Source: a phage
Length of the DNA stretch: 64,000 nt
Direction: 5' to 3' (one strand)
Sequence record: PZ154896.1
Shown: piece by piece, positions 1-64,000 of the stretch
Layout of the letters: every line of letters starts with the position of its first letter
Numbering within the stretch: the stretch's first letter is position 1
The notes under the pieces: model-generated
Seen by the model: the letters and a program-made list of their open reading frames with translations, nothing else
Database searches by the model: none
What the model was told of the DNA's origin: nothing
Made by a program: the position numbers and the translations under genes

Positions 1-1624
1 CTTTATCAGTTAGTACCCATTTACCAGGATTTTTTGTAATCAGAGTAGCCGTTACAGGTTCTGCTACGTCATAACTAATAGAGCCGTCCTGAAGTACACG
101 GCCCATGTTACGTAATTGCTTAGTCAGAAGTTCCATACCTTTATAATATGCGGCTACCGCTTTAAGTGGATTATTCTTGAAATAACCACCTAATGCAATC
201 CAGATAATTGCTACAGCCAAATGATGATACTCGTTAAACGAACTCATCTTTCCATATTTGTAAACTAATGGATTGATGTTAATAGTCACATTACAAGTTG
301 TTTCATCAATAGTAAACTGTCCCCAGGTCGGATTAGCATTGAATTCATCATAACCTGAAACAGCATAAAGCACTTTAGCTTCATCATACAATTTTGGCCC
401 GTAAATCTTGGTTTCGCCAAAATATCCACGAGGGTCGATAAACTTGACTTCACCATTATCAGTAATCATAGTATTACTGAAGTTCGGGTCGCCATGAATA
501 ACAGAGTACTGTCCCTGAGAACGGTTATGATAACGAATAAGGTGTTCTAAAGCTTGTTTCAGCATTGGCTTCAGACGCCCAATCTTAGTGTAGTTCACAT
601 GTGTGATTTTACCAAATGAATCAATCAATGGTTGAATACTTTCACAACGATCAATAACTTTCGTATAGAACTCTTTAGTGAAATCACGACGAACAGTTTC
701 AGGACTTACAAAATAAGTGTCTGTGCTGAATTTCAGTGCGTCTAAAATTGCATCAACAATTTGTGGACGAGCAAGACTCGATTTGGATTTAATATATTCA
801 AATGCCGGCTTACCTTTAATGCGTTCCATTTCAAAGTTATTTTCATTAACAGAAACTAACTGAGGAACTGAATCTGATTTCACTTTAAGATACCATGAAA
901 TCTCATCTTTCTGAAGAGCTCGGCCCTGTTCGGTTAATGCGAATTTAGTTACAGTTTCTTCACCGATTTCAACTGCATTAAAACTACGATTAAGTTCACG
1001 AACTTCATGAGCCTTTTCAAGTTTAGGCATATCACCTAAATCAATTAGATTCATAAGCTCTGATTTATTGAATGCGCTGCCGTAAAGGAATTCTACGAAA
1101 TCACGTCCTTTGCAGTATTCATGAATTTCCTCATCAGTAGAACCCATATAGAATTCCCAGTCTTTGAACTGATAAATTCCTACAACATTACCACCTGTTG
1201 AACCTACGTTAGTGATATTTTCACCGTCGAAATTATATCGACATTCGTCACCCTTAACATAGATTGCGTTAACATTCCAAGACCATGAACCAAAATCAGG
1301 AATAATATCACACCAGTTAACAATTACATTATGGCCGTCTAAATCTTTGTGTAATTTAGCAAGAGCATAAGCAGAACCATATGCTTCATCAACTGTACGA
1401 ATAGTCACATTGAACCCTTCTTGCTCACAATAAGCTCGAACAGTTTCAGCAAATTTTGAATGAACTACTACAATAATTTCATCTGCGCCAAGGTCAGAAT
1501 AAATTGTATACAAATTGCTCAGAATAGTGTCTTGTTTATAGTTAACAAGCACCTTAGGAATATGATGCGTTATTGGATACAAACGAGTTGCCAGTCCAGC
1601 ACCAAGAATAACAGCTTTTTTCAT
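1..1624 (-). CDS. bifunctional sugar kinase / sugar-phosphate nucleotidyltransferase (partial; 3' end lies beyond window start)
   Basis: Open frame on minus strand from ATG at 1622-1624 (SD GAGGA upstream) to position 1. N-terminus MKKAVILGAGLATRL is an NTP-transferase GxGxR motif; C-terminal part has IHGDPNFSN...FIDPRG, a kinase HGDxxxxN/D motif. My own translation. Confidence 0.6.
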   Translation of the reverse strand, partial: MKKAVILGAGLATRLYPITHHIPKVLVNYKQDTILSNLYTIYSDLGADEIIVVVHSKFAETVRAYCEQEGFNVTIRTVDEAYGSAYALAKLHKDLDGHNVIVNWCDIIPDFGSWSWNVNAIYVKGDECRYNFDGENITNVGSTGGNVVGIYQFKDWEFYMGSTDEEIHEYCKGRDFVEFLYGSAFNKSELMNLIDLGDMPKLEKAHEVRELNRSFNAVEIGEETVTKFALTEQGRALQKDEISWYLKVKSDSVPQLVSVNENNFEMERIKGKPAFEYIKSKSSLARPQIVDAILDALKFSTDTYFVSPETVRRDFTKEFYTKVIDRCESIQPLIDSFGKITHVNYTKIGRLKPMLKQALEHLIRYHNRSQGQYSVIHGDPNFSNTMITDNGEVKFIDPRGYFGETKIYGPKLYDEAKVLYAVSGYDEFNANPTWGQFTIDETTCNVTININPLVYKYGKMSSFNEYHHLAVAIIWIALGGYFKNNPLKAVAAYYKGMELLTKQLRNMGRVLQDGSISYDVAEPVTATLITKNPGKWVLTDK

Positions 1625-1665
1625 GTTGTGGTCCTCATTGGTAAGTAGGAGTATTGTACACTATT

Positions 1666-1809
1666 CTAGTTAAAGCATTCATACTTTGCTTGTAGTCCAA
1701 TCATAATCCATCCGATTACAAGTGTTGGAATCATTACTGGAGCCGTTAAGCTCCAGTAGATAGTCATGATAAGCATCAATAGTAAAAGTCCTATTGTTAT
1801 TGCTTTCAT
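1666..1809 (-). CDS. small hydrophobic membrane peptide (47 aa)
   Basis: ATG at 1807-1809 overlaps stop of upstream gene (ATGA). Product MKAITIGLLLLMLIMTIYWSLTAPVMIPTLVIGW is almost entirely transmembrane. Below ORF-track size cutoff. Confidence 0.35.
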   Translation of the reverse strand: MKAITIGLLLLMLIMTIYWSLTAPVMIPTLVIGWIMIGLQAKYECFN

Positions 1810-2441
1810 TGTTCGCCTCGTAACATGGCACCTAGTGCACCACCAGGGTGGAACTTAAGGAAGTCATTAGAGGTAAATCCACGCTCAGACGAAAGGTTGA
1901 TAGCAAACGTATCGATAAGCGCTAACAACAATGTAGTGGACATAGTCGGAGCCAGAGAATTCTCATCAACCTCTACTGCGATGCCTGTACAGAAAGAGTA
2001 ATCAAAAAGGGCTTCATTTTCTTGTGGAATGTCTGGGTTACAATGCAACAGAATCTGTTTGACGTTCGGACGAATCATTTTAAGATGCTTAGCCACGCCT
2101 ATCATTTCTTCAGTTTTACCAGAACGACTAATATGAATCAACACATCATTAGGCGCAATGAATCCTGCATCACCGTGAGAATAATGCCCGGTGTTCAAGT
2201 ACATACTCGGGATACCGAGTGAAGCAAATGTCTCAGAAGCTTTAGTTGCAATATTAGCATTCTTACCAACACCTGTAATAATTACTCGGCTTTCATAATT
2301 ACTAAGTCCGGGGCGTCGAAGAGTTTCTAGAATAGCATTATAACGAGCAGGGTTTTGACTAATTACTTTGGCCATAGCGGCCAAAGAAGAAGCTTGTTTT
2401 ATGATTGCGTCAATAGCGATAGTAATAGGAGTAGTTTTCAT
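1806..2441 (-). CDS. SIS-domain sugar-phosphate isomerase (KdsD/GmhA-like)
   Basis: 211 aa; VIITGVGKNANIATKASETFASLG matches the SIS phosphosugar-binding GxGKS motif. Confidence 0.7.
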   Translation of the reverse strand: MKTTPITIAIDAIIKQASSLAAMAKVISQNPARYNAILETLRRPGLSNYESRVIITGVGKNANIATKASETFASLGIPSMYLNTGHYSHGDAGFIAPNDVLIHISRSGKTEEMIGVAKHLKMIRPNVKQILLHCNPDIPQENEALFDYSFCTGIAVEVDENSLAPTMSTTLLLALIDTFAINLSSERGFTSNDFLKFHPGGALGAMLRGEQ

Positions 2442-2481
2442 ATTTCTCTCATTTAATTAGTTTACCGTCCATGTCATTATA

Positions 2482-5193
2482 TCAAAAATCGAACATATCG
2501 AACAGAGATGCTTTCTTCTCGTAATCGAGTTTCGCTGCTGATGTGAATCCTTCAAGTGGTTTAATAAATGTCTTCTCAAGGAGAACAGTGTAGTCCATCC
2601 AATGAAGTACGTCGTCTTTAATTAAATCTGTGATTTCAGTACCAGAAGGCCATGCGATACATTTATCACCGAATGGGTTTCCTTCACGTAAAGGCAGAAC
2701 ATATACTTTTTCACCTTCTACAACTTGCGGTGCATCGATATTACCTTTGATAGCCCGGTTATACGTCAGAATTCCACGAATATGGAACGGGCATTTGGGA
2801 CCAGGGAATCCACCTACATCATATTTAGCAATGTTATTCGCAGAAGATACCGACGCGATGCTAATATAATTCAATTGACGGAATTCTTTTTCAAACTCTT
2901 TAAAATATTCTTGTAATGATTCTTCACCTTCTTGAAGCATACGACGAATACATTCTTTAAGAGCTTTCTGTACTGCTTTAGGAGTCGAAGATTTCTGAGT
3001 CTCTAGACCCATGATTTTGAGTTTAGGCTCAGCGTAACGAGTACCTTCCATATCCCACACGTTTAATGCATAACGTTTCTTACCAGTCCAGAATCCACCA
3101 ATACCTTTAGAACCGAGTGGAGGCCCAGCGATAGCTTCTCGGTCCATGAACATTAAGTGTTGTTTATTGTTCATGTATTCACACATTTCACGGAAACCTC
3201 TATCAATAGCTGGTTCCATACGTTCACGTGCAAACTTATCTAAGAAGTCTACCCAATGGTTGGTATCACGGAATTTAGATTCACCAACCTTATCGATAAT
3301 TTTATCAGCAGATACGTAAATAGAGTCTGTATCACCATAAAGAACGAAAGCTTCACCTTCTGTACCACAAACTTCATTCAGATATTCATTAACTTTACGT
3401 TCAATCCACTGTAAAGCCATTTGCCCGAATGTTGTGATTGCAGTAGCATTACGCAAATCATAATAACGAAACCAAACGTTGCCAAGTGCACCATAAAGTG
3501 AGTTGATAAGCAATTTACGGTTAATTTGGGCAGTCATACCTGCAACTTCAGTACGTTGAGCTCTAAACAACATTTCATTAAGAGATTTAGCAGACAACTT
3601 TTTAATCTTTTCTTTAATCTCATCGCTGAAGTCGAAACGATAATCAACATCTAATGGTTCGTCAACAGAAAGATTAGGATTATGCAATGCCTCTTTAATT
3701 ATTTCGCCATTACGTTGAGCCGCAAGCATATAACCTTTATGTTCTTTACGTTGATTAAAGACCTTAGTGATTTCAGTTGGAACTACACCATCACGATCTT
3801 TATAATACATCATGCCGTTAGGAGAACAACTGTACACATCAGAAGGACGTTCAGCAACAGCGTTAATATAATCATGCAATGGAGCTACTTTAAACGTTCC
3901 TGCTATTGTTTCTGGGCTAATATTCACTTGGCGAATAATACTTGGATACAGAGATGTAAGGTCGAAACTCATTACATATTTGTATCGATTTGGAATAGGT
4001 TCCTTAACAAAAGCGCCGGGATAAGGTTGAACCGGGTGAGAACGACCTTGTGGAATCACCTTGTTCTGCTCTTTAAGGCTATTAAAAATAATAGCATCCC
4101 AAGTTTTAATTGGACTGAACACAGATTGAATCTGTATCTTAGCATAATAACCCATGTCCAAACTCAAGTTGATGAACTGACGCTTAGCATCAATTTGCAA
4201 TACACGATACACGTCGATAATGTTATAAGAAATATATCGTTGGTGATTGCTTTCACGAAGCTTAGAAATAGGGCCGTCATATTTCAGTTTACCAACGTTC
4301 AATTCAAATTCTGAAATGTAATCCAGAGAATATGACGGTTGATTGGTAAAAGAGAATTTTTTGTAAAGGTCAATGTAATCAAGAACAGAGATACCGAACA
4401 ATGTAATGATTTCACGAGAACCATACATGTTTTCAATAACTTTAACACGAGTTTTACGATGTGGTGATAAACGTTTCGCAGTAGATTCACCAAAAATATT
4501 CTTGATTCGGTTATACACATACGGAATATCAAATGACTCAACGTTCCATCCAGTCAAAATGACAGGAGTTTTCTGTTGCCAGAAGTTGAGATATTCCATC
4601 AACAATTCTTTTTCGTTATTGAACGGCATATAAATGATTTTATCGATAATTTCGGATGGAACTTCATCACCGCCTTGTTCTTGAAGCTTAGCAGCGATTT
4701 CAATAGACCATTCTTCTACATTACCATATGGAGAATTCAATAGATCAAATACGTAGAACCTGTCGTCAATTGAGTCATAATGGGTGATAGCATCAATCGG
4801 ATGTTTTGCTTGTGACGGCTCAGGGAACCCATCCGGAGATGTTACTTCGATGTCGAAGTTAGCCACACGAATTTTTGTATGGTCGTATTTGATTTCATAG
4901 TTATAAGTGTCAGACAAATACGCCAATTTGAAATCGTCCATGCCAAGTGCTTCAAGTCCGATATCTTCCATGCGTTTAATCCATTGGGAGGCATCACGCA
5001 TATTGGCGAACAACTTACGAGTACACGGCTTACCGTAGATATCGAAATATTTCGTAGCCTGACTTTCTGGACAATGAGCAAACAGTGATGGTTTATATTC
5101 TACTTCACGAGTACGTTCACGGCCGTTAGAATCGATGTAACGTTCAAAAATTGAATCACCAATCTGTTCAACCGTTAAGTAAAATTCTTTCAT
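2482..5193 (-). CDS. 43: DNA polymerase gp43 (family B, with 3'-5' exonuclease)
   Basis: 903 aa; near-identical over its length to the T4/RB69 gp43 sequence as I recall it (MKEFYLTVEQIGDSIFERYIDSNG..., YGDTDS polymerase motif). Confidence 0.97.
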   Translation of the reverse strand: MKEFYLTVEQIGDSIFERYIDSNGRERTREVEYKPSLFAHCPESQATKYFDIYGKPCTRKLFANMRDASQWIKRMEDIGLEALGMDDFKLAYLSDTYNYEIKYDHTKIRVANFDIEVTSPDGFPEPSQAKHPIDAITHYDSIDDRFYVFDLLNSPYGNVEEWSIEIAAKLQEQGGDEVPSEIIDKIIYMPFNNEKELLMEYLNFWQQKTPVILTGWNVESFDIPYVYNRIKNIFGESTAKRLSPHRKTRVKVIENMYGSREIITLFGISVLDYIDLYKKFSFTNQPSYSLDYISEFELNVGKLKYDGPISKLRESNHQRYISYNIIDVYRVLQIDAKRQFINLSLDMGYYAKIQIQSVFSPIKTWDAIIFNSLKEQNKVIPQGRSHPVQPYPGAFVKEPIPNRYKYVMSFDLTSLYPSIIRQVNISPETIAGTFKVAPLHDYINAVAERPSDVYSCSPNGMMYYKDRDGVVPTEITKVFNQRKEHKGYMLAAQRNGEIIKEALHNPNLSVDEPLDVDYRFDFSDEIKEKIKKLSAKSLNEMLFRAQRTEVAGMTAQINRKLLINSLYGALGNVWFRYYDLRNATAITTFGQMALQWIERKVNEYLNEVCGTEGEAFVLYGDTDSIYVSADKIIDKVGESKFRDTNHWVDFLDKFARERMEPAIDRGFREMCEYMNNKQHLMFMDREAIAGPPLGSKGIGGFWTGKKRYALNVWDMEGTRYAEPKLKIMGLETQKSSTPKAVQKALKECIRRMLQEGEESLQEYFKEFEKEFRQLNYISIASVSSANNIAKYDVGGFPGPKCPFHIRGILTYNRAIKGNIDAPQVVEGEKVYVLPLREGNPFGDKCIAWPSGTEITDLIKDDVLHWMDYTVLLEKTFIKPLEGFTSAAKLDYEKKASLFDMFDF

Positions 5194-5222
5194 TTAATTT
5201 CCTTTAGACGAGTTATTGTCTT
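5194..5222 (-). promoter_or_regulatory. gene 43 5' leader / putative translational operator
   Basis: mRNA-sense GACAAUAACUCGUC then UAAAGGAAAUUAAAUG; the AAUAACUCG loop resembles the T4 gp43 autogenous operator loop as I recall it. Confidence 0.4.
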
Positions 5223-5240
5223 TTGTTTGTTGATGAACTT

Positions 5241-5270
5241 ATTATACTCCAAATGGGACCGAAGTCCCAT
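5241..5270 (-). promoter_or_regulatory. TATAAT -10 element next to 7-bp UUCG-tetraloop hairpin (regA-43 intergenic)
   Basis: Minus-sense AUGGGAC-UUCG-GUCCCAU then TTGGAGTATAAT; -35 is poor. Confidence 0.35.
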
Positions 5271-5274
5271 TGCT

Positions 5275-5643
5275 TTAATTACCAATTGTATATTTTGCTT
5301 TCAAAGTCCAGTCATCTTTCTGTTTAAAAGAGATAACACGGAAGTTATTAGTCAGGCCAAACAGATCTTCACGAGCAGAGTCTTCAATAACAATCAATCC
5401 CCAGTCTTCAAGCAACTGGGCAATCGAATCACGTCGCTGATAGTCTTCACCATCAATATCAACCTGACGTCCGTCCATACGCAACATTTCTTTAAAGTGG
5501 ACGATATAGTACTTACCTTGCTTTTGGAGGATATGACAAGACTGGTAAAGGACTTTATCCTTGTTATTAGCGATGCCCATACGGGTCAAAGTCTCTTTGA
5601 CTTTCAGAAAATCTTCAGGGTTCTTCAATTTAATTTCGATCAT
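5275..5643 (-). CDS. regA: translational repressor RegA
   Basis: About 90% identical to T4 RegA from memory; start set to MIEIKLK by homology (ORF track starts 3 codons upstream). Confidence 0.9.
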   Translation of the reverse strand: MIEIKLKNPEDFLKVKETLTRMGIANNKDKVLYQSCHILQKQGKYYIVHFKEMLRMDGRQVDIDGEDYQRRDSIAQLLEDWGLIVIEDSAREDLFGLTNNFRVISFKQKDDWTLKAKYTIGN

Positions 5644-5645
5644 TT

Positions 5646-6209
5646 TTACCATTCCAATGCTAATTTTTTAAATTGTTTTTGTTCTTTCACATTTTTTGTA
5701 ACTTCTTTGAGAAACTCATCAGTGACCATGGCCTTCAGTTCTTTAAGGACTATTGGCAGCTTGTTATTTTTTTCAAGGAGCCGCTTATACTCTGTAGCAT
5801 CATTCATGTTGATTGTGTAATGTTTCATCAACAATTTGATAACTAGTAACTCTGAAGTGTCTTCGACTAGTTTAGCCCATTTAGAGAATCGACGACCACG
5901 CGGAATTGCCGCCATCATATAGTTGAAGTGCGCTTCATCACTTAATTCAGAACCGACTAAGTTCATCATGTAAACAGCTGGCATACATTCTGGGAACTGG
6001 GATAATGAGTTCTCAACCATAAATTTTGAGTAGTCGACCTGAGCAATTGACATAGATTTCTTTTCATTAATAGCATTAATGATTTTAAAGAATTCATTCT
6101 CAGGTTTTTCTTTAAACATATCAGCACATTTTTGAATCGCATCAGCGTCATTAGACTTCCATGCAATTTGGTGCTCGTTAAGCCGGACGTCATCATCGAA
6201 TAAGTTCAT
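5646..6209 (-). CDS. 62: clamp-loader subunit gp62
   Basis: 187 aa; collinear with T4 gp62 ([17 protein letters not shown]...KLALEW). Confidence 0.9.
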
Positions 6210-6210
6210 A

Positions 6211-7173
6211 TTATTTCCAAGTCAGTTCGCAGGTCAGTTGAAGAAGCATATACATAACGTGTAATTCAATATTACTTGCTAATCCATGAAACTTATTGTT
6301 TTCGCCTGCAATTTCATAAAGCGAAATAATACTTTTACCAGGTGCAACTTGGTCATAACATTCTGAAACTAATTTATCGATGAACCATGAATAATCTGCG
6401 GCATATTTTGGAGCTAATGCACGAAGCTGTTTGATATCTTTGTTCTTCATTGCTTCGATAACATCGGAGACTGTGCCACGGTCATTAGTTACGATAGACA
6501 AAATACCCGCATCAAGAACACCTTTAGACGAGTACTGGTCTAATTGACCGATTGTGCGACGAAAGTCCGGGAAGTTCTTTTTAACCAGAGCTGCAACAAC
6601 TTTCATATCAGCGATTTCGATATTTTCGTTCTTACAGATTTCAACCATACGATGAATCATTTTCTTCATCATCGAGATTTTATCTTCTTCGGTTGGACGT
6701 CCGAATTCGATAACTCGACAACGACTACGTAATGGTTCAATAATTCCGTCGATGTTGTTAGCAGTAATAACAATAGAGCAGTTACTAGAGAATTCTTCCA
6801 TAAACGTACGAAGGTGACGTTGTGATTCGGCGAGGCCACTACGGTCAAATTCATCAATAACAATAACTTTAGGCTTGCCTTCCATTGAGACTGAACGAGC
6901 AAATGCAGTTAACGGACCCCGCACAAAATCAATCTTACAATCAGAACCGTTGACAAACATCATTTCAGCATTGATATCATTACATAATGCTTTTGCTACG
7001 GTTGTTTTACCTGTACCAGGAGAAGGAGAGTGCAAAATAATATGAGGAAGTTTTCCTTTAGATACTAAAGACTTGAATGTTTCATGGTCATACGCAGGCA
7101 GAATACATTCATCAATGGAAGAAGGACGATATTTCTGTTCTAGAATGTGTTCTTTAGGATTGATAGTAATCAT
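6211..7173 (-). CDS. 44: clamp-loader ATPase gp44
   Basis: 320 aa; Walker [15 protein letters not shown] Walker B, SRC motif; T4 gp44-like. Confidence 0.95.
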
Positions 7174-7248
7174 GTAATTTTCCTCATTATCATTAAACTG
7201 GAGGATTTCTCCTCCATAATCGTATCACAATAAACGTAAAGCTTTGAC

Positions 7249-7935
7249 TTAGAAGTCGTGAGTAGAATCGGCTTCCATCGCAATAACATAACTTACTTGA
7301 GAGCTTTCAAACTTGGCTGCAACTTTATCACCAGCTCCCCACAACATTACTTTATAATTACCTGGCTGGATTTTCATATTAGCCATATTGATTACGAAGT
7401 TAAAGTTGTTAGAACCATCATAATCGGTAAGAGTCAAAGAATACTTAGGACGAGTTAGTCCAGAATCTTCAACTTTATTGTAACCATTGATAACAATTTT
7501 ACCATCTTTATTTGTAATAGCAATTGTATCAATCTGAAGACCACGTGAAACTCGAAGCAATTGTTGAAGGTCTTCGGCTTTAATTTCAGTAATCACAGAA
7601 GCCACTGGGAATTGAATTGGCTTATTAGGAAAAACAATGGTGCTCTTGTCAGCGGCAGGCCAATAAACTGTGGAACGTGTATCTGCAATTTTAATATTGC
7701 CATCGGTGTGCATTGAAATTTCGGCATCATCAGACACTAGACTCAAAATGCTTAAGAAGCTATTCAAATCATAAAGTGCTACGTCAAAATCAATTTCATC
7801 AGAGATATTTGCTTCCGCATAAGTGGTGCCATTAACTGCACGAGTCATAATAAATTTACCTTGACTCAGCAGAATGCCGGAGTTAATAGAGGCAAAGTTT
7901 TTCAGAATAGCGATAGTATCTTTAGACAGTTTCAT
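7249..7935 (-). CDS. 45: sliding clamp gp45
   Basis: T4 gp45 homolog; start set at MKLSKDT (ATG 7933-7935). Confidence 0.9.
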   Translation of the reverse strand: MKLSKDTIAILKNFASINSGILLSQGKFIMTRAVNGTTYAEANISDEIDFDVALYDLNSFLSILSLVSDDAEISMHTDGNIKIADTRSTVYWPAADKSTIVFPNKPIQFPVASVITEIKAEDLQQLLRVSRGLQIDTIAITNKDGKIVINGYNKVEDSGLTRPKYSLTLTDYDGSNNFNFVINMANMKIQPGNYKVMLWGAGDKVAAKFESSQVSYVIAMEADSTHDF

Positions 7936-7977
7936 TTTATTTCCTTTCAAGACAATTCAAAGTTTATAACAAATTTA

Positions 7978-8394
7978 TTATGCAGCAACCATTTGCTTTT
8001 TAATAGCTTCAGGCAGTGATTCAATATATTCTGGAATTTTAGAAGCAACAATTTCGCCAGCTGCAATTAGCTGTTCGTCGGCATCAACACAGTAGAAATC
8101 TTCCAGACGCTCAGAACCATCTTTATCAAGAACGATTTTTCCGCCGGCTTCAATAGAATCTTTATAGTGCTTACGCATCAGATGAATCCACATATCAGAT
8201 ACATCGTTATCAATAAAACCATAAATCATAAAACGAGTTTCTTGTGGCAAAGATTGGAGTTTTTTAGCACTTGCGTCATCACAATGCAGGACCCATGCTT
8301 TACGAACACGATTATGGTTATGCGGGTTAGCGTCAGTACGGATAGAAGTAACTTTCAGATCAGCAGCAGTGAAACCTTTAGCAGTAGTAAACAT
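7978..8394 (-). CDS. rpbA: RNA polymerase-binding protein RpbA (by position)
   Basis: 138-aa ORF immediately downstream of gene 45, as in T4. Confidence 0.55.
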   Translation of the reverse strand: MFTTAKGFTAADLKVTSIRTDANPHNHNRVRKAWVLHCDDASAKKLQSLPQETRFMIYGFIDNDVSDMWIHLMRKHYKDSIEAGGKIVLDKDGSERLEDFYCVDADEQLIAAGEIVASKIPEYIESLPEAIKKQMVAA

Positions 8395-8406
8395 ATTATT
8401 TCTCTC

Positions 8407-8607
8407 TTATTCGTAGAAGTCGGTAACTGTCCATGCGGAATTGCGATTAGACATTATTTTATTATACTCATCTTTAAAAGCAGATTTGAGCATTTGTTCA
8501 GTAACAATATGTTCTTCACCTGAAAACGTATTGGTCAAAACATATTTTTTAATTTCAGGGACAACGAGAAGATGTTGGCCGGTTGAATACTCCATGTTGT
8601 TCTCCAT
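8407..8607 (-). CDS. hypothetical protein (T4 45.2 position)
   Basis: 66-aa ORF between rpbA and 46. Confidence 0.5.
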   Translation of the reverse strand: MENNMEYSTGQHLLVVPEIKKYVLTNTFSGEEHIVTEQMLKSAFKDEYNKIMSNRNSAWTVTDFYE

Positions 8608-8649
8608 TTAATTTGATGTGGTCATTATAACCACATCGTGTTAAAGCGT

Positions 8650-10338
8650 TTATGAAACAGTCATTACAGTAAATCGTCCAACTTTGCTCATTTGAAGATG
8701 TTGTCCATAAGCTTGTGGGTCATGGTCTCTGTGACTAATTATAAACACGTTTGCATCGGTTAGAGAGTTAAGAATTGTTGAAATAGCTTTAATACCTTCA
8801 GAATCAGTCGCGGAATCCATGACTTCGTCCATAATTAATGTATTGATTCTAACACCAGAGACCTTTTCAGCAATATCTCGCCATGTAAACAACAATGCGA
8901 TATCGATACGCGCTTTTTCGCCTTGACTAAATGAAGCATAACTGAACTCTTCACGGCCACGTGATTTTATAGATTCATTGAATTCTTCATCAATAGAAAA
9001 CACGTAATCAGCTTCCATGATTTTAAGATAATGGTTAATCTGCTTGTTGAACAGAGGCACATATTTTTTAATGATAGCACCTTTAATACCGGAATCTTTT
9101 AACATATCTGTGATAATACCACGATGGTATTTTTCAAGAACGATATCTGATTTTGTTTTAATGATTTTATCAAGTTCTTTTTGAAGCAAAGCTATCTCAT
9201 CAGCGTGGTCGATAAATTCCGCCGAGGCTTGTTCTATTGCAGCTTTAACTTTCTTAGCTTTATCAATAGTGGCAATCATTGCTTGTTTCTTGGTACGAAT
9301 ATCAGATGCAAGGTCCTGTTTAGTCTTAACATTAGCTCTATATTCGTCCACTAGGACACTCAGATTATCTCTGTGGCATGTAAGTTGCTCGAATGAGTGA
9401 TTACATTCATGAAGCTTATCGGTAATCTTAGTGACAATAGGATCACCCTGGTGCAACTGTGATGCACAAGTAGGACATGTACCACCATCATGATACATCT
9501 TAATAACTTTGTTATACGAGTCAATTTTAGATTTAATCAAGAATGCTTCTTGTCCTATCTTGTTGAATGCCTCAGTAGGGTCTTCGTCAAGAACGATATT
9601 AAGTAGACGCTCATTAGCTTCTTCGATTTCTGCTTTTAATGAACGAGCTTCTTTGGCTAGGTCGTCATACATGTTCTGTAGACGCGCTACGTTATCACCA
9701 GATAATTTCTTTTGACGTTCGATATTCTCGTTATAAATCTTAATTTGTTGGATAATACCATCTTTCTTGGCATCGAGAACTTGACCCTGGGAATTAAGTT
9801 CTCGAACTTGAGACTTATTGATTTTATCCATTTCGGCGAGTGTGCCGACTTCTAAAAGGTCTTCGACAAGTTTTCTACGAGCAGGGGTGCTAAGAGCCAT
9901 GAAAGGGGTATACCCTGCCGTCCCAAGCACAACGATTTGTTTAAAAGACGCGTATGACATTCCGATGCTACGTTCAAATTCTTCTTGGAAGTCACGACTG
10001 CTGGCAGATTCATCAAGACGAACACCGTCAACGGAGATTTCGAAAATATTGGGCTTTTGGCCACGTTTAATGAAGTATTTTTTACCATCGAATTCCATCC
10101 AAAGCTCAACTAAGAGCTCTTTCTTGTTCGTGCTATTAATGATTTGCCCTTTCTTAACATCACGAAATGGTTTACCGAAAAGTCCGAAAGTAATGGCTTC
10201 TAACATCGTAGATTTACCACCACCATTTTTACCTGTGATTAAGGTCTTTTGGACTTTATCTAATTGGATATCGATAAAATTTTGCCCAACAGACATTATA
10301 TTTTTATAACGAACACGATTTAATTTAAATGATTTCAT
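8650..10338 (-). CDS. 46: recombination endonuclease subunit gp46 (Rad50/SbcC-like ATPase)
   Basis: 562 aa; Walker A GKNGGGKST, central coiled coil, CPTC zinc hook, C-terminal signature/Walker B; collinear with T4 gp46. Confidence 0.95.
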   Translation of the reverse strand: MKSFKLNRVRYKNIMSVGQNFIDIQLDKVQKTLITGKNGGGKSTMLEAITFGLFGKPFRDVKKGQIINSTNKKELLVELWMEFDGKKYFIKRGQKPNIFEISVDGVRLDESASSRDFQEEFERSIGMSYASFKQIVVLGTAGYTPFMALSTPARRKLVEDLLEVGTLAEMDKINKSQVRELNSQGQVLDAKKDGIIQQIKIYNENIERQKKLSGDNVARLQNMYDDLAKEARSLKAEIEEANERLLNIVLDEDPTEAFNKIGQEAFLIKSKIDSYNKVIKMYHDGGTCPTCASQLHQGDPIVTKITDKLHECNHSFEQLTCHRDNLSVLVDEYRANVKTKQDLASDIRTKKQAMIATIDKAKKVKAAIEQASAEFIDHADEIALLQKELDKIIKTKSDIVLEKYHRGIITDMLKDSGIKGAIIKKYVPLFNKQINHYLKIMEADYVFSIDEEFNESIKSRGREEFSYASFSQGEKARIDIALLFTWRDIAEKVSGVRINTLIMDEVMDSATDSEGIKAISTILNSLTDANVFIISHRDHDPQAYGQHLQMSKVGRFTVMTVS

Positions 10339-10589
10339 ATGTATTCTCTTCGAATGAAGTCCTCTACATATTTTAACATGTCATCTCTATCAGCAAAATA
10401 TTCATCTAGTTCTGCGTACATAACAACACCCGGTGCGTACTCACAGGTAACATACATTGTTCCAAAGAAACGAGGAGTTGATTCCTCGTAATTCTCAGTC
10501 CATTCAACGATACCAATATAACCGTCACCAATACTAAATTCATGACGATGGATTTCGTAATCAGTCTTCGTCATTATACGCGTCCTCAA
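10335..10589 (-). CDS. hypothetical protein (T4 46.1 position)
   Basis: 84-aa ORF, ATGA overlap with gene 46. Confidence 0.55.
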   Translation of the reverse strand: MRTRIMTKTDYEIHRHEFSIGDGYIGIVEWTENYEESTPRFFGTMYVTCEYAPGVVMYAELDEYFADRDDMLKYVEDFIRREYI

Positions 10590-10818
10590 TACACGCTTCA
10601 GCCATTTTAAGAATAGAGCCAGGAGTATCGTCGTCCATTATATTAAAGCTAAATTCAATAGCCCAGTCGGTGCAGACATGAACTGCTTTAACTTCATTGC
10701 CTTCAACGCGTAATGGCTCAATCCAATACTTGATAGTGTTCTCAAATCCATCATCGTCTTTAACGTCCATTTCAACTTCAAGCCTGAGTCCAGCATTGTT
10801 AAATTCATCTAAAGTCAT
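10561..10818 (-). CDS. hypothetical protein (T4 46.2 position)
   Basis: 85-aa acidic ORF between 46.1 and 47. Confidence 0.55.
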   Translation of the reverse strand: MTLDEFNNAGLRLEVEMDVKDDDGFENTIKYWIEPLRVEGNEVKAVHVCTDWAIEFSFNIMDDDTPGSILKMAEACIEDAYNDED

Positions 10819-11834
10819 TGTGTTGCCTCAATATAAAGTTCGTTGGAATATTTGACCAGCGCTTCTCTGTCTTCGTCTGAGATATCTGGAATCGCGTCAA
10901 TATATTCTTTAATGATATCTTGAAGTGATTTAATCTCGATTTCCTGGTCATCATCAGATTCAACACTGTTATCAACTTTAGAAACCATACGAAGAGAGTG
11001 AACTACTTTTTCAAGTTCAGATTCAAACTTAGTCAACTCTGAATCAATTTCTGATACTATAACACGTAAGGCTAGATTAGTATAATCAGAATAATTGATT
11101 TTGCCTTTAAACGGATAAGTGATTCGTCGATGCCATGTTGTTTCATTAGGAATAAATTCCATACGTTCAACATCAGTGTCAAATACCCAGAATCCGCGCG
11201 GGTCGTTCTCATCACCTGCAGTAAGTGTCCATGGTGTCCCAATATATTTAACGTTAGCAGCTTCAGAGATTGTGTGGAAGTGGCCGGACCAGACTTGTTT
11301 ATAGGTCTTTAAGAAATCAGGTTCAAGCCCATGAGACTTCATTCCTTTATAGAAATAAAAGCCGTTCAGTTCCCAGTGACCAACACAATACGCGGCAGAA
11401 GAAGTCTTGATGTGCTCTAAGATTTCACCTGTATTTTCTTCACACATCCATGGAACGATATCAATTAGACATCCGTCAAAATCTACAGTAGTTGGATGCT
11501 CATAAATAGTAAAGTTTTCAAATTGAGTTAACAATTCAGAAACAGTGTTAGGTGTTATTGTATTCTTGAACGCCATGTCATGGTTTCCTATCGTGACATG
11601 AACGTGAATGCCTGCTTTAGAAATCATATCAACGATTTCACGATTGAATTCCATTGTACGATGTGTTATTGCTTTACGGACGTCAAACCAATCACCGTAC
11701 TGAATCCAAGTTTTAATCCCGTGTTTCTTAGAGTATTCAATTGCTTGACGAATACCATCACGTTGAATATCTTGAACCCATGGGTCGTCTTGTTTGACTC
11801 CGATATGGAAGTCGCCTAAGTGCAAAATTTTCAT
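10815..11834 (-). CDS. 47: recombination nuclease subunit gp47 (Mre11/SbcD-like)
   Basis: 339 aa; phosphoesterase motifs LGDFH, GDWFD, GNHD, GHFH; same length as T4 gp47. Confidence 0.95.
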   Translation of the reverse strand: MKILHLGDFHIGVKQDDPWVQDIQRDGIRQAIEYSKKHGIKTWIQYGDWFDVRKAITHRTMEFNREIVDMISKAGIHVHVTIGNHDMAFKNTITPNTVSELLTQFENFTIYEHPTTVDFDGCLIDIVPWMCEENTGEILEHIKTSSAAYCVGHWELNGFYFYKGMKSHGLEPDFLKTYKQVWSGHFHTISEAANVKYIGTPWTLTAGDENDPRGFWVFDTDVERMEFIPNETTWHRRITYPFKGKINYSDYTNLALRVIVSEIDSELTKFESELEKVVHSLRMVSKVDNSVESDDDQEIEIKSLQDIIKEYIDAIPDISDEDREALVKYSNELYIEATQ

Positions 11835-11879
11835 ATTATTTCCTCATTAGTTAATTCATTCTATCATCCGTTTATAAAG

Positions 11880-11906
11880 CAAAAAAAAGGAACTCCGAAG
11901 AGTTCC
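11880..11906 (-). terminator. rho-independent terminator (UUCG tetraloop)
   Basis: Minus-sense GGAACUC-UUCG-GAGUUCC followed by UUUUUUUUGC. Confidence 0.6.
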
Positions 11907-12079
11907 TATCCACATAGTACACCGTACAAAGGCTCATTTGAACTTTTAAATCGAATGGGCTTGTATGTAATAGTTCCTTCGGCTTTAGCTTTATCATAAG
12001 ACTCTTTAAAACGTCTCATTCTTTCTGCTTTGCCTTTACGGATTTTATCGAAATTTTCAGAGGTCAGGTCGTTCGTCAT
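11906..12079 (-). CDS. small hypothetical protein (57 aa)
   Basis: ATG at 12077-12079, stop TAG at 11906-11908; terminator directly at its 3' end. Below ORF-track cutoff. Confidence 0.35.
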   Translation of the reverse strand: MTNDLTSENFDKIRKGKAERMRRFKESYDKAKAEGTITYKPIRFKSSNEPLYGVLCG

Positions 12080-12118
12080 GCACAATCACCTCTCAGAAAA
12101 TACCTAAATCGATTTCTC

Positions 12119-12340
12119 TCATCGTTTCCACCATTTCTTAACTTGAAATGAATCAACCCACACGAGTTGTTTTGGGTCTGCCTTTACAATAGGTGGACAA
12201 ATTTCTGTAATAGAACTGTCGTGATATTCCTTTTCAGAGATTTTAACACAAAGAGGACCTCCCAATTTAAGGGTGAACCCTGCGTTCAGCTTCAGACGTT
12301 TAAACTTTGTTTGAACTAGCGCCATTAATGATGTCCTCAA
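12119..12340 (-). CDS. hypothetical protein
   Basis: 73-aa ORF overlapping next ORF by about 40 nt; start uncertain. Confidence 0.3.
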   Translation of the reverse strand: MRTSLMALVQTKFKRLKLNAGFTLKLGGPLCVKISEKEYHDSSITEICPPIVKADPKQLVWVDSFQVKKWWKR

Positions 12341-12623
12341 TAGCCTGACGAGTAGTAACCCACTGGATTTTAATTAACTTGTCATTATATGGTTGTCGTA
12401 GAATATCCCGAGATTTCTTAATAGCATATTCGTAAGCTTCGAAGTTGTTTTGAATTGCTGCTTCTTGAGCATGAGCATAAAGACGGTTTAGTTCAAAACG
12501 ATTCTTTTTAAGAATCTTTTCGGATTTTTTACGTGCTTCAGCTTCATTTTTCTTTTGGATTTCTTGTAGCATTTTAGCTACTGCATCTTCTGCTTCTTTA
12601 TTTTCAATAATCTCGGTAGTCAT
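12300..12623 (-). CDS. hypothetical coiled-coil protein
   Basis: 107-aa ORF, Lys/Glu-rich helical. Confidence 0.5.
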   Translation of the reverse strand: MTTEIIENKEAEDAVAKMLQEIQKKNEAEARKKSEKILKKNRFELNRLYAHAQEAAIQNNFEAYEYAIKKSRDILRQPYNDKLIKIQWVTTRQAIEDIINGASSNKV

Positions 12624-12624
12624 A

Positions 12625-12834
12625 TTATCTCATTAAATTAAAATAAAAACGTCCATCCTCTTCAATACAGAACTCATACTCAACTGGAGTCCCATTTATC
12701 GAAAATGACACGTCATGTGGGTTCAAAGGGTCGATGTCAAAATTAATTTTAAATTCACGACCCAACAGTTTTACCAAATAAGGGATTGCTTCGTCAAAAG
12801 GTTCTTCTAAGTAGTTAGAGATGTCAATTGTCAT
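12625..12834 (-). CDS. hypothetical protein
   Basis: Start moved to ATG 12832-12834 (MTIDISN) so overlap with gene 55 is only 11 nt. Confidence 0.45.
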
Positions 12835-13381
12835 CCTCATATAAAAAATCCAAACTAGGCGAATCGCTAACAACTTCCTTCTTTTCAGCCCCAGGAGCTT
12901 TATAAGCGGATTCTTCATAATGCGTCATTTTATCGTAGATGTCTTGAATAAACGTTTCATCTACCAACGCTACCATATCATCGTCATGACTGTCGTAGAC
13001 ATTATGAACGAAGTAACTATATTTCTTTGCAACTTCCTTACGTTCTTTTTTGATACGTTGGACAAAAGCATTAAAACAAGCTCGAGTTATGTATGCATGT
13101 GGGTTATTGTACTTAGTTTCGTCGAAATTATGAAGTCCCTTAATAGAGGCTTCAATCCCATCTGCAATCATCTCCTGCTTCCAAGACTGGGTATATCCTG
13201 AAAAGTTGAAACGTTTGGACAGGCCTTCGGCGATAAGCATAATTGCTAAACCGATGGTATCATTCTGACGAATAATTTTGTTTGGGTCTTTATTATTTAA
13301 GAGCTCCTTTTTCCACTCGATTATAGCGGCGAGAAGCTCTTTATTATTCACATAATTATTTTTAGGTTTTTGTTCAGTCAT
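12824..13381 (-). CDS. 55: late-transcription sigma factor gp55
   Basis: 185 aa; about 90% identical to T4 gp55 from memory ([39 protein letters not shown]). Confidence 0.95.
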
Positions 13382-13402
13382 AAGTACCTCTTAGCTCAAT
13401 TC

Positions 13403-13437
13403 ATAGGTCTATTATATCATAATATTTAGAGACCTAT
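13403..13437 (-). promoter_or_regulatory. palindrome with TATAAT (upstream of gene 55)
   Basis: ATAGGTCT...AGACCTAT inverted repeat; -35 element not obvious. Confidence 0.3.
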
Positions 13438-13536
13438 CTTAAAGCACGAGATACTATCAAAGATACGTAACTTTCATAAAGTTGTCGACTTAAAATTCAC
13501 CAAACTTTTCTTCGGTTATAGCGATTCAAGATAGTT

Positions 13537-13764
13537 TCATTCTATTTCCTTTGCTGCAAATAAGGCAGCATCCAACGAATCAAATTGGTCAACGAAATCA
13601 ATATTCAACGCATCGTCAACCGTAGCATATAACCACCATTGTTTGAATTCATATTCTAGGATAAATCCAGGCCCTTCAATCTGAGGAAGACCTAGGCTAT
13701 TTGTACCAACTTCGTAACCAGCTAGACGCAGGTCATTAATCAAAGTTTCTGTTAATACGCTCAT
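13537..13764 (-). CDS. hypothetical protein
   Basis: 75-aa acidic ORF. Confidence 0.5.
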   Translation of the reverse strand: MSVLTETLINDLRLAGYEVGTNSLGLPQIEGPGFILEYEFKQWWLYATVDDALNIDFVDQFDSLDAALFAAKEIE

Positions 13765-14093
13765 TTTACCGCCTTAACAATTTTCAGGTCAACGAATTTT
13801 TTCTTACGTTGATTTTTCATACGACGGATAGTTTTTTCAGAGATTTCATGTTTCTGATAAGCTTTAGATTCAACACCAAATGCAGCAACGTCAAATTCAG
13901 AAAGAATATATTGTACTAGAATTTCGCGAATAGAATTACGTCCAATTTTCTGGTCGTGTTTTTGCATGATTTCATAAAGACGGAATTCCCACGCGTCAAG
14001 AACTTGAGGAGTAACAATATTGCCGGATTCAAGAAGAGCAACAACTTTATCGAAAGCGAAAGAATTAACTACATTTTTGATTTTAGTAGACAT
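13761..14093 (-). CDS. hypothetical protein
   Basis: Start moved to ATG 14091-14093 (MSTKIKN); the ORF-track start lies inside the upstream promoter palindrome. Confidence 0.5.
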   Translation of the reverse strand: MSTKIKNVVNSFAFDKVVALLESGNIVTPQVLDAWEFRLYEIMQKHDQKIGRNSIREILVQYILSEFDVAAFGVESKAYQKHEISEKTIRRMKNQRKKKFVDLKIVKAVK

Positions 14094-14124
14094 ATTATTT
14101 TCCTCGGTTGTTTTATTATCCAAT

Positions 14125-14160
14125 GAGAGCATTATACTCTGCTCTCAAGAGTTTGTGCAT
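14125..14160 (-). promoter_or_regulatory. early-promoter cassette (GAGAGCA/TGCTCTC palindrome around TATAAT)
   Basis: Near-identical 46-bp copy at 44749-44797. Confidence 0.4.
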
Positions 14161-14399
14161 TATTTCGTGATAAGATAATGTAAATAGTTTGCTTGACGAA
14201 CACTGATATCAACACCCATATCAAAGATACCTTTATAGAACGGGTATTTGTTTTCAGTAGAATCTAGACTAAAAGCCTTTCCACCACAACTAACGGTAAT
14301 AGCATCAGTTAAAGTGTCATATACAAACTTAATAGTTGAACCATTCACTACGACTTCAAGACGTTTTTTCGATGTAGTAATGTCTAATTCTTGTTCCAT
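14160..14399 (-). CDS. hypothetical protein
   Basis: 79-aa ORF. Confidence 0.5.
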   Translation of the reverse strand: MEQELDITTSKKRLEVVVNGSTIKFVYDTLTDAITVSCGGKAFSLDSTENKYPFYKGIFDMGVDISVRQANYLHYLITK

Positions 14400-14462
14400 G
14401 ATATTTTCCTCATTTTAAGATGATAGGAAGATAATAACATGTCTTCCTATCGTTGTACATTA

Positions 14463-14675
14463 TTAACCGAACTTTTTAGCGCCTTTCCAGCCTTCGTACA
14501 TAACTGCACAAGTCAGTAGTACAGCGTGCTGGCATTCTTTGTATTTGTAAATCCAGAACCAACGTAAAAAGTCTTCATCATCAACACCGTTGAGTTTCAT
14601 ATTGGCAAAGAATTCGGCACGTTCTTCACGAAGTTGCCATGACACAATATTTTCAGGATTCATTTTGTGTTCCAC
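14463..14675 (-). CDS. hypothetical protein
   Basis: 70-aa ORF. Confidence 0.5.
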   Translation of the reverse strand: MEHKMNPENIVSWQLREERAEFFANMKLNGVDDEDFLRWFWIYKYKECQHAVLLTCAVMYEGWKGAKKFG

Positions 14676-14794
14676 GCCCCATTTTCATCGATGAACTTAA
14701 TCCAGTCATTTACAGACCATTTAGTTGTATCACCCTTTGGATTAGCATTTAAAGTATATAATCCCTGCTTAAAAAGCATTCGTTTGATATTCAT
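14660..14794 (-). CDS. small hypothetical protein (44 aa)
   Basis: Start moved to ATG 14792-14794 with SD GAGGA; avoids 86-nt overlap with upstream ORF. Confidence 0.35.
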   Translation of the reverse strand: MNIKRMLFKQGLYTLNANPKGDTTKWSVNDWIKFIDENGAWNTK

Positions 14795-14801
14795 AATTTC
14801 C

Positions 14802-15122
14802 TCAACTGTAACGATAACATTCGTTAGCTTTACGTTTGGCTTCAGTATGAGAAGTATTATAATCATAATCTTCTTTACTGTAAACATCTTTTTTCAACTT
14901 ACGAACTTCTTTGCGAAGTTGTCGATTCATTTCATTCTTGACTTCAGAATCAACGCCTTTCATACGTTTCCATTTATCTGAGCGGAAAATGTTTTCAACC
15001 ATGTCTTTGTGGCTAACACCGTCAGGAGCTTTACGTTTACCAAAATAGTCGTAATCACGAACTTTCAAATCTTTACGACGATACGTTTTACCCATAAGTA
15101 CCTCAGAGGTTGATTGATACAA
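14802..15122 (-). CDS. hypothetical basic protein
   Basis: 106-aa Lys/Arg-rich ORF. Confidence 0.45.
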   Translation of the reverse strand: MYQSTSEVLMGKTYRRKDLKVRDYDYFGKRKAPDGVSHKDMVENIFRSDKWKRMKGVDSEVKNEMNRQLRKEVRKLKKDVYSKEDYDYNTSHTEAKRKANECYRYS

Positions 15123-15351
15123 TGCGTTTGATAAAATTCACTTCACTTACTGAAAGGTCTTTAAGACCGATTGATTCTAAACGCTGAGTAAGCGTCAACA
15201 TTGGGATATAGTCCCAGTGTGTTTTAGACGTTTGATAAGTATGGACGCCATTAGCAATTTCAACATGCAAATCGGAAATGGTAACGAATACTGGACGCTC
15301 ATCATTAACTTTAAGGGTTAGAACAACTTTCTTTGAATCTAAACTAATCAT
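15103..15351 (-). CDS. hypothetical protein
   Basis: 82-aa ORF. Confidence 0.5.
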   Translation of the reverse strand: MISLDSKKVVLTLKVNDERPVFVTISDLHVEIANGVHTYQTSKTHWDYIPMLTLTQRLESIGLKDLSVSEVNFIKRIVSINL

Positions 15352-15650
15352 GGCTTAATTTCCTTCGCAATTGAACAGAAGATACCGCGGTCACAAAGCG
15401 TTTCACCAATTTCTGGATATTTGATTGAACGGTACCAAACATCCAGGCTTGAAACTCTGGTTATCTGTACTGCATTACCATTGACAGAATAGTACTGGTC
15501 GACCTTAATTTCTTTATCTTCAATTGTCATTTTATTTTCCTCTATAGTAGATGGTTTAATCTTAACACATCTATTGAGGATGTAAACTGTTTTATGAAAA
15601 TATTTTCGATTTGAGAGGGGCACAAGGAGATAGTGAAGTGAAGATTCCAA
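15348..15650 (-). CDS. hypothetical protein
   Basis: 100-aa ORF, ATGA overlap with downstream gene. Confidence 0.5.
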   Translation of the reverse strand: MESSLHYLLVPLSNRKYFHKTVYILNRCVKIKPSTIEENKMTIEDKEIKVDQYYSVNGNAVQITRVSSLDVWYRSIKYPEIGETLCDRGIFCSIAKEIKP

Positions 15651-15660
15651 TGGATTATAT

Positions 15661-15697
15661 TAGAAATGAGATAAAGAAGACCAGGCGGCACCTGGTC
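15661..15697 (-). terminator. putative terminator hairpin
   Basis: GACCAGG-(5-nt loop)-CCUGGUC stem followed by a U-rich tract on minus strand, at the 3' end of the glutaredoxin-like gene. Confidence 0.4.
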
Positions 15698-16019
15698 AAT
15701 CTTCTATGATATCAGAGTCATATCCTAATGAAATCAAGGACTTTTTAAACTCTGCAATATTCTTTTGTTTCTTATCATTTAAAAATATGACAGGATAACG
15801 AATATTAAGTGAAGTGAATCCTGCACGTTTAGCAAGAGATACGATTAAAGGACGGTCATATTCAATCTTACCATTATTAGTGAGGACTTTATAAAATGTA
15901 TAAGGAGCATTGAGCTCCTTTAAAAGTTTTGTAACAGTATAACATCCCGGACAACGTCCTACTTCTTCAGGGATGCCATAAATTTCAATCTTGTTCTTTA
16001 AGTTCGAGTTTTGTTCCAC
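15696..16019 (-). CDS. nrdH: glutaredoxin/thioredoxin-fold protein (NrdH-like)
   Basis: KIEIYGIPEEVGRCPGCY has a CxxC redox motif; sits upstream of nrdG/nrdD. Start uncertain (GTG at 16017-16019 proposed; ORF track extends to 16148 in the frame that overlaps the next gene). Confidence 0.5.
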   Translation of the reverse strand: MEQNSNLKNKIEIYGIPEEVGRCPGCYTVTKLLKELNAPYTFYKVLTNNGKIEYDRPLIVSLAKRAGFTSLNIRYPVIFLNDKKQKNIAEFKKSLISLGYDSDIIED

Positions 16020-16302
16020 GAGAAATAATTCCTTGGTAAGCCCAATAAGGAGGATTAACAGAATCCTCACCAGAGTTTTCTTCAGGAAAATAAACCTGGA
16101 TAACAAATCCGGATGCATCAAAGGTAAAATAAACCGTAGGTAATTCACCTAACAATTCGGCATGAGCATTAATTTCTTCGAGATCTCGTTCACGCCCAGC
16201 CCAAAAACTAGGATTTAGACTACATTCATAGAAATAATAGTCATTACCGAACATATCAAAACCTTTCCAACTCTCTACCACATACTGCTCAAAACTAATC
16301 AT
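15985..16302 (-). CDS. hypothetical protein
   Basis: 105-aa acidic ORF. Confidence 0.5.
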   Translation of the reverse strand: MISFEQYVVESWKGFDMFGNDYYFYECSLNPSFWAGRERDLEEINAHAELLGELPTVYFTFDASGFVIQVYFPEENSGEDSVNPPYWAYQGIISRGTKLELKEQD

Positions 16303-16304
16303 AA

Positions 16305-16520
16305 TTAAGCCTTTTTATCAAGAACAGAATTCAGTTTATTAGTAATTTTGTCCAAACGTTCATTGAATTCGCTGGAGGATAAACCCTTTTCCGGAGAAAT
16401 TAAACTAATCAAGAAAAATACAACAGTAAAAGGAATAAGAAAAATAGCTCCAACTGCCATAAACAGAAAGAATGTTACAGTTGTAAGAAAATCAGCTAAA
16501 CCTTTACGAAATTTATACAT
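16305..16520 (-). CDS. small membrane protein
   Basis: 71 aa with one hydrophobic helix (FLFMAVGAIFLIPFTVVFFLISLI). Confidence 0.5.
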   Translation of the reverse strand: MYKFRKGLADFLTTVTFFLFMAVGAIFLIPFTVVFFLISLISPEKGLSSSEFNERLDKITNKLNSVLDKKA

Positions 16521-16630
16521 ATTTACCCTTAATTAACTAAGCATTGATAAGCACTAAACTATATTGCGAATAAAATTCTGGACCAAAACGAAAAATCATG
16601 TCATTTATAGTATCCATAATGTAATTCAAT

Positions 16631-17101
16631 TTAATCATGTTTCCACACCCCATCGGTATTTGACCAAAGTCGCTGATTATCTGATCCTCGCCACAGCTTT
16701 TTAGTCGGAAGATTTTTCTCGTACTTCCCATCAATAATAACATCAACATATTTAAGCATTTCTAGTTGTTTAATATCTTCAAACTTATATCCTGTCCACA
16801 ACCAAATGCTTTTATTGGGATAAAGATTTTTTACTGTTTGAACGATGCAATGAACAACATCTCTGTTGTCAGGATAGAGAGGGTCACCTCCGGTTATAGT
16901 CAATCCTTCTATATAATCATTATTCAAACATTCAATTAATTGTTCTAGTGTCTCTCCAGTGAATGGAATGCCATTTCTAGCATTCCATGTTGATTTATTA
17001 TAACACCCTTCGCATTTATGCAAACAACCTGTAACGAAAAGAACGACCCTGCATCCAGAGCCATTCACAAAATCGCAGGGATAAAATCTATCGTAATTCA
17101 T
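16631..17101 (-). CDS. nrdG: anaerobic ribonucleotide reductase activating protein NrdG
   Basis: 156 aa; radical-SAM-type Cys cluster CLHKCEGC; ATGA-coupled to nrdD. Confidence 0.9.
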   Translation of the reverse strand: MNYDRFYPCDFVNGSGCRVVLFVTGCLHKCEGCYNKSTWNARNGIPFTGETLEQLIECLNNDYIEGLTITGGDPLYPDNRDVVHCIVQTVKNLYPNKSIWLWTGYKFEDIKQLEMLKYVDVIIDGKYEKNLPTKKLWRGSDNQRLWSNTDGVWKHD

Positions 17102-18915
17102 TGGTGTTTAACCCTATGCATGATTTCTTTATTTTTACCGAGATTAAATCCGCGTTCGTTCGGATTTCCCAAATAACCGCATGTTCTTCTTATAGTATTC
17201 ATCTTTTTAGGATCAGTTTCTCCACAAACTGAACAAACAAATCCGTTTTCAGTAGGAGTCATTTCATGAGTACTTCCGCATGTAAAACATTTATCTACTG
17301 GCATATTAACACCAAAATAATCTAAATGTTGCGCAGCATAATCCCATACAGCCTCAAGACCTTTTAGGTTATTTTTCATATCAGGAAGTTCAACATAAGA
17401 AATGTGACCGCCTGTTGCAATGAAATGATATGGGGCTTCGCGAGAAATCTTTTCAAATGGAGTAATATTTTCTTCTACTGAAACGTGGAAACTGTTAGTG
17501 TACCAGCCTTTATCGGTGACATCTTTTACACTTCCATATTTTTCTGTATCAAGTTTACAGAAGCGATAACAAAGGTTTTCAGCAGGAGTAGAATATAAAC
17601 TAAAAGCAAATCCAGTTCTTTCAGACCACTGTTTAAGATGAGCATTCATTTTAGTTAAAATTTCTTGTCCAATATCACGACCGACAAGAATATTCAATTC
17701 GTGAATACCAATGTATCCCAAAGACACTGAACTTCTACCATTTTTAAATAACTCAATTATATCGTCATCAGGTTTAAGACGAACCCCGAATGCACCTTCT
17801 TGGTAAAGAATAGGAGCTACAGTTGCTTTAACACCCTTTAAAGAACTAATTCTACACATCAAAGCTTCAAAACACAGATCCATTCGTTCATTAAATAGCT
17901 CAACAAATTTCTGTTCATTGAATTGTGTTCCAATATAAGAATCTAATGCAATACGAGGAAGATTCAGTGTTACAACACCAAGATTATTACGTCCATCAAG
18001 AATTTCATTACCAGTCGAATCTTTCCATACACTCAAGAAACTACGACAACCCATTGGAGAAACAGGAATAGATGAACCGGTGATAGCTTTATTATTCTTA
18101 ACTGAAATAATATCAGGATACATTCTTTTGCTTGCACACTCTAGAGCAAGCTGCTTAATATCATAGTTCGGATCATCTTTATAAAGATTAACACCTTCTT
18201 CAACAAACATAACAAGTTTAGGAAAAATAGGAGTTATCCCATCGCGTCCAAGGCCTTTAATACGATTTTTCAGAATTGCTTTCTGAATCATTCGTTCAGC
18301 CCAGTCAGTTCCCATACCAAACGTAATTGTTACAAAAGGCGTTTGTCCGTTTGAACTAAAGAGAGTATTTACTTCATATTCATAAGCTTGGAATGCATCG
18401 TATACGTCTTTTTCTGTTTTAGATTGGGCATAATTCAACGCATCAGCGATTTGCCATTTTTCTGCATCTTCAACATGTTTAGCGTATGTGCGTTTAACAT
18501 AAGGAGAAAGAACTTTATCGACATTCGCAAATGTAGTTCCGCCGTACTGGTGTGAAGCAACCTGTGCGGTAATTTGTGCCATAATTGCAGTAGCAACGCC
18601 AATAGATTTAGGCGTTTCAATTTGAGCATTACCTAGCTTAAATCCATTCTCAAGCATCCCCTTTAAATCGACTAAACAGCAATTAGTAAATGGAAGAGCA
18701 GGAGAATAATCAATATCATGCATGTGAATGATTCCGCTTTCATGCGCATTCATAATAAAAGACGGGACCATATTTTTGGCAATGTGCTTAGACACAATAC
18801 CAGCCATAAGGTCCCGTTGAGTTGGAAAAACACGAGAATCTTTATTAGCATTCTCGTTCAAAAGATCTTTATTAGTTTTATGAATTAATCCTTCAATTTC
18901 TTTTTCAATTTTCAT
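17098..18915 (-). CDS. nrdD: anaerobic ribonucleoside-triphosphate reductase NrdD
   Basis: 605 aa, same length as T4 NrdD; C-terminal CFTCGSTH...CSVCG zinc ribbon and glycyl-radical region; uninterrupted. Confidence 0.95.
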   Translation of the reverse strand: MKIEKEIEGLIHKTNKDLLNENANKDSRVFPTQRDLMAGIVSKHIAKNMVPSFIMNAHESGIIHMHDIDYSPALPFTNCCLVDLKGMLENGFKLGNAQIETPKSIGVATAIMAQITAQVASHQYGGTTFANVDKVLSPYVKRTYAKHVEDAEKWQIADALNYAQSKTEKDVYDAFQAYEYEVNTLFSSNGQTPFVTITFGMGTDWAERMIQKAILKNRIKGLGRDGITPIFPKLVMFVEEGVNLYKDDPNYDIKQLALECASKRMYPDIISVKNNKAITGSSIPVSPMGCRSFLSVWKDSTGNEILDGRNNLGVVTLNLPRIALDSYIGTQFNEQKFVELFNERMDLCFEALMCRISSLKGVKATVAPILYQEGAFGVRLKPDDDIIELFKNGRSSVSLGYIGIHELNILVGRDIGQEILTKMNAHLKQWSERTGFAFSLYSTPAENLCYRFCKLDTEKYGSVKDVTDKGWYTNSFHVSVEENITPFEKISREAPYHFIATGGHISYVELPDMKNNLKGLEAVWDYAAQHLDYFGVNMPVDKCFTCGSTHEMTPTENGFVCSVCGETDPKKMNTIRRTCGYLGNPNERGFNLGKNKEIMHRVKHQ

Positions 18916-19385
18916 TTTAAACTCTTTCTAAGCTGCTTTTTGAATGAAGCTATTAATTGTGTTTTGGTATCAGATTCATTATATTCAAATCCTCTTTGAA
19001 GCATCTCAGCCATCATTTCCTCTTTACCTAGTCTTGAGAACTCTTTAGTTTTGTCTGGAACAAAATTAGGATGGATATTATTATCAGAATAATCTTGTTT
19101 CAAATAAGCAAGAAGAGCTTCAAGCCATTCGAGGTAGTCGACATCACGTCCTTTAAGACCGGAACGGTTGAACTTATGCTTCATTTGGCCTTCTGCTGCG
19201 TTGCACAGATTACAGAGTAATCCACGAACTCTACCGGCTTTTGGCCCGTTTAATTCATGGTCGTGGTCAAGATGGTTACCTTGAACATCAGGGTCTAATT
19301 CACGGTGGCAAATAGGACACTTACCATTCTGTGCATCATAAAATTTTTGTTTTTCTTCTTTATATTTTGCGCCTGATAATAACAT
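18912..19385 (-). CDS. 49: endonuclease VII (Holliday-junction resolvase) gp49
   Basis: 157 aa; near-identical to T4 gp49 from memory (CPICHREL...HLDHDHELNG...LLCNLCNAAEG). Confidence 0.92.
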   Translation of the reverse strand: MLLSGAKYKEEKQKFYDAQNGKCPICHRELDPDVQGNHLDHDHELNGPKAGRVRGLLCNLCNAAEGQMKHKFNRSGLKGRDVDYLEWLEALLAYLKQDYSDNNIHPNFVPDKTKEFSRLGKEEMMAEMLQRGFEYNESDTKTQLIASFKKQLRKSLK

Positions 19386-19414
19386 GATAAACCCTTACCT
19401 TAAATAGATAAGGG

Positions 19415-19422
19415 TATTTATA
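19415..19422 (-). promoter_or_regulatory. late promoter TATAAATA
   Basis: Exact TATAAATA on minus strand about 30 nt upstream of gene 49 ATG. Confidence 0.5.
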
Positions 19423-19426
19423 ATTT

Positions 19427-19606
19427 AGTAAACGTTATAAAAGTCTCGATGAAAACGTTTATATTGTCGAATCATTTTCTTAGTAGGACGTGTTACTGAA
19501 ATAATTGAAGTAGTCATAGTCGGATTGTTTGGAGCACCAGTCATAACAAATTTCCAGGATTTTTGTCCATTTTTTCTTTCACCATAAAATAATTCAGTTT
19601 TCATAA
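19427..19606 (-). CDS. small hypothetical protein (59 aa)
   Basis: MKTELFYGERKNGQ...; below ORF-track cutoff; fills the gap between flanking genes. Confidence 0.35.
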
Positions 19607-19613
19607 TAAACCT

Positions 19614-20042
19614 TTAACTTAAACGTCTTTCTAAATATTCAATGTATTCCGCTGCTGCTTGCATCAGATTACCTTCATAGCCGTCATTATTTTCTTGTGC
19701 GGCTAATTTAGCTAAAGCATAAGAAATACGTTCCCCTTCGAATTCACCAAGTTCACTGTCACAAACTACTTGGTCAATTTCTTCGAGTTCATCTATTGAA
19801 TTGGATTCCCAGAAACACCAAAAACTGATATCACGGTCGTGGATGCAAAGTTTCTCGCCTGTAGACAACATTACTTCAACGATGCCACCCGACAGGTCAG
19901 CCGTTGTTGAAATACCAATTACCTTGATGATTGTTCCTTTCTTTAATTCAGGAAACTTGACTTGTAGTTCTTCATCTTCTTTAACAATCTTGAACCATTT
20001 ACCGCGAGTTTCAGAAATATTCATAACCATACTCCATATCAA
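19614..20042 (-). CDS. hypothetical protein
   Basis: 142-aa ORF. Confidence 0.5.
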   Translation of the reverse strand: MIWSMVMNISETRGKWFKIVKEDEELQVKFPELKKGTIIKVIGISTTADLSGGIVEVMLSTGEKLCIHDRDISFWCFWESNSIDELEEIDQVVCDSELGEFEGERISYALAKLAAQENNDGYEGNLMQAAAEYIEYLERRLS

Positions 20043-20143
20043 TTAATTCATTTATTGAAGGTTCATCATAACACGTTTCTTCGTCATTGTAAACTGTTTC
20101 GACGTCTGGCTCGACTGTCTCCCATCGAGCCGAATACCACGGT

Positions 20144-20479
20144 TTAACCGCGGAGCTTATTGAGCTCTTCATAATCAATCCAGGATTCTAGCCCAGATGG
20201 CAAATCAGATTCAACGTTCCACAGAAGCTCTTCGATGGCTTGTAGGCGATTATATTCTTCAACAGTAATAGTAACCATTGTTTCAGGCTTTTTAACCATC
20301 ATGTCATTCATCAGAATGTACAGGTCTTCACAAACAGCCGGGTCGTCCCATGTCCATATTTCAGCATCTCGAACCAATGAAGTCGGAATCGAATTTAAAA
20401 CTTCAAGCTTAGTAGGAGCGTCAGGGCCGAGAAGAGTTGCTACAAATTTATACGCTTTGGCGAAATCAATATCGTTCAT
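20144..20479 (-). CDS. hypothetical protein
   Basis: 111-aa acidic ORF, ATGA-coupled to nrdC. Confidence 0.5.
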   Translation of the reverse strand: MNDIDFAKAYKFVATLLGPDAPTKLEVLNSIPTSLVRDAEIWTWDDPAVCEDLYILMNDMMVKKPETMVTITVEEYNRLQAIEELLWNVESDLPSGLESWIDYEELNKLRG

Positions 20480-20739
20480 TTAAAATATTCTCGCAGTTGG
20501 TCAAATCCACCAATGTGACTTCCGTCAGGAGCAAACACTTGAGGCATAGTCAATCCGACTTGTGATTCACGTCCAAGCTTAACCAGAAGCTCAGCAATTT
20601 TCTCATCATCGAACACACCTTTTTCTGGCATAACATTAATGAATTCGAATGGCTGTTTCTTAACAGTCAGCAATCGTTTCGCATTATCACAATAAATGCA
20701 TTTATGAATAGTAGAGTCATACCCGTACACTTTAAACAT
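20476..20739 (-). CDS. nrdC: thioredoxin/glutaredoxin NrdC
   Basis: MFKVYGYDSTIHKCIYCDNAKRLL... near-identical to T4 thioredoxin from memory; start set to ATG 20737-20739. Confidence 0.88.
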   Translation of the reverse strand: MFKVYGYDSTIHKCIYCDNAKRLLTVKKQPFEFINVMPEKGVFDDEKIAELLVKLGRESQVGLTMPQVFAPDGSHIGGFDQLREYFK

Positions 20740-21145
20740 TATTTTTCCTTTCATCAATTAAATATGCAACGCCAAATACAATACATGTAATAAAACCTGT
20801 GATACAGATAGAAACCAACAACACTGTACCAAAGAACCAAATCAAGTTATCTTTAGTAGTTTGTTTGATATCCATCTCACGAATTTCTATAGCTATCGTA
20901 TCACCTTTATTAAGAAGCGTATAAAACGATGGTGATACATGCCTGTCAAAAACTCGACCTTGTTCATCTTTATAAACTGCAATAAATTCCAATTTAGAAT
21001 ATTTTCCTGTAGATTGACCTGAAATTAATTCCACTACCTCCACAGGAATTACTTTAGTTTCCATGTAAGTATTCTGGCTGTTCCAAATGAATGGAATGAC
21101 GGCAAAAACTAAAGCTGCAATAAAACAACGAAGGCTATATCTCAT
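20732..21145 (-). CDS. membrane protein
   Basis: 137 aa with N- and C-terminal transmembrane helices. Confidence 0.5.
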   Translation of the reverse strand: MRYSLRCFIAALVFAVIPFIWNSQNTYMETKVIPVEVVELISGQSTGKYSKLEFIAVYKDEQGRVFDRHVSPSFYTLLNKGDTIAIEIREMDIKQTTKDNLIWFFGTVLLVSICITGFITCIVFGVAYLIDERKNNV

Positions 21146-21450
21146 TATAATGTTCTCTCAAATTTGTGGAAGCATTTACGGCATTTCAATTTCAAGTTAT
21201 CAGTGGTCCAGTTAACCAGTTGGACTTGGATAGTTCCACATTCCGGACATGGATGTTTTGCTGCCGATTTGGCAGCATTTTCACGTCGTTCAACCATTTT
21301 CATGATTTCGTTCCATGCCGGAGTAACGAACTCTTCTTCACCGTGGATTTTATCTCGCTGAACAAATTCAATCTTTGAACTATCGTCAATAAACTTAACC
21401 AAGCTGTGATTAGTGCTCATGTCAATATCCTCTAAAAGACGTAGTTTCAT
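21145..21450 (-). CDS. zinc-ribbon protein
   Basis: 101 aa; CPECG...CRKC four-Cys pattern. Confidence 0.5.
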   Translation of the reverse strand: MKLRLLEDIDMSTNHSLVKFIDDSSKIEFVQRDKIHGEEEFVTPAWNEIMKMVERRENAAKSAAKHPCPECGTIQVQLVNWTTDNLKLKCRKCFHKFERTL

Positions 21451-22400
21451 TATAAAACCTCAATGGCATTTCGTAAACCATCAGCTTTTGCATTCAGAGC
21501 TTTTAATGATTTAGTTTGTTCTGCAATCTGGACTTCGACTTCTTTCAGACGAGATTTGAGATATTCGCGTTCTTCTCTTAAGTTATCAACTTTTTCTACT
21601 TTAGGTTCTTTAATAGGCTTAGGCTTATACGTATTAGGGTTCTTCAGCTTAATTTGAATACGAGAACTGTATAACATTGAACCGTTATCTTCGGATTCGT
21701 CGAACGTTTCAACAACATCCATAGTCTCTAACAATGTAATAAGTTTATAAGACAACGAACGAACGGTTTTGTTATGCTTATTAATTTCTTCAGCTTTCAT
21801 GGTACCGAGATTACGTGAGTAGTAATAAGGAACCTGGATATCAATTGACAATGATGCGTTACCATTACCAGTTGGTTTGAATACTGCAGTAACCCAATCT
21901 TTAACATGAACTTTATTTGTACGACCATCACCGCCTGTGAATAATTTACGTGAATGTTTAAAAAGCATATTCACTTGATTATTAAATTCACAAGCAAATT
22001 TATCAGCAAATTTAGTTTCAGGAATGGTAGATAACCAATCAGCTAAATGAGTCTTTTTAACATCGTTAATAATAGTAAATTCAACCAAATCAGTTTTAGA
22101 TGTCACAGATTTAATAAAGCTCGGCTTCATAAAGTTTTTAATGTTATCGCGAGCTACAGTAGAAGATAATAAACGAGAACGTTTGAACCATTGAAGCAGT
22201 GTCCCTAATGAATGAGAATACGCATTCTGAGTATCTTTACAGATATGATTTTCTTGACCTGTGTATGTACCAAAATCTCGAAGAATACCACTTACTACAA
22301 CTCGGTGTGGAACATCAAATCCTAATGAACCAGAAGCACGTTGGGCATGAACGTTAGCGATAAGACCTGCAAAATAATCAATGTAATGTGAACGTGTCAT
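21450..22400 (-). CDS. hypothetical protein with C-terminal coiled coil
   Basis: 316 aa; own upstream promoter cassette. Confidence 0.55.
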   Translation of the reverse strand: MTRSHYIDYFAGLIANVHAQRASGSLGFDVPHRVVVSGILRDFGTYTGQENHICKDTQNAYSHSLGTLLQWFKRSRLLSSTVARDNIKNFMKPSFIKSVTSKTDLVEFTIINDVKKTHLADWLSTIPETKFADKFACEFNNQVNMLFKHSRKLFTGGDGRTNKVHVKDWVTAVFKPTGNGNASLSIDIQVPYYYSRNLGTMKAEEINKHNKTVRSLSYKLITLLETMDVVETFDESEDNGSMLYSSRIQIKLKNPNTYKPKPIKEPKVEKVDNLREEREYLKSRLKEVEVQIAEQTKSLKALNAKADGLRNAIEVL

Positions 22401-22428
22401 AATATTTTCCTCTCGTTAAGATAAAAAG

Positions 22429-22458
22429 ATTATACTCCAACCATCCTTGGTTGTAAAC
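22429..22458 (-). promoter_or_regulatory. sigma70-type early promoter (TTTACA-17-TATAAT) with internal palindrome
   Basis: Minus-sense TTTACAaccaaggatggttggagTATAAT; CAACCA/TGGTTG inverted repeat in spacer. Confidence 0.5.
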
Positions 22459-22462
22459 TGAT

Positions 22463-23395
22463 TTATGATTTTAATGCATTCATTGCGTTAAAAAGTTTAG
22501 AGTACTGCAACTGGAGCTTAGTAACTACTTGTTGAGCATCACGAAGCTTAGCTTGTGCTTTGTCAAGTTCAACAGACAGTTGGTCCACAGTGGCTTTGAT
22601 TTGATTATAATAGTAATCTTCGGCAGGAAGAAGTCCGTTAGAGATTTCCAGTTTAGTCGACGGTGTGCCGTTAAACATAACAGGTTGTGCTGAAGCTGAA
22701 TTAATCTTACCGATAGTCGGGGCGACAATAATTGACGCTTCGAACGTTGCATTTTCCTTTTTAAGATTTTTATAATATTCAGAGTCTTTGTGCCACCATG
22801 GCGCAGGAACCTTTTTACCAATAGATACACGAGCCTGGATAGCGATATGGCCCTTATTCTTGATAATGTCTATAATATTAAGCTCACGAGAATAAATTGC
22901 TTTAATCTGGTGAATATTATCACCTAACACTTCCAACGCTTGGTGGAATACACGAGCAACGTTATCATTCTTAGGTTTATACGTAAGAGTGAACTCGTTC
23001 TCACTGATAACCATGATTTCTAACTTATCGTAAGTATATTTCAAATGTTTCATGTTAATTGCTTGAGGACGAATACGAGAAGCAATGGCCATCAGATTGT
23101 TAAGGTTATTTCTGAACTGTTTAGCAAAATATTGTCCATAACCGCCGATACAAAAATTACGAAGTTTCTGTTTGGCTAATAAACGGCTGAACTCACCATT
23201 TTTAATGAACTCTTTAACGGGTGTGTTAGTAACGCATTCAAATTGAGTAAACTTACGAGAATTAATCCCATAATATGAACAGATTTCCTCAATCTCTTCA
23301 GGAGTCTTTACAGGCATACGGATAGGATTAGGACCTGGGGTATATGCGTTCGAGGTAAATTCTTTGATAAGTTCTCTACGTGTAATAGAAGCCAT
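22463..23395 (-). CDS. hypothetical protein with C-terminal coiled coil
   Basis: 310 aa; own upstream promoter cassette. Confidence 0.55.
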   Translation of the reverse strand: MASITRRELIKEFTSNAYTPGPNPIRMPVKTPEEIEEICSYYGINSRKFTQFECVTNTPVKEFIKNGEFSRLLAKQKLRNFCIGGYGQYFAKQFRNNLNNLMAIASRIRPQAINMKHLKYTYDKLEIMVISENEFTLTYKPKNDNVARVFHQALEVLGDNIHQIKAIYSRELNIIDIIKNKGHIAIQARVSIGKKVPAPWWHKDSEYYKNLKKENATFEASIIVAPTIGKINSASAQPVMFNGTPSTKLEISNGLLPAEDYYYNQIKATVDQLSVELDKAQAKLRDAQQVVTKLQLQYSKLFNAMNALKS

Positions 23396-23421
23396 TTTAT
23401 ATTCCTCATGTTGAAAAATTT

Positions 23422-23451
23422 ATTATACTCCAACCATCCTTGGTTGTACAT
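23422..23451 (-). promoter_or_regulatory. sigma70-type early promoter with internal palindrome
   Basis: Near-identical copy of the 22429-22458 cassette. Confidence 0.5.
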
Positions 23452-24446
23452 CATTCCTTAAGAAGTTTTACTACTTGAATAAGATTAGCTCGTTCTGTTT
23501 TATTTTTACTGTTTAAGCCTGCTAATCGTGAGATTTCATCATCAGTCTGTTGAATAGTTACATTAAGTTCGTTAATCAAAGCTTCAAAGTATTTGATTTG
23601 CTCAGCATGTTTTGATTCAAATTTCTGAACCGGAATAACGTCTTGGTTTAGTTCATCAATAAGGTCTTTAAGAGCATCTTCTTGGTTGATATCATATTCA
23701 ACTTCTTTTATTTCTTCAACGAGCTCGTCTTTATATCTAACGTCTTTTAGTCCTGGTGCTGGTCCTGAAATCTCTTCTTTAAGAGTACAAACATATCCAA
23801 TACGGTATCCAATGCCGTCTCGCTTGATATCAACTTCGTCAATAAATCCACAATGTTTAAGACCAGAGCCGATTAGGTCAAAATATCCTTGACGTCGTCC
23901 TTCAAACGTTACACGAACTACTAAGACAGTTTTACCTGCAACCTTTTGAAGCTCACATTTATAAAAGTCTGTTGAACCTGAATAACGTGGATGAGTTTTA
24001 AAGTTCATCTGACGATCTAGGCCCATTTGTAAACGTGCTGATACAGCCAGAAAACGTGTTTGGTTCTCGTTAAGATGAGCAACAATCCATTTCAAAGGCA
24101 TTTTACACTGTTCACGACCGAACAAATCAGTACGTCCTAGATTACGCAGGATGTTGTTAGAGTTAATCATCGACAGAACGTTAAGTTTATTCAGCGCGCT
24201 GAAGATTCCATCGGCCATTGATTTTCCGTAACCTTTACACGCTTTAATAAGCGCTCGCGGTAGATTAGTATAGATTTCAGACGGCATATGAAAATCAAAT
24301 TTACTAGTCAGTAATTGATGAACTTGGATAGCAATTTGCTCATAATTAAGTGCTCTGCGATCATTATGGTCTTTAAACCACACTTTAATCTGTGAAGCAC
24401 ATAAACCGTTAATTTCATGTTTTACCGCATCAGATGTAATGCTCAT
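23451..24446 (-). CDS. hypothetical protein with C-terminal coiled coil
   Basis: 331-aa ORF. Confidence 0.55.
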   Translation of the reverse strand: MSITSDAVKHEINGLCASQIKVWFKDHNDRRALNYEQIAIQVHQLLTSKFDFHMPSEIYTNLPRALIKACKGYGKSMADGIFSALNKLNVLSMINSNNILRNLGRTDLFGREQCKMPLKWIVAHLNENQTRFLAVSARLQMGLDRQMNFKTHPRYSGSTDFYKCELQKVAGKTVLVVRVTFEGRRQGYFDLIGSGLKHCGFIDEVDIKRDGIGYRIGYVCTLKEEISGPAPGLKDVRYKDELVEEIKEVEYDINQEDALKDLIDELNQDVIPVQKFESKHAEQIKYFEALINELNVTIQQTDDEISRLAGLNSKNKTERANLIQVVKLLKE

Positions 24447-24482
24447 AACTATTTCCTCAGATTGAATTGGAACTCAAAACCA

Positions 24483-24505
24483 TTATAACCCGTCCTTGGG
24501 TAAAG
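24483..24505 (-). promoter_or_regulatory. putative early promoter (TTTACC-17-TATAAT)
   Basis: Minus-sense TTTACCcaaggacgggtTATAAT. Confidence 0.4.
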
Positions 24506-24508
24506 CGT

Positions 24509-25036
24509 TTATGCGTGAACCGTCTTTAAACGTTCTTCAAATTTACGAAGAGTACTAATACGTTCTGATTTCTGTTTTGTATAGTTTGCAATACGTTCTG
24601 AAGTGAGAGCGTATCGTTCGTTTACTGTTTCTTTCATGAAGTCAGGGATTTCACGAGAAGCTTTAATTTCATCAAACTTATCGAGTACTGCCTGGTCTTC
24701 AGCGATTAAATTTTCGTACATCTCGATATCTTTCTTGATAAACTCGATATCTTCCTGGGTTACTTTGGATAAACGAGATGCTTTATCCTTTTTGTACTGC
24801 TCGTTAGTTTCACGAGACCAGAATAATGTACGTTTTTTGTTAGTGTTTTTGTAGACTTCCACAATTCCAACTGAATCGATGATAGCAATCCAATTCCAGC
24901 GAGATTTGAAAATCTGACCTCCGTCCACGGTAATCTCGTTACCATAAGCAACGTCATTAAAGAACTTGCTTTGTGCTTCAGATTTAAATTTACCGTCGTT
25001 ATAATTTACCAGGTTGAAAATATCTTTAGCGTTCAT
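24509..25036 (-). CDS. hypothetical protein
   Basis: 175-aa ORF. Confidence 0.5.
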   Translation of the reverse strand: MNAKDIFNLVNYNDGKFKSEAQSKFFNDVAYGNEITVDGGQIFKSRWNWIAIIDSVGIVEVYKNTNKKRTLFWSRETNEQYKKDKASRLSKVTQEDIEFIKKDIEMYENLIAEDQAVLDKFDEIKASREIPDFMKETVNERYALTSERIANYTKQKSERISTLRKFEERLKTVHA

Positions 25037-25054
25037 GTTTTACCTCCAGTAGTT

Positions 25055-25093
25055 GATAGGTCTATAATAACACAACCATAGACCTTGTAAACA
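25055..25093 (-). promoter_or_regulatory. early promoter in AGGTCTAT/ATAGACCT palindrome (GTTTACA-17-TATTAT)
   Basis: Family B cassette; see findings. Confidence 0.5.
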
Positions 25094-25094
25094 A

Positions 25095-25382
25095 CTAAAA
25101 GAAACTTTTTTCGGTATTTTTTCCACTGAACCAAACCGATTTCGGAATTTTCTGTAATTTTTCAGATTTAAGTTTCTCTTCCTGTTCTTTCTTATATGCA
25201 TCCTTGTCGTACTGGAACAACTCTAGGGCATTCTTTTGTAGACGGTCTAAGGTAATTAAGGCTTTAGTTTTTCCTTTCAAGGAAGAGTCCTGGCGAACCT
25301 CCTCGCTATATTGCATCGTAGAACTAACCATACGATGAGCATACAGTTCTACTGCTGCTTTAATTTTTTGCATAAAATCCAT
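25095..25382 (-). CDS. hypothetical protein
   Basis: 95-aa ORF. Confidence 0.45.
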   Translation of the reverse strand: MDFMQKIKAAVELYAHRMVSSTMQYSEEVRQDSSLKGKTKALITLDRLQKNALELFQYDKDAYKKEQEEKLKSEKLQKIPKSVWFSGKNTEKSFF

Positions 25383-25520
25383 AACATATCCTCTTTGATT
25401 TGTACAACATTATTTTTAAATAGTTCTATGCCCTCAGTAGGTTCCTGGTGTCCTTCTTTGAGGTAAGCCATATGATTATTCATCTTTATGGCTTTTGTTA
25501 CCTCAGAACTTCCTATAAGC

Positions 25521-26522
25521 TTATTTCAGTAAAGTTACTTCAGAGATTTCCTCCCAACCATCTTTATCAGTTGAAATAAAATCTGCTACATAAAGAGCCG
25601 TACGTAATGATACATTGCGAAGACGAGATACGTTAGCCTTCATCCAGGACAATGCTTTATACGTTTCTGCATCTGTCAGACCACGTTTCTGCATCATGTC
25701 AGTAGATAATATTACGTCTTCAACTCGAACCATAATCTCTTCATTAGAGTGTACTCCAAGGTCGAGATACACTGAACGAGATACTAAAGCTTGAAGGTGT
25801 GGGGCAAGTTTCGAACCGCGTTCTAACTCTTTATCGATATCAACGTTTGTAATGAAAACGATAGTACCTTCAAACTCAAATTCTTTATCAATACCCTTAT
25901 CATCGAGATAAGATGACGCAGTGCTCCAGCAAACTTTGCGTTTATCTCCAGTATCTAATGCTGCTTTAAGAAGGTTCAAGATGTCCATATCTGAGAATAC
26001 GTCAACGTCGTCGATTAAGAGAACGCTGTCTGCATCACGGTTGAGCCAAAGTTGTTCGTAAAGGCCGATACCAGAGATTTTACCATTAATGCTTTTATAT
26101 TTGATGAAACCGTTATCATTAGCATTATTAAGTGCTTTATCCAGAGAATACGTCTTACCAATACCAGCTGCACCTGAAATAATGAGTGAACGAATTTTAC
26201 CATCGATAATGCCATTCGTCATCATGTTCATTACTTTAAAGCGTTTGTTGATACGAGTTTTCATATCTTCAGTGCTTTCAACGACTGCAACCGGTGACGT
26301 CTCAACTCCTTCCATTACGATGTCTGATTTGAAGACCCATACTCCACGTTCAGAACCATCAATCATAACGAAAATTTTACCATCACCTAAGTGGGAACAT
26401 TCAGGATTAAGCTTTGCTGGGAACCATGTCTTTGTGGCAACATAAGAACCAGAGATTTCGTTATTACGATAGATACCTTTTTTGATTTGAACGTTGAACA
26501 TTTTATTCTCCAATTTACTCAT
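25521..26522 (-). CDS. P-loop NTPase
   Basis: 333 aa; Walker A SGAAGIGKT and Walker B LLIDDVD. Confidence 0.65.
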   Translation of the reverse strand: MSKLENKMFNVQIKKGIYRNNEISGSYVATKTWFPAKLNPECSHLGDGKIFVMIDGSERGVWVFKSDIVMEGVETSPVAVVESTEDMKTRINKRFKVMNMMTNGIIDGKIRSLIISGAAGIGKTYSLDKALNNANDNGFIKYKSINGKISGIGLYEQLWLNRDADSVLLIDDVDVFSDMDILNLLKAALDTGDKRKVCWSTASSYLDDKGIDKEFEFEGTIVFITNVDIDKELERGSKLAPHLQALVSRSVYLDLGVHSNEEIMVRVEDVILSTDMMQKRGLTDAETYKALSWMKANVSRLRNVSLRTALYVADFISTDKDGWEEISEVTLLK

Positions 26523-26530
26523 TTCGTTTC

Positions 26531-26568
26531 GATAGGTCTATAATAACATGTTTAAAGCAAAAGTAAAC
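26531..26568 (-). promoter_or_regulatory. early promoter cassette (family B)
   Basis: GTTTAC-17-TATTAT followed by AGACCTATC arm. Confidence 0.5.
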
Positions 26569-26570
26569 AA

Positions 26571-26789
26571 TTATTTGAGACGAGATTTTTTGGTAAGAGG
26601 TTGAAAGAACACTGCTTTACCGGCTGGGGTTAAGGTGACTCGTAATGCATTACCGATTCCTAAGGATGCTTTAACTAAACCTTTAGCTTTCAGTTCACCG
26701 AATGCTTGACGTTGGTCTGCATCACGAGTGTTAACCATAAGACCTTTATCACCTGCTTCACGAATCATTTCTAACATTTTGGTTTTCAT
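26571..26789 (-). CDS. small hypothetical protein (72 aa)
   Basis: Start moved to ATG 26787-26789 (MKTKMLEMI); the ORF-track start lies inside the promoter cassette. Confidence 0.45.
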   Translation of the reverse strand: MKTKMLEMIREAGDKGLMVNTRDADQRQAFGELKAKGLVKASLGIGNALRVTLTPAGKAVFFQPLTKKSRLK

Positions 26790-26808
26790 TTTGTTCTCCT
26801 CTTGTTTT

Positions 26809-26847
26809 GATAGGTCTATAATAACATATCCTAAAAGCATGTACACT
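26809..26847 (-). promoter_or_regulatory. early promoter cassette (family B)
   Basis: GATAGGTCTATAATAACA palindrome half plus GTGTAC -35-like element. Confidence 0.4.
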
Positions 26848-26897
26848 ACTTTTTAAAAATATTTTAACCCCCTAAAGGGACCCGAAGGTCCCCACAT

Positions 26898-27179
26898 TTA
26901 CTTATCGCACTTAGCAACATAATTAGGCATATCACAGAATACGGAGCGAGTAACTACTCGGCCCTTTGACCATGCTTCAGTTGCTTGTCCGGCTGTGCTA
27001 TTAATATAGCTTGATCTAATGTTCTCAATACCCTGAGAATGTGATGCGTTTACCGAACCATTAGAAGACCCAGAAGTCTGGTTACCACCAGCTCCTGTAC
27101 TACCGCTGGCTGCACCCGTGGTAGCACCAACAGAGAATGCCATCATTACTGCGAATAAACCAATTACTAATTTTTTCAT
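26898..27179 (-). CDS. secreted Gly/Ser-rich protein
   Basis: 93 aa; N-terminal signal peptide MKKLVIGLFAVMMAFSVGA; low-complexity GSTGAGGNQTSGSS; two Cys near C-terminus. Confidence 0.5.
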   Translation of the reverse strand: MKKLVIGLFAVMMAFSVGATTGAASGSTGAGGNQTSGSSNGSVNASHSQGIENIRSSYINSTAGQATEAWSKGRVVTRSVFCDMPNYVAKCDK

Positions 27180-27210
27180 ATTTACCTCAAGTTAATGGTT
27201 ATTTATCTAC

Positions 27211-28200
27211 TTATTTATAGTAAGAATTATGATTTTCGAGATAGACTTGTTCAAGGAAGTCATCCCAGAAACTCATATCTACTTTTTGTTGCATACCGTT
27301 CTTGGCAGCTTGTTCTGACGCATGTTCAACTTGGTCAACGATATCTTCTAGGAATTCTTGTACAGTTTTAAACGTATGTTTACCAAGCTTAACATCGAGA
27401 ATAAATGGAGCATCCTGAAGTGGGTAAACCAGGTCGCCTGTTTTGTAAATTTCCAATAATTGAAGTCCACCACGACATGCATGACTCAATGCTTTCCAGT
27501 CAATACCTTCGTTAGCTTCTGCCTTACGAGCACGTTCACCATAGTTCTCTTCTAGTTTAACCAGGATGGCATTGAACTCTTTATTGGTTAATGTGTCTTG
27601 GAATTTACGGTCCAACAGATTATAGAATGTTTGCTTACCTGTTTTCTCGTTTTCGGTTTCAACCCATGAAGCAAATTCACCTACAGGCAGAACATTCTTC
27701 ATATGGGATAAACGAATTACTGCACCATTATCAAAGTATTGTCCCCATTCATTAGAACGTTTAAGGGCTTGACGAAGAACAGCCAGTCGAGAACCCTTGA
27801 CACCGTATTTAGAAGCTTGCTTACGGACATACCCTAAATAAGATTTCATGTTAGTGGTATAGAAACGAGACCTGTTATCTTGAATATACTTCCATACATC
27901 AGGCAAATCAGATTTAACTACTAAACTTGGTGGAGTGTGAAGCATATCTAATGCGACGGTTTCACCATCCGCAGCTAGTTTAAAGAAATATTTGAGACTA
28001 TACAACTCATGGTCCACGTCGTCTTTTGTGTTCTTAGAAGATGTGTTATTCGTGTTTTTGCTCATATGTTCTTTAACGTTACCGGTCAAAATATCACGAG
28101 CATGAGGGACATAAATTTCTTTAAAATCAACGTCAGATTCAGGAGTAGACGTTCCATAAAGGTGGCTACCAAAGTAAGCCTTAACAATCGTTTTCATCAT
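27211..28200 (-). CDS. nucleotidyltransferase-fold protein (pol-beta-like)
   Basis: 329 aa; N-terminal GSHLYGTSTPESDVD fits the hG[GS]x(9-13)DhD motif. Confidence 0.55.
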   Translation of the reverse strand: MMKTIVKAYFGSHLYGTSTPESDVDFKEIYVPHARDILTGNVKEHMSKNTNNTSSKNTKDDVDHELYSLKYFFKLAADGETVALDMLHTPPSLVVKSDLPDVWKYIQDNRSRFYTTNMKSYLGYVRKQASKYGVKGSRLAVLRQALKRSNEWGQYFDNGAVIRLSHMKNVLPVGEFASWVETENEKTGKQTFYNLLDRKFQDTLTNKEFNAILVKLEENYGERARKAEANEGIDWKALSHACRGGLQLLEIYKTGDLVYPLQDAPFILDVKLGKHTFKTVQEFLEDIVDQVEHASEQAAKNGMQQKVDMSFWDDFLEQVYLENHNSYYK

Positions 28201-28212
28201 TTAGCCTTATAT

Positions 28213-28671
28213 TCAAGAGTAGGACAGATTTTTTTCTTTACGAGCTTTAAGGTATTCACCTATTAATGATTTCTTACGTTCAATAGGCTCAAGTCCATTT
28301 TTAATTCGTTCTTGGTTTTGCGCAATGAGCTCAATTTCTTTATAATATTTTCTGTCGTTATATTTGTCTAACAACCAAGACGGACCAATTACCAACCCGG
28401 TAGCAATAAAAGCCATGACTGCTACCATTAAAATGCCTACACCAATTGAGGCCGGAACTAATGTCCATAGACTGCTAAAAACAAAGAATCTAGTTAAAAT
28501 TTCCTGGCCAATGATTACGACTGCTGCTAAAATCGCAAATCCAATAATTGAAACAGACAATACTGGGATTAACGTTTTCCAAAAATAAGCACACAACGTT
28601 TTCGGGCGATTCCATGTACTATTGAACGCGGCATAAATTTTAAAGTGCCAAGAGTTTTCATTGATAATCAT
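28213..28671 (-). CDS. membrane protein
   Basis: 152 aa, two or three hydrophobic helices. Confidence 0.5.
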   Translation of the reverse strand: MIINENSWHFKIYAAFNSTWNRPKTLCAYFWKTLIPVLSVSIIGFAILAAVVIIGQEILTRFFVFSSLWTLVPASIGVGILMVAVMAFIATGLVIGPSWLLDKYNDRKYYKEIELIAQNQERIKNGLEPIERKKSLIGEYLKARKEKNLSYS

Positions 28672-28680
28672 AATAATTCC

Positions 28681-29223
28681 TTATTTCAAAGTCGGGATAA
28701 TAGAATCAAGATAAGCTTTAAGAGCAACTGCTTCATCTTTGTCTAATGTAACGATATGTTGACGAAGGTCATCAATTTGACGAATAACTACGACATCACC
28801 ATCTTCATAAGAAGGATTAACGCCTAGGACTGTTGTATAGTCAGGGCGGTCCTGACTTGTAATAAAAGCATTACGGCATTTAGCCCATTGAAGTTTGGCC
28901 TTTTTGGCTGTTTCAGATTCCATGAATTCTTTCACTTTAGCGACGAATGTTTTCCAATTATTAATAGAAAAACATTCGTCTTCAGTTTCGATATTAACCC
29001 CACTATAAAGTCCATGATAAAAACGAACTTGAAGGTCTTCACCAATGTTAATTACAGATGCATGTCCTGGTGGATTGAGTTTCAAAATCTTGTCCAGTTC
29101 CATAGGAAGAATAGTAGCAGCATCATCTTCTTGTGTCAGAACATACACATAACCACGTTTTTCGATACATAAATCACCAAACAACTCGGTTGTTTCAATT
29201 ACAGTTTTCATATTATTCACCAA
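28681..29223 (-). CDS. hypothetical protein
   Basis: 180-aa ORF. Confidence 0.5.
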   Translation of the reverse strand: MVNNMKTVIETTELFGDLCIEKRGYVYVLTQEDDAATILPMELDKILKLNPPGHASVINIGEDLQVRFYHGLYSGVNIETEDECFSINNWKTFVAKVKEFMESETAKKAKLQWAKCRNAFITSQDRPDYTTVLGVNPSYEDGDVVVIRQIDDLRQHIVTLDKDEAVALKAYLDSIIPTLK

Positions 29224-29392
29224 TTAAAGTTTCAACAAAATTCACCAAAGCATTCTGGCAAGCATCAACCTGATTTTCATAAAAGTCTTCGTTATCATTT
29301 ACCGCATGATAAGCTACATCATTCAAATCTGAATCGGCTTCACGTAAGTCACGGATAAGGTCCATCAATTTATTAGCTTGTTCACGGGTCAT
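29213..29392 (-). CDS. small hypothetical protein (59 aa)
   Basis: MTREQANKLMDLIRDL...; promoter cassette directly upstream; below ORF-track cutoff. Confidence 0.4.
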   Translation of the reverse strand: MTREQANKLMDLIRDLREADSDLNDVAYHAVNDNEDFYENQVDACQNALVNFVETLIGE

Positions 29393-29517
29393 TTTACCAT
29401 ACTCGTTTCAATAAGATTCACTATGCCGTTTACCATGTTATAAGTAAACATCGGATAATTGTATTGTACTACAACATAAGCGATAAGCAAAAGTTTCATT
29501 TTGTTCTCCATTTGTTT

Positions 29518-29557
29518 TGGTAGGATTACTATATCATAGTCCTACCAAGACGTAAAC
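29518..29557 (-). promoter_or_regulatory. early promoter cassette (family A variant)
   Basis: GGTAGGATTA...TAGTCCTACC palindrome around -10, GTTTAC -35. Confidence 0.5.
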
Positions 29558-29790
29558 TACCGATTGTGTTTTAAATGTTGATAAAGTTCTTCAACTTGTT
29601 TAGGGTCCAAAACAATTAAGTCATTTTCTTGGCGAAGATAAATCAATCCCTTATCCCCAGGGCCATTTTTACAAAACATCGCCACCATATCATCGTCTTC
29701 AGCGCTTTCAGGTAAAAGTTCAAGTACACCGTCTTCAGATTTTCCAGTATAATCGTAAAGCATAATGTCCTCACATAATCTCGTTAACAT
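29557..29790 (-). CDS. hypothetical protein
   Basis: 77-aa ORF. Confidence 0.5.
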   Translation of the reverse strand: MLTRLCEDIMLYDYTGKSEDGVLELLPESAEDDDMVAMFCKNGPGDKGLIYLRQENDLIVLDPKQVEELYQHLKHNR

Positions 29791-29950
29791 ACATTTGCAA
29801 TTCGGTGTGGGCGTCGGCCATCTTTTTCATAGCTCTGTTAATGTCGATGTCTCCATCTTCGCAACCATGAGCATTTTCCCAATCAGATACCGCATTAGCG
29901 TACTCTTCAATCAAAAACATCAACTTAGAAATCTTTTCTTTACGTGTCAT
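29771..29950 (-). CDS. small hypothetical protein (59 aa)
   Basis: Start moved to ATG 29948-29950 with SD GAGGAG; the longer ORF-track start would include a promoter cassette. Confidence 0.4.
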   Translation of the reverse strand: MTRKEKISKLMFLIEEYANAVSDWENAHGCEDGDIDINRAMKKMADAHTELQMYVNEIM

Positions 29951-29967
29951 AACGTTCTCCTCTAGTA

Positions 29968-30007
29968 AGTAAGGACTACTATAACACAACCTGAGGAGAA
30001 GTAAACT
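29968..30007 (-). promoter_or_regulatory. early promoter cassette (GTTTAC-17-TATAGT)
   Basis: Minus-sense GTTTACttctcctcaggttgtgtTATAGTAGTCC. Confidence 0.45.
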
Positions 30008-30014
30008 GATAGAT

Positions 30015-30045
30015 GCCAAAAAGCCCCAACCGTAAGGAAGGGGCT
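30015..30045 (-). terminator. rho-independent terminator
   Basis: AGCCCC...GGGGCU stem followed by UUUUUGGC on minus strand, just 3' of rI. Confidence 0.55.
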
Positions 30046-30051
30046 AGTAAA

Positions 30052-30354
30052 TTAGATAGATGTAGGCTCTAATTTTATTTTCATGAACTCGGCAAATTGT
30101 CTGGCAGTTTTTATGCCTTGTTCATGACATTCAAATGCATCATCACAGGGGCTATTTTTGTAATGCTTTACCATATACTTATAGAATTTTTCAGAATTCT
30201 CGACATTTTGAATTTCAAACAAAGTATATACGTTTTTAATCCCTGATTCCATAAAGTTATCAAAATATGGGTCGGTGTACGCAGTACCAACGATAGGAGT
30301 TGTTGCTGCAAAAAACCCCAGCATCGCCATGACAGCTATCGCTCTTAAGGCCAT
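30052..30354 (-). CDS. rI: lysis-inhibition regulator rI (periplasmic antiholin)
   Basis: 100 aa; strongly resembles T4 rI from memory (signal-anchor, DPYFDNFMESGIKNVY, conserved Cys pair). Confidence 0.85.
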   Translation of the reverse strand: MALRAIAVMAMLGFFAATTPIVGTAYTDPYFDNFMESGIKNVYTLFEIQNVENSEKFYKYMVKHYKNSPCDDAFECHEQGIKTARQFAEFMKIKLEPTSI

Positions 30355-30366
30355 ATAGGCCTCCTG

Positions 30367-30579
30367 TTAATTTTGGCCAGTATTTATTTTTCGCCTTTGG
30401 ACGGCCTTAACATCTGTGAGGTATTTTTCCAGCTTGCGCTTGCGTGTATAATCAGCTTTAGAACCAGTTTGACGGATATCCTCGTTTAAATGAGAAATAG
30501 AATGTCCTAATTCTCTTCGGATTTCATCCAATTGGGTTACAGTAAGATTACGAAGTTGTCTTTCGTTTAATTGCTGCAT
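30367..30579 (-). CDS. hypothetical protein
   Basis: 70-aa basic helical ORF. Confidence 0.5.
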
Positions 30580-30606
30580 ATATACCTCTTGGTTAGATAT
30601 TAGTAT

Positions 30607-31188
30607 TTATAACAACCCTGTCAAATCGTTCCAATGCTTCCGGCATAATGACACATATCTATCGGTGTCACCAATTTCAATTTGACTGCCATCTGTAATT
30701 GGAAGTCCGTCTTCCGTGACTCTAGCTACCATTGTGGCTTTTTTACCACAATGACAGACACCTTTAAGTTCAACAAGCTTATCGGCAATAGCCATTAATG
30801 CTTGAGAACCTTCAAATAGATTACCTTTAAAATCTGTTCGTAGTCCATATGCCATTACCGGCACATTGTATACGTCAACAATACGACTAAGTTGATACAC
30901 CTTTTCAGTAGTTAAGAACTGAGCTTCGTCAACAAATACACAATGAATATCCTTTTGTGCTGCAGCCCATTTATAGAATTCAAAGATATCCATGTCTTTT
31001 GTAATTATATTGGCGTCCTGACGAATACCAATACGAGAGACTATTTCACCTTTTGAATCGCGAGTATCAATAGCCGGTTTAAGAACTAATACACCCATGC
31101 CACGTTCTTTATAGTTATGGGCGGCAGTCAAAAGAGAAGCAGATTTTCCAGCATTCATTGCTGCATAAGTAAAAATTAAACTCGCCAT
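30607..31188 (-). CDS. tk: thymidine kinase
   Basis: 193 aa, same length as T4 Tk; P-loop AMNAGKSASLL, VDEAQF, zinc CHCG...C. Confidence 0.95.
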   Translation of the reverse strand: MASLIFTYAAMNAGKSASLLTAAHNYKERGMGVLVLKPAIDTRDSKGEIVSRIGIRQDANIITKDMDIFEFYKWAAAQKDIHCVFVDEAQFLTTEKVYQLSRIVDVYNVPVMAYGLRTDFKGNLFEGSQALMAIADKLVELKGVCHCGKKATMVARVTEDGLPITDGSQIEIGDTDRYVSLCRKHWNDLTGLL

Positions 31189-31189
31189 C

Positions 31190-31378
31190 TTAGTCCTTAG
31201 TTAAATTTTCTAAATATGTTTCTAAATCATTTTCAGCTTTATCGATAGATTTTACTAATTCGTAGTATGTTTCAGCATCTCCATAATCCGAAGCCAATTC
31301 AAAAGATAAATCTCGTTCTAAACTAATAATTTCGCTGATTAAAAATCGTATTTCATTCTTTTGTTCGCGAGTAATCAT
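31190..31378 (-). CDS. hypothetical acidic protein
   Basis: 62-aa ORF. Confidence 0.45.
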   Translation of the reverse strand: MITREQKNEIRFLISEIISLERDLSFELASDYGDAETYYELVKSIDKAENDLETYLENLTKD

Positions 31379-31581
31379 AAGGAATTTATATAATCAATAA
31401 GTTCTTGTTCTTTATCGTCGAAATCTTTACACAGTTCTTCGTATTCGTCGGTATTAAAAGGACCGCATTCATCGCAAACTTTTTCCAATTCACTATTTTT
31501 ATCCATAACTTCGTGAATAAGAGAAAACAGTCTGTCTTTTTGTTCTTTACTTAAACTCATAACCATGTCACCTTTAAGCAA
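31375..31581 (-). CDS. hypothetical acidic protein
   Basis: 68-aa ORF, ATGA overlap. Confidence 0.45.
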   Translation of the reverse strand: MLKGDMVMSLSKEQKDRLFSLIHEVMDKNSELEKVCDECGPFNTDEYEELCKDFDDKEQELIDYINSL

Positions 31582-31784
31582 TATTCTTCTACATGTTGTT
31601 TACGGCCTTTCTTATCGATAAAAGTATATTCAACGAATGTTCCGATGTAGTCTTTATCTACATCATGTGGACTATTAATTGGGCATTTGGTACGACAAAT
31701 GCGTTCCCATTGACGAATAATTACTGCCTTATTCTTTGGGTCATATGGATGTGGATAATGTATATTCATAATAATGGTTCCCAA
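31557..31784 (-). CDS. hypothetical protein
   Basis: 75-aa ORF. Confidence 0.45.
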   Translation of the reverse strand: MGTIIMNIHYPHPYDPKNKAVIIRQWERICRTKCPINSPHDVDKDYIGTFVEYTFIDKKGRKQHVEEYCLKVTWL

Positions 31785-32263
31785 TCAACAATCACAATTT
31801 CTAGTTTAGTGGAATACGTATCTAAAATCTCTTCGATGATATCCCAGTTTCCGCCACCGATACCTGCACCAATTCTTGGCATATAAATTACAGGCTTTGT
31901 TATCTTATTCTTTCCGAATTCATTTAATTCTATTATACAATTCATTAAAGCATAGTACTCAAAATTAGGTCCCGGCTCAAACTGCGTATAAAGATTAAAG
32001 CAATAAGCTTTATGGGTCTTAAAATATTTTTCATAAACCGAATAAGTCCCGAGTTTAGACTCGTCTCCGAATTCGGTTTGAAGTTTATCGGCTTCTAAAA
32101 TTTTTGGATAAGCCTTTGCTAATTGTCCTGCCACACCGGCGCCCATTGTATGAAAACAATTACACCCGTGAGCAATATTATTACCTTTAGAAAACAGGGC
32201 GACAATATCGCCCTTGATATAGTTTTTAATCACTTGCTGCAAGTCCTCTAGTATAAGAGTCAA
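31766..32263 (-). CDS. macro-domain-like protein (putative ADP-ribose binding/hydrolysing)
   Basis: 165 aa; GNNIAHGCNCFHTMGAGVAGQL and MPRIGAGIGGGNW resemble macro-domain glycine-rich motifs. Confidence 0.5.
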   Translation of the reverse strand: MTLILEDLQQVIKNYIKGDIVALFSKGNNIAHGCNCFHTMGAGVAGQLAKAYPKILEADKLQTEFGDESKLGTYSVYEKYFKTHKAYCFNLYTQFEPGPNFEYYALMNCIIELNEFGKNKITKPVIYMPRIGAGIGGGNWDIIEEILDTYSTKLEIVIVDWEPLL

Positions 32264-32573
32264 CTAGACGGTCCACCATAGAATTGCATGCTGCCTTATC
32301 TTTAGGTTCCGCCACCGAGCATTCTAATATTTGCCATTTTTTATAGTATCTTTTAATTAAGGTAGACGCCTTGAACCTACTAGACGCCCCATCTTTTTCT
32401 CCGTCTTTATACGCATATAACAATTTTTGTGAAAAATCTACTTTACACTCTTGACTTTTACCACAATAATCAGACGCCGTTCTGTTTGTATACTCCGTTA
32501 CATCAGTATATGTAGTATTAGCAAGAGCGCTAAATGAAACCAAGCCAACTATTAAAGCCAACATTTTGGTCAT
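32226..32573 (-). CDS. secreted Cys-containing protein
   Basis: 115 aa; signal peptide MLALIVGLVSFSALA; four Cys. Confidence 0.5.
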   Translation of the reverse strand: MTKMLALIVGLVSFSALANTTYTDVTEYTNRTASDYCGKSQECKVDFSQKLLYAYKDGEKDGASSRFKASTLIKRYYKKWQILECSVAEPKDKAACNSMVDRLVDSYTRGLAASD

Positions 32574-33112
32574 TCTTTTATTTCCAGTAGTTTATTTGAT
32601 TTAAGGTAATTAGCCTTTTCTAGGACTTCAGAAGCATATTTACTTCCAGCACTTGTCTTCCATCCCGCATTATATGAGGATATAGCTTTTCTTATATCCC
32701 CGTTATGTATATTTAACCAATAAGAAAATTCGATATAAGCCCATCTGGCTGAATTAGACCGCTTAGATAGCATTTTCTTAATTTGGGCATCAGTCATATT
32801 ATAACCAAGCTGGTTAATTCTTGCCCTCATTGTTGGTAGATAATTTTGGAACATTCCATACGCATGGTGACCTTTCTTATTTTTAAGATTAATACCGGCA
32901 GATGATTCCTGCCATAGTATTGCGGCCATTATGTATCCAAGTCCTTTCTTATGCATATTTTCATGCGTTTTAAATTTTCCATCCTTAGAAAACTGTTCCC
33001 CAAACTGATAAGCATAATTCAAGTTATCGAGTTGGACATTACTAAAAGTATGCTCGGAGCTATGTGCTGATAACGAAAGAGCAAATAGACCAGCGAGTAG
33101 TGCTTTTCTCAT
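32570..33112 (-). CDS. secreted lytic transglycosylase-like (SLT domain) protein
   Basis: 180 aa; signal peptide; LWQESS catalytic Glu motif, AYGMFQ, YNAG. Confidence 0.65.
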   Translation of the reverse strand: MRKALLAGLFALSLSAHSSEHTFSNVQLDNLNYAYQFGEQFSKDGKFKTHENMHKKGLGYIMAAILWQESSAGINLKNKKGHHAYGMFQNYLPTMRARINQLGYNMTDAQIKKMLSKRSNSARWAYIEFSYWLNIHNGDIRKAISSYNAGWKTSAGSKYASEVLEKANYLKSNKLLEIKE

Positions 33113-33120
33113 GTTTACCT

Positions 33121-33579
33121 CTAGATTTTAATCACTGCTTTAGAAGCTTTTCCTGGTAGTCGTTTACTGTTAATAATAGCCATTCTGCATTGAAGAGTCT
33201 TCATTTTGAATGCTGGATTTTCGCGACAAACTGTAAGTCCTAACCAAAGATTTCCATCAGTTATTTCTAAACGGCCTGGGCGATATTCGACACCTTCGAC
33301 AAAATCTTCATCAACATCCGGACGTGCCGGCATTGATAAAAATTCTGCAACTTCTTTAACATGATTTTTTACTTTACGAAATAATTCAAAAACGTAGTTC
33401 TCATCTATTTCTCTCTGGATGGCACGATCTAAGAGATGTTGAGAATACTTGATATGAAAGCCTGGTAGCCCAAGAGACTTTGCAGCATCTTTTACACCGG
33501 CATTTATTTTGCGGAACTCCGTTTCAAAGATTCGACGGAGTTTATTACGGCGGATAAAAACGTCAGAATTGATAGTCAT
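33121..33579 (-). CDS. regB: site-specific RNA endonuclease RegB
   Basis: 152 aa; about 80% identical to T4 RegB from memory (MTIN..VFIRRNKLRR, EITDGNLWLG, CRMAIINS.RLPGKASKAVIK). Confidence 0.9.
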   Translation of the reverse strand: MTINSDVFIRRNKLRRIFETEFRKINAGVKDAAKSLGLPGFHIKYSQHLLDRAIQREIDENYVFELFRKVKNHVKEVAEFLSMPARPDVDEDFVEGVEYRPGRLEITDGNLWLGLTVCRENPAFKMKTLQCRMAIINSKRLPGKASKAVIKI

Positions 33580-33596
33580 TTTTGATTTCTCCTCTA

Positions 33597-33638
33597 GTTG
33601 ACAGGTCTATAGTAACACATCTAGAGGAGAAGTAAACA
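33597..33638 (-). promoter_or_regulatory. early promoter cassette (GTTTAC-17-TACTAT) flanked by 9-bp inverted repeat
   Basis: CTCCTCTAG ... CTAGAGGAG inverted repeat; upstream of regB. Confidence 0.5.
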
Positions 33639-33641
33639 ACT

Positions 33642-33857
33642 TTATTGATAAAATGGAGTTAAAGCCCAAGATTCTTTAGATACCATATCGGCGAAATGCC
33701 TCATCTCTTCGATTTGGCGACGACGTTGGTCAGCATAGTCTTCTTCGCCTTCTTCCTTACAATCTTCAAGGTCTTCTTCAAGATACTTTAAGTATTCACT
33801 ACAAATTTTGTTGACCTTTTCTTGAAAGTCCAATAACCCAGTAATAGTAGAAGCCAT
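33642..33857 (-). CDS. hypothetical acidic protein
   Basis: 71-aa ORF. Confidence 0.5.
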   Translation of the reverse strand: MASTITGLLDFQEKVNKICSEYLKYLEEDLEDCKEEGEEDYADQRRRQIEEMRHFADMVSKESWALTPFYQ

Positions 33858-34291
33858 TAGTATTTTTCCTCAGGTCGAAATACTGCACGACATGCCCACA
33901 TGCTGGCTTCTTTTAGATGTTGCTTAGCATACTTAAGAGCCTGCACTGCATCCATATCTTCTTTGGTTTGTTGCTCTGATTCATTTTCTTTCAAGATATA
34001 TGCTTCTTCAATCAGAGCATCAAACATCAATCCAAGACGGACTTCTGCATCTTTAATAGCGTTCACTTTACTGATTTTATCATCGGTATGCGGCTTGTAG
34101 CCTTTGATGTCTTCAATCGACATAAGGAATTTCCTCATCGGTGGCAAGGTCATATTCGACCAATTGGATAGGCTCATTAATATCATATCCGCGTACAGTG
34201 ATATCGGTTGACGGATATTTTCCAGTAATATCACCCGTTCTAAATGCTTCAATGAATGATTGCTCGCCTGAGCAACCAAACCAGGCGGCAA
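33857..34291 (-). CDS. hypothetical protein
   Basis: 144-aa ORF. Confidence 0.5.
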   Translation of the reverse strand: MPPGLVAQASNHSLKHLERVILLENIRQPISLYADMILMSLSNWSNMTLPPMRKFLMSIEDIKGYKPHTDDKISKVNAIKDAEVRLGLMFDALIEEAYILKENESEQQTKEDMDAVQALKYAKQHLKEASMWACRAVFRPEEKY

Positions 34292-34337
34292 AACATTTTA
34301 AAACATCTTCAGACCCTTCTATAATCAATTTAGCCAT
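34113..34337 (-). CDS. hypothetical protein (overlapping frame)
   Basis: 74-aa ORF overlapping the previous ORF by about 180 nt; one of the two may be mis-called. Confidence 0.3.
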   Translation of the reverse strand: MAKLIIEGSEDVLKCFAAWFGCSGEQSFIEAFRTGDITGKYPSTDITVRGYDINEPIQLVEYDLATDEEIPYVD

Positions 34338-34699
34338 TATAGACTCTCAGTAAAGGTACGAGCTATAACGTCGCGCTGTTGTTCTGGAGTCAGAGAGTTA
34401 AAGCGAACTGCATAACCAGATACACGGATGGTCAGCTGCGGATATTTTTCAGGATGCTTAACTGCATCTTCCAGAGTTTCACGACGCAGAACGTTAACGT
34501 TCAGGTGTTGACCACCTTCAATTTTAACTTTAGGTTGATGTTCAATTTCAATTTCACGGGCATTCAAACCGTAGAAAATTTCCGGGTCTACAATAGCGTC
34601 TTCTTTAAAAGTCTTAGAGACGATAATCCGGGCTTGAGTACCATCTTCAAAATAAATAGTGCCTTTATGTGCACCTTCAAGAATTTGATATGCTTTCAT
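34337..34699 (-). CDS. autonomous glycyl-radical cofactor (GrcA/YfiD-like)
   Basis: 120 aa; C-terminal [25 protein letters not shown] is the pyruvate-formate-lyase glycyl-radical signature. Confidence 0.75.
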
Positions 34700-34705
34700 A
34701 TAACC

Positions 34706-35062
34706 TCAATTAGAAAATAAATTTATCCAAGTTTTTTCTTTAATCAAAAATGGGTCGGAATTAAACGCCATTAAACTTTGGGTGATTAATCCCTTAAATG
34801 GCCCATCAATAAATTCCATTTTGAAATGCGGAATACTAGTCATCAACCGTGCATTAGGAGCAGTACAAAGAACCTGTTGACCTGCGAACGGACCTTTAGT
34901 CAAACGATATCGTTTAGGTTTAAAATGGTAAATCTCGTAATTTTCTACAAGAGCCCTTTTATTGCATACTGGGCTGTTATAACAATACTCAAAAACTTCA
35001 ATAGTGGTCATCATTGCATTCCAATCACAAAAAATTGAGGACGAGCAATACCGCCGATGCAA
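34706..35062 (-). CDS. hypothetical protein
   Basis: 118-aa ORF. Confidence 0.5.
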   Translation of the reverse strand: MHRRYCSSSIFCDWNAMMTTIEVFEYCYNSPVCNKRALVENYEIYHFKPKRYRLTKGPFAGQQVLCTAPNARLMTSIPHFKMEFIDGPFKGLITQSLMAFNSDPFLIKEKTWINLFSN

Positions 35063-35550
35063 TATTTGCTTTTGCAGCAGTGCTGTACTGATTTAATATG
35101 GACATTGTAAATCTTATCCATATCAGGAGCTTTAATAGGCTCGTCAATTATATACAGAATACGAGAAAGCGTTAATCCACGGAATTTAGAACCTTCATTA
35201 CCAATAAAACTACGGACAGAATCAGTAAATAAACGGAATCGAATATCATCGCTAGAATAACGAGAAAATTCTTTTTTAATGTTGCCAGCAGAAATTTTAG
35301 CATAAGCTGAAGTATTAGAAAGAACAATAACTGTTCCACCATCGAGCAGCCAATTAGCGGCAAAATTAGTTACTGCAGTTGATTTACCAGATTGTCTGCC
35401 ACCATCTAAACGAAGTGTACAGTACTGCTTGAGTACGTCTTCAAATGGTGGGGCATAACCGTTCTTACAAATTTCTTCTACTCTAGCATCAGAATGGTGT
35501 GTAAAAGCATTCATCAGGGATAGATAAGGTCCAGTTAAAAATGTTCTCAT
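35011..35550 (-). CDS. hypothetical protein with P-loop-like motif
   Basis: 179 aa; GGRQSGKST Walker-A-like. Confidence 0.5.
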   Translation of the reverse strand: MRTFLTGPYLSLMNAFTHHSDARVEEICKNGYAPPFEDVLKQYCTLRLDGGRQSGKSTAVTNFAANWLLDGGTVIVLSNTSAYAKISAGNIKKEFSRYSSDDIRFRLFTDSVRSFIGNEGSKFRGLTLSRILYIIDEPIKAPDMDKIYNVHIKSVQHCCKSKYCIGGIARPQFFVIGMQ

Positions 35551-35723
35551 TTAGTTTCTCTTAAGGTTGGGGCCATTCCGTGGCACATGTTAGGTCCTTC
35601 GACTCGCTATGTAAACCCATTACCGCACTTGGGCTCGACCTTATTACAGGTTGGAAAAGGTACATCACTTAGAAGACTCGAGGTTCATAAGGAGAGGTTG
35701 CGTTTCCCTTTATTAGGCAAGAA

Positions 35724-36053
35724 TTATACTCTAGGCTTTTGAGCTTGTTTGGTATTGGATTCCCATGCGGCTTTGGTAATTTTGTTAGCGGCATAACCAA
35801 AGGCATTAGATAGAACACCTTTAGAGTTGAATACATCCAATCCAATAAGTACACCTGCTGTGTTAAATTTAGGAGCAAAGTACGCATTAGTTTTAGAAAG
35901 AGCTTTTTTCAATTCAGGGTCTTGAACCAAGCCATCAAAAACGCCTTTACCATTTACTTTATATGTTACTTTGGGATTTTTAGCTTCTTCGATAGCAGCT
36001 TTCTGTTCCGCAGATAGTGTAACTTCAGTAATAAATTCTTGATAGGTTTTCAT
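35724..36053 (-). CDS. internal (capsid-targeted) protein
   Basis: Start set at MKTYQEFITE (ATG 36051-36053), the capsid-targeting sequence shared by T4 internal proteins. Confidence 0.7.
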   Translation of the reverse strand: MKTYQEFITEVTLSAEQKAAIEEAKNPKVTYKVNGKGVFDGLVQDPELKKALSKTNAYFAPKFNTAGVLIGLDVFNSKGVLSNAFGYAANKITKAAWESNTKQAQKPRV

Positions 36054-36166
36054 TTTGTTCTCTCTAGGTTTAGACCATTCCATGGCCCATGAATTGTCCA
36101 TTTTCCGTATTTACCACTCCAAGTAATTATGAATATACTATCACAATTCTAGGAGAAAGTAAACTG

Positions 36167-36469
36167 TTATTTACCTTTAATTACTTTAGCTGCTTCGATA
36201 GCCGCTTGCTGAAGGTCGTCCATAGACATACCGAATTTAGAAGCAAAGTTATCAATTTTCTTTTCGACCGCATTCAAAGGCTTGGCCTGTTTACCTTCAT
36301 TAGCGCCTGGAAGAGCGAGAATACGCTCTTTGTCAATATAAAGGCTTACAAGTTTCTTACGGTCTTTATCGGACAAATCATGAAATGAATGGGCCTTTTT
36401 ATTTATAGCGGCTTCTAATTTACCTGCGCTCACTCGCGCTTCAGTAATAAATTCTTGATATGTTTTCAT
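36167..36469 (-). CDS. ipII: internal protein II-like
   Basis: 100 aa, N-terminal MKTYQEFITEA capsid-targeting sequence; size matches T4 IPII. Confidence 0.75.
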   Translation of the reverse strand: MKTYQEFITEARVSAGKLEAAINKKAHSFHDLSDKDRKKLVSLYIDKERILALPGANEGKQAKPLNAVEKKIDNFASKFGMSMDDLQQAAIEAAKVIKGK

Positions 36470-36510
36470 ATGTTTCCTTTAAATGTAAATAGGCCTAAAT
36501 ATAGGCCTTA

Positions 36511-37089
36511 TTAATTACCACGGGCTGCATTAGCAACGGCATAAGCGTACTGAACATTAGCGTCTTTAAACGTACCTTTAGAGGTATCTATTTCTGCCTT
36601 AAAGCCGCCTTTAGCCATAACATCGGCAAATTCTTTACGGAAAGCCATTGCATCAAGACCTTTCCATGATGATTTGTGCTTGGCGAATTCAAGACCAGCG
36701 TAGTTGACAGCCTTAGCTAATTTATTATCAATAACCCATTTACCGGCTTTAGGCACAAACTTCGGTCCTTTTTGTTTAGAGAACAGTTTTAAATTCCAGC
36801 GACGAAGATCACTGTCGGCTTTAACAAAAGCTGCATCTAAGTTACTAGCAACAACATCTTCAATATGAGCAAATTTAAGTCCGTCAACTTCAATATTTAG
36901 ATCGTTACGCCAGCGAAGTCCTTCCCAAGCGAAGGCTTTAAAATCAGAAGCTTTTGTGGCTAGATATCGTTCAAGTGGAGCAGTTTTAGGGTCAAAGCCG
37001 TTTCCGCCACGATAAGTCCACTCGTCCTTATTAATGCCTTGAGCTTTTCCTGCAAAGGCCTCGGCGATAAATTCTTTATATGTTTTCAT
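36511..37089 (-). CDS. ipIII: internal protein III-like
   Basis: 192 aa, N-terminal MKTYKEFIAEA; size matches T4 IPIII. Confidence 0.75.
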   Translation of the reverse strand: MKTYKEFIAEAFAGKAQGINKDEWTYRGGNGFDPKTAPLERYLATKASDFKAFAWEGLRWRNDLNIEVDGLKFAHIEDVVASNLDAAFVKADSDLRRWNLKLFSKQKGPKFVPKAGKWVIDNKLAKAVNYAGLEFAKHKSSWKGLDAMAFRKEFADVMAKGGFKAEIDTSKGTFKDANVQYAYAVANAARGN

Positions 37090-37110
37090 TTTTGTTTCCT
37101 TGTTTGTTTT

Positions 37111-37150
37111 GATAGAGTAATTATACCATATTAATACTTAAGCGTAAACT
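37111..37150 (-). promoter_or_regulatory. early promoter cassette (family A variant)
   Basis: GTTTAC -35 and TATAAT -10 in a degenerate GATAG palindrome. Confidence 0.45.
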
Positions 37151-37152
37151 GT

Positions 37153-37413
37153 TTAAGCTTTACCGCCGGAAATAATTCCGAAGTTGTTAAAATCGTATCC
37201 AATATCGTCAACATCTACTTTAGGGCTTGCTACAACATAAGCAATTTCACTACGTTTTGCATAGGTGTTGATTTCTTTACCATCGCCACCTAAGAAAAAA
37301 TACCCATTACGTTTTAATGAGCCAAAGTCTTCCGCATCACCAATGAAAGCTTTAACTTTAAATTTAGGACCTTTGGCATCTGCTTCAGCGATAAATTCTT
37401 GATACATTTTCAT
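37153..37413 (-). CDS. internal protein (capsid-targeting-sequence-containing)
   Basis: 86 aa, N-terminal MKMYQEFIAEA. Confidence 0.65.
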   Translation of the reverse strand: MKMYQEFIAEADAKGPKFKVKAFIGDAEDFGSLKRNGYFFLGGDGKEINTYAKRSEIAYVVASPKVDVDDIGYDFNNFGIISGGKA

Positions 37414-37419
37414 TTTTCC

Positions 37420-37833
37420 TTAGTAAATTGATTTACCATAGTATTTGTACCAAGTAGGGCGCTGAGCAATTTTTTCATCTAAGCGTGCTTGACTTATCGC
37501 AATGGACGCTTCGGACGGGACATAATTATTACGAAATTCGGCAGGGATGTCGGAAATATCTTGGACAGTTGTGTCCTTGATTTTGAAACCACGTTTCAAG
37601 CATTCAGCGATTAACTCGATTTGACGTAAACGTAAAAATTCGAGTTTGTCGTAAAAGAATGTTACATGACCTGTGCCTAAGATAAATGTTGGAGAGATTT
37701 TAAAATCCTTTACACGTTTACCGTTTTGAACATGTTTACGGACTGCACCAAATACGCGTGGTAATTCACGATACTCTGCCATAAGATGTTGGTCGGTCAG
37801 TTCAGAAACAAGTGTTAAATTGATACGAGTCAT
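37420..37833 (-). CDS. denV: endonuclease V (pyrimidine-dimer DNA glycosylase) DenV
   Basis: About 90% identical to T4 endo V from memory; start set to MTRINLTLV (ATG 37831-37833). Confidence 0.92.
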
Positions 37834-37849
37834 AATTTCCTCCAAGTAG

Positions 37850-37890
37850 TTGATGAATGTATAGTATCAAAGTCCTTGGAGGAAGTAAAC
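37850..37890 (-). promoter_or_regulatory. early promoter cassette (GTTTAC-17-TATACA-like)
   Basis: Minus-sense GTTTACttcctccaaggactttgaTACTATACAT. Confidence 0.4.
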
Positions 37891-37891
37891 A

Positions 37892-38173
37892 CTATTTTTC
37901 TGAAGCGCCTGAAATATATTTTTCAAGACGTTGTTTCATCAGCGAGCCGTTCTTAGCGATTTCTTCCGGTTTATCGCACATACGTAACAAGGCTTCAAGC
38001 TTAACGATATCACTGGTGCGCTCAAATTTGCGAGTATCTATCTTACTAGCAAGTTCAGAAATACGTGCTAATAGACTTTCAGCTTCAACCAAAGCTGCAC
38101 CTAGCTTAGTTGCAAATGTGTCAGTAGCTTCGTTAAGAATAGATTCTGATAAAAATTCACTATATGTTTTCAT
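37892..38173 (-). CDS. internal protein (capsid-targeting-sequence-containing)
   Basis: Start set at [10 protein letters not shown] (ATG 38171-38173), ATGA-coupled to lysozyme gene. Confidence 0.6.
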
Positions 38174-38658
38174 ATATACGCTTTCCAAGTTCCTGTTTTA
38201 AATGTTGAGATTACGCGTTTCGCGCGATTAGGTGTCTGACGATACCATTTAGATTGGGCTAGATTTACTGCCGCTTCGTCCCAACGTTTCTGTTGAAGCA
38301 TACGAAGAGAATTAGTAAAACCAGCGACGCCTGCTACACCCATTTGGAAGACCATATTGACCAATGCACATCGACGAACTGCATCTAAAGAATCATATAC
38401 CGGTTTAAGTTTAGCATTACCCAAGATTCCGCGTACGGCTTTATCAACGTCTTCATTAAATAACTTTTCGGCCTCATCAAGGGTAATTGTACCGTTGCAT
38501 TTACGTCCGATCATTCTGTCAAGTTCAGCTTTAGCTACGGCTAAAGACGGGTTCTTTGTTACTAAATGGCCTATGCCAATCGTCCAAAAGCCTTCAGTGT
38601 CTTTGTATAAAGTCAGTCTAAGACCTTCGTCATTACGAAGCATTTCAAATATATTCAT
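38170..38658 (-). CDS. e: lysozyme (endolysin) e
   Basis: About 85% identical to T4 lysozyme from memory ([27 protein letters not shown]); start set at ATG 38656-38658. Confidence 0.95.
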
Positions 38659-38692
38659 AATACCTCCCACATTTATAGGAGGTATTTATTAC

Positions 38693-39166
38693 TTATAGAA
38701 GGGTAGTGAGCACCTTATATAATGATTTGCCCATTACATATTCCCATTGAGAAGGTTTAATTAAAGCGAATGCATCAAATTCAGGAATCTGTCGTCCGTC
38801 TGGGAACGTATGATAGGAATTACAAACACTGTTTCTGAATTGCTCGTGCTCTACAGGGATGGTATATAGGAACAGATGAATATTCTTATTGTCTGAGTAA
38901 TGATGTTCACCTAGGTCTTTCAGGAAGGCAGGGTCATATTGTGTAAACCCAGTTTCTTCTTCGCATTCACGAATAGCTGCTTCAATAGGAGATTCACCGG
39001 GCTCGACACGACCTTTAGGAATATCCCACCGATGAGCTAAAGAACCTTTAGGACGAGAACCAGTTACACGGCCCATGAATAACTCTTTATCTTTTGTCAT
39101 GAAGATAATACCAGCTGATAGCTCTTTCACTTTATTTTTCTTACTCATCATCTCAAATTCCTGCAT
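38693..39166 (-). CDS. nudE: Nudix hydrolase NudE
   Basis: 157 aa; Nudix box GRVEPGESPIEAAIRECEEETG; position matches T4 nudE (e.1). Confidence 0.85.
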   Translation of the reverse strand: MQEFEMMSKKNKVKELSAGIIFMTKDKELFMGRVTGSRPKGSLAHRWDIPKGRVEPGESPIEAAIRECEEETGFTQYDPAFLKDLGEHHYSDNKNIHLFLYTIPVEHEQFRNSVCNSYHTFPDGRQIPEFDAFALIKPSQWEYVMGKSLYKVLTTLL

Positions 39167-39639
39167 TCGGTAATAAAACGTTCAACTTCATTATTCTTGG
39201 CTTTTATCTTGTCTTTATGTTCTTGTAAACTACTTTTAATAAGATTAATAATGATGGCGGCGGTACCGCCGCCAATGATGCCACCAACAACACTTATGAT
39301 ACTAGATGCTAATAAGATAGCAATAATATCAACAAAACCGAAAGAACTCACCTTAGTACTGAAAAACCATATAGACGGTACAAATATAATCCATCCTGTT
39401 ATCCATTGGCACTTATTGAAAAACCTTTCAAGCTCAGCTTGAGTTGTTCGTATTACTTCATCGATAGGTTGATATCCATTAATGTATCTGTTCACGATAA
39501 TACCTGCTGGCTGGTCGATTTTAAATTCTTGGCAAATATTTTTCACTAAGTAGGATGGACATCCTGTCCAATCTACTGAATAGTATGAAATACCTTCATT
39601 GCCATCGTCTATATTAGACCAATATGTTTTGTTAATCAT
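39148..39639 (-). CDS. membrane protein, FIxECR C-terminal family
   Basis: 163 aa; transmembrane helices; ends ...VERFITECRNLR. Confidence 0.55.
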   Translation of the reverse strand: MINKTYWSNIDDGNEGISYYSVDWTGCPSYLVKNICQEFKIDQPAGIIVNRYINGYQPIDEVIRTTQAELERFFNKCQWITGWIIFVPSIWFFSTKVSSFGFVDIIAILLASSIISVVGGIIGGGTAAIIINLIKSSLQEHKDKIKAKNNEVERFITECRNLR

Positions 39640-40325
39640 TACCAGCCTTCCATAGGAAATTCCAGATAAACTTGAGCATTGACACGAATTTCATTGGTAA
39701 TCTTTTTAACTCGGTCTGTATTACGAGATACACGTCCGAACCAACGCCATCCATTACTAATTGCACGAGAACCAGTGTGCCATGTTTGCCAATCAAACTG
39801 AAGAAGAGTACGATCTGGAGCTTCCCATTTCTCTAGTTCACCTTTTTCAATTTTTTCGAGGACTTCTTTGTGCCACTGGCGATAGATAAGTTCGCCATCA
39901 GGAATCTGACTGAACTCTGCAGTTCCTGTTGCAAAATGAGTAGGACACACATCAGCGTTAACAAGACCAAGAATATGTTCAGAATAGTAACGAGGGTTGT
40001 CATAATCAGGTTGTCCTGCAGTAATAAAGTGTTGACCAACTGGAATATCAGGGCGTGGTACGTCATCATGGTGATATCCAGGAATAGCAGGATACCAACC
40101 AGGCATCAGCATGTGAACTCGTGAATCAAATACTACATCCGAGTCTTTCCAATCGTCAGGAAGATTTTGGATAAAGCTACGAGTAATTGGGCCGCCATTA
40201 TCAAAAGCAAAATTCAAATCGCAGTTAAAAAACATAGGCTCGTTTTTAATCTGGTCGTTTTTAATCGCATGAGCAAAACCACCTACTGCACGAGCTTGAC
40301 TATTAAACACTTTAGAACTATTCAT
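39639..40325 (-). CDS. hypothetical protein
   Basis: 228-aa ORF, His/Asp-rich (GYHHDDVP). Confidence 0.5.
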   Translation of the reverse strand: MNSSKVFNSQARAVGGFAHAIKNDQIKNEPMFFNCDLNFAFDNGGPITRSFIQNLPDDWKDSDVVFDSRVHMLMPGWYPAIPGYHHDDVPRPDIPVGQHFITAGQPDYDNPRYYSEHILGLVNADVCPTHFATGTAEFSQIPDGELIYRQWHKEVLEKIEKGELEKWEAPDRTLLQFDWQTWHTGSRAISNGWRWFGRVSRNTDRVKKITNEIRVNAQVYLEFPMEGW

Positions 40326-40326
40326 A

Positions 40327-40632
40327 TTATTTTCCTCGACATTCTTTAATGAAATTTTCTAGATTGGTAGATTCAATAGCTTTTTTACGAGCTTCCGCGT
40401 GTTCTTCTTCAGACAATTTACATTTATAATTGACCCAGACATTATGGTCAAAACTAGTCGTGGCATATAATAACAATGCTCCAACGAATAGCAAAAACGG
40501 TGATAAGAATACAAAACCAGGAACACCATCCATATCGTAAGCCTTTTGTAATACTGCAACAGAAAGGGCTGCGTAAAAAGGTGATGCAAATATTGTTAAA
40601 AGACCAATTCGGTTGGTTTCGCCTAATTTCAT
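40327..40632 (-). CDS. membrane protein, FIxECR C-terminal family
   Basis: 101 aa; two transmembrane helices; ends ...NLENFIKECRGK. Confidence 0.55.
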   Translation of the reverse strand: MKLGETNRIGLLTIFASPFYAALSVAVLQKAYDMDGVPGFVFLSPFLLFVGALLLYATTSFDHNVWVNYKCKLSEEEHAEARKKAIESTNLENFIKECRGK

Positions 40633-40651
40633 ACTATTCTCCTCATGTTTT

Positions 40652-40691
40652 AATAGGACTACTATAACATAGTCCCTATAATTATGTAAAC
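40652..40691 (-). promoter_or_regulatory. early promoter cassette (family A)
   Basis: AATAGGACTAcTATAACATAGTCCCTAT palindrome centred on -10 TATAGT; GTTTACA -35. Confidence 0.5.
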
Positions 40692-40703
40692 AGTTTTGCG
40701 AAA

Positions 40704-41660
40704 TTATTTGAAAGGTTTTACCATATGGAAATTTTGTTTGAAACGTTTGACGTAATCATCATGTCCTAAGCTTTGGTACATACTTACTACTTTGCTGTAG
40801 TTTTCCCAGGCATACTCACGGAACCAACCAGAGGTGATGCTTGTACAGACTTTTTCTAATGCCATCATAAAACTGGCTTCAGGGTTAATTTTAAAGTCAT
40901 TAGGAATCTGAGAACGTTCTAATGCTAGTACACATGATTCTTCGTATACACCGGCCAATTTGACCATTTCTGGTAATGATTCGAACTTCTCACGTGAGGT
41001 CATGACTTCAGAACCGTCTTTCATATAAAATGTATACGCTGGACGGTCTGTTAGTGCAATGGCTTCATGAATAGTATCATGGTCATATGTATAGATATCA
41101 TCTTTAAAGAACGCACTTTTAGAAGTGTCAAGAACCGGGTGAGCATAGTTCAAGGTTTCTTTCTGGCGTTTCAGCATAATTTCAGTAAGTTCATCGTTCA
41201 GTGTAACACCTTTACCACGAAGATACTGAATATGGTTCATAGTCTTTAAAAAGAACGGATTATTTTTCTTGAAACGATGAGACATCTTAATTGCAAGACA
41301 TATCTCAGGAGTTGCCCAGTAAAACCCATTCAAACGGTCTTTAGACAAATGTTTCTTGGCGTATTTTAAAAGGTCATAAGAAGACGTGAAATCTTCAGGA
41401 GTGAGTTCACCGACTAATTCACGGACATTAGTGATTGCCGGAACAATATACGCTTCAAAATGAGTTTCGCGTCCATTATGGAAGCATTTGAAAACTTGGA
41501 CATCAGGGTTATCTTGATGAACATATACACCCATCATTTGATTTTTGAATGTATTCCAAGAACCTTGGTCTGCAATAAAGTCCCAGTCACTATTTTTGAT
41601 AGCGTTAGAATCAATAAGACCATGATAGTGAAGTGCACGAGAACCAATAACTAACATCAT
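40704..41660 (-). CDS. hypothetical protein
   Basis: 318-aa ORF, no motif I can assign. Confidence 0.55.
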   Translation of the reverse strand: MMLVIGSRALHYHGLIDSNAIKNSDWDFIADQGSWNTFKNQMMGVYVHQDNPDVQVFKCFHNGRETHFEAYIVPAITNVRELVGELTPEDFTSSYDLLKYAKKHLSKDRLNGFYWATPEICLAIKMSHRFKKNNPFFLKTMNHIQYLRGKGVTLNDELTEIMLKRQKETLNYAHPVLDTSKSAFFKDDIYTYDHDTIHEAIALTDRPAYTFYMKDGSEVMTSREKFESLPEMVKLAGVYEESCVLALERSQIPNDFKINPEASFMMALEKVCTSITSGWFREYAWENYSKVVSMYQSLGHDDYVKRFKQNFHMVKPFK

Positions 41661-41688
41661 AATATTTTCCTCGGATTAATTCATTAAC

Positions 41689-41928
41689 TTAAATTTCACG
41701 ACATGCGATATCATATTCATCCCAGAGGTCATCGTGTGAAGCCTCTACCAATGGAACGATTGTACCATTTATGTCTTCATTATAAGGGCAAATTGTACAG
41801 TGCGCATCTTCGAATCGAATGCCTTTGTGTTCAGATTTTTTATAACGCATATCGAATATCTTTGCAAACTTTTCACGAGTAATGGTTTTAGCAACCACTT
41901 CGGTTCCAACACTTTCGTAATAAATCAT
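41689..41928 (-). CDS. hypothetical protein
   Basis: 79-aa ORF with Cys/His pairs (HCTICPYNED). Confidence 0.5.
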   Translation of the reverse strand: MIYYESVGTEVVAKTITREKFAKIFDMRYKKSEHKGIRFEDAHCTICPYNEDINGTIVPLVEASHDDLWDEYDIACREI

Positions 41929-41947
41929 TGTGGACTCCGTTTAATTT

Positions 41948-41987
41948 GATAGGACTACTATAACATAGCCCTATCTTGTTGTAAACT
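41948..41987 (-). promoter_or_regulatory. early promoter cassette (family A)
   Basis: GATAGGACTAcTATAACATAGcCCTATC palindrome plus GTTTAC. Confidence 0.5.
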
Positions 41988-41990
41988 GTT

Positions 41991-42188
41991 TTAGCAAGAA
42001 TAACTAGATGATACCCAGCCTTGAACAGTAATACTATTATTTGATACCGAGATCGCGTTCTGGAGATTCAGACCTGCGTTATCTTCAATCCATAATGTAA
42101 CTTCTTCGCGTTCTTCTGTTGCAATTTGGAACAGGTTTTCCAGGGCAGCTACTGCCGTACGTACAGCACAATCTAATTCACGAGACAT
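41991..42188 (-). CDS. small protein, C-terminal W-x-SS-x-x-C family
   Basis: 65 aa; ends ...QGWVSSSYSC. Confidence 0.5.
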   Translation of the reverse strand: MSRELDCAVRTAVAALENLFQIATEEREEVTLWIEDNAGLNLQNAISVSNNSITVQGWVSSSYSC

Positions 42189-42197
42189 ATGATTTCC

Positions 42198-42470
42198 TTA
42201 GCAAGTGTGAGAAGATGCAATCCAACCACCAGTTTCGAGGCTCAGATTGTAGTCGTATTGGTAAACGTCAGCCCATTCAGCATAGCCGTTTTTTGTACAA
42301 CGTTCAAGATCGGCTTTAAGATGTCCGGGTGAATGATAGGTTCCACCCATACCATAAGCTGGACACAAGTCGAATGTTGTGTTTTGTTTATCAGCAATTT
42401 CTTTGGCAGCCTCAATAGCTGCATAGATTTTTGCTACAGCTTCAGCCAGTTCGGTTTGTTCTTTAGACAT
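42198..42470 (-). CDS. small protein, C-terminal W-x-SS-x-x-C family
   Basis: 90 aa; ends ...GGWIASSHTC. Confidence 0.5.
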   Translation of the reverse strand: MSKEQTELAEAVAKIYAAIEAAKEIADKQNTTFDLCPAYGMGGTYHSPGHLKADLERCTKNGYAEWADVYQYDYNLSLETGGWIASSHTC

Positions 42471-42479
42471 AGTGATTCC

Positions 42480-42785
42480 TTAGCACAACGCAGAAGACGA
42501 AACCCAAGCACCTTCAGTAATAACGTAACCATTACCTTCACGCTTAACATCGCCACCATTATTTTCAATTTCATTTTTCATCCACTGGGATACGATTTCA
42601 CCCTTAGGATAATAAGTACGACCGCTACCATAATCACCTACAGAAAATGATACGGCGTATTGGTCTGCGATCTTTGTTGCTTCTTCTTCGATACGTTCAG
42701 CTTGATTCAGAAGTTTATAAATTGCATCTGAAGCGGATTTGGCATCATTAAACTCTGGTACTTTAATTTCAATAATCTTACTCAT
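42480..42785 (-). CDS. small protein, C-terminal W-x-SS-x-x-C family
   Basis: 101 aa; ends ...GAWVSSSALC. Confidence 0.5.
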   Translation of the reverse strand: MSKIIEIKVPEFNDAKSASDAIYKLLNQAERIEEEATKIADQYAVSFSVGDYGSGRTYYPKGEIVSQWMKNEIENNGGDVKREGNGYVITEGAWVSSSALC

Positions 42786-43141
42786 TTTCTACATTCCTTA
42801 ATAAAGTTTTCTATTGTTTCATTTTCACGTCTAGCTAGGAGTTCATTATAACTAATCATTTGAGAAGCGTAAACCTTTTTATTTTTCTTGTTATGGTTTA
42901 TAAAATCGTAGTAAAAATAGACTACAGTACAAAATGATGCGATGGATGCAAAGGCTTGGGTATACCGTAAGTCCTGCCATTGGTCTGTGAATCCACCAGT
43001 GTTCCCTATAAATCCTAACACAACGCCGTCAATAAGAAATCCAACTAATCCAAAGGCAAATCCCATGCCAATACTCATAATAAAAATTAGAATGTTCTCA
43101 CCAAGAGAAGGCCATACGGTTAAGAGTTGAGGCTTTTGCAT
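42782..43141 (-). CDS. membrane protein, FIxECR C-terminal family
   Basis: 119 aa; transmembrane helices; ends ...IENFIKECRK. Confidence 0.55.
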   Translation of the reverse strand: MQKPQLLTVWPSLGENILIFIMSIGMGFAFGLVGFLIDGVVLGFIGNTGGFTDQWQDLRYTQAFASIASFCTVVYFYYDFINHNKKNKKVYASQMISYNELLARRENETIENFIKECRK

Positions 43142-43545
43142 CTTATTTCCTTAACGAATTCCATAGCTTCTTCATATTCATACTTTTTAACAGCTTCATC
43201 ATACTGAGCTTGGGCTTTTGCGCACTGAACTTTCCATTCTCTTAATCGGGCTCTGTGATGACGTCCTTGGTACCAATATCCCACCCAGTTAATAGGCATT
43301 AATAAAAATGGTACAATAAACGACCCGGCTATAATAAGTAAAAACACTGCATCAGACGATATAACTTCACTAGAATCTAAAACAGCTCCTATAATCATAA
43401 AGATTAAAAATGCTAAAGCTAAAATAGGGCCAAATAGTACTTCATTTGGGATTAATTTACGCTTGTATTCGTATGCCCAGGGCTTAATTGGCATGTACAG
43501 GGTTGGCTTTGACATATTCTCTACATTCCATAATAAATTGCTCAA
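43120..43545 (-). CDS. membrane protein, FIxECR-like C-terminus
   Basis: 141 aa; two transmembrane helices; ends ...MEFVKEIRCKSLNS. Confidence 0.5.
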   Translation of the reverse strand: MSNLLWNVENMSKPTLYMPIKPWAYEYKRKLIPNEVLFGPILALAFLIFMIIGAVLDSSEVISSDAVFLLIIAGSFIVPFLLMPINWVGYWYQGRHHRARLREWKVQCAKAQAQYDEAVKKYEYEEAMEFVKEIRCKSLNS

Positions 43546-44101
43546 GGATTAAATTGTTAGTGAAATTAGGACTAACAACCATGGTTTCATAAAGCGCATC
43601 AATAGCACTTAAAGCATCAACTCTTTTAAGCAAAGGCTTGCCTTCATACATAGTTTCAGAATCGACGATTAACGTAAAGTAATATTTTTTATTATCGACT
43701 AGAACTTCAGTATCGATATAAAACATGTTAGACCTTAAGAGCTTATCTCTAAAACCATAATAATCTTCAGAGCGTTCGCTGATATATTCCCATTCAGTGT
43801 TTAAACAACAAACAGACCATGTAGGAGCAACGAAATCAGTGAATCTAATATCATGGTCTGCAACTAGTTTAGCAATAGCTCCGATATCATGAATCATAAT
43901 ACCTGGGGCTAATAAAGATTTTCGGTTATTTGCATATTCAGTTGTCTCATAAGAAGACGACCAGTACCATTTACGTCCAGTTGCAACATATCGTAATGAA
44001 TCAACTAAAGACGTAGGTGGATTTACCTTATTTCGGAACTCTTCGAACATTGAGTCAATATCATTATTTTGGTTTCGCATGTTAACTCCTTTATTATCCA
44101 A
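43484..44101 (-). CDS. hypothetical protein with FIxECR-like C-terminal motif
   Basis: 205 aa; ...LILEQFIMECREYVKANPVHAN; overlaps previous gene by 62 nt. Confidence 0.5.
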   Translation of the reverse strand: MDNKGVNMRNQNNDIDSMFEEFRNKVNPPTSLVDSLRYVATGRKWYWSSSYETTEYANNRKSLLAPGIMIHDIGAIAKLVADHDIRFTDFVAPTWSVCCLNTEWEYISERSEDYYGFRDKLLRSNMFYIDTEVLVDNKKYYFTLIVDSETMYEGKPLLKRVDALSAIDALYETMVVSPNFTNNLILEQFIMECREYVKANPVHAN

Positions 44102-44129
44102 AAGGAGGACCTGAGTCCTCCGTATTATT

Positions 44130-44723
44130 TTATTTCAAAGAGTTAATATATTCTTGTACATCGGCAGAAGTGGTTTCGACACCAGCTGGAGTGCCATTGA
44201 ACGTTTCAACACGAGTCAGAGTGTCTTCGATATCAACCTTAGTCAGTGCAGCGATTTCAATTACATCATCAGCCGTAGAGATACCAAGGGCATTAGCTGC
44301 TCGAGTTTCACGAATGTATTCGAGTTTGATTGCCAGATTCTGACGAGCATCGTCAAGTTCAACCACCTTACGAGCAATTTCAATTCGCATAGCGGCATAC
44401 CCGTCAGCTTTTGTATTAAGTTGTTCGGCAGTTCGACGATACAGAAGACCAAGCTTGGCATGCATGGTAACATCTTGACCTTCAGCCAGGAGCTTACGAA
44501 TTTCACGTTCCTTAGAAGCGGCTTGCTTATTCTTTTCATTAACAAGTTCGCGAATACGTTTTTCTTCATTAATAGATTTAACAGAAGCCGTTTTTAGTTC
44601 TTTGATTTGGGTAATCAACTTATCTGCAGCTGCGTTATACTGTTCTTCGACAGTCAGATTTTTAGCCATAGCAGTACCCAGTTTAGTGCGGATGAATTCA
44701 ACAAGTTTCTTCAGTGTGTTCAT
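44130..44723 (-). CDS. coiled-coil protein (tentatively PspA/IM30-like)
   Basis: Start at ATG 44721-44723 (ORF-track start is TTG); long heptad-rich helices; PspA resemblance is impression only. Confidence 0.5.
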
Positions 44724-44758
44724 ATTATTACCTTTCAATTGGTGGTTTATTATCCAAC

Positions 44759-44794
44759 GAGAGCATTATACTCTGCTCTCAAGAGTTTGTACAT
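44759..44794 (-). promoter_or_regulatory. early-promoter cassette (duplicate of 14125-14160)
   Basis: GAGAGCA-ttatact-cTGCTCTC palindrome around TATAAT. Confidence 0.4.
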
Positions 44795-45021
44795 TATTTT
44801 TTAATCAAGTTGACATAAAATTCTGCATCTTCAGGGTGCATGCCTTCGCAGTATTCTTCAACCATGAACTTCTTAACAGCTTCATAAGGGCCGCTCAGAT
44901 TAAGTTCAGTTGTCCAGAACTTGGAATCTTGGACTGAATCGATACGAACTTCAGGGTGACGGTTGCGAATAACTTCTTCAGTGTATTCATAATCAACGAC
45001 ATCAATACTAACTTTAGCCAT
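44794..45021 (-). CDS. hypothetical acidic protein
   Basis: 75-aa ORF. Confidence 0.5.
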   Translation of the reverse strand: MAKVSIDVVDYEYTEEVIRNRHPEVRIDSVQDSKFWTTELNLSGPYEAVKKFMVEEYCEGMHPEDAEFYVNLIKK

Positions 45022-45040
45022 TTTGTGTTCCTCTTGTTTT

Positions 45041-45079
45041 GATAGGACTACTATACCATAAACTTACTTAGATGTAAAT
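45041..45079 (-). promoter_or_regulatory. early promoter cassette (family A, truncated palindrome)
   Basis: GATAGGACTACTATACC plus TTTACA-like -35. Confidence 0.4.
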
Positions 45080-45232
45080 TATTTCAACGTCACCTTTAGC
45101 TGCTTTATAACCTTCAGCCCAAGATACAACAGAGTTTTTATCCGAGGATTCAAATTCAGGCATTGGGCTTTCACCAATATTCACACAGTATGTTTCTTCA
45201 TTTTCATCGAACCAAATAATTAAAGTAGTCAT
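45068..45232 (-). CDS. small hypothetical protein (54 aa)
   Basis: Start moved to ATG 45230-45232 (MTTLIIWFDENEE), downstream of the promoter cassette. Confidence 0.4.
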   Translation of the reverse strand: MTTLIIWFDENEETYCVNIGESPMPEFESSDKNSVVSWAEGYKAAKGDVEIIYI

Positions 45233-45252
45233 TTTGTTTACTCCTCTGTAGT

Positions 45253-45290
45253 TGATAAGTCTATAGTAACACCGTCCTTGGTGCTTGTAC
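45253..45290 (-). promoter_or_regulatory. early promoter cassette (family B)
   Basis: GATAAGTCTATAGTAACAC plus TGTACA -35-like. Confidence 0.4.
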
Positions 45291-45291
45291 A

Positions 45292-45795
45292 TCATTTATT
45301 TTTAATTTTGCAAATTTTTTCTGCTTCAGCAATTGCAGCGTCAATGATGCTTTGTGCAATTTTATTACTAGTTGACCTGGCAATCACACTAAGAACAATT
45401 TCTTTTTCTTCACCACCCCAACCCCAAGTCCTTTGTTCGTGGGTACCTTTAACTACAGCTGAAACTTCAACAGAACGTCCACCATCAGAAGTTTTAACAT
45501 CTACAACCCAATCACCGTCTTTCTCTTCTACCCTTGATTTATCCCAAGAAATACTAATATATGATTCACTGTCAATAGAAGTCGCCGGGTTTTTCTCTAC
45601 CGTAAGACCTTCACTTTCCAGCCATTCAATTGTATTTGCGCATAAATCCGAAGAACACCTAATCGGAAACCGGCAAGATTTTTCACCTTTAGCTGCAGCG
45701 TTATACATCTTTTCTAAAATACGCTTTTGCACGTTTTTAAAAATAGTTTCAGCAGATTCTTCAGATTTTTTATTCAGTTCAGTGTAAAGACTCAT
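45292..45795 (-). CDS. hypothetical protein
   Basis: 167-aa ORF. Confidence 0.5.
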   Translation of the reverse strand: MSLYTELNKKSEESAETIFKNVQKRILEKMYNAAAKGEKSCRFPIRCSSDLCANTIEWLESEGLTVEKNPATSIDSESYISISWDKSRVEEKDGDWVVDVKTSDGGRSVEVSAVVKGTHEQRTWGWGGEEKEIVLSVIARSTSNKIAQSIIDAAIAEAEKICKIKNK

Positions 45796-45814
45796 AATAT
45801 TCTCCCCATGTTTT

Positions 45815-45853
45815 GATAGGTCTATAGTAACACATCTAGGGAAGAAGTAAACA
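45815..45853 (-). promoter_or_regulatory. early promoter cassette (family B)
   Basis: GTTTAC-17-TACTATAGACCTATC. Confidence 0.5.
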
Positions 45854-45904
45854 ACTTTTTCAGTAAGTTATAGACCCCCTAATGGGGACCGAAGTCCCCA
45901 TTCT

Positions 45905-46531
45905 TTACTTACGAGTTTTTGCATACTGAGCAGCGTCAGCAGCCAAACGACCTGCCTGACGAAGTTTTTCTTTAATCGCATCGTGAAGTGGTTGAGTATA
46001 CTTCAAACCTTCGATAGTCAAATAAAGACGATAAAGGTCTGGGGTATCAAGGTTGTTGATATGTTGGCCATTACGAAGACTGTTGAATTCACGAACGAGT
46101 GAAGATGTATCGGATTCAATATCGCGAACAAGCGAAGATAGTTGTTTATATTTTTTTTCCAGGCTAGAAGTATCAAACTTAAGAGCAGGAGCTTTAGGAG
46201 TTGCTTTTACTTCCGGCTTAGGCTCAGGTTTTGCTATTGCTTTAGGGGTCGCAGGTTTAGGAACGGTAGGAGCAGGTTTTACTTTAGGCGAACCCGATTT
46301 AGCAGAAACACCGCCACTAACAATATCTTTGAACGCTTTAGAAGCTCTGTAATATTCTTTTTGGCTGGAAGTGTCGATACCATACATGGCTTGAACGTTT
46401 TTGAAAAACTCTGTACTAGTTTTTGTACCAGAAATAGCATCGTAAGCAGCTTGCCATTTCTCTTTTGTCATACGTACACCGGCTTCGGTGATTACTTCCG
46501 TTTCGGCTAAAAATTCATTAAAAGTATACAT
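45905..46531 (-). CDS. capsid-targeting-sequence-like protein (internal-protein candidate)
   Basis: 208 aa; N-terminal MYTFNEFLAETE resembles the MKTYQEFIAEA targeting sequence; Pro/Lys/Ala-rich central repeat; late promoter upstream. Confidence 0.55.
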   Translation of the reverse strand: MYTFNEFLAETEVITEAGVRMTKEKWQAAYDAISGTKTSTEFFKNVQAMYGIDTSSQKEYYRASKAFKDIVSGGVSAKSGSPKVKPAPTVPKPATPKAIAKPEPKPEVKATPKAPALKFDTSSLEKKYKQLSSLVRDIESDTSSLVREFNSLRNGQHINNLDTPDLYRLYLTIEGLKYTQPLHDAIKEKLRQAGRLAADAAQYAKTRK

Positions 46532-46566
46532 TGATGGTCCTTAGAAAGTAGGTTTATTGTTTACTA

Positions 46567-46574
46567 TATTTATA
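46567..46574 (-). promoter_or_regulatory. late promoter TATAAATA
   Basis: Exact TATAAATA on minus strand about 36 nt upstream of ATG 46531. Confidence 0.45.
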
Positions 46575-46604
46575 CAAAAAAGCCCCAACCTTTCGGAAGG
46601 GGCT
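46575..46604 (-). terminator. rho-independent terminator (GAAA loop)
   Basis: AGCCCC-UUCC-GAAA-GGUU-GGGGCU followed by UUUUUU on minus strand, downstream of the tRNA region. Confidence 0.55.
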
Positions 46605-46647
46605 ATATACCTTGTCGGGGTTTCCACCTACTAAGGCAAGTGTTTGT

Positions 46648-46739
46648 ACGAAACGCCGGGATTCGAACCCGGTTATTAAGCAGTTGACGCTACTCAATAT
46701 TTTTAAAAGGCCATATCTCGACCATATCCGAACGTTCCG
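46648..46739 (-). other. tRNA-like element / probable tRNA pseudogene
   Basis: Canonical T-arm CCGGG-UUCGAAU-CCCGG and 7-bp acceptor pairing, but no canonical D or anticodon arm in the 92-nt span. Confidence 0.3.
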
Positions 46740-46907
46740 TCAAAAACGCTACTCGGCTTACGGCAAAGATATTTCCTCGAATCGATAATTCTTTGCGCCG
46801 TTTCTGCTGTGATGTAAGGGGATATTAACAAATCATAAAGATTTATTAAGACCAGTCCTTACTCAGGGAACATCAGTCCGACGACTTGCCGGTAGCGACC
46901 CGGCTTC

Positions 46908-47252
46908 TTATTTTGACATATCATCAATTTGTTCTCTACGTCTACGCCATAGATTAATTACTTCATCAACACATTCAGCATTTGGTATATGACGACAATA
47001 GTATAGTGATTCGCGTTTCTGGAACCGATGTTGTAATGGAATTTCGTTTAAAAGGTCTTTACGGTCAAAGTATTCAAAACTAGTTAACCCGGAACGGTTT
47101 TTAAGAAACTTCCAATGTCCGAATTCATTTTGAAAATAAACATAATCAGCGTGTTGATATAACGAATTAATCAACCGGTCGGAAATAACTGTATCCTGTT
47201 CATTAAAATAAAACGTTAAATCATGAACTACCAGATAAATATTACCTTTCAT
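46908..47252 (-). CDS. hypothetical protein
   Basis: Start set at ATG 47250-47252 (MKGNIYLVVHD) to avoid overlapping tRNA-Arg. Confidence 0.5.
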   Translation of the reverse strand: MKGNIYLVVHDLTFYFNEQDTVISDRLINSLYQHADYVYFQNEFGHWKFLKNRSGLTSFEYFDRKDLLNEIPLQHRFQKRESLYYCRHIPNAECVDEVINLWRRRREQIDDMSK

Positions 47253-47270
47253 ATTTTCCTCACTTAAAGT

Positions 47271-47347
<77 letters not shown>

Positions 47348-47350
47348 GAT

Positions 47351-47425
47351 TGGTGACCCTGGCTGGTTTCGATCCAGCTACCTATCAGTTATGAGCTGAC
47401 AGCTCTCCCATTGAGCTACAGGGCC
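47351..47425 (-). tRNA. tRNA-Met (anticodon CAU; could be Ile2 if lysidine-modified), CCA encoded
   Basis: Manual fold: acceptor GGCCCUG/CAGGGUC, D-stem GCUC/GAGC, anticodon loop CUCAUAA, T-arm GCUGG-AUCGAAA-CCAGC; 3 nt from tRNA-Arg. Confidence 0.8.
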
Positions 47426-47504
47426 TTAATAACTTTCTATTATGAAAGGCACTTTAGAGCACCTTTGGTAATAGAGGGTATGAATTAATAATAACACATA
47501 ATTC

Positions 47505-48020
47505 TTAAAGCAAATCAATCATTTTAACAGTCGGCAAAACGATTTCTTCTTCAATATAAGCAAATTCAACACATTCAACTACACGCAAGAAATCATAATC
47601 ATAATATTCAGAAGCATGGCCAAGAATATCAATGAGACCTTCTGATACTAAATATCCATTCTCATGGAACAGGTCAAATACACGCGATTCGTCTTCTTCA
47701 GATTTATTACCAAGGTCGACTTCAATATCAAAGACCTTTTTAATGAATTCTGGATAAAGCTGGTCTGAGAACAATCCTTCAACCAAGTATTCATAGATTA
47801 AAAGCGAACAATCACTGAATAGTGTATTACCACAGTAACGTTCAGCTTTAGTGCTGGAATGACGGCTCTTAAATTTCTTCAAAAGATATTTAAACTGTTG
47901 GAGCTCATGCTCTTCTACACCAAATAATGTTTTGGTTTTATAGTTGTCGCCGTCATTTTCCCAAGTAGTGACATCAATTACGTAACCTTTAGGAATTGTA
48001 CTGCCTAAACAAATATTCAT
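47505..48020 (-). CDS. hypothetical acidic protein
   Basis: 171-aa ORF. Confidence 0.5.
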   Translation of the reverse strand: MNICLGSTIPKGYVIDVTTWENDGDNYKTKTLFGVEEHELQQFKYLLKKFKSRHSSTKAERYCGNTLFSDCSLLIYEYLVEGLFSDQLYPEFIKKVFDIEVDLGNKSEEDESRVFDLFHENGYLVSEGLIDILGHASEYYDYDFLRVVECVEFAYIEEEIVLPTVKMIDLL

Positions 48021-48024
48021 TTAC

Positions 48025-48315
48025 TCACCGTACCATATTAATGTAATTATATTCAATGCAACATAATTTCAAAGGATTCTTGAAAATATCATATTCAAGA
48101 GGACCTTTTTCTGTTTCAATAAAGAAATCAAAGTTCACACTATTAAATTTGCGGTCTTCCCAAAGTAATTTAACCTGTGAAGATGAACGGTCGACGTAAA
48201 CCTTTTCAACTTCAAAGTGGGTCAAAATACCATAGTAATCGACTAGTGCTTTAGCTGCAGCTCGGTCGCTTTCATATCCATTCTCAACGGATTTTACCTT
48301 AGCATAAAGAATCAT
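48025..48315 (-). CDS. hypothetical protein
   Basis: 96-aa ORF. Confidence 0.5.
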   Translation of the reverse strand: MILYAKVKSVENGYESDRAAAKALVDYYGILTHFEVEKVYVDRSSSQVKLLWEDRKFNSVNFDFFIETEKGPLEYDIFKNPLKLCCIEYNYINMVR

Positions 48316-48317
48316 TA

Positions 48318-48701
48318 TTAACCTTTATCAACAATAGTATGTGTATGGGCATTTACGATTTGCCACCAGTCAAAACTATCGCCAAATCGTTTTGATTTAT
48401 TGTCTTCAATAATTTGGCGTAATTCATCTTCAGTAGCGGCTTTCGCGATTAAATCAGCATATCCACCACGAGGATAATAATTATCACCTGCAAAAAGTAA
48501 AAAGTTTGGTTTAATATTATTAAACTCTTCAAGAGTAATAACTGTTCCACCAGGTTGAACAATATCTACATAACTATATCCTAATTTTTGAGCAGCATCT
48601 ACTGCTTCAAGCAGGGTATCATGAGCCCATCCAATTTGGCAATCTGGCTTTTCAGATGGATTAGCCTGATAATCCGCGTACACTTTATACATTCTATTCA
48701 C
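48318..48701 (-). CDS. hypothetical protein
   Basis: 127-aa ORF. Confidence 0.5.
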   Translation of the reverse strand: MNRMYKVYADYQANPSEKPDCQIGWAHDTLLEAVDAAQKLGYSYVDIVQPGGTVITLEEFNNIKPNFLLFAGDNYYPRGGYADLIAKAATEDELRQIIEDNKSKRFGDSFDWWQIVNAHTHTIVDKG

Positions 48702-48879
48702 CTTTAGAAATTTTATCCATAACGATAGCGATTAAACCGATTAGAAATGCTACTACCAATGAGATAGAATTTTCTGTTGTTGTCAGTAGTCCACAAATGA
48801 ATCCTACAAACATCGAAAAACTAAAAGCCATTGAAGCAATTACTACAGCAACATTACGAATCAGTTCAGCGCGTTTCAT
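48694..48879 (-). CDS. small membrane protein
   Basis: 61 aa, two hydrophobic helices. Confidence 0.45.
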   Translation of the reverse strand: MKRAELIRNVAVVIASMAFSFSMFVGFICGLLTTTENSISLVVAFLIGLIAIVMDKISKGE

Positions 48880-48898
48880 TTTATTCTCCTCAGTAGTT

Positions 48899-48938
48899 GA
48901 TAGGGTAATAGTATCACTACCCTATCTAAAAGTAAACG
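48899..48938 (-). promoter_or_regulatory. early promoter cassette (family A variant)
   Basis: GATAGGGTA...TACCCTATC palindrome around -10; GTTTAC -35. Confidence 0.45.
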
Positions 48939-48948
48939 GTTTTATAAA

Positions 48949-49257
48949 CTATTTTATTCCACGTGATGCAATCGTATTCTGCCGTTTAACGCCAGTTTGT
49001 TTAAAGTCATGACTGTCGATTTGATCGGTACGAGCAACTCCGAACGATGATTTAATCTTAGCTTTAGATCCTTTAGTTATAGAAATAAACATCTCAGAGG
49101 ACCCTTTCTTAAAGTCTGATGCAGATACTTCAACGCCGTTCTTAGCAAGTGACCTCAGAATTGCATCTGCGTACTCATCATCAAGACTCGCTTGAGTATT
49201 AATAACGAATGTCTTTGGCGCAGCTGCTTCACAGATAAATTCTTTAAATGTTTTCAT
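48949..49257 (-). CDS. internal protein I-like (capsid-targeting-sequence-containing)
   Basis: 102 aa; N-terminal MKTFKEFICEAAA; located next to 57B as ipI is in T4. Confidence 0.6.
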   Translation of the reverse strand: MKTFKEFICEAAAPKTFVINTQASLDDEYADAILRSLAKNGVEVSASDFKKGSSEMFISITKGSKAKIKSSFGVARTDQIDSHDFKQTGVKRQNTIASRGIK

Positions 49258-49269
49258 TTTATTTTCCTA

Positions 49270-49308
49270 ATTAATTTTGATAGGACTACTATAACATAGT
49301 CCTATCAG
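49270..49308 (-). promoter_or_regulatory. early promoter cassette (family A, perfect 10-bp inverted repeat)
   Basis: GATAGGACTAcTATAACATAGTCCTATC plus GTTTACA; minus-sense GTTTACA-17-TATAGT. Confidence 0.5.
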
Positions 49309-49330
49309 CATGTAAACTGTTTTGTGAAAA

Positions 49331-50016
<686 letters not shown>

Positions 50017-50020
50017 TTTA

Positions 50021-50755
50021 TTACCTTAAGATTGTTTCAATTTTAGAATAAAGCTCTTCTAAAGAGCCGTCGTTTGTAATAACTAAATCGCCTTCTTCAA
50101 TAGGCAACCCAGCTTCTGTAATATGTTTATCAGTGGATTCCGTACCAGAGCGAACCACATGAATAACTGTAGCACCCATCGCTCTAGCGGTTTCCATTTC
50201 ATGGACTTGGCGTGTATCGGTTACAACATAGTAATCGAAATCACTTCCAATATAATCCATATAGTTTAATGCAAAAAGTTTAACCCAATACATACGGTCA
50301 AATAAATTAACGACAACATCCGTACCGAGGGCTTGCATAAGACGGCGGATTGACCATGTGTCGTTGATATTATTTATAGCTTCACGCAGGGCTTCATATG
50401 GTTTAATATCTAGATATGAATACCCACCTTCTAATGATGATAATACTTTAACATTATTAATTGGTAAATATTGACTTTGTAAATAAATTAGCGCTTCTTC
50501 CAATAATTCAATAACATCCAACTTATTGAGATTTAATGGTGTTTCACGGTCGTATCCAACACCTTCGAAGTATTCATATTTCAACTCAGTGAATACATCA
50601 GGATTTTCAGCATGCCTACGTCCCCAGGCTATTGCTAGAGCGTCTTTAATCGGATATGCCAATTGGTATTTTACGGATTTAAAGTTTGAATTGATGTAAT
50701 CGGCAGTAGTGTCTTTACCACTACGTTTGATGCCGCTTAAAAAGATTAGCTCCAT
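50021..50755 (-). CDS. 1: deoxynucleoside monophosphate kinase gp1
   Basis: 244 aa; P-loop GIKRSGKDTTADYI; collinear with T4 gp1. Confidence 0.9.
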   Translation of the reverse strand: MELIFLSGIKRSGKDTTADYINSNFKSVKYQLAYPIKDALAIAWGRRHAENPDVFTELKYEYFEGVGYDRETPLNLNKLDVIELLEEALIYLQSQYLPINNVKVLSSLEGGYSYLDIKPYEALREAINNINDTWSIRRLMQALGTDVVVNLFDRMYWVKLFALNYMDYIGSDFDYYVVTDTRQVHEMETARAMGATVIHVVRSGTESTDKHITEAGLPIEEGDLVITNDGSLEELYSKIETILR

Positions 50756-50808
50756 AGGTTTTCCTCATATAATTTATGAATGATTATAACATACGGAGCT
50801 AGAAGCGA

Positions 50809-51393
50809 TTAACGCAAGGAAGGGTGTCTAGAAATGGATTTAGATTCGACCGCTTGACGTGGCTGTTGAGATACAATGACTTCGCCATCCTTTTCTATCG
50901 TCATATACGCGTAGTGAATAGTTGCTACGCACGTAACGGCAGGGTCAGAGTCTTCGGTGTAACTAAATTCAATTTCACTCAAATCAGAAATCCATGGTTT
51001 ATAGAAATTTGCCGTCAAAACTACTTCGGTCTTATTGTTGTTTAAAATGTGCAAAGTAACAAACTCAGGACCATCTGAGTGGGCCGTATTATGTCCGGTT
51101 ATATAGTTATTAGTGCTGAGCATCCATTTATACATGTTCATCCAGGACGTCATGTCTTCATCAACTATAAATCGTACAACAAAAGGGTCATATTCAAATG
51201 TGGTGCCTGCACGCATTGCACGTCCTAACCCCATTGTGCCTGTCACAGTTTCAACAACAGGAATTCTCACACCTGGCAATGGTGCCGTTTGGGCATTGAG
51301 CACAAAACCTGAAGTTCGTGTACTATCTGGGATATCCACAACAAAGTTTGTTATATTTGTTTGGTTAAAAATCTGTCTCGTTGGACGAGTCAT
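50809..51393 (-). CDS. 3: tail completion / sheath stabiliser gp3
   Basis: Position between genes 1 and 2; start set to ATG 51391-51393 (ORF-track start is GTG). Confidence 0.75.
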   Translation of the reverse strand: MTRPTRQIFNQTNITNFVVDIPDSTRTSGFVLNAQTAPLPGVRIPVVETVTGTMGLGRAMRAGTTFEYDPFVVRFIVDEDMTSWMNMYKWMLSTNNYITGHNTAHSDGPEFVTLHILNNNKTEVVLTANFYKPWISDLSEIEFSYTEDSDPAVTCVATIHYAYMTIEKDGEVIVSQQPRQAVESKSISRHPSLR

Positions 51394-51495
51394 AAGCACC
51401 TCAAAAACGCTTTAATAAAAATGCAGTATAATGGTTTTAGGTCTCTTCCATTAATCTGGTTCAACAGAATATCAGAAGAACGGAAGAGAATAGAA

Positions 51496-52317
51496 TTAAG
51501 ATTTCCAAACAGTATTCGCAGAGAAACGTTTTCCTTTTGACATAAACTGCTGAGTAGGTAACATGATTATGTTAGCCCAGTCTTTAGGAGCGATTTCTGT
51601 TATTGTTCCTCTAATGTGGCCTGGCAGGTATGCTTTAATCATTTTGTCAGCACCTTGAAATCCTTTCACCTTGCTCCAGTCTATCTTCAACTTTGTGTTA
51701 TTAGTAATAGTAGTTGTGCTAGCATATTGCTTCAGCAATTCTTCAAGAAACTGTTGTCGTGCTTTAGGTGGGATATAGTGCAAGTTTAACCCATACATCA
51801 AATTATGTTTACCTAATCCTAAATAAATAATCAAAGGATATCGGTCCCAGTATGGCAGAGTATCTTTATGTTTAGCATCATACACGTAGGTATAAATTTT
51901 GCCTGGCGTAGGCTTGACTACTTTATGACCTTTTACACTTTTCTTAATTGTTTCAACAAACCACTTAGATGATTTGTTGTTTACTGCTGCACCTTCATTT
52001 CTAATCTTTTCTCGTATTGAACTGCGAAACGAGTTTATCATCAGAAGTTGACGTTCTTGCTTATTGAGTTTATTTTTAGGTTTAGATTCAAGTGTTTCAA
52101 TTTTCTGTGCAGTCTTAATAGATGATGCATATCTAGACATTGCAGATGTAAACGACGAGTATTTTATTCCTTTTGATTCTGCAAATGCTTTTGCAGTGAT
52201 TCCTTTCTCTTTAGCTTTCTTGTATTCTAATCCTATCTCAATCCATTTTCTTTCATTCATAGACTGAGCAATCTTAGGGGCTTGTACGCCTTCAGATATA
52301 ATTTGGAATATGCTCAT
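51496..52317 (-). CDS. 2: DNA end-protector protein gp2
   Basis: 273 aa (T4 gp2 is 274 aa); basic; adjacent to gene 4. Confidence 0.85.
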
Positions 52318-52319
52318 AA

Positions 52320-52769
52320 TTACCCCTTGTATCCGAGTTTTCTAAGACCATCCTCGGTTAGAACTCGGAATTTTATATTTCTCTTTTCAGCAACAGCTGA
52401 GGCAGCTTTCCATTTATCACAGTTCACAGACCAGGTATATATTTCATTCATATAACGTTTCTTTGCTGCAGTCGTAAGATTTGCAGGCTTAATAGGCGGT
52501 TGAGTTTCTTTCTTTGGTTTTATTTCTACAAAGAACTCTTGACCTGATGCATCCTTCATCCATATATCCATAAAGTATCGACGTTTTTTACCTTCTGCGT
52601 TACAGAAATATGGAATTACTGCTGTTTCACTACCCCATGCAATAATTTCTGGATTTTTATCCAACCATTCGAAAAAGAATTTTTCCCAGTTTGAACGATA
52701 CGTTATTTTGGTATGGTCTCCACGGTATTTTTTTAAATTTTTTGGGACCCATTTACCAGAGTAGGCCAT
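52320..52769 (-). CDS. 4: head completion protein gp4
   Basis: About 90% identical to T4 gp4 from memory; start set to [12 protein letters not shown] (ATG 52767-52769) with SD AAGGAGG. Confidence 0.9.
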
Positions 52770-52780
52770 GTTGTCCTCCT

Positions 52781-52788
52781 TATAAATA
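52781..52788 (+). promoter_or_regulatory. late promoter TATAAATA (gene 53)
   Basis: Exact TATAAATA on plus strand 43 nt upstream of gene 53 ATG. Confidence 0.5.
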
Positions 52789-52795
52789 GTATTAT

Positions 52796-52803
52796 TATTT
52801 ATA
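52796..52803 (-). promoter_or_regulatory. late promoter TATAAATA (gene 4)
   Basis: Exact TATAAATA on minus strand upstream of gene 4; divergent from the gene 53 promoter. Confidence 0.4.
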
Positions 52804-52830
52804 CCAATTTCATATTGGAAGGAGACTATC

Positions 52831-53406
52831 TTGTTATTTACATTCTTCGACCCAATAGGATATAGTGCTAAAACAGTTAATAAGAATGCACCTACTATTC
52901 CTATGACAGACATATTTCGTAACTATAAAGAGTACTTTAAGCGTGTTGCTGCCAATTATAGATTACGTTCTTATTATATTAAAGGCTCTCCGCGTCCTGA
53001 AGAACTAGCAAACATAATTTATGGCAACCCTCAATTATACTGGGTCCTTTTGATGTGTAATGACAACTATGATCCGTATTATGGTTGGATTACATCTCAG
53101 GAAGCAGCGTATCAAGCTTCTATTCAGAAATATGCTAATGCTGGCGGCGACCAAGTTCTTTATCATATTAATGAAAATCGTGAGAAATTTTACAATTTGG
53201 TTTCATATCCGGACGAGCCTTTAGTGTGGTACGATAAAGGTGATGAAGCTCGTAAGTATCCGCAATATAAAGGACCTTTAGCTGCAGTAGATACTTATGA
53301 AGCGGCAGTATTAGATAATGAAAAACTTCGTAAAATAAAAATTGTTGCAAAAGAAGATATAAACTCGTTTATCACAGATTTGATTCGTGAGATGGAGATT
53401 GCATAA
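52831..53406 (+). CDS. 53: baseplate wedge protein gp53
   Basis: 191 aa; about 85% identical to T4 gp53 from memory. Confidence 0.92.
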   Translation: MLFTFFDPIGYSAKTVNKNAPTIPMTDIFRNYKEYFKRVAANYRLRSYYIKGSPRPEELANIIYGNPQLYWVLLMCNDNYDPYYGWITSQEAAYQASIQKYANAGGDQVLYHINENREKFYNLVSYPDEPLVWYDKGDEARKYPQYKGPLAAVDTYEAAVLDNEKLRKIKIVAKEDINSFITDLIREMEIA

Positions 53407-55139
53407 TGGAAATGATTAGCAGTAGCCTTAATTGGTTCGTGGGTGTTGTCGAGGATAGAATGGACCCATTAAAACAAGGGCGAGTTCGAGTTCGAGTCGT
53501 TGGTCTTCATCCGGCGCAGAGAACACAAGGTGATGTACAAGGTATTCCTACAGAAAAACTTCCATGGATGACTGTTATTCAACCTATTACGTCTGCATCA
53601 ATGTCAGGTATTGGTGGTTCTGTTACAGGTCCTGTTGAAGGAACTCGAGTATATGGTCATTTCTTAGACAAATGGAAAACAAACGGGATTGTACTTGGTA
53701 CATACGGTGGAATAGTACGTGAAAAGCCTAATAGACTTGAAGGTTTTTCAGACCCGACAGGTCAGTATCCGCGACGTTTAGGTAATGATACGAACGTACT
53801 AAACCAAGGTGGTGAAGCTGGTTATTATTCAAACTCTAACGTAATTCAAGATAACAACTTGGATTATGGTATAAACCCAGATGATACAGATTTAGCAAAT
53901 ATTCCAGAAGATGATGACCCTAATTTTACAATAACAGAAATGTTACGTCGTGACGAAGGTCTTCGTGATAAAGTGTATTGGGACCATCTCGGATATCCTA
54001 CAGTAGGTATTGGACACCTTATAGTAATGGAAAAAACCCGAGATATGTCTCGAATTAATAAATTGTTATCTGATCAAGTAGGGCGTGAAGTAACAGGAAA
54101 TCCGGGAACTATTACATTAGAAGAAGCAACAGCGTTATTTGAGAAGGACCTTGCTAAGATGCAGAAAGCCATTCGTTCTAATTCTAAAGTAGGTCCTGTT
54201 TATGCTAAAATGAACAGATCTCGCCAAATGGCATTAGAAAACATGTGCTTCCAGATGGGTGTTGGTGGTGTAGCAAAATTCAATACTATGCTTAAAGCAA
54301 TGGCCACAGGTGATTGGAAAACCGCATACAAATCTGGACGCGATTCATTATGGTTCCAACAGACTAAAGGGCGTGCTTCACGTGTAACAACAATTATTTT
54401 AACTGGTAACATGGAATCATATGGCGTTCCTGTTAAAACACCACCTTCACCAGGAGTTGGTGCTGATTTAGTTACTAGAAATACCGATCCAGAAGACCCG
54501 GCTGGTCCTCCTGTTCCTTTAGATTCACGCATCCTTTTTAAAGAACCGGAATCAAGTTATCGTGGTGAGTATCCATACGTTCATGCTATGGAAACAGAAA
54601 GTGGTCATATCCAAGAATTTGACGATACTCCAGGTAATGAACGTTATCGCTTAGTTCATCCAACAGGGTCATATGAGGAAGTTTCTCCGTCTGGGCGTCG
54701 TACTCGTAAAACTGTAGAAGACCTTTTTGACATCACTAATGGCGATGGGAACTTCTTGATTTCTGGTGATAAGCTTGTTAACGTTGGTGCTAACGAAATA
54801 TATTATAACATGGCAGACCGCCTCCATCAAATAGATGGCAATGACACAATCTTTATTCGCGGTAACCAATCTAAAACTGTTGAAGGCGATGGAACTCTTT
54901 ATGTTAAGGGTAATATCAAAATAGTTGTTGACGGAAATGCAGATATTCTTGTTAAAGGTGATGCTAAAACTCAGGTCGAAGGGAATCATGATTACACCGT
55001 CAACGGAAACGTTAAATGGACTGTTAATGGTAATGTTGATATGACTGTTGCCGGGGATTGGGCAGAAACAATGTCTACAATGAGCTCAGTAGCTTCAGGA
55101 CAATACACTGTTGACGGATCTCGTATTGATATTGGGTAA
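53406..55139 (+). CDS. 5: baseplate hub / tail-associated lysozyme gp5
   Basis: 577 aa; central T4-lysozyme-like domain (EGLRDKVYWDHLGYPTVGIGHL) and C-terminal VxGxxxxx beta-helix repeats; TAATG overlap with 53. Confidence 0.95.
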   Translation: MEMISSSLNWFVGVVEDRMDPLKQGRVRVRVVGLHPAQRTQGDVQGIPTEKLPWMTVIQPITSASMSGIGGSVTGPVEGTRVYGHFLDKWKTNGIVLGTYGGIVREKPNRLEGFSDPTGQYPRRLGNDTNVLNQGGEAGYYSNSNVIQDNNLDYGINPDDTDLANIPEDDDPNFTITEMLRRDEGLRDKVYWDHLGYPTVGIGHLIVMEKTRDMSRINKLLSDQVGREVTGNPGTITLEEATALFEKDLAKMQKAIRSNSKVGPVYAKMNRSRQMALENMCFQMGVGGVAKFNTMLKAMATGDWKTAYKSGRDSLWFQQTKGRASRVTTIILTGNMESYGVPVKTPPSPGVGADLVTRNTDPEDPAGPPVPLDSRILFKEPESSYRGEYPYVHAMETESGHIQEFDDTPGNERYRLVHPTGSYEEVSPSGRRTRKTVEDLFDITNGDGNFLISGDKLVNVGANEIYYNMADRLHQIDGNDTIFIRGNQSKTVEGDGTLYVKGNIKIVVDGNADILVKGDAKTQVEGNHDYTVNGNVKWTVNGNVDMTVAGDWAETMSTMSSVASGQYTVDGSRIDIG

Positions 55140-55142
55140 TAT

Positions 55143-55658
55143 ATGGCACAAATACTTCCTTTAAATACCGACTTAGGAGAAGACATGGAAGGGGCGTCTA
55201 TTGACGTCCTTTTTACTCCACAGTTAGAAACAACCGAAACTTTAGTGTCAATAAATATAACAGATTATGAACCGACACAAGGCATTACGGTAGACGGTAA
55301 TCGTTTATATGGAACATATGAAAGTGTGTTTAGCTTTTCTTCGGATGCATTGAAATACCGATTAAATGATAATTTTGAAACCGCATCTTCATGGGATGAT
55401 TTACCGAAAGATGAATCCACACAGTTATATTTGTGGAGAGCTCCTCAGAATCTTCGTAAAGTGTTTAGTTATACGGTTGAAATGATTTATAACTACCAAG
55501 AAGAAAGTTCATCAGGCGGTTCTAGAAGTGACTCTGGTACAGAACCTCCACCGGCTCCAGTACAAAAAACTCTTACTAAGGTTTATACAAAAACTATAGT
55601 AGGAAATTGGAGCAAATGGGCTCAACAATTACGAAACTATGTTTATGTGAGGCCGTGA
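55143..55658 (+). CDS. 5.1: gp5.1-like hypothetical protein
   Basis: 171-aa ORF between gene 5 and 5.4. Confidence 0.6.
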
Positions 55659-55660
55659 AA

Positions 55661-55954
55661 ATGTCTGGTTTAAGTTACGACAAGTGCGTTACAACAGGTC
55701 ATGAAGCATGGCCTCCTACTGTAATAAATGCTTCCCAATCTAAAGTATTCACCGGCGGTATTCCTGTTCTTGTGGCAGGAGACCAAATAACACCTCATAC
55801 AGAAATTAAAAAACCATACGAGACTCATGGAGGTGTTACTGAACCTCGTACATCTAAAGTATACGTCACCGGTAAAAAGGCTGTTCAAATGGCTGACCCA
55901 ATTTCATGCGGGGATACTGTTTCTCAGGCCTCGTCAAAAGTCTTTATAAAATAG
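55661..55954 (+). CDS. 5.4: PAAR-repeat spike tip protein gp5.4
   Basis: 97 aa from [11 protein letters not shown]...; near-identical to T4 gp5.4 from memory; ATG 55661-55663. Confidence 0.85.
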
Positions 55955-55962
55955 GAATTAAA

Positions 55963-57936
55963 ATGGCAAACACTCCTGTAAATTATCAATTAACCCGAAC
56001 AGCGAATGCTATTCCCGAGATTTTTATCGGGGGCACATTTGCCGAAATCAAACAGAATATTATCGAATGGCTCAATGGACAGAATGAATTTCTTGATTAT
56101 GATTTTGAAGGTTCGCGTTTAAACGTATTGTGTGACCTTTTAGCATATAACACTCTTTACATCCAACAGTTCAGTAATAGTGCAGTGTACGAAAGTTTTA
56201 TGCGTACTGCAAACTTGCGTAGTTCTGTTGTACAAGCGGCTCAAGATAACGGATATCTGCCTTCATCTAAATCAGCAGCACAAACAGAAATTATGCTCAC
56301 ATGTACTGATGCATTAAATAGAAACTATATCACCATTCCACGTGGCACTCGTTTCTTAGCATACGCTAAAGATACTTCTGTTAACCCGTATAACTTTGTT
56401 TCTACTGAAGATGTCATTGTAGTTAAAGACAAAAATAACCAATATTTTCCACGTCTTCGATTAGCTCAAGGACGTATTGTTCGCACTGAATTAACATTTG
56501 ATAGATTAAAACCTATCATTATTCGCGATAAGAATATTGACCGTAATTTGGTTAAGTTGTATGTTGACGGAGCAGAATGGATTAACTGGACTCGTAAGTC
56601 GATGGTTCACGCTGGTTCTACGTCAACAATCTATTATATGCGTGAAACAGTTGATGGGAACACCGAATTTTATTTTGGTGAAGGCGAAATCTCTATTAAC
56701 ACATCAGAAGGTGCGTTAACATCTAACTATATTGGTGGCCTTAAACCTGTTCAGGGTTCTAAAATCGTAATTGAGTATATTTCTACTAATGGCGCAGATG
56801 CTAACGGTGCTGTAGGATTTTCTTATGCTGATACATTAGCTAATATCACGGTAATCGGTATTAACGAGAACCCTAGCAATAACCCAGACTTTGTTGGGGC
56901 CGATGGCGGCGGTGACCCTGAAGATATTGAACGTATCCGCGAATTAGGCACAATTAAACGCGAAACTCAACAACGTTGTGTAACCGCTTCCGACTATGAC
57001 ACATTCGTCTCTGAGAGGTTTGGTTCTATTATTCAAGCGGTTCAAACATTCACGGATTCATCTAAACCAGGGTACGCATTTATTGCTGCTAAACCTAAGT
57101 CTGGGTTATATTTGACTTCAGTCCAACGTGATGATATCAAAAACTATTTGAATGATTATAACTTAGGGACTATTACACCTGTTGTTATTTCGCCTGATTA
57201 TTTGTTTATCAAAATGAATATCAAAGTTACGTACGCGTTGAATAAACTCCAGGAATCAGAACAATATCTTGAAGGGCAGATTATTAATAAAATAGACCGT
57301 TATTATATTGAAGATGTAGAAATTTTTAACTCATCATTTGCAAAATCTAAAATGCTAACTTATGTCGATGATGCAGATATTTCTATTATTGGTTCTTCAG
57401 CTACTATTCAAATGGTTCGCGAAGTACAAAACTTCTATAAAACGCCTGAGGCCGGTATTAAATACAATAATCAGATTAAAGATAGATCGATGGAATCTAA
57501 TATATTCTCGTTTGATTCGCACAGACCTAATCCAGAAAATGCAAACGAAACTATTAAATACGGTGTTCGCATAGTATCTTCTGACCGTAATGACCGTGGC
57601 ATAGGTCAAGTTATTATTGGTCCATTTGCAGACGGTGATGTTGTTGAAAACGAAAATATACAACCTTATACAGGTAATGATTTTAATAAACTTACTGTTA
57701 CTGACGGACGAAACAAATACTATTCAATTGGTGAAGTGAATTATCCTGCCGATTCGATTTATTGGAACATTGCTAAAATTGACCTCACTTCAGACCGTTT
57801 TGAAGTTCAAACAATTGAACTTTATTCCGACCCTGCAGATGATATTATTTTTACAAAGGATGGTTCTTTAATCGTATTCGAAAATGACTTACGTCCTCAG
57901 TACTTAACTATAGATTTGGAGCCTATTTCACAATGA
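55963..57936 (+). CDS. 6: baseplate wedge protein gp6
   Basis: Start set to MANTPVNYQLTRTANAIPEIF (ATG 55963-55965); high identity to T4 gp6 from memory. Confidence 0.95.
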   Translation: MANTPVNYQLTRTANAIPEIFIGGTFAEIKQNIIEWLNGQNEFLDYDFEGSRLNVLCDLLAYNTLYIQQFSNSAVYESFMRTANLRSSVVQAAQDNGYLPSSKSAAQTEIMLTCTDALNRNYITIPRGTRFLAYAKDTSVNPYNFVSTEDVIVVKDKNNQYFPRLRLAQGRIVRTELTFDRLKPIIIRDKNIDRNLVKLYVDGAEWINWTRKSMVHAGSTSTIYYMRETVDGNTEFYFGEGEISINTSEGALTSNYIGGLKPVQGSKIVIEYISTNGADANGAVGFSYADTLANITVIGINENPSNNPDFVGADGGGDPEDIERIRELGTIKRETQQRCVTASDYDTFVSERFGSIIQAVQTFTDSSKPGYAFIAAKPKSGLYLTSVQRDDIKNYLNDYNLGTITPVVISPDYLFIKMNIKVTYALNKLQESEQYLEGQIINKIDRYYIEDVEIFNSSFAKSKMLTYVDDADISIIGSSATIQMVREVQNFYKTPEAGIKYNNQIKDRSMESNIFSFDSHRPNPENANETIKYGVRIVSSDRNDRGIGQVIIGPFADGDVVENENIQPYTGNDFNKLTVTDGRNKYYSIGEVNYPADSIYWNIAKIDLTSDRFEVQTIELYSDPADDIIFTKDGSLIVFENDLRPQYLTIDLEPISQ

Positions 57937-60900
57937 CAGTAAAAGCGCCAGCAGTCACAAGTCTCAGAATATCCAAGTTGTCCGCTAACCAAGTTCAAAT
58001 ACGCTGGGATGACGTTGGTGCTAATTTCTACTATTTTGTAGAAATCGCTGAGACTAAAACGGCAGACGGGGAAATAATTCCCCCTGCCAGCTACAGATGG
58101 ACAAATTTAGGATATACTCCTAATAGCAACTGGTTCGAAAGTAGCTTAGACCCATTAACTTCTTATATTATTCGTGTATCAACTGCCGCTGAAGGCTTCG
58201 AGAGATCTGATTGGGTATATACCGAAATATTTGAATCATTTCAGACTAACGCGTATACATTTCAACATATGATTGAAATGCAATTGGCTAATACTTTTAT
58301 TAGAGAAAAATTTACAAATAACAACACGGCTTATGTCGATTTTAATAACGACACTATAATGGCAGCTCTAATGAATGAATCGTTCCAATTTAGCCCTGCT
58401 TATGCGGATATTTCATCTATTAAAAATTTCATTATTGGTGAAAATGAGTATCATGAAATTCAAGGTTCGATTCAACAGGTGTGTCATGATATAAACCGTG
58501 TTTATTTGATGGAATCCGAAGGAATTCTTTATTTGTTTGAACGGTATCAGCCTGTGGTTAAAGTCTCTAATGATAAGGGACAAACCTGGAAATCGGTTAA
58601 ATTGTTTAATGACCGTGTAGGGTACCCTGTATCAAGAACAGTGTATTACCAGACAGATTACACCACGTATGTTCTTGGGTATGATAAATTATTTTACGGC
58701 CGTAAATCAACTGACGTTCGTTGGTCTGCTGATGATGTGAGATTTAGTTCTCAAGATATAACATTTGCTAAAATTGGTGACCAGTTAAATTTAGGATTTG
58801 ATGTAGAAATATTTGGTAACTACGCATCATTACCTGCTAACGTATCACGTATTGCAGAAGCTATCGTTTGCAATGACGATTATGTATATGTTGCTGCTCG
58901 AGATAAAGTCCGTTTTATTAAAACTAGTAATGCCCCTATTGATTCAGACCCATTATCTCCGACATATTCCGAACGTTTGTTTGAACAAGAAACATTTAAC
59001 ATCACAGGTAACCCTAAGGCAGTTTGCTATAAAATGGATTCTGTCGGTGGTAAAATATTTGCACTGATTATCGGTGAAGTTGTTAATCTTAATGACGACC
59101 CGAGGACCACTCCTATTGTTGATTCTGCTGATAAAGGTGTTTACGTTCTAGACCATGATGCTGGCACATTTAAACGTGTGTTTGGTAATACTGAAGAAGA
59201 ACGCCGTCGTATTGAACCTGGGTACACCAGTATGTCTACTGATGGTGTTGAGTTATCTATTTCATCTAGTAATTTTAAATTTTTAGAATCAGATATTGTT
59301 GATGACCAAAAAACACAAACCAAGTACGGTTTAATCGGTGCTGTTAAATACGAGTATCCTCGCGAATGGTTGGCTGATAAACATTATCATATGATGTCAT
59401 TTATTTCAACTGAAGACTCTCAATGGGAATCGTTCACTCCTCAACCGATGGAATACTATGCTGAGCCATTCTTTAGTTATTCTAGAAAGTCTGGTACTCG
59501 TTGTTGGATTAATAACTCAGACAAGGCCGTTGTAATTTATTCTGATTTACTTTACACTAAGGTTATTGAGAGTCATCCACTTAGTTCTCCAGACCGTGAA
59601 GTTCATGAATATTGGAAGGACGGTGACTGTACAATAGTGATGCCTAACGTAGATTTCACCGGATTTAAAAAATATGCATCCGGCATGATTTTCTATAAAG
59701 CATCAGGTGAGATTATTTCTTATTATGATTTTAGTTACCGTGTTAGAGATAATGTTTCTATAATTTGGAAGCCTACTAATGTATTCTTAACAGCATCGTT
59801 ACAAAACCAAGAAAAAGATACCACATGGGCTCCTGTGGAAGAGAATGGTATTGCGGACCCAGATTTACGACCATTGCTCACTACAATGATGCCGGAGTCT
59901 TATCTTTTAGATAATACAAACTTCGAAGCATTCTGCGAGGCTTATATTCAGTATCTTTCTGACGGTTATGGGACCCATTATAACAACCTTTTAAATCTTA
60001 TTAAAAATCAATATCCACGAGAAGAACATGCGTGGGAATATTTATGGTCTGAGATTTATAAACGAAACATTTACTTAAACGCCGAAAAACGCGATTTAGT
60101 GTCTCGTTTCTTTGAATCAAGAAGTTATGACTTCTATTCAACTAAAGGAACTGAAGCATCATATAAATTCTTGTTTAAAGTGCTTTATAATGAAGATGTT
60201 GAAATTGAAATTGAATCTAGTTCCGGGACCGAATATGATATCATCATTGAATCTGATTCGTTGACAGAAGATTTGGTCGGACAAACCATATACACCGCTA
60301 CAGGACGTTGTAATGTGACGTATATCGAGAGAAGTTACTCTAAAGGTAAATTACAATGGGCTGTAACAATTCACAACCTCTTAGGTCGTTTAATCCAAGG
60401 ACAGGAAGTTAAAGCTGAAAGACTCCCTGGTTTTGAAGGTGAAATTGTTCGTGGTATTAAAGGTAAAGAGCTTTCTCAGAACAACATCGATTACATAAAT
60501 CGTGGTAGAGCATACTACGTAATGAAGATTAAATCTAAACTTCCATCATCTCGTTGGAAATCAGACGTATTACGTTTTGTTCATCCGGTTGGATTTGGAT
60601 TTATCGCAATTACCCTTCTCACAATGTTTATTAACACTGGATTAACACTTAAACATGTTGAAACCATTATTAATAAATACAAAAACTATAAGTGGGATTC
60701 TGGATTACCGACTAAATATGCAGACCGAGTGGCTAAATTAGACCCACAAGGAAATGTTGAGTTTGACCCTATTACAGGTAAAGCGATATATGAAATAGGC
60801 CCTATGGCTGGTCAAGATTATCCATTGCCTGAAGATTATAACGCTGAAAACAATAACTCCATATTTCAAGGTCAACTTCCATCGGAACGACGTAAACTGA

Positions 60901-61031
60901 TGAGCCCATTATTTGATGCGTCTGGAACAACATTCTCTAGATTTAGAGATTTGGTTGAACAGCGGTTAATCGATAATGTAGGAAATCCAAGAGACCCCGT
61001 GAATCCACCACAGGTTAAATTAGATGAATGA
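57933..61031 (+). CDS. 7: baseplate wedge protein gp7
   Basis: 1032 aa, same length as T4 gp7; ATGA overlap with gene 6. Confidence 0.95.
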   Translation: MTVKAPAVTSLRISKLSANQVQIRWDDVGANFYYFVEIAETKTADGEIIPPASYRWTNLGYTPNSNWFESSLDPLTSYIIRVSTAAEGFERSDWVYTEIFESFQTNAYTFQHMIEMQLANTFIREKFTNNNTAYVDFNNDTIMAALMNESFQFSPAYADISSIKNFIIGENEYHEIQGSIQQVCHDINRVYLMESEGILYLFERYQPVVKVSNDKGQTWKSVKLFNDRVGYPVSRTVYYQTDYTTYVLGYDKLFYGRKSTDVRWSADDVRFSSQDITFAKIGDQLNLGFDVEIFGNYASLPANVSRIAEAIVCNDDYVYVAARDKVRFIKTSNAPIDSDPLSPTYSERLFEQETFNITGNPKAVCYKMDSVGGKIFALIIGEVVNLNDDPRTTPIVDSADKGVYVLDHDAGTFKRVFGNTEEERRRIEPGYTSMSTDGVELSISSSNFKFLESDIVDDQKTQTKYGLIGAVKYEYPREWLADKHYHMMSFISTEDSQWESFTPQPMEYYAEPFFSYSRKSGTRCWINNSDKAVVIYSDLLYTKVIESHPLSSPDREVHEYWKDGDCTIVMPNVDFTGFKKYASGMIFYKASGEIISYYDFSYRVRDNVSIIWKPTNVFLTASLQNQEKDTTWAPVEENGIADPDLRPLLTTMMPESYLLDNTNFEAFCEAYIQYLSDGYGTHYNNLLNLIKNQYPREEHAWEYLWSEIYKRNIYLNAEKRDLVSRFFESRSYDFYSTKGTEASYKFLFKVLYNEDVEIEIESSSGTEYDIIIESDSLTEDLVGQTIYTATGRCNVTYIERSYSKGKLQWAVTIHNLLGRLIQGQEVKAERLPGFEGEIVRGIKGKELSQNNIDYINRGRAYYVMKIKSKLPSSRWKSDVLRFVHPVGFGFIAITLLTMFINTGLTLKHVETIINKYKNYKWDSGLPTKYADRVAKLDPQGNVEFDPITGKAIYEIGPMAGQDYPLPEDYNAENNNSIFQGQLPSERRKLMSPLFDASGTTFSRFRDLVEQRLIDNVGNPRDPVNPPQVKLDE

Positions 61032-62028
61032 TTCAAGTGTTATCTATCGTGCAATAGTTACATCAAAATTTAGAACAGAGAAAATGCTGAATTTTTATAA
61101 TTCAGTTGGGGATGGAGATGATAAGAACTCCATTTATATTACGTTTGGACGTTCAGAGCCTTGGGCGTCAAATGAAAATGAGGTGGGCTTCGCCCCACCT
61201 TATCCTACAGATTCTGTTCTTGGTGTTACTGATATGTGGTCCCATATGATGGGTACCGTTAAAGTTTTACCTTCAATGTTAGATTCTGTTATTCCTAGAC
61301 GTGATTGGGGAGATGTGCGATATCCAGACCCTTACACGTTTAGAATTAACGATATAGTCGCATGTAATACTGCTCCGTACAACGCGACAGAAGTTGGAGC
61401 TGGTTGGTTAATTTACCGTTGTTTAGATGTCCCTGACGTAGGGCTCTGTTCAATAGAATCTTTAGATAATAAAGATGAATGTCTTAAATTAGGTGGTAAA
61501 TGGACTCCGTCTGTTCGTTCTATGTCTCCTCCTGAAGGCAGAGGCGATGCTAATGGGGTTATCGAAACCGGTGATGGATATATTTGGGAATACCTTTATG
61601 AGATTCCTGCCGATGTGTCAATTAACCGTTGCACTAATGAATATCTTGTAGTTCCATGGCCAGAAGAAATTAAAGAAGACCCCGCCCGTTGGGGATATGA
61701 AAATAACTTAACTTGGCAACAAGATGACTACGGCTTGATTTACCGTGTTAAAGCCAATACGATGCGGTTTAAAGCATATTTTGATTCTGTTTATTTCCCT
61801 GAGGCAGCTTTGCCTGGTAACAAGGGTTTTAGACAGATATCAATTATCACAAACCCGTTAGAAGCTAAGAAAAATCCAAATGACCCTAATGTTAAAGCAG
61901 AAAAGGATTATTACGACCCTAGAGACCTGCAGCGTCATTCCGGTGAAATGATTTATATGGAAAACCGACCACCTGTTATTATGGCAATGGACCAAACAGA
62001 AGAAATTAACATTTTGTTTATGTTTTAA
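61024..62028 (+). CDS. 8: baseplate wedge protein gp8
   Basis: 334 aa, same length as T4 gp8. Confidence 0.95.
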   Translation: MNDSSVIYRAIVTSKFRTEKMLNFYNSVGDGDDKNSIYITFGRSEPWASNENEVGFAPPYPTDSVLGVTDMWSHMMGTVKVLPSMLDSVIPRRDWGDVRYPDPYTFRINDIVACNTAPYNATEVGAGWLIYRCLDVPDVGLCSIESLDNKDECLKLGGKWTPSVRSMSPPEGRGDANGVIETGDGYIWEYLYEIPADVSINRCTNEYLVVPWPEEIKEDPARWGYENNLTWQQDDYGLIYRVKANTMRFKAYFDSVYFPEAALPGNKGFRQISIITNPLEAKKNPNDPNVKAEKDYYDPRDLQRHSGEMIYMENRPPVIMAMDQTEEINILFMF

Positions 62029-62033
62029 TTAGG

Positions 62034-62057
62034 GAGCCTTCGGGCTCCCATTTTTGT
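62034..62057 (+). terminator. rho-independent terminator (UUCG tetraloop)
   Basis: GGGAGCC-UUCG-GGCUCCC followed by AUUUUUGU, just 3' of gene 8. Confidence 0.6.
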
Positions 62058-62060
62058 ATC

Positions 62061-62068
62061 TATAAATA
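62061..62068 (+). promoter_or_regulatory. late promoter TATAAATA (gene 9)
   Basis: Exact TATAAATA 33 nt upstream of gene 9 ATG. Confidence 0.55.
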
Positions 62069-62100
62069 GAATATAATATCGGACAACAAAAGGCAGAATT

Positions 62101-62973
62101 ATGGCATTTTTTAAGCAAACTCCTAAACAATTAATCGATACCGGCGAAATTGGTAATGCCTCAACAGGTGATATCTTATTCGACGGTGGTAATAAAATAA
62201 ATGACGATATCAACGCTATTTACAATGCATTTGGCGATCAACGTAAAATGGCCATAGCAGATGGAACCGGACCAACAGGTCAAACTATTCATGCCACAGG
62301 CTATTATCAAAAAGGAAAGGCTGTCGATTATCAAACTCCTATTAAACCTGGCACCATGCATGATATTGATGCTTCTGATGGCGGTGTGATTGTTATTATT
62401 GACCGTCCTGAATTAGGTGACTCTGTAGAATTCATAAACTCTAATGGGTCTATTTCTGTTAACAATCCTTTAAGTATCCAAGTAACTGATGGTTCAATTA
62501 AAGGCGTTCTTAATAATCTTGTTATTTCCACCCCTTATACCCATGTTGTTCTTCGTTGTATTGAAATTAATGGGCCAACTTCAGTATGGAATTATTCTAC
62601 TGATAGCATGTTTGGGCAGAAAGAATCTCCTGTCGATGGGACTTGGAGTCTTACAGGAAACACAGTTTCTATTCCTCTGTTTTATCGCACAGATTATAAC
62701 ATGGCTAAATTGCTTGTTACATGCCAATCCGCAGACGGTAGAAAAATAAAAACATGCGAAATAAATATTCTAATAGATACAATTAACTCAGAAGTTCTTT
62801 CTACCGAATTTGCAGTAATGCGAGTTGGTAATGTAGATGAAACCGACGAGATTGCTAATATTAGCTTTAGTATTATTAACAACTTTGTTACTATGACGAT
62901 TACATCTGATATTATTGGATTACGTTCGGCAGTTAAAATTATCTCAACTCAGAAAATTGGGGTCGCTCAATAA
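62101..62973 (+). CDS. 9: baseplate wedge / long-tail-fibre socket protein gp9
   Basis: 290 aa (T4 gp9 is 288 aa). Confidence 0.9.
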   Translation: MAFFKQTPKQLIDTGEIGNASTGDILFDGGNKINDDINAIYNAFGDQRKMAIADGTGPTGQTIHATGYYQKGKAVDYQTPIKPGTMHDIDASDGGVIVIIDRPELGDSVEFINSNGSISVNNPLSIQVTDGSIKGVLNNLVISTPYTHVVLRCIEINGPTSVWNYSTDSMFGQKESPVDGTWSLTGNTVSIPLFYRTDYNMAKLLVTCQSADGRKIKTCEINILIDTINSEVLSTEFAVMRVGNVDETDEIANISFSIINNFVTMTITSDIIGLRSAVKIISTQKIGVAQ

Positions 62974-64000
62974 TGAAACAAAATATTAAAATTGGTAACG
63001 TCGTTGATGACGGACAAGGCGATTACCTTCGTCGAGGTGGTGAAAAAATAAATGAGAACTTTGACGAAATCTATTATGAATTAGGTGATGGTGAAGTTCC
63101 TTATTCCGCTGGCGCATGGAAGACTTATGATGCGGCTGATGGTCTTAATCTTAAGGCGGCTTGGGGTAAATCTTATGCAATTAATACTACTTCTGGCCGG
63201 GTTTCGGTAAATCTTCCTAAAGGGACAATTGCAGACTATAATAAAGTTATTCGTGCTCGTGACGTATTTGCAACTTGGAACATTAACCCTGTTACTTTAA
63301 TTCCAGCAAACGGAGACACGATTAAAGGTTCTTCATCTCCGGTAGAAATTAACGTTCAGTTCTCTGATTTAGAATTAGTTTATTGTGCTCCTGGACGTTG
63401 GGAATACATCAAGAACAAACAAATTGATAAAATAGTTAGCTCTGACATTAGTAATGTTGCTCGTAGAGAATATCTGGTTGAAACCCAAGGTCAGACCGAT
63501 TTCATGGATGTTTTTAACGGGACCTCTTATAACGTTAACAACATTCGTGTAAAACATCGTGGCAACGAATTGTATTATGGTGATGTATTCAGTGATAATA
63601 GCGATTTTGGTTCGCCAGGCGCTAATCCTGGTGAACTGGTTGCACTTGATGGATTTAATATTAGATTACGCCAACCATGTAATGTTGGTGACACCGTACA
63701 AATTGAGACATTCCTAGATGGTGTTTCTCAGTGGCGTAGTTCATATACTCGTCGCCAAGTTCGCATTTTAGATAGTAAATTGACTGCTAAAAAGTCTATT
63801 GATGGAAGTATTTACGTCACTGATTTGAGTACGTTCCGGTCTATTCCATTTACAGCATTTGGTATTAATCCTACGGAACCACCTAACCCGAATTCGTTAG
63901 AAGTTCGCTTCAATGGTATTCTCCAAGAATTAGCTGGTACTGTTGGAACTCCTATTTTCCGCTGTGAAGGTGTGGATGCTGACTCTGAAGAGTCATGCGC
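62973..64000 (+). CDS. 10: baseplate wedge / short-tail-fibre attachment protein gp10 (partial; continues beyond window end)
   Basis: ATG 62973-62975 in TAATG overlap with gene 9; MKQNIKIGNVVDDGQGDYLRRGG... about 85% identical to T4 gp10 N-terminus from memory; no stop before 64000. Confidence 0.9.
   Translation, partial: MKQNIKIGNVVDDGQGDYLRRGGEKINENFDEIYYELGDGEVPYSAGAWKTYDAADGLNLKAAWGKSYAINTTSGRVSVNLPKGTIADYNKVIRARDVFATWNINPVTLIPANGDTIKGSSSPVEINVQFSDLELVYCAPGRWEYIKNKQIDKIVSSDISNVARREYLVETQGQTDFMDVFNGTSYNVNNIRVKHRGNELYYGDVFSDNSDFGSPGANPGELVALDGFNIRLRQPCNVGDTVQIETFLDGVSQWRSSYTRRQVRILDSKLTAKKSIDGSIYVTDLSTFRSIPFTAFGINPTEPPNPNSLEVRFNGILQELAGTVGTPIFRCEGVDADSEESC

Follow-up and report, generated by a model that had tools for sequence, protein, structure and literature searches.

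Genes vs.1 and vs of a T4-like phage: a lytic-transglycosylase-like protein and a 'ValRS modifier', both with predicted export signals

The 64,000-nucleotide stretch of phage DNA analyzed here (sequence record PZ154896.1; hereafter the window) is the genome of a T4-like phage. Two adjacent genes on its minus strand are vs.1 (32570..33112; 180 aa) and vs (32226..32573; 115 aa), both of the T4 type. The pair is long annotated and not new. The vs.1 ORF matches PHROG 600 (E 1.8e-67), and its product is a predicted exported GH23/SLT lytic-transglycosylase-like protein. The vs ORF matches PHROG 1256 (E 3e-35) and carries the annotation 'valyl-tRNA synthetase modifier'. This 'ValRS modifier' label goes back to genetic and biochemical work on T4 and is at odds with the predicted topology of Vs. 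The fullest explanation that we can offer, and to which we give an even chance, is that vs.1 and vs constitute an early, exported and envelope-directed pair. Both ORFs lie on the minus strand exactly where an earlier note on this DNA had placed them.

The stop codon of vs.1 and the start codon of vs overlap in the tetranucleotide ATGA (32570..32573, minus strand), which probably couples their translation. Upstream of vs.1, across a gap of only 8 nt, is the regB endoribonuclease gene (33121..33579, minus strand; Pfam REGB_T4, E 1.9e-68), the first of an apparent regB-vs.1-vs unit. The neighbours of vs.1 are regB, vs and tk.4. The unit is preceded by a promoter-like site of the T4 early type (33609..33637, minus strand; GTTTAC, 17 nt, TGT-TACTAT). 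The GT.TAC and TG.TA...T positions of this site are invariant in an alignment of six divergent T4-like phages, and it probably drives regB-vs.1-vs. A generic sigma-70 scan returned fewer sites than shuffled sequence and was uninformative. In T4, vs.1 and vs belong to the early-RNA/middle-protein class, and both proteins have been detected (PMC9697503). The early expression proposed for the transglycosylase-like protein in the earlier note is therefore borne out by the conserved early-type promoter and by the early RNA of the T4 orthologue.

The T4 orthologues are vs.1 (NP_049725, UniProt P13311), 83% identical to Vs.1 of the window, and vs (NP_049724, UniProt P13310), 67% identical to Vs. T4 and the window have in common the gene order regB-vs.1-vs-tk.4, the stop/start overlap, N-termini that resemble signal peptides, and the four cysteines, and differ only by the sequence divergence typical of another Tequatrovirus lineage. 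The nearest record is that of Shigella phage phi25-307, which is 99% identical over 2 kb. The earlier note did not recognise vs.1 and vs as known T4 genes. Its description of 32226-32573 as a small secreted Cys-containing protein stands as regards the cysteines (Cys37, Cys43, Cys85 and Cys96) and the predicted signal, but overlooked the known gene vs.

By its sequence motifs and modelled fold, Vs.1 is a putative lytic-transglycosylase-like protein of the SLT/GH23 type, separate from lysozyme e and gp5; a resemblance of vs.1 to SLT was already published in 2006 (PMC1524935). The SLT-like catalytic core, taken as the extent of the Pfam match, comprises residues 61-154 (32651..32932, minus strand). 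The putative catalytic residue Glu69 (codon 32906-32908, minus strand) belongs to an ES motif that ends a helix encompassing residues 59-70 in the AlphaFold2 model. The motifs WQ-E69-S70 (within WQESSAG), G86-M-F-Q89 and Y147-N-A-G150 are conserved. Residues E69, S71, G86, Q89, N90, Y147, N148, G150 and Y159 are invariant across 56 relatives, in which the stretches G86-M-F-Q89-N90 and S146-Y147-N148-A149-G150, together with Y159, are invariant or nearly so, and the ES, GMFQ-like and YNAG motifs occur together in 58 of 70 distinct homologues. Vs.1 of the window scores just under the curated cut-off of Pfam SLT (20.0 bits, E 5e-4, against 21.3 bits); 48 of the 56 relatives match this family (E<=0.01; best 1.3e-7), and none matched any other Pfam family. 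The AlphaFold2 model of Vs.1 (pLDDT 91) was compared with the PDB using Foldseek, where ranks 1-13 were occupied by lytic transglycosylases and one GH23 chitinase (probability 0.96-1.0). The matches include MltD, Slt, phi6 P5 and T7 gp16, the last two at lower probability; E values are only 0.016-0.3, and TM scores 0.42-0.53. The SLT-type motifs that the earlier note had seen in 32570-33112 (QES, GMFQ and YNAG) are present and conserved. Neither Vs.1 nor Vs had a significant match among PDB sequences, whether single proteins or family profiles served as queries; NCBIfam gave zero matches, and a tblastn search of Vs.1 against 72,556 plasmids for relatives among conjugation-type transglycosylases likewise gave zero matches.

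Vs.1 shares with Slt70/Slt and MltD (family 1, GH23, Pfam SLT PF01464) the ES, G-x-[FM]-Q and A/S-Y-N-x-G motifs and a predicted lysozyme-like helical fold, while its sequence similarity to family-1 lytic transglycosylases is marginal. In its layout, a predicted signal peptide followed by one domain of ~160 aa, it may be comparable to the small, Sec-exported 'specialised' enzymes of secretion systems (EtgA, IagB and VirB1-type); a PDB profile match to EtgA is weak (E 1.5). By contrast, a family-specific N-terminal helix and the invariant residues E128 and W132 distinguish Vs.1 from the Slt, MltD and EtgA types, and vs.1 sits in a phage early region and not beside an envelope-spanning machine. 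The GH23 fold is also common to the N-terminal domain of T7 gp16 and to phi6 P5 (Foldseek). These enzymes act from the virion at entry or at lysis and have no Sec signals, unlike Vs.1, which is early, free-standing and predicted to be exported.

Both Vs.1 and Vs are predicted to carry Sec-type export signals. A crude rule-based test, which requires a basic n-region, a hydrophobic h-region of 7-15 residues and small residues at positions -3/-1, places a signal peptide at residues 1-18 of Vs.1 (MRKALLAGLFALSLSAHS, followed by S; 33059..33112, minus strand) and at residues 1-18 of Vs (MTKMLALIVGLVSFSALA, followed by N; 32520..32573, minus strand). The n-regions are basic (MRK in Vs.1, MTK in Vs), the hydrophobic cores are uncharged and 13-15 residues long (13 in Vs.1), and the residues at -3/-1 are small (AHS before S in Vs.1, ALA before N in Vs). 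Of the 191 ATG-initiated ORFs of 50 aa or more in the window, only 7 pass this rule. Antiholin rI is among the other six that pass, and cleavage of its signal peptide has been shown experimentally (PMC8385771). Among distinct relatives, the rule is also passed by 55 of 59 Vs proteins and 63 of 68 Vs.1 proteins, and in six Vs variants a lipobox, LSGC, replaces the Sec-type signal. Sequence conservation is lower in the first 18 residues (0.56 vs 0.70 for the remainder in Vs; 0.44 vs 0.62 in Vs.1), yet these residues remain hydrophobic, with a mean Kyte-Doolittle value of ~+2 vs -0.8 for the rest. Across ~60-70 distinct relatives of each protein, it is the signal-peptide character that is kept, not the sequence. 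Model confidence is low in this region, with pLDDT values of 66-67 in Vs.1 (>90 in the domain) and 47-57 in Vs. In the GenBank record of Acinetobacter phage Kimel, periplasmic signals had been independently recorded on both proteins by the annotators. The earlier note had called the two a pair of signal-peptide proteins and asked for a signal-peptide prediction; both pass the rule-based test, with a character conserved in relatives. The short core of 13 residues followed by AHS and S in Vs.1 points to a cleavable signal and not to a SAR anchor. A reading of Vs.1 as a SAR endolysin was dropped because the h-region is too short, and a lipoprotein reading because the protein has no Cys.

Vs belongs to the 'ValRS_modifier' family by sequence (PHROG 1256; Pfam PF26829) and by synteny. 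Its AlphaFold2 model (pLDDT 87) consists of helices 20-37, 41-64, 69-85 and 90-113, predicted to form a four-helix bundle, and the predicted mature mass is 11.0 kDa. Cys37, Cys43, Cys85 and Cys96 are invariant among relatives and are located at helix-turn-helix junctions; exactly four Cys follow the signal in all 57 of 57 full-length Vs proteins. Antiholin RI likewise contains a CX5C spacing; kinship of Vs with it was considered and rejected, as BLASTP gave zero alignments. Consistent with export, full-length Vs bearing an N-terminal His-tag was not soluble when made in the cytoplasm of E. coli (PMC8076793).

The gene vs almost always lies next to vs.1. Vs was found in 75 of the 83 Vs.1 loci, and in T4-like phages 65 of the 74 loci with a measurable vs.1-vs spacing have one of -8 to +7 nt. 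The pair persists where the flanking genes differ, as in Acinetobacter phage Kimel. Gene order is rigid in T4-like genomes generally, so this adjacency is weak evidence. When 1.84 billion proteins were searched with a profile, Vs turned up in T4-like phage contexts only. Homologues of Vs.1 without Vs are found in Aeromonas T4-like phages, Ackermannviridae, Felixounavirus and two jumbo contigs, which implies that the enzyme does not need Vs. A mirror-tree analysis with RegB and Tk.4 as controls revealed no greater co-evolution of Vs with Vs.1 than with RegB (r 0.69 vs 0.74).

Transposon data for T4 grown in LB show ~10-fold fewer insertion reads in vs and vs.1 than in their neighbours, and M9 medium drops insertions further (log2FC -2.19 for vs and -0.87 for vs.1; preprint 10.1101/2025.11.20.689424). 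Insertions in either gene reduce the fitness of the phage, and in this recent screen vs ranked first among T4 genes for fitness in minimal medium. The depletion of insertions in vs.1 could reflect polarity on vs.

According to the mechanism that we propose for an early, envelope-directed pair, vs.1 and vs would be transcribed early with regB and be translationally coupled. We infer that the Vs.1 precursor would be exported via Sec and cleaved, yielding a free periplasmic protein of ~18.7 kDa. Mature Vs.1 would be a single-domain, family-1 (GH23/SLT) lytic-transglycosylase-like enzyme, in which Glu69 would probably serve as acid catalyst. Vs would be exported alongside Vs.1 and would fold into a four-helix bundle of ~11 kDa, composed of two helical hairpins, each presumably with a disulfide to close it (CX5C and CX8-10C); the Vs of some phages would be lipid-anchored instead. 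The two proteins may form an early, non-essential module for modifying or handling murein in the infected cell. Vs could be an accessory that regulates or targets Vs.1, through whatever contact the two may make, or could act on another periplasmic target.

Other readings of the pair were weighed. The window also encodes lysozyme e (38170-38670, minus strand) and gp5 with its lysozyme domain (53406-55139, plus strand), which together with Vs.1 bears out the count of three peptidoglycan-active domains made in the earlier note. The same note envisaged roles in superinfection control or lysis timing, for which no supporting evidence was found. A role of Vs.1 as a secreted auxiliary endolysin, whether in setting lysis timing or in aiding superinfection control, would accommodate its muralytic-type domain and predicted export, and the antiholin gene rI lies a few genes away and in Kimel is contiguous with vs.1 in a run of exported proteins. 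We nevertheless hold this to be very improbable: expression of vs.1 is early, not late, its signal looks cleavable and not of the SAR type (an anchor of 16-20 residues), holin and spanin genes are not adjacent, and no literature link of Vs.1 to exclusion was found. The features expected of a phage endolysin, that is, late expression and either holin/spanin linkage or a SAR anchor, are absent from Vs.1. T4 e mutants do not lyse, which means that Vs.1 cannot substitute for the endolysin. An improbable alternative is a toxin-antidote arrangement, in which Vs would be a Spackle-like or Ivy-like periplasmic inhibitor that restrains Vs.1 from early cell damage. T4 has a precedent in Spackle (gp61.3), an early, all-helical protein of 97 aa with a cleaved signal and a disulfide, which is periplasmic and inhibits the gp5 lysozyme domain (PMC7650644). 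Vs, which is translationally coupled to the enzyme gene, is predicted to share the general design of Spackle, being small, helical and cysteine-stapled with a signal, and loss of vs is deleterious. No fold or sequence similarity was found between Vs and the known periplasmic muramidase inhibitors (Spackle; Ivy/PliC/MliC/PliG). If Vs served only as an antidote to Vs.1, insertions in vs.1, polar or not, should be neutral; instead, they are depleted like those in vs in LB and are lower still in M9, and Vs.1 is present without Vs in many phages.

The classical explanation is that Vs is the tau factor, which binds and alters the host valyl-tRNA synthetase in the cytoplasm; its N-terminus would then be non-exporting or the protein only partly exported, and Vs.1 would be an unrelated syntenic neighbour. 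We regard this as possible, though well short of an even chance. It agrees with the ValRS-modifier annotation on PHROG 1256 and Pfam PF26829, with the lack of any special Vs-Vs.1 co-evolution in the mirror-tree, and with the minimal-medium-specific defect of the vs knockout, which fits a role in aminoacylation; a translation-related role accounts for this defect as well as the envelope-directed reading does. The predicted mature mass of Vs is also near that of tau, which is ~10 kDa. The binding to ValRS is attributed, in the papers that cite it, to Mueller and Marchin 1975/1977. None of the sources found, which did not include the primary papers, links vs mutations or the tau peptide to the vs ORF by sequencing. 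ValRS binding needs a cytoplasmic location, and this is contradicted by the prediction of a periplasmic Vs from its signal or lipobox and four invariant Cys. Signal-peptide character is family-wide, from Escherichia to Acinetobacter phages, the lipoprotein processing implied by the lipobox in six variants makes sense only after export, the cysteines lie at helix-turn-helix junctions, and the positive charge at the N-terminus predicts a C-terminal domain outside the membrane. We tentatively suggest, as a minority view of our own, that vs encodes a periplasmic or lipid-anchored, disulfide-stapled four-helix protein that works with or alongside Vs.1 on the envelope. On this view, another ORF in the rI-e interval would account for the ValRS function, or that function would be an extract artefact of mixed compartments or a moonlighting activity.

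As it stands, the identification of vs.1 and vs is a re-discovery of two annotated T4 genes and adds little alone; only the conflict between the predicted topology of Vs and its cytoplasmic ValRS role is of interest. Vs.1 may represent a putative enzyme class, an early, predicted Sec-exported, free-standing SLT-type protein of T4-like, Ackermann-type and Felix-O1-type myoviruses that is neither an endolysin nor a virion enzyme. Why a phage modifies ValRS has been a puzzle since the 1960s, and the cytoplasmic role ascribed to vs is 50 years old, whereas the hallmarks of its sequence are those of an exported, disulfide-bonded protein. If Vs does work on the envelope, the minimal-medium defect of vs mutants would be an envelope phenotype and not one of translation. 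Resolving this clash would either confirm a dual life of Vs or correct a long-standing annotation.

The two open reading frames (ORFs) that the earlier note had described as a pair of signal-peptide proteins, one of them a lytic transglycosylase, lie exactly where it placed them. The 180-residue ORF at 32570–33112 (minus strand) matches PHROG 600 (E 1.8e-67), and the 115-residue ORF at 32226–32573 (minus) matches PHROG 1256, "valyl tRNA synthetase modifier" (E 3e-35). They are preceded by regB (33121–33579, minus; Pfam REGB_T4, E 1.9e-68) at a spacing of only 8 nt, overlap each other as ATGA, and are followed by the macro-domain gene tk.4, then by tk.3, tk.2, tk.1, tk and, last in the listed order, the antiholin gene rI (30052–30354, minus), only ~2 kb from vs. 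Every gene of the region is on the minus strand. Because of the T4-type gene order and the PHROG matches, the two ORFs are identified as vs.1 and vs. The order regB, vs.1, vs, tk.4 is the same in the annotated T4 record and recurs in Gaprivervirus VR20, Serratia phage CBH8, Klebsiella phage EI, Enterobacter phage MY742 and a Dhakavirus. A sequence search revealed 99% identity to Shigella phage phi25-307 over the 2-kb stretch around the pair, which hundreds of Tequatrovirus genomes match, including T4 at lower identity. The feature is real, yet both genes are already annotated, and public sources already document the SLT resemblance and the export signals.

A T4-early-type promoter-like site (GTTTAC, 17 nt, TGT-TACTAT; TGnTAYNAT) is found upstream of regB at 33609–33637 (minus). 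Six divergent T4-like phages share its key bases without change, and a generic sigma-70 scan missed it. For the tk.4 gene, named AdfM/anti-DarT2 in a preprint (10.1101/2025.11.20.689424), the most likely start is GTG 32233 (minus), which gives the 8-nt overlap with the vs stop also seen in T4; the ORF list gives a different start, TTG at 32263. A 7-bp hairpin (AGGGCGA-TATTG-TCGCCCT, 32196–32214, minus), followed by GTTTTCT, is located 12 nt past the vs stop. T4 and VR20 retain it and MY742 has lost it, while in CBH8 it carries one compensatory G-C to A-U change via two synonymous substitutions.

Both proteins carry predicted export signals, a well-supported assignment at the level of sequence. 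The N-termini, MRK-ALLAGLFALSLSAHS/SEH in Vs.1 and MTK-MLALIVGLVSFSALA/NTT in Vs (the slash marks the predicted cleavage point), each display a basic n-region, an uncharged hydrophobic core and small residues at −3/−1. A crude rule encoding these features was passed by only 7 of the 191 ATG-ORFs of at least 50 residues in the window, among them Vs, Vs.1 and RI, whose cleavable signal peptide has been demonstrated experimentally (PMC8385771). Across 83 loci, 55 of 59 distinct Vs and 63 of 68 Vs.1 sequences passed, the failures being mostly mis-called starts or near misses. Residues 1–18 are the least conserved part of the sequence among 37 Vs and 56 Vs.1 relatives, and are still strongly hydrophobic; the Vs.1 homologues of Salmonella phage S118 and phage wV8 likewise have signal-peptide-like N-termini. 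In Acinetobacter phage Kimel (1738–3584 of the compared locus), vs.1, vs, two small ORFs and rI are contiguous, and the depositors annotated a "putative periplasmic secretion signal" on all five; these early genes, directed to the envelope, form a compact cluster. Elsewhere in the window, a 93-residue ORF (26898–27179, minus) combines a signal-peptide-like N-terminus with a Gly/Ser/Thr-rich stretch and a weak, below-threshold YbgS-like Pfam match (E 6.5e-4), and may be another exported small protein.

The Vs.1 protein of the window scores 20.0 bits against Pfam SLT, just below the threshold of 21.3 (E 5e-4). Among 56 relatives, 48 match SLT at E ≤ 0.01 (best 1.3e-7) and none matches any other family, which makes the SLT assignment solid as a family-level sequence prediction. 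The SLT-type motifs reported in the earlier note are all present (WQ-E69-S70, G86-MFQ89, Y147-NAG150), and E69, S71, G86, Q89, N90, Y147, N148, G150 and Y159 are invariant in the relatives; these residues are established counterparts of the ES, GLMQ and AYNxG motifs found in family-1 lytic transglycosylases. The confident AlphaFold2 model (pLDDT 91) has its best Foldseek PDB matches in MltD, a GH23 chitinase, Slt, the phi6 P5 lysin and T7 gp16, with probabilities of ~1.0 at ranks 1–13, modest E-values (0.016–0.3) and TM ~0.5. A lytic-transglycosylase-like fold with the matching motifs is well supported. The resemblance has been described before: Nolan et al. (2006; PMC1524935) reported it for six T4-like phages and cite an earlier PSI-BLAST observation for T4, and several GenBank records use the label "transglycosylase SLT domain-containing protein". 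Homologues occur in 2,061 phage records, extending beyond T4-like phages to Ackermannviridae and Felixounavirus, and none was found in 72,556 plasmids. Lysozyme e (38170–38670, minus) and gp5 with its lysozyme domain (53406–55139, plus) are also encoded in the window. The observation in the earlier note is confirmed, with export as a prediction.

Vs is predicted to form a four-helix bundle (helices 20–37, 41–64, 69–85 and 90–113), with pLDDT above 90 from residue 21 and low confidence for the N-terminal 19 residues. Cys37/Cys43 bracket the first helix–helix turn and Cys85/Cys96 the third; all four are invariant, exactly four cysteines follow the signal in 57 of 57 full-length members, and the bundle is presumably stapled by disulfides. 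When 1.84 billion representative proteins were searched with a profile, only eight matches were returned, two of them remote and on T4-like contigs with the same regB-vs.1-vs arrangement. One remote Vs and five further variants have a lipobox (LSGC) in place of the signal-peptidase-I site. With a broadened HMM, which recovered the Vs of Acinetobacter and Pseudotevenvirus phages missed by tblastn, Vs was found in 75 of 83 Vs.1 loci. The vs.1-vs gap is −8 to +7 nt in 65 of 74 measurable loci and 0.5–1.2 kb in nine. The loci examined from Aeromonas T4-likes, Ackermannviridae, Felixounavirus and two jumbo contigs lack Vs. Aeromonas phage Aes508 (2345–3103 of locus L010) and loci L070–L072 and L081 have vs.1 and no detectable vs; in the Aeromonas T4-likes the place between vs.1 and tk.4 is taken by a 146-residue ORF whose N-terminus resembles that of a lipoprotein (…LSVYGC). 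Natural truncated alleles occur in Escherichia phage vB_EcoM_005 (L006/L032) and in locus L047, one of 85 residues (internal deletion, first Cys pair gone) and another of 65, which indicates that some lineages can do without vs or are losing it. Vs is the fastest-evolving of RegB, Vs.1, Vs and Tk.4 (mean pairwise distance 0.56 vs 0.29–0.42).

Time-resolved omics data place T4 vs and vs.1 in an early-RNA/middle-protein class (PMC9697503), so both proteins are made. The HIDEN-SEQ transposon study scored both as "non-essential" on LB plates; in liquid LB, mean insertion counts were 26.6 for vs and 22.6 for vs.1, vs 179–767 for neighbouring genes, and in M9-glucose log2FC was −2.19 for vs (adjusted p 0) and −0.87 for vs.1 (p 0.0055, adjusted 0.155) (preprint 10.1101/2025.11.20.689424). 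In the LB vs M9 competition, regB insertions were enriched (log2FC +1.17, p 0.049) while those in downstream vs.1 and vs were depleted (Extended Data Table 6, sheet S8). Poor plating of a vs knockout is confined to minimal medium. These data fit a partnership and a polar effect of vs.1 insertions on vs equally well. Production of full-length N-His Vs in the cytoplasm gave insoluble protein (PMC8076793), as expected from a blocked signal peptide and unformed disulfides, which points only weakly to export.

We propose, with about an even chance for the scheme as a whole, that regB-vs.1-vs is one early unit whose last two products would be co-translated and exported. Vs.1 would be a soluble periplasmic family-1 lytic-transglycosylase-like enzyme directed at the murein of the infected cell, and Vs a periplasmic accessory, disulfide-stapled or lipid-anchored. 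That the two act together, and with what outcome, we infer. It is possible, though doubtful, that Vs is instead the classical cytoplasmic ValRS modifier and Vs.1 an unrelated neighbour; Vs takes its name from the tau factor, described as a binder of host ValRS in text citing Mueller and Marchin (1975/1977). A Spackle-like antidote role of Vs towards Vs.1 is unlikely: Vs has no fold similarity that would suggest it, and the transposon data, in which insertions in vs.1 are not neutral, speak against a simple toxin-antidote pairing. The suggestion in the earlier note that Vs.1 is an auxiliary endolysin or exclusion factor appears quite improbable given its early expression, a predicted signal that is cleavable rather than SAR-type, and the failure of T4 e mutants to lyse.

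None of the sources retrieved shows how the tau peptide or the mutations in vs came to be linked to the vs ORF. The reported size of tau is ~10 kDa, and the predicted mass of Vs is 11.0 kDa when mature and 12.8–13.1 kDa as precursor; if tau is Vs, the size of tau would agree with that of the processed protein, a match that adds to the puzzle instead of solving it. ValRS acts in the cytoplasm, whereas every sequence feature of the Vs family (conserved signal, lipobox variants, N-terminal positive charge, four invariant cysteines) predicts a periplasmic protein. This mismatch between predicted topology and textbook function is the point of remaining interest.

Follow-up and report, generated by a model that had tools for sequence, protein, structure and literature searches.

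A phage GrcA-type glycyl-radical protein orthologous to T4 Vs.6, with a radical domain identical to that of E. coli GrcA

Two small proteins of approx. 14 kDa, YfiD (GrcA) from E. coli and Y06I from bacteriophage T4, are described as 'spare part' proteins in the work of Knappe and co-workers (PMC8683613). Both take up a glycyl radical from the activating enzyme of PFL (pyruvate formate-lyase), bind PFL that has been cleaved by oxygen and restore its activity (Wagner et al. 2001 BBRC 285:456, as related in PMC8683613), and they are, according to PMC8683613, the only spare-part proteins to have been validated. A 2026 review repeats this biochemistry and reports that YfiD has a disordered N-terminal region, which nevertheless promotes radical installation by the activating enzyme, PFL-AE (PMC13450708), and the radical passes between molecules, from G102 of GrcA to C419 of PflB (PMC12338860). 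A role in phage nucleotide metabolism was suggested from the common Pfam Gly_radical domain (Nolan et al. 2006, PMC1524935) and the ORF was not found to be essential in T4 genetics (PMC1524935); the searchable literature yielded no report of how vs.6 mutants behave in vivo. Both the gene and its spare-part interpretation are already known, given that the biochemistry of the T4 orthologue dates from 2001 and that grcA is named in RefSeq phage annotations.

The gene and its neighbourhood

We analysed a 64,000-nt stretch of DNA from phage PZ154896.1, referred to as the window, for which a GrcA-like gene had been predicted at 34337–34699. The phage is T4-like, a Mosigvirus-like relative and not a Tequatrovirus, and the 3.5 kb around the gene are 98.6% identical at the nucleotide level with Shigella phage phi25-307 (Straboviridae, Tevenvirinae, Mosigvirus). 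The counterpart in phi25-307 has 99% amino acid identity and is annotated as 'grcA, autonomous glycyl radical cofactor GrcA'. The predicted gene proved to be a real ORF, and the features on which the analysis of the locus depends are as follows.

34337–34699, minus strand: grcA coding sequence (orthologue of T4 vs.6/Y06I), with an ATG start, 120 amino acids and a TAA stop, from the ORF listing
34415–34417, minus strand: GGT codon of Gly95, the predicted radical glycine, lying within RVSGYAV, read from the sequence
34704–34707, minus strand: Shine–Dalgarno sequence GAGG, 4 nt before the grcA ATG, read from the sequence
33121–33579, minus strand: regB endoribonuclease (PHROG 1323, 8.8e-75); the counterpart in phi25-307 bears the label endoribonuclease and that in T4 the name regB

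Translation of 34337–34699 on the minus strand gives a 120-residue product that opens with MKAYQ and carries the 21-residue glycyl-radical motif at residues 92–112. At the 5′ junction (34700–34708), the TGA stop (34706–34708) of the upstream vs.7-like ORF overlaps the GAGG Shine–Dalgarno sequence of grcA and, at a TAATG junction (34334–34340), the TAA stop of grcA overlaps the start codon of the next ORF. Three small ORFs, which are vs.5-, vs.4- and vs.3-like, lie between grcA and regB, all on the minus strand, and the gene order of the window is that of T4, i.e. vs.8–vs.7–vs.6–vs.5–vs.4–vs.3–regB. The original prediction had placed the gene downstream of regB, which holds in plus-strand coordinates only; as the whole set is encoded on the minus strand, grcA is transcriptionally upstream of regB. 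With its overlapping junctions, grcA sits in a tightly packed minus-strand cluster that is probably co-translated. The tight junctions also imply translational coupling across the vs.7–vs.6–vs.5 stretch.

A promoter and terminator scan of positions 33000–36600 gave no usable signal, with 9 promoter-like sites where 10.7 would arise by chance, and we therefore infer the transcription unit containing grcA solely from the packing of the genes. Regular-expression searches gave zero sites for T4 middle (MotA-box) promoters around grcA, and a single early-like promoter site at 33636, upstream of regB. An antisense ORF at 34379–34720 (plus strand, 113 amino acids, TTG start) was rejected as a shadow ORF, being without support against the well-backed minus-strand gene. 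In an Rfam scan of the whole window nothing was found at the grcA locus, the only hits being two tRNAs at 47.3 kb, which are adjacent genes at 47274–47347 and 47354–47425 on the minus strand (71 and 59 bits respectively).

Upstream of vs.8 (35551–36500) the gene order departs from that of T4. In T4, denV comes directly after vs.8, whereas in both the window and phi25-307 it lies approx. 2 kb further on, with an extra ORF of 125 amino acids (35724–36101) and internal-protein genes between vs.8 and denV. In addition, GlmU-like and KpsF (arabinose-5-phosphate isomerase) genes are annotated beside the DNA polymerase gene in the near-identical phage phi25-307, in a region that corresponds to approx. 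1–2450 of the window; sugar-nucleotide genes of this kind would be out of the ordinary in T4 itself, and they may have to do with hypermodification of DNA in Mosigvirus.

Assignment to the GrcA family

The protein gave matches far beyond chance to the glycyl-radical families. Residues 60–101 matched the Pfam Gly_radical domain (PF01228) at 67.3 bits, the gathering score being 22.2 (E=2e-18). In a search of the PDB the best match was E. coli GrcA (6OWR, E=2e-42), and the C-terminal 64 residues of pyruvate formate-lyase came next, at E=3e-26 (1H16, 2PFL and others). The C-terminal motif had been predicted to be the glycyl-radical signature shared by PFL and GrcA, and the alignments bear this out: RVSGYAV, within residues 92–112, aligns with both proteins, R92-V93-S94-G95-Y96 fits the RVxG[FWY] fingerprint, and the conserved glycine is present, Gly95 falling in the same column as G102 of GrcA and G734 of PflB. 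Residues 61–120 are identical with residues 68–127 of E. coli GrcA at all 60 positions, which make up the structured domain of 6OWR. The protein contains no cysteine residue and no PFL barrel, and its matches to PFL models cover just the last 65 or so positions of those models. AlphaFold2 run from the single sequence gave a model with a mean pLDDT of 41, which was too poor to use.

Among NCBIfam models, the GrcA equivalog TIGR04365 ranked at the top (E=5.8e-47, 159.1 bits, profile positions 23–126), ahead of two short models, GrcA3 and GrcA2, and of the formate C-acetyltransferase C-terminus. The protein has all the hallmarks of GrcA that can be read from the sequence, with the one exception of this model's threshold score. 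The TIGR04365 cutoff of 170 bits was missed by 11 bits, a shortfall that we attribute to the divergence of the phage N-terminal half from bacterial GrcA and not to a loss of function. When the model was calibrated with known members, T4 Vs.6 scored 151.1 bits and E. coli GrcA scored 233.9 bits; as the biochemically validated T4 protein also falls below 170 bits, the cutoff mirrors the bacterial N-terminus and fails to separate functional phage members. We equate Vs.6 with Y06I on the basis that RefSeq names the vs.6 product GrcA and that Y06I is the UniProt name of an uncharacterized protein of the T4 regB–denV region. On these profile scores and alignments and on the shared gene order, the gene is a phage grcA encoding a stand-alone glycyl-radical domain and is the orthologue of T4 vs.6, and its product belongs to the phage Vs.6/Y06I branch and not to the bacterial-type equivalog.

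The protein also matched PHROG 1209 from end to end (9.1e-63, residues 1–120 on profile positions 1–121). This family, phrog_1209, is labelled 'unknown function' in PHROGs v4, although its T4 member Y06I was characterized in 2001, and many GenBank phage records give its members as 'hypothetical protein' or mislabel them as 'pyruvate formate-lyase' or '2-ketobutyrate formate-lyase'. The PHROGs label is thus an annotation gap, and the family is missed in many phage annotations.

Mosaic structure of the gene

When the gene was compared codon by codon with E. coli grcA, it fell into two halves of very different character.

34520–34699, minus strand: codons 1–60, phage-type N-terminal half, GC 35%, 50% nucleotide identity to E. 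coli grcA
34337–34519, minus strand: codons 61–120 and the stop codon, host-like radical-domain tract, GC 46%, 95.6% nucleotide identity to E. coli grcA

The breakpoint between them, at codon 60/61 (34519/34520), is sharp and is found in T4 vs.6 too. In codons 1–60, 10 of the 19 codons that specify the same amino acid in both genes are identical with those of E. coli grcA, as against 52 of 60 in codons 61–120. Over the 183 nt of the 3′ tract, the differences from E. coli grcA are eight synonymous and zero non-synonymous, mostly GC to AT. The 3′ half of the T4 gene matches E. coli grcA at 98.4% of its nucleotides; 57 of the 59 codons that specify the same amino acid are identical there, and the two halves of the T4 gene differ in this respect with p=2e-6 by Fisher's test. 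With 8 nt of difference from E. coli grcA in the 3′ tract, against 3 nt in T4, the window gene has drifted further. As a yardstick we used the matching 183 nt of other bacteria, which are 84% (Salmonella) and 93% (Citrobacter amalonaticus) identical with E. coli grcA; the phage tract, being nearer to E. coli than either, therefore lies within Escherichia-level divergence. The likeness to E. coli grcA ends at the stop codon, and identity is 25% over the next 60 nt.

Homologues of the protein were found by tblastn in 1,589 of 50,697 phage records, many of which name the product GrcA or, less strictly, 'pyruvate formate-lyase', and a tract with at least 95% identity to the E. coli segment is present in 639 phage records. 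In RB49-like and T5-like coliphages the 3′ half is 75% and 71% identical with E. coli grcA respectively. In a Klebsiella Jiaodavirus the 3′ half has 55% GC, and its best match among the 80 loci listed, from which K. pneumoniae grcA is absent, is a Pseudocitrobacter grcA at 89.6%. GrcA-like genes of three other phages are as follows.

Locus L086, 1492–1908: GrcA-like gene of an RB49-like Krischvirus, with an N-terminal insertion of approx. 18 residues
Locus L087, 1501–1869: GrcA-like gene of a T5-like Tequintavirus, adjoining tRNA genes
Locus L088, 1495–1857: GrcA-like gene of a 357-kb jumbo Erwinia phage (Eneladusvirus)

The phage-type N-terminal half is common to the Straboviridae and the jumbo Erwinia phage and, more loosely, to T5-like phages. 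Bacteria have a different N-terminus, whose own conservation extends from E. coli to the Pasteurellaceae. This distribution suggests that a phage-adapted version of GrcA has spread among unrelated phage families. All three of the phages listed above have the phage-type N-terminus (MKAYQ.L / KAIQIL..GEH.GTI).

The comparison of the two halves suggests that the radical domain was recently replaced, or gene-converted, from a host source, and the simplest reading of the sequences is that of an old phage grcA whose radical half was replaced by Escherichia DNA via homologous recombination. A more far-reaching version would make the gene a chimera, in which an old, phage-specific N-terminal half is joined to a radical domain recently overwritten with host grcA DNA, the breakpoints being codon 60/61 and the last two or three codons. 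T-even phages would re-copy this segment from the host time and again by homologous recombination, such that the spare part would always fit the PFL and PflA of the current host while the N-terminus would confer phage-specific behaviour. We regard this version as a tentative possibility that is rather doubtful as it stands; T4 and the window share the breakpoints and their synonymous codon differences are similarly spread over both halves (10 in the 5′ half and 8 in the 3′ half), which makes a single ancestral event as plausible as repeated conversion. We found no description of the host-like 3′ tract of phage grcA in the searchable literature, and absence there is no proof of novelty. This mosaic, host-derived radical domain is the sole aspect of the gene that goes beyond standard annotation.

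The same host-like tract could be read as the mark of a functionless passenger, i.e. host grcA DNA that was recently captured and has no role in infection. The 95.6–98.4% nucleotide identity of the 3′ half to E. coli grcA and its host-like GC would fit such a passenger, as would the T4 genetics mentioned above, in which the ORF was not found to be essential (PMC1524935). However, hundreds of phages from several genera and families, isolated independently, have kept the ORF intact. Its 5′ half is of the phage type, it comes with a Shine–Dalgarno site and coupled neighbours, and the T4 protein is biochemically active (PMC8683613). In addition, the substitutions are predominantly synonymous, with 18 synonymous and 8 non-synonymous codon differences between the window and T4 genes, which indicates selection for the protein. 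We therefore consider it highly improbable that the gene is a passenger.

Predicted role in infection and comparison with known systems

The original prediction had also drawn attention to nrdD and nrdG, and both genes are indeed present in the window, approx. 15 kb from grcA.

17098–18915, minus strand: nrdD, anaerobic ribonucleoside-triphosphate reductase, the phage's own glycyl-radical enzyme (908 bits for NF006732 and 567 bits for TIGR02487, each exceeding the cutoff)
16631–17101, minus strand: nrdG, NrdD-activating radical-SAM enzyme (TIGR02491, 197.7 bits against a cutoff of 126)

Against the PflA model TIGR02493, NrdG scored just 47 bits, with a cutoff of 232, and on this score the phage NrdG is no PFL activase. 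No PflA-type activase was found among the window proteins tested, NrdG being the only activase examined.

The phage protein might instead be a spare radical domain for the phage NrdD, activated by the phage NrdG, in which case it would serve nucleotide metabolism and leave host PFL aside; nrdD and nrdG share the window with grcA, and T4 NrdD is also cleaved by oxygen at its radical glycine. The nucleotide-metabolism role suggested by Nolan et al. 2006 (PMC1524935) points the same way. In contrast, the protein has no detectable similarity to the window NrdD, the best BLASTP alignment having E=9.9 and lying outside the NrdD C-terminus, whereas its radical domain is 100% identical with that of E. 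coli GrcA and approx. 84% identical with the C-terminus of PflB. Moreover, T4 Y06I works with PFL-AE and PFL (PMC8683613), and a service to NrdD is in our view very unlikely.

We consider it highly probable that the gene encodes a GrcA-type spare radical domain that repairs oxygen-cleaved host PFL. This part of the original prediction matches the published biochemistry of T4 Y06I (PMC8683613) and was thus already established. In such a scheme, vs.6 would be expressed from the dense minus-strand cluster vs.8–vs.7–vs.6–vs.5–vs.4–vs.3–regB, and the host radical-SAM activase PflA, but not, we expect, the phage NrdG, would take a hydrogen from Gly95 to leave a glycyl radical. Where host PflB had been cleaved by oxygen at Gly734, the activated phage protein would dock where the C-terminal radical domain had been lost and hand its radical to Cys419 of PflB, so that conversion of pyruvate into acetyl-CoA and formate could resume. 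The steps of activation by PflA and rescue of PflB are those described in the literature for the T4 orthologue in vitro, and for the window protein we obtained its identity, the conserved glycine, and the orthology and synteny with T4 vs.6.

From this we infer, beyond the biochemistry, both what the phage would gain physiologically and the link between formate and NrdD. Under the host gene shut-off typical of T4-type phages, a phage-encoded supply of the spare part may keep PFL working during infection in micro-aerobic or oxygen-fluctuating conditions, and sustained PFL activity would provide ATP, acetyl-CoA and formate, the last of which serves as reductant for the class III ribonucleotide reductase that is also phage-encoded. 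In E. coli, the class III enzyme takes its hydrogen from formate (Mulliez et al. 1995, as cited in PMC13450708), which would explain why a phage carries grcA alongside nrdD and nrdG.

A caveat to the repair scheme is that the N-terminal region, which is relevant to radical installation in E. coli GrcA (PMC13450708), is the very part that differs in the phage protein. This bears on a further reading, in which the protein is a modulator or decoy that titrates host PflA or occupies PflB, redirecting or damping fermentation without repairing PFL, with the phage N-terminal half altering its behaviour. The N-terminal 60 residues are only approx. 30% identical with bacterial GrcA yet are conserved among unrelated phage families, and the influence of the E. 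coli N-terminal region on installation by PFL-AE (PMC13450708) would leave room for altered behaviour of this kind. However, Y06I, like YfiD, restores PFL activity (PMC8683613), and the whole of the PFL-contacting radical domain is identical with that of the host, as would be expected of a functional replacement part; a decoy role is therefore unlikely, and we favour repair. The gene illustrates well how a lytic phage can bring along a repair part for an enzyme of the host's central metabolism, although it matters little as a discovery.

The phage protein can be compared with four known systems. E. coli GrcA/YfiD (P68066; 6OWR) is also a stand-alone radical domain, in which RVSGYAV with its radical glycine is identical, and the N-terminal landmarks IQI, ARxIVxK, F.ED, RE and P.V are common to the two proteins. 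The phage protein is seven residues shorter, lacks an 11-residue N-terminal segment of bacterial GrcA and has only approx. 30% identity with E. coli GrcA in its N-terminal half; in addition, being encoded by a lytic phage, it would lie outside host regulation, unlike E. coli GrcA. The C-terminal domain of PflB (1H16, 2PFL) aligns over residues 696–759 with E=3e-26 and approx. 84% identity, including an identical core of 22 residues around G734. Unlike PflB, the phage protein has neither the catalytic barrel nor Cys418/Cys419 and so is no enzyme on its own, and at variable positions it is nearer to GrcA than to PflB.

The GrcA-like proteins of Krischvirus, Tequintavirus and Eneladusvirus are likewise small and have the same conserved core, but they are 52–67% identical and their genomic contexts differ; their 3′ halves have only 70–75% nucleotide identity to E. 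coli grcA and are without a recent Escherichia-derived tract. T4 Vs.6 (Y06I; NP_049730, RefSeq 'autonomous glycyl radical cofactor GrcA') has, like the window protein, 120 residues, and occupies the equivalent place in the vs.8–vs.7–vs.6–vs.5–vs.4–vs.3–regB–vs.1–vs cluster. The two proteins have 93% amino acid identity and differ by eight substitutions, seven of them in the N-terminal half and the other at position 73 (arginine in the window protein and histidine in T4), and their C-terminal 47 residues are identical.

Follow-up and report, generated by a model that had tools for sequence, protein, structure and literature searches.

In the published view, the internal proteins (IPs) of phage T4 form an injected anti-defence arsenal (PMC3012670; PMC12373910). 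Each of the three T4 proteins Ip1, Ip2 and Ip3 has its own target among the GmrSD type IV restriction enzymes, which it inhibits (Silas 2025, PMC12373910): the IPI of T4 and RB69 (IPI*) is an inhibitor of GmrSD-CT596, IPII is an injected inhibitor of GmrSD-ECOR21/BrxU, and IPIII is one of GmrS1+GmrSD2-ECOR17. DNA of RB69 is likewise attacked by GmrSD, and RB69 IPI protects it (PMC6024577). Ip4 to Ip10 gave no reproducible inhibition when set against 15 GmrSD groups (Silas et al., PMC12373910). The work of Mullaney & Black (1996), as summarised in PMC9026906, assigns targeting by the N-terminal capsid-targeting sequence (CTS) to an aromatic residue at position 4 and Phe at position 7, and processing by gp21 to Ile/Leu at position 8 and Glu at position 10. 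Both gp21, the prohead protease, and gp22, of the scaffolding core, are encoded by core genes of T4-related phages (PMC9026906).

Seven genes opening with a capsid-targeting sequence

The window analyzed here, a 64,000-nucleotide (64 kb) stretch of phage DNA (PZ154896.1), comes from an RB69-like Mosigvirus and is approximately 98% identical to phage phi25-307; the genes for gp21 and gp22 are located outside it. A six-frame scan of the window with a regular expression for the CTS (M-x-x-[YFW]-x-[ED]-F-[ILVM]-x-E) returned seven matches, all on the minus strand and each opening an ORF, compared with a mean of 0.007 and a maximum of 1 in 300 mononucleotide shuffles. The scan thus recovers the MKTYQEFIAEA-like N-termini that the initial annotation had noticed in seven ORFs, and the sizes given there, 86-208 aa, are correct. 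A looser scan added a single match, at 15985-16302 (MISFEQYVVES), which belongs to phrog_2749 (function not known), lies outside the IP loci and is probably a chance hit.

Five of the seven genes lie between e and vs.8. This main array is bounded upstream by e (endolysin; 38170-38658, minus strand; Pfam Phage_lysozyme, 7.5e-14) and contains one gene that does not encode an internal protein, denV (endonuclease V, a pyrimidine-dimer glycosylase; 37420-37833, minus strand; Pfam Pyr_excise, 3.3e-14; phrog_1183, 1.5e-62). The interleaving with denV and e had been described beforehand and is confirmed, as is a gene order unlike that of T4: the window reads e-IP93-denV-IP86-ipIII-ipII-IP109, whereas T4 reads e-ipIII-ipII-denV (the numbers in IP93 and the like are lengths in residues). 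The polymorphic IP loci of T-even phages were reportedly described by Repoila et al. in 1994. Those loci, the e/denV region and the 57B-tRNA region, hold CTS genes here, and the gene for IP208 stands at a third site.

Each leader carries the determinants of targeting and processing, with Y at position 4 in five leaders and F in two, and with F at position 7, I or L at position 8 and Glu (never Asp) at position 10 in all seven. The predicted gp21 sites are ITE↓V, ITE↓A, IAE↓A, IAE↓A, LSE↓S, ICE↓A and LAE↓T (the arrow marks the cut), and additional sites are predicted in IP93 (LNE↓A) and IP208 (ITE↓A). An AGGA-like RBS is found 5-9 nt 5' of the start in six of the seven genes, and the leader is the true N-terminus of a translatable gene, less clearly so for IP109, whose RBS is weaker and which could also start at an ATG further upstream. 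The mature bodies (76-192 aa) are mutually unrelated, as similarity between IPs in an all-against-all BLASTP comparison centres on the N-terminal leader and is weak elsewhere. PHROG families described as 'internal head/virion protein' cover five of the seven proteins, and two already stand as 'internal head protein' in RefSeq. None of the seven gave an informative domain match in Pfam, and PDB sequence searches with the five orphans (Ip7, IP86, IP93, IP109 and IP208) returned nothing below E=0.001.

A survey of 36 denV loci (denV +/-5 kb, taken from those large phage contigs whose denV is closest) revealed one to five CTS ORFs at 29 of them, and the bodies of the 84 CTS proteins divide into 18 families. 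Lys2 is kept in 66 of 68 leaders and Thr3 in 63 of 68, neither residue being required by the search pattern. Moreover, Thr3 is encoded by all four of its codons among these leaders, and its conservation in spite of that points to selection acting on the protein.

The ipII and ipIII orthologues and the five orphans

Two genes in the array are full-length orthologues of T4 genes. The ipIII orthologue (36511-37089, minus strand; 192 aa; MKTYKEFIAE↓A) shares 92% amino acid identity with T4 IPIII over its full length (phrog_5341, 1.8e-117), and the ipII orthologue (36167-36469, minus strand; 100 aa; MKTYQEFITE↓A) shares 93% with T4 IPII (phrog_7857, 4.5e-55); the exact sequence of the latter carries the name ipII or IpII in public records. 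At the DNA level, identity to T4 is 89% for ipIII and 94% for ipII, against 71-80% in the flanks. The two share their leaders with the T4 proteins and, as in T4, are adjacent, ipIII before ipII; unlike in T4, where the pair lies upstream of denV, it is found here downstream of denV and in a Mosigvirus backbone. RB69 also differs from the window in having neither gene. By analogy with T4, the two products would be expected to block a BrxU-type GmrSD and the GmrS1/GmrSD2 doublet, respectively.

Three orphans share the e/denV region with them. IP93 (37892-38173, minus strand; 93 aa) has the predicted leader site LSE↓S and the second one, LNE↓A, at residues 13-15; it belongs to phrog_3499, an 'internal head protein' family (E=1.2e-46), and its exact sequence carries that name in many Mosigvirus records. 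The IP93 start overlaps the e stop (ATGA), and the gene appears to be translationally coupled to e. IP86 (37153-37413, minus strand; 86 aa; MKMYQEFIAE↓A; mature pI 6.4; phrog_2667/35655) starts 6 nt past the denV stop and is 94% identical to RB69 ORF125, an 'internal head protein'. A shared PHROG hit had raised the possibility that IP86 is a homologue of Ip7, which was dropped, as its hhalign similarity to the Ip7 profile is essentially that of the leader only. IP109 (35724-36053, minus strand; 109 aa; MKTYQEFITE↓V; pI 9.7) is basic and is always 'hypothetical' in public records; it falls in phrog_3966 (1.7e-32), a family common to IP109, Ip10 of phage Pol, RB69 ORF124 and phi25-307 gp085. Its mechanically called ORF reaches an in-frame upstream ATG at 36101 (125 aa), from which the RefSeq homologue starts. 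Translation more probably begins at the CTS Met at 36053, since RB69 annotates 109 aa and RB69 homology breaks at 36060.

Ip7 (IP102; 48949-49257, minus strand; 102 aa; MKTFKEFICE↓A; phrog_2667, 3.6e-41) sits immediately downstream of 57B (49331-49786), in the classical ipI locus. Proteins deposited as 'Ip7 protein' or 'internal head protein 7' match it at 85-95% identity, among them the 'Ip7 protein' of phages vB_EclM_AS6 (91%) and WG01 (86%). No IPI orthologue was found in the window, where tblastn with T4 and RB69 IPI matches the leader only, and Ip7 itself is ruled out as one, IPI belonging to phrog_4363 and Ip7 to phrog_2667. Ip7 holds the locus of IPI and has the same type of leader, and the logic of a packaged inhibitor would be common to both, but neither its mature sequence nor its modelled fold showed similarity to IPI*. 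Its AlphaFold2 model (mean pLDDT 63, approximately 80 in the core) has a beta-alpha-beta-beta-alpha arrangement followed by a conserved basic disordered tail; a Foldseek search against PDB gave generic ACT/RRM-like beta-alpha-beta matches only (E at least 0.037), and IPI* was not retrieved.

IP208 (45905-46531, minus strand; 208 aa; pI 9.8) is basic as well, and has a divergent CTS, MYTFNEFLAE↓T, with the second site, ITE↓A, at residues 14-17, of which E16 and A17 are invariant in the family. The family (phrog_2280, 'unknown function') keeps the leader even at approximately 25-45% body identity, most members starting MKTYNEFLNES, and is labelled hypothetical in all records seen, never as an Ip. 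The locus lies upstream of tRNA genes, and RB69 has a CTS ORF (ORF149) at the same site. A profile search over 1.84 billion representatives yielded only 13 clusters, each belonging to the same narrow phage family, and connected the protein to no known domain. In its AlphaFold2 model (mean pLDDT 72), two helical domains are joined by a disordered Pro/Lys/Ala-rich linker, for which Foldseek against PDB and BFVD retrieved generic helical hairpins or its own family only. Structure prediction, one of the checks proposed in the initial annotation, thus gave models for IP208 and Ip7, but the fold searches gave no functional clue.

The composition of the mature proteins bears on what they may do. Five of the seven are strongly basic (pI 9.6-9.8, net charge +5 to +14), like T4 IPs, whereas IP86 and IP93 are near-neutral. 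The orphans could then be generic head-core or DNA-associated 'filler' that neutralises charge or assists DNA condensation or ejection without a host target, as the basic majority, the long disordered linker of IP208 and the conserved tail of Ip7 would suggest, together with the approximately 1000 IP molecules embedded in DNA in each T4 head (PMC3012670) and the failure of ip4-10 to show a reproducible GmrSD target. We consider this unlikely: all three T4 IPs examined have a specific nuclease target, an arms race is a better fit to 18 body families with rapid cassette turnover, and IP86 and IP93 are not basic. Inhibitors of host nucleases remain our preferred reading of the class.

Promoters, hairpins and recombination junctions

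The CTS genes of the main array are accompanied by T4-type early promoters on the minus strand, namely TTTACG-N17-TATAAT (37120-37148) upstream of ipIII and TTTACT-N17-TACTAT (37861-37889) upstream of denV and IP86. A promoter-like repeat, GTTTAC...TAGTAT (36134-36164, minus strand), lies upstream of IP109 and belongs with the 37861-37889 element to one repeat family, D6 (81% identity). A hairpin, AGGCCTATATTTAGGCCT (36491-36508, minus strand), separates ipIII from ipII. Upstream of Ip7, a PeSL-type stem-loop, ATAGGACTA...TAGTCCTAT (49280-49305, minus strand), is found in the early promoter TTTACA-N17-TATAGT. Late-promoter-like sequences, TATAAATG and AATAAATA, are located upstream of e at 38670-38690. 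A perfect T4 late promoter box is found near IP208 only, and the other CTS genes are behind early-type promoters or dependent on read-through, which tells against the internal-protein reading; packaging calls for late transcription. This box, TATAAATA (46567-46574, minus strand), stands 36 nt upstream of the IP208 start and is preceded by a terminator hairpin (46576-46602). Since TATAAATA is no more frequent in the 64 kb window than chance would have it (9 copies observed, 7.9 expected), it is the position of the box, and not its frequency, that is suggestive. One further copy, inside ipII (36400-36407), comes from an Ile codon that T4 lacks and is probably a coincidence.

Where cassettes have been gained or lost in comparison with phi25-307 and RB69, the breaks fall within the CTS-coding 5' ends. 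The clearest case is a junction of 53 nt at 37061-37113, seen in alignments with both phages, that spans the ipIII CTS codons and the RBS region. In phi25-307 it aligns to the 5' ends of ipIII and Ip10 alike and bounds an indel of one cassette (approximately 340 nt), and in the comparison with RB69, where ipII and ipIII stand in place of ORF124, the replaced stretch has its right-hand junction here too. The consensus of PeSL elements (promoter-early stem-loops) for T4-like phages (PMC4122927) offers a comparison. Like the modules that PeSL elements shuffle in T4-like phages, the cassettes of the window are flanked by early promoters of the form TTTACN-N17-TAYNAT, and copies of early-promoter or PeSL-type elements recur around the IP locus and in RB69. 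The clearest junction in the window, however, is in the CTS-coding sequence itself, and not in the promoter element only.

Junctions in CTS-coding and promoter segments mean that leaders could be inherited passively, and some of them, especially those of IP208 and IP109, might be by-products of the recombinational shuffling of 5' segments, on proteins that are not packaged. Degraded leaders do occur in RB69, where ORF123 has Ala10 and ORF127 a compensated frameshift over codons 5-12, and RefSeq starts the IP109 homologue at the upstream ATG. Yet ORF127 still has Y4, F7 and an LNE↓A site, Thr3 is conserved despite synonymous turnover, and distant members of the IP208 family have kept the leader, mostly in its canonical form, all of which makes a passive origin very improbable in our view.

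Proposed role and relation to known systems

Overall, we are confident, short of certainty, that the seven are the ip genes of a T4-like Mosigvirus, whose products would be targeted by the CTS, cut by gp21 and injected, and would likely act as inhibitors of host nucleases. In the mechanism that we propose, the CTS of approximately 10 residues would dock each protein on the scaffolding core of the assembling prohead, and gp21 would cut after Glu10 (I/L-x-E↓) or, in IP93 and IP208, at the second I/L-x-E↓A site. The freed and mostly basic mature protein would remain in the head with the DNA, enter the host with it, and act ahead of any phage gene expression; most likely, each protein would inhibit one particular host nuclease stoichiometrically. 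Ip7, IP86, IP93, IP109 and IP208 would be orphan members of this class, and the repertoire would be assembled and reshuffled by homologous recombination, with the conserved 5' ends that encode the CTS and the flanking promoter elements as the sites of exchange. We infer packaging, cleavage and injection of the seven proteins, as well as an anti-defence role of the orphans, by analogy with T4; the literature on RB69-like and JS98-like phages yielded no usable virion proteomics for Mosigvirus IPs.

The suggestion of a diversified arsenal of injected anti-defence effectors, made in the initial annotation, is supported by the presence of the determinants in all seven leaders and of two T4 orthologues, and matches the published view. 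Extended to the five non-T4 proteins, the anti-defence role is an extrapolation. They might, like Alt, act on host processes other than DNA defence, such as takeover of transcription or translation, the membrane or abortive infection: T4 packages Alt too, a host-modifying enzyme processed by gp21, and ip4-10 are without GmrSD targets. This seems quite unlikely to us, as these are small proteins (76-192 aa when mature) in which Pfam, PDB and fold searches detected no enzymatic domain, and every characterised member of the class inhibits type IV restriction.

The phage carries the arabinose-5-phosphate isomerase of RB69, and its DNA is therefore probably arabinosylated rather than glucosylated. 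The published assays of ip4-10 were done on DNA that is not arabinosylated. The seven-member palette brings together T4-type ipII and ipIII and five orphans, without ipI, in a probably arabinosylating RB69-like phage. It is conceivable, although we hold it only tentatively and would sooner bet against it, that IP208 and IP109 are truly packaged and injected proteins missed by annotation, and that the five orphans inhibit defences so far unpaired with an inhibitor. If so, IP208 would represent a third locus for IPs, served by a late promoter of its own, and candidate targets would include type IV enzymes recognising arabinosylated cytosines, or systems other than GmrSD. Screens against unpaired defence systems have ready candidates in the orphans, above all in the unannotated families of IP208 and IP109. 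As injected proteins act before phage expression, they decide whether a T4-like phage survives the modification-dependent restriction of a strain, in therapeutic as in environmental settings, and the IP palette could predict host range.

The concept of an IP arsenal is established in the literature and not new, and the array described here leaves current understanding unchanged; what we add is confined to the annotation of IP109 and IP208 as probable internal proteins and to the setting of probably arabinosylated DNA. The array follows the same pattern as Ip4-Ip10 of T-even phages, in which a conserved leader and 5' regulatory region precede variable bodies. By database names, IP102 corresponds to Ip7 and IP109 falls in the PHROG of Ip10, whereas IP208 (phrog_2280), at its third locus, lies outside this named set as far as records show. 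Further afield, and compared by literature descriptions, phage P1 Dar and the ejection proteins of SPN3US are unrelated in sequence and use other incorporation signals, but they too are packaged in the head, injected and directed against restriction, those of SPN3US being processed by a prohead protease, as proposed here for the seven internal proteins.

Seven ORFs with a capsid-targeting leader

The leader M-(K/Y)-(T/M)-(Y/F)-x-E-F-(I/L)-x-E was found to open exactly seven ORFs of the window, all on the minus strand, when ORFs were listed and all six frames scanned for the pattern, whereas 300 shuffles of the window gave a mean of 0.007 occurrences. The initial annotation had reported seven ORFs with N-termini of the T4 capsid-targeting sequence (CTS) type and an array of them interleaved with denV (37420-37833) and e (38170-38658); both observations were borne out, with ORF positions as first given and a single start refined. 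Labelling internal-protein (IP) ORFs by length, the array comprises IP109 (35724-36053, 109 aa, leader MKTYQEFITEV), ipII (IP100; 36167-36469, 100 aa, MKTYQEFITEA), ipIII (IP192; 36511-37089, 192 aa, MKTYKEFIAEA), IP86 (37153-37413, 86 aa, MKMYQEFIAEA) and IP93 (37892-38173, 93 aa); the other two are IP208 (45905-46531, 208 aa, MYTFNEFLAET) and Ip7 (IP102; 48949-49257, 102 aa, MKTFKEFICEA). The refined start is that of IP109, whose mechanical ORF begins at an upstream ATG (36101), the CTS Met at 36053 being the likelier start. The stretch 36060-36115, which includes this in-frame ATG, is 86% identical to a portion of the 5' coding sequence of T4 vs.8, and may be a remnant from cassette insertion. 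In addition, a 105-aa ORF (15985-16302, minus strand) starting MISFEQYVVES bears a loose likeness to the CTS (F4, Y7, V8, E10); as its PHROG (phrog_2749) is of unknown function and the IP loci are distant, this is probably due to chance.

Protein identities and leader conservation

All-against-all BLASTP showed that the N-terminal leader is essentially the sole likeness among the seven proteins, their mature bodies being unrelated. The ipII and ipIII products are orthologous over their full length to T4 IPII (93%) and IPIII (92%), respectively; we refer to the remaining five as orphans. Ip7, whose gene immediately follows 57B and so occupies the T4 ipI locus, is 85-95% identical to deposited "Ip7" proteins. 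It is not orthologous to IPI: its PHROG differs, tblastn of the window with IPI returned a leader match only, and a search with its model failed to recover IPI*. The PHROGs of IP93 and IP86 bear the label "internal head protein", which RefSeq also gives their homologues in RB69 and relatives. IP109 falls in phrog_3966, alongside gp085 of Shigella phage phi25-307 and RB69 ORF124, whose cluster includes "Ip10" of phage Pol; its homologues are hypothetical in all annotations. IP208 falls in phrog_2280 (unknown function), and is hypothetical in every record examined. We add here that the IP109 and especially the IP208 families, annotated as hypothetical, carry every sequence-level hallmark of candidate internal proteins. 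Structure prediction, proposed initially as a check, yielded models for IP208 (two helical domains with a disordered Pro/Lys-rich linker between them) and Ip7 (a small beta-alpha-beta-beta-alpha core and a basic tail, conserved and with predicted disorder); fold and PDB searches gave no informative match.

In T4 IPIII experiments, according to the account of Mullaney and Black (1996) in PMC9026906, the first 10 residues are enough for packaging, targeting depends on leader residues 4 and 7 and cleavage on residues 8 and 10, and Asp10 prevents cleavage. Y/F4, F7, I/L8 and E10 are present in all seven window leaders, with A, S, V or T at residue 11. A second I/L-x-E site followed by A occurs in IP93 (residues 13-15) and IP208 (residues 14-16), resembling the situation in T4 IPI, where cleavage follows residue 19. 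The IP208 leader is the most divergent of the seven; most members of its family have the canonical start MKTYNEFLNES, with E16-A17 invariant or nearly so, and relatives at only about 25-45% body identity still have such a leader. The window together with 80 related loci yielded 68 distinct leaders, of which 66 have Lys2 and 63 have Thr3, neither being demanded by the search pattern, and all four Thr codons are in use at position 3, which indicates selection on the leader as a peptide, and not as DNA alone.

Two RB69 leaders depart from this picture (coordinates of the RB69 comparison locus, L004). In ORF127 (9923-10204), the RB69 copy of IP93 (37892-38173), one base is deleted and another inserted in compensation, so that residues 5-12 are recoded (MKTYMNFYQNLSLNE), with the first cleavage site lost and Y4, F7 and the LNE site before A kept; either a sequencing error or a genuine leader variant may be the cause. 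ORF123 (8450-8779), homologous to IP109 (35724-36053), has Ala for Glu at position 10 (FIAAV vs FITEV), which should abolish cleavage at that site by the prohead protease gp21.

Cassette turnover and expression signals

We surveyed denV +/-5 kb in 80 IMG/VR loci. Of the 36 loci with the closest denV, on large phage contigs (102-378 kb), 29 have one to five CTS ORFs on the denV strand; none was found within 5 kb of denV in the 44 more distant loci. The 84 CTS proteins of the survey represent 18 unrelated body families. Five CTS ORFs lie beside denV in the window and six in phi25-307, the RB69 total being seven or eight; the window's number is near the top of the survey range, not exceptional. 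In 1994, Repoila et al. reportedly described two IP loci as highly polymorphic, the leader and regulatory sequences being conserved and the bodies variable.

Along its entire length, the main cluster shares 98.4% identity with phi25-307, a Mosigvirus (RB69-like), and parts of it are matched by hundreds of T-even-type phage records, while region 45800-49400 best matches other Mosigvirus isolates (about 95-97%); the genome is therefore mosaic within the genus. In phi25-307, the closest relative, a further CTS cassette of Ip10 type, gp085 (4117-4431 of comparison locus L001), separates IP86 from ipIII; it is absent from the window. The flanking alignments overlap on window 37061-37113, the CTS codons and RBS region common to ipIII and gp085; on these alignments, gp085 presence or absence is a unit-length indel with the leader repeat at its bounds. 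Window 36061-37060 (ipII and the ipIII body) stands in place of the RB69 ORF124 body, with one junction around the start of IP109 and the other within the leader of ipIII. The placing of cassette junctions within leader-coding sequence is a point added here. As the ipII/ipIII module is closer to T4 DNA (94% and 89% identity) than are the flanking genes (vs 80%, denV 78%, e/nudE 71%), its sequence suggests that it was exchanged laterally with Tequatrovirus-type phages.

The ipI locus holds two cassettes in RB69 (Ip7-like ORF156 and ipI) and one in the window, copies of the same upstream element being involved. Shuffling mediated by promoter/stem-loop elements has been explicitly tied to the IP palette (PMC4122927). 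Intergenic 45019-45084 and 49250-49337 (early promoter and RBS) have at least eight distinct matches within the RB69 locus, with 75-98% identity, consistent with dispersed PeSL-type (promoter-early stem-loop) regulatory repeats. At the third locus, that of IP208, RB69 ORF149 (leader MKTYAEFLTEA) is a CTS ORF with patchy similarity to IP208; ORF149/ORF148 (L004 18429-18991) look like the two parts of a frameshifted CTS protein of 187 aa that RB14 and many Tequatroviruses have in intact form.

Regarding expression, T4-type early promoters lie upstream of denV, ipIII, IP109 and Ip7, the last holding an embedded stem-loop. The IP86 start is 6 nt past denV, the IP93 start overlaps the e stop codon (ATGA), and e is closely preceded by late-promoter-like boxes. 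A perfect TATAAATA box precedes IP208 only, at a distance of 36 nt from the start and immediately behind a terminator hairpin; we add that IP208 would be a third IP locus with its own putative late promoter. Read-through could thus plausibly give late expression of the main cluster.

DNA modification, proposed role and known systems

T4 DNA carries glucosyl-hmC. In RB69 the cytosines are arabinosylated, not glucosyl-hmC (PMC6024577; PMC13326640). A SIS-domain protein of the window (1806-2441, minus strand), adjoining DNA polymerase gene 43, is 100% identical to RB69 gp55 (arabinose-5-phosphate isomerase), so that this phage probably arabinosylates its DNA, as judged from one marker gene. The type IV enzyme GmrSD-CT596 cleaves RB69 DNA, and RB69 IPI protects (PMC6024577); type IV restriction is thus relevant to arabinosylated phages too. 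Among other background features, there are only two tRNA genes (47271-47425, minus strand; Arg-TCT and Met-CAT), the same pair as in RB69, the T4 counterpart region having eight. The vs.6 homologue (34337-34699, minus strand) resembles a glycyl-radical domain at its C-terminus, and its homologues in relatives are annotated as autonomous glycyl radical cofactor GrcA.

The GmrSD-family type IV enzyme inhibited is a different one for each of T4 Ip1, Ip2 and Ip3, with no cross-protection, while reproducible inhibition was not found for ip4-10 against 15 GmrSD groups (Silas et al. 2025, PMC12373910). In the proposed mechanism, the leader would dock each internal protein on the scaffolding core and be cut off by gp21; the mature protein would be retained in the head alongside the DNA, enter the host together with it, and neutralise one specific host nuclease ahead of phage transcription. 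This account is best supported for ipII and ipIII, for which it would follow from close T4 orthology, and is an extrapolation for Ip7, IP86, IP93, IP109 and IP208. It is possible that the orphans are generic DNA-associated filler proteins, that their leaders were inherited passively, or that they are effectors with non-defence targets, but each of these fits less well with cassette turnover, diversity, or family-wide leader conservation.

The internal-protein arsenal first suggested for these genes is supported as a reading and agrees with published T-even descriptions. Observation and interpretation are both textbook T-even biology, and the window's CTS genes occur at 95% identity or above in many sequenced Mosigvirus genomes. 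What we add is the combination of T4-type ipII and ipIII with five orphans, without ipI, in a probably arabinosylating background. Whereas RB69 has ipI beside its Ip7-like gene (L004 21389-21789), the window does not (48889-48939), which predicts that this phage would be sensitive to CT596-type GmrSD, unless another IP covers it.

Follow-up and report, generated by a model that had tools for sequence, protein, structure and literature searches.

The window, i.e. the whole analysed stretch of 64,000 nucleotides, stems from a Mosigvirus, an RB69-like T4 phage. It contains five ORFs that end in a shared C-terminal tail, all of which are present on the minus strand. They comprise homologues of e.2, e.3, e.4 and e.5 and one extra gene, ORF2, and they are situated between nudE and the tRNAs, as the initial annotation had correctly stated (Table 1).

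Table 1. Features of the tail-bearing gene run and its surroundings. Tails are given with the positions of their codons, C-termini are given up to the stop codon, and scores were obtained with the tail matrix.
Feature	Position	Strand	Assignment	Tail (codons)	C-terminus	Score (bits)
nudE	38693..39151	-	Nudix hydrolase; final gene in the tail-bearing run			
ORF1	39148..39639	-	full-length e.2 homologue, 163 aa; phrog_2203	EVERFITECR (39160-39186)	...ERFITECRNLR	25.6
ORF2	40327..40632	-	101 aa; phrog_9798; weak match to phrog_2203, E 0.002	NLENFIKECR (40336-40362)	...ENFIKECRGK	27.8
ORF3	42782..43141	-	e.3 homologue, 119 aa; similarity to T4 e.3	TIENFIKECR (42788-42814)	...ENFIKECRK	26.1
ORF4	43120..43515	-	e.4 homologue, 131 aa from ATG 43515; homology, start corrected	EAMEFVKEIR (43141-43167)	...EFVKEIRCKSLNS	17.5
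ORF5	43484..44080	-	e.5 homologue, 198 aa from ATG 44080; homology, start corrected	ILEQFIMECR (43520-43546)	...EQFIMECREYVKANPVHAN	19.8
Hairpin	44104..44121	-	terminator- or attenuator-like, with T-run, between e.6 and e.5			
e.6	44130..44723	-	e.6 homologue, 197 aa; 88% identical to T4			
tRNAs	47271-47425					

ORF4 most likely starts at the ATG and not at the TTG at 43545, as judged from T4 e.4 and the annotation of phage mogra, so that its product begins with MSKPTLY. The start codon of ORF5 is preceded by AAGGAG, the Shine-Dalgarno (SD) motif of e.5, which follows the hairpin; the annotation of phage ATK48 contains a terminator at this very place. Within the run of tail genes, no promoter-like site was found except upstream of ORF2, which is preceded by a separate early-promoter-like site (40661-40690). 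Among the phages compared, ORF2 was found only in Mosigvirus relatives.

Hydropathy analysis was used to count the transmembrane (TM) segments. In agreement with the four membrane proteins that had been proposed initially, four of the five ORFs were predicted to combine one or more TM segments with a cytoplasmic tail, the exception being ORF5. ORF1 has a soluble N-terminal domain, followed by hydrophobic segments (one or two), a K-rich linker and the tail. ORF2 contains two TM segments and a charged linker of 40 residues, ORF3 contains two (possibly three) TM segments, and ORF4 contains two TM segments and a degenerate tail, in which the Cys is shifted by two residues. In the membrane proteins, the tail ends a charged linker of 20-35 residues after the last TM segment. 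The K/R-rich segments at this position support, via the positive-inside rule, the earlier assignment of the tail to the cytoplasmic side. For e.5, neither a signal peptide nor a TM segment was found. ORF5 is a soluble alpha/beta protein that continues for 11 residues beyond the tail, and these overlap the start of e.4. Its tail lies within the last predicted helix (residues 177-192), although the AF2 model is of low confidence (mean pLDDT 61.9).

The specificity of the tail was quantified with a scoring matrix that had been trained solely on tails from other phages. The five ORFs took ranks 1 to 5 in the window, and the next score was only 5.9 bits. In the six-frame translation of the 64 kb, F[IV].ECR occurred four times, and all four matches were C-termini of tail ORFs. 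The slightly relaxed pattern F[IV].E[CI]R was present within the last 20 residues of 5 out of 114 ORFs of the window, compared with an expectation of 0.002 from 2000 residue shuffles. Thus, the claim that five ORFs end in a common motif was borne out, at a frequency far above chance. In all six frames of the complete T4 genome, [FYLMW][IVLM].[ED]CR was found three times only, i.e. at the C-termini of e.5, e.3 and the e.2 remnant, and the motif was confined to e.2-e.5. A description of the motif was not found in the searchable literature. The T4 orthologues e.2-e.6 are expressed, because early RNA and the proteins have been detected (omics supplement, PMC9697503). Of the two refuting conditions named initially, chance-level conservation and lack of expression, neither was borne out.

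Next, we compared the protein bodies with and without the tail using hhalign. The profiles of e.3 and e.4 matched with 95% probability when the tail was included and still with 83% (E 9e-6) after it had been trimmed, which identifies ORF4/e.4 as a true paralogue of e.3 at the profile level. In contrast, the probabilities for trimmed e.2, ORF2 and e.5 against e.3 or e.4 were all 2% or lower. Apart from the e.3-e.4 pair, similarity remained only among the e.5 variants themselves. These profile comparisons showed that the tail is shared by four or more otherwise unrelated protein bodies. The initial view of a single paralogous family of membrane proteins could thus not be upheld, also because e.5 is soluble. 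The PHROG matches of the tail genes were labelled "unknown function" or "membrane protein", and a phmmer search against 1.84 billion representative proteins retrieved T4-type e.5 only.

A total of 46 tails were collected from 12 lineages. The consensus is [L/I/F/V]-[E/N]-x-F-[I/V]-x-x-C-R, and its hydrophobic residues are spaced at i, i+3, i+4 and i+7, so that they line up on a single side of a short amphipathic helix. The tail is present on three to six consecutive genes per genome, downstream of e.6. Multi-gene runs were found in Mosigvirus, Tequatrovirus, a third group of E. coli phages, Kanagawavirus, Jiaodavirus, Karamvirus, Tegunavirus and metagenomic relatives; in Biquartavirus and Pseudotevenvirus, the tail is present on the e.5-like gene only. 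The tail-bearing proteins are only about 25-50% identical across phages. The four core positions, however, are 88-97% identical, compared with 25-36% elsewhere in the protein. Within the e.2 family (15 sequences, mean identity 36%), all three invariant columns fall into the motif. The e.4-type tails lack the Cys.

The close proximity of the tail to the next gene raised the question of whether the motif is an in-frame shadow of the downstream translation initiation region, with its A/U-rich stretch, SD motif and spacer, conserved at the RNA level only. In all five cases in the window, the distance from the Arg codon to the next start codon is -1 to 10 nt, and the SD motif lies within the tail motif (AAGGA in K-E; AGGA or GAGGA in C-R-N and R-G). 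For example, the stop codon of ORF1 overlaps the start of nudE, and the SD motif of nudE (AGGA) is located inside the C-R-N codons. The K-E codons of ORF3 contain the AAGGA of the next gene, with an ATGA stop/start overlap, and the e.3 start codon is located within the tail of ORF4. In general, the K-E or R-K/R-G codons frequently serve also as the SD motif of the next gene. Accordingly, Lys at position +2 was found in 20 of 35 tails with the next ATG at most 12 nt away, compared with 4 of 20 tails with a more distant ATG, and the respective values for Glu at +3 were 16 of 35 and 3 of 20.

However, a fixed register does not exist, because the distance between the Phe codon and the beginning of the SD motif is 7-9, 15-18 or 20-49 nt. 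Among 44 distinct DNA versions of the tail, every synonymous codon was in use, including those at the F, I, C and R positions. The codon counts were 26 TTT and 14 TTC for Phe, 26 TGT and 18 TGC for Cys, and 13 AGA, 8 AGG, 6 CGA, 10 CGT and 4 CGC for Arg. When the next start codon was 20-77 nt away, F, I, C and R were still kept (Cys in 18 of 20 tails, Arg in 19 of 20), and in Pseudotevenvirus the motif is located 25 residues before the stop codon. Moreover, the peptide arises at no other T4 gene junction, and the tail junctions are devoid of RNA structure (z-scores of -0.9 to +1.6). With both nucleotide conservation and a fixed register absent, an RNA-level shadow as the sole cause is largely refuted, and we regard it as very unlikely. 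Usage of all synonymous codons and the variable SD offset instead indicate selection on the peptide. Together, these findings show that the tail is under purifying selection at the amino acid level while the protein bodies diverge. The (E)NFIKECR motif as initially described has to be modified: selection acts on the core F-[IV]-x-x-C-R, whereas K-E mostly represents the SD motif (AAGGA) of the next gene read in frame. The tail therefore represents a clear example of dual coding, in which a peptide motif lies over the ribosome-binding site of the next gene.

The gene junctions also offer a route by which the tail might have spread. In four relatives, e.4 is precisely missing, and at the e.4-less junction the initiation regions of e.5/e.4 and e.4/e.3 are fused into a hybrid (AAAGAGGTTCAAAATG|GAACGG). 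Relatives also contain a gene of 78 aa between e.2 and nudE that is not present in the window and is flanked by GAGATGA.GAGTA repeats. These cases showed that gain and loss of genes in the run take place precisely at microhomologies of the junctions, with recombination of cassettes between short repeats that span the SD motif and the start codon. As the tail is encoded right at the junctions, we infer that unrelated ORFs would have gained the same tail in this way. A short peptide module would thus be passed to new ORFs through recombination at gene junctions.

The same observations could be explained if the tail were a relic, i.e. a 3'-end of e.5 that was copied to each new upstream ORF by repeated duplication or cassette insertion at a conserved junction and is now functionless. 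Apart from the precise cassette indels, this is suggested by the most distant phages, in which the tail occurs on e.5-like genes as a possible ancestral source, and by some junctions of the same genome that share 16-17 identical nucleotides, e.g. e.5/e.4 of T4. However, a functionless relic would be expected to decay, yet the four core residues are conserved more strongly than any others despite synonymous turnover, and in the e.2 family they are the sole invariant positions across genera. Strong homogenization within genomes, as would result from gene conversion, was not seen. A relic is thus quite improbable.

Modular shuffling by promoter-early stem-loop (PeSL) cassettes has been described for hyperplastic regions of T4-type phages (PMC2839356, PMC4122927). 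The tail junctions resemble PeSLs in that repeated junction elements that end in the downstream SD motif and start codon act as recombination sites for ORFan cassettes, and precise indels at junction repeats were observed here, too. In contrast, PeSLs are intergenic DNA with a sigma-70-type promoter and a stem-loop, whereas the tail element encodes a peptide under selection and is hairpin-free. The tail junctions were therefore rejected as PeSLs, being coding and overlapping and without excess structure.

Three further explanations for a selected C-terminal peptide were considered. The amphipathic pattern of the tail, together with the C-terminal location on early, possibly toxic membrane proteins, would fit a degradation or turnover signal or a helix at the membrane surface, and not a partner-specific docking site. 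However, 1-25 variable residues follow the tail, which argues against a degron with a free carboxylate, and a tail of 9-10 residues that is rich in acidic residues would be a poor binder of anionic membranes. The invariant Cys-Arg would also be unexpected for a generic membrane helix, and we consider both variants of this explanation unlikely.

A second explanation concerns the internal proteins IPI, IPII and IPIII of T4, which carry an N-terminal capsid-targeting sequence (MKTYQEFIAEA) that mediates packaging into the prohead and is cut by gp21 after L/I-x-E. This sequence shares with the tail that it is a portable tag of about ten residues on unrelated T4 proteins, that its coding sequence is at the end of a gene within a hyperplastic region, and that it contains a superficially similar EFIxE. 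In a related role, the tail would bind to the prohead core or be cleaved by gp21. In the window, the stretch at 36167-36469 starts with MKTYQEFITEAR, which looks like the tail sequence NFITECR, the tails contain I-x-E, and genes for internal proteins flank the region. However, with the tail matrix the targeting sequences of ipII and ipIII ranked only 28 and 468 among 50,263 positions of T4, with 3.9 and -4.7 bits compared with 12-19 bits for e.4 and e.5, and the similarity is not significant. In addition, the tail is C-terminal, four of its carriers are integral membrane proteins, the Cys-Arg is invariant, and Glu at +3 is conserved in three genera only and missing from many lineages. In position and sequence, the tail thus differs from the N-terminal consensus MKTYQEFIAE, and a related role is extremely improbable.

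The third explanation, superinfection exclusion, had been suggested initially. The tail proteins resemble Imm and Sp in that they are small, expressed early by T4-type phages and directed to the cell envelope. However, they share neither sequence, family nor a common motif with them, and Pfam, PHROG, NCBIfam and PADLOC yielded no hit to Imm, Sp or other families with a role in defence or exclusion, so that this link was not substantiated.

Because the tail is kept at the amino acid level across many related phages, its most likely role is to dock unrelated proteins onto one partner. Comparable docking tails are the conserved C-terminal peptide of FtsZ and the tip of SSB, which dock onto partner proteins. 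In these cases, too, a short, conserved and partly helical peptide follows a flexible or charged linker, and nothing else in the region is strongly conserved. The sequences are unrelated, and a difference is that the same tail is present here on several proteins of one operon. The tail would act at the cytoplasmic face of the inner membrane as a docking or assembly peptide, via which e.5, e.4, e.3, ORF2 and e.2 would bind a common partner, or each other. The chances are about even that this explanation as a whole, a portable docking peptide on unrelated operon products that spread via the junctions, is correct. T4 is the best-studied virulent phage, and e.2-e.6 evolve too fast for homology methods. 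As the sole constant feature, the tail would group at least four unrelated ORFan bodies, plus e.6 by position, into one functional unit. It also provides an experimental handle, as a peptide for pull-down experiments and with three residues that can be mutated.

A shared partner, as proposed initially, remains a reasonable assumption for a motif that is conserved at the protein level and cytoplasmic. However, the identity at the variable tail positions was 0.173 within and 0.152 between genomes, a difference reached in 444 of 5000 permutations. Tails of one genome are thus just marginally more alike, and a clear signal of co-evolution with one shared partner was not obtained. The best candidate for a common partner would be e.6, a highly conserved helical-hairpin protein encoded directly ahead of the tail-bearing e.5-like gene. 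The partner could equally well be a protein of the host. The predicted shape of e.6 consists of an N-terminal helix and a long helical hairpin, and its fold matches were non-specific helical bundles. A more specific version, in which the tail is an operon-specific assembly code and all proteins downstream of e.6 plug into an e.6 scaffold of BAR-, ESCRT-III- or PspA-like shape at the inner membrane, appears rather doubtful. If true, it would represent a modular membrane complex made by the phage, the subunit set of which is re-shuffled between phages by cassette exchange at dual-coding junctions. The e.6 protein was found in 1110 phage records, and in every complete locus examined the tail-bearing e.5-like gene is immediately downstream of e.6. 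In Aeromonas phages and Pseudotevenvirus phages, the e.6/e.5 pair is located beside nrd genes and not beside nudE.

Five minus-strand ORFs (ORF1-ORF5) were found to end in a common short peptide, the tail, with the core F-[I/V]-x-x-C-R, in which the Phe is position 0 (STNLENFIKECRGK is an example). The C-termini read ERFITECRNLR in ORF1, ENFIKECRGK in ORF2, ENFIKECRK in ORF3, EFVKEIRCKSLNS in ORF4, and EQFIMECREYVKANPVHAN in ORF5. In a six-frame translation of the whole window, F[IV].ECR occurred four times, always at an ORF C-terminus of this set. The pattern F[IV].E[CI]R was present within the last 20 residues of five ORFs, compared with an expectation of 0.002 ORFs when the residues of the 114 ORFs were shuffled 2000 times. 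Also, a ten-column tail matrix, trained exclusively on tails from other phages, placed the five ORFs at ranks 1-5 in the window (27.8-17.5 bits), and the sixth match reached 5.9 bits. These results validate the shared C-terminal motif of the initial annotation. The conserved tail is thus genuine, and it unites the T4 ORFans e.2-e.5. It is apparently new to the literature; searches for motif strings, gene names, and accession numbers retrieved nothing relevant. The segment ELERFFNKCQ inside ORF1 was rejected as the fossil of a gene fusion because its 5.9 bits are at noise level and it is unconserved in the family alignment.

The window is matched at 96-97% identity by Mosigvirus (RB69-like T4-type) coliphages. 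The starts of ORF4 and ORF5 were corrected to the ATGs at 43515 and 44080, the latter being preceded at six nucleotides by AAGGAG. Both e.6 and ORF2 are preceded by early-promoter-like sites, and e.6 is separated from e.5 by a terminator-like hairpin.

Features of the tail gene cluster and its surroundings, in gene order from e.6 onward
Feature	Coordinates	Strand	Remarks
e.6	44130-44723	minus	first in gene order
ORF5 = e.5	43484-44080	minus	T4 equivalence from ATK48 annotation and direct T4 comparison
ORF4 = e.4	43120-43515	minus	T4 equivalence as for ORF5
ORF3 = e.3	42782-43141	minus	T4 equivalence as for ORF5
three small genes, W-x-S-S-x-x-C ends	41991-42188, 42198-42470, 42480-42785	minus	directly after e.3
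79-aa gene		minus	between the three small genes and the 318-aa gene
318-aa DUF7275/DUF7277 gene	40704-41660	minus	between the 79-aa gene and ORF2
ORF2	40327-40632	minus	between the 318-aa and 228-aa genes
228-aa gene	39639-40325	minus	between ORF2 and ORF1
ORF1 = full-length e.2	39148-39639	minus	T4 equivalence as for ORF5
nudE, lysozyme e		minus	after ORF1, end of gene order
tRNA-Arg and tRNA-Met	47271-47425
gene presence/absence sites	39148-39151 (window junction); L024, 9757-10008; L013 vs L019, about 9150-9530		L024, L013, and L019 are comparison sequences
proteins with capsid-targeting sequences	36167-36469, 37892-38188, 45905-46531	minus	N-terminal, internal-protein type

The tail-bearing genes are interleaved with others. 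Two of these are larger, conserved, and absent from T4: one encodes the 318-aa protein (DUF7277 and DUF7275), and the other the 228-aa protein, the C-terminus of which (…NEIRVNAQVYLEFPMEGW) is nearly invariant across genera. The three small genes after e.3 form a second tandem family (window 41991-42785) encoding acidic proteins of 65, 90, and 101 aa, which match phrog_4882 and phrog_899. These proteins stop exactly at G-x-W-[VI]-[SA]-S-S-x-x-C, a further conserved C-terminal Cys motif in the cluster; the family has three to five copies in related phages and none in T4.

In T4, the tails are EFVIDCRKIK (e.3), KFVKESRCKSQS (e.4), and KFVKECREYV... (e.5). Throughout the T4 genome, the strict pattern was found at only three sites: e.5, e.3, and NNFITECRKLK, a remnant without annotation just upstream of nudE. 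This remnant is the C-terminal end of the complete e.2, a protein of 162 aa in T2/T6-type relatives. The reference e.2 of T4 (102 aa; NC_000866, about 67490-67960) is truncated in comparison: a -1 indel in an A-run is followed about 70 nt later by a +1 indel, and the tail-coding end persists as an open frame that abuts nudE and carries no annotation. The truncation is either a real lesion of the laboratory strain or an old sequencing error.

Loci anchored on e.6 or nudE were gathered from IMG/VR, from metagenomes, and from phages in GenBank. Downstream of e.6, uninterrupted runs of three to six genes with the tail were present in Mosigvirus, Tequatrovirus, a third group of E. coli phages, Kanagawavirus PEi20, Jiaodavirus KPV15, Tegunavirus fHe-Yen9-01, and several metagenomic relatives; Karamvirus AS6 has six. 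The tail is confined to the e.5-like gene adjoining e.6 in Biquartavirus (Aeromonas) and Pseudotevenvirus (Cronobacter, Citrobacter); an example is EKFIHSCKK, located 25 residues before the stop. As a consensus, 41 non-redundant tails gave [LIFV]-[EN]-x-F-[IV]-x-x-C-[RK]. In IMG/VR, a codon-specific scan found FIxECRK 58 times, close to a rough prior estimate for chance. In four of these matches, the reading frame was open for at least 75 residues before the motif and stopped within two residues after it, namely in three T4-type e-cluster genes and one gene of L114 (IMGVR_UViG_3300031162_001159), a phage that is not T4-like; a fourth e-cluster match was cut by the locus edge. The L114 gene (8313-8555) encodes an 80-aa protein ending in …AAKYFIEECRKS, has an ATGA overlap with the next gene, and adjoins a DNA polymerase III alpha-like gene. 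This single case is compatible with chance.

The initial annotation had regarded the ORFs as one paralogue family. Profile-profile comparisons contradicted this. The e.3-e.4 pair scored 95% with the tail and still 83% when it was trimmed (E 9e-6, full length), and both proteins have an N-terminal (Y/L)-P-S-K-P motif; the e.5 variants also remained mutually related without it. However, e.2-e.3 (90%) and e.3-ORF2 (81%) fell to noise after trimming. Because similarity was lost with the tail, and because e.5 is soluble, the tail is a module on at least four different bodies.

In the window, the next ATG lies between -1 and 10 nt past the Arg codon, so that the tails overlap the initiation region of the next gene, and its Shine-Dalgarno (SD) motif is often read in frame within the tail codons. 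Despite this overlap, selection acts on the amino acids of the tail. Among 44 distinct DNA versions, every synonymous codon was in use (Phe TTT/TTC 26/14; Cys TGT/TGC 26/18; Arg AGA 13, AGG 8, CGA 6, CGT 10, CGC 4). The distance between the Phe codon and the start of the SD motif is 7-9, 15-18, or 20-49 nt, and F, I, C, and R were kept even when the next start was 20-77 nt away. Across the e.2 family, with a mean identity of 36%, just three columns are invariant, all of them within the motif; the most divergent e.5 group showed 88% identity at the four core positions and 25% elsewhere. RNA structure at the five junctions did not exceed that of shuffled controls. A pure shadow of the SD motif was thus rejected as the sole cause of the tail, as it accounts for no more than K-E and R-K/R-G. 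Lys at +2 was present in 20 of 35 tails with the next ATG within 12 nt and in 4 of 20 others, and Glu at +3 in 16 of 35 and 3 of 20, respectively. Cys was lost mainly in e.4-type tails, in which the start codon lies inside the motif. Therefore, the K-E of the initially described motif mostly reflects an in-frame AAGGA, and F-I-x-x-C-R is the core under selection.

Close relatives differ by the precise presence or absence of whole genes at 8-16-nt repeats spanning SD motif, start, and stop. In four relatives e.4 is precisely missing, and the junction, AAAGAGGTTCAAAATG|GAACGGCC, is a hybrid of two initiation regions, e.5/e.4 in its left half and e.4/e.3 in its right half. A gene of 78 aa that the window lacks is found in relatives between e.2 and nudE, where GAGATGA.GAGTA repeats across the stop/start overlap flank it. 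Together, the hybrid junction and the flanking repeats demonstrate recombination at junction microhomologies, which may also have spread the tail to new ORFs. The process resembles PeSL-mediated shuffling (PMC2839356, PMC4122927), but the e-cluster junctions lie within coding sequence and have neither promoter nor stem-loop. Concerted evolution of the tails within a genome, by gene conversion or co-evolution with one partner, was considered weak, as the observed difference was attained in 444 of 5000 and 243 of 5000 permutations.

That the ORFs are expressed, as the initial annotation presupposed, is supported by their T4 orthologues, since e.2-e.6 are all transcribed and their proteins were detected (supplement of PMC9697503). 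ORF1-4 have K/R-rich segments after the last transmembrane helix, and thus, by the positive-inside rule, the tails are cytoplasmic, as had been proposed. They lie 20-35 residues from the membrane, and the hydrophobic positions -3, 0, +1, and +4 form one helix face.

Searches of the five ORFs and e.6 against Pfam, PHROGs, NCBIfam, PADLOC, and PDB sequences yielded nothing informative and no function, leaving the suggested role in superinfection exclusion unsupported. Homologue searches with e.3 and e.5 retrieved only near-identical clusters, and phmmer with e.5 gave three matches among 1.84 billion representatives. The AF2 model of e.5 had low confidence; its eight best Foldseek PDB matches were all small alarmone synthetases (RelP/SAS), but they were insignificant (E 0.03-0.3, TM about 0.18) and offer no more than a lead. 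The shared partner envisaged initially is plausible. The e.6 protein of the window is 88% identical to that of T4, and e.6 is present in 1110 phage records. No other gene constantly accompanies a tail-bearing gene, and e.6 remains next to e.5 even in loci where the two lie beside nrd genes. On these grounds we propose, with about even confidence, that the tail is a peptide for docking to, or assembly with, a common partner, the first candidate being e.6.

The capsid-targeting sequence of internal proteins was rejected as a relative of the tail, because the resemblance is insignificant and the tail matrix ranks it too low. Three proteins of the window have sequences of this type at the N-terminal end, and one of them (37892-38188) matches phrog_3499, "internal head protein". 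Judged by these sequences, all three, which flank the cluster, are probably internal head proteins.
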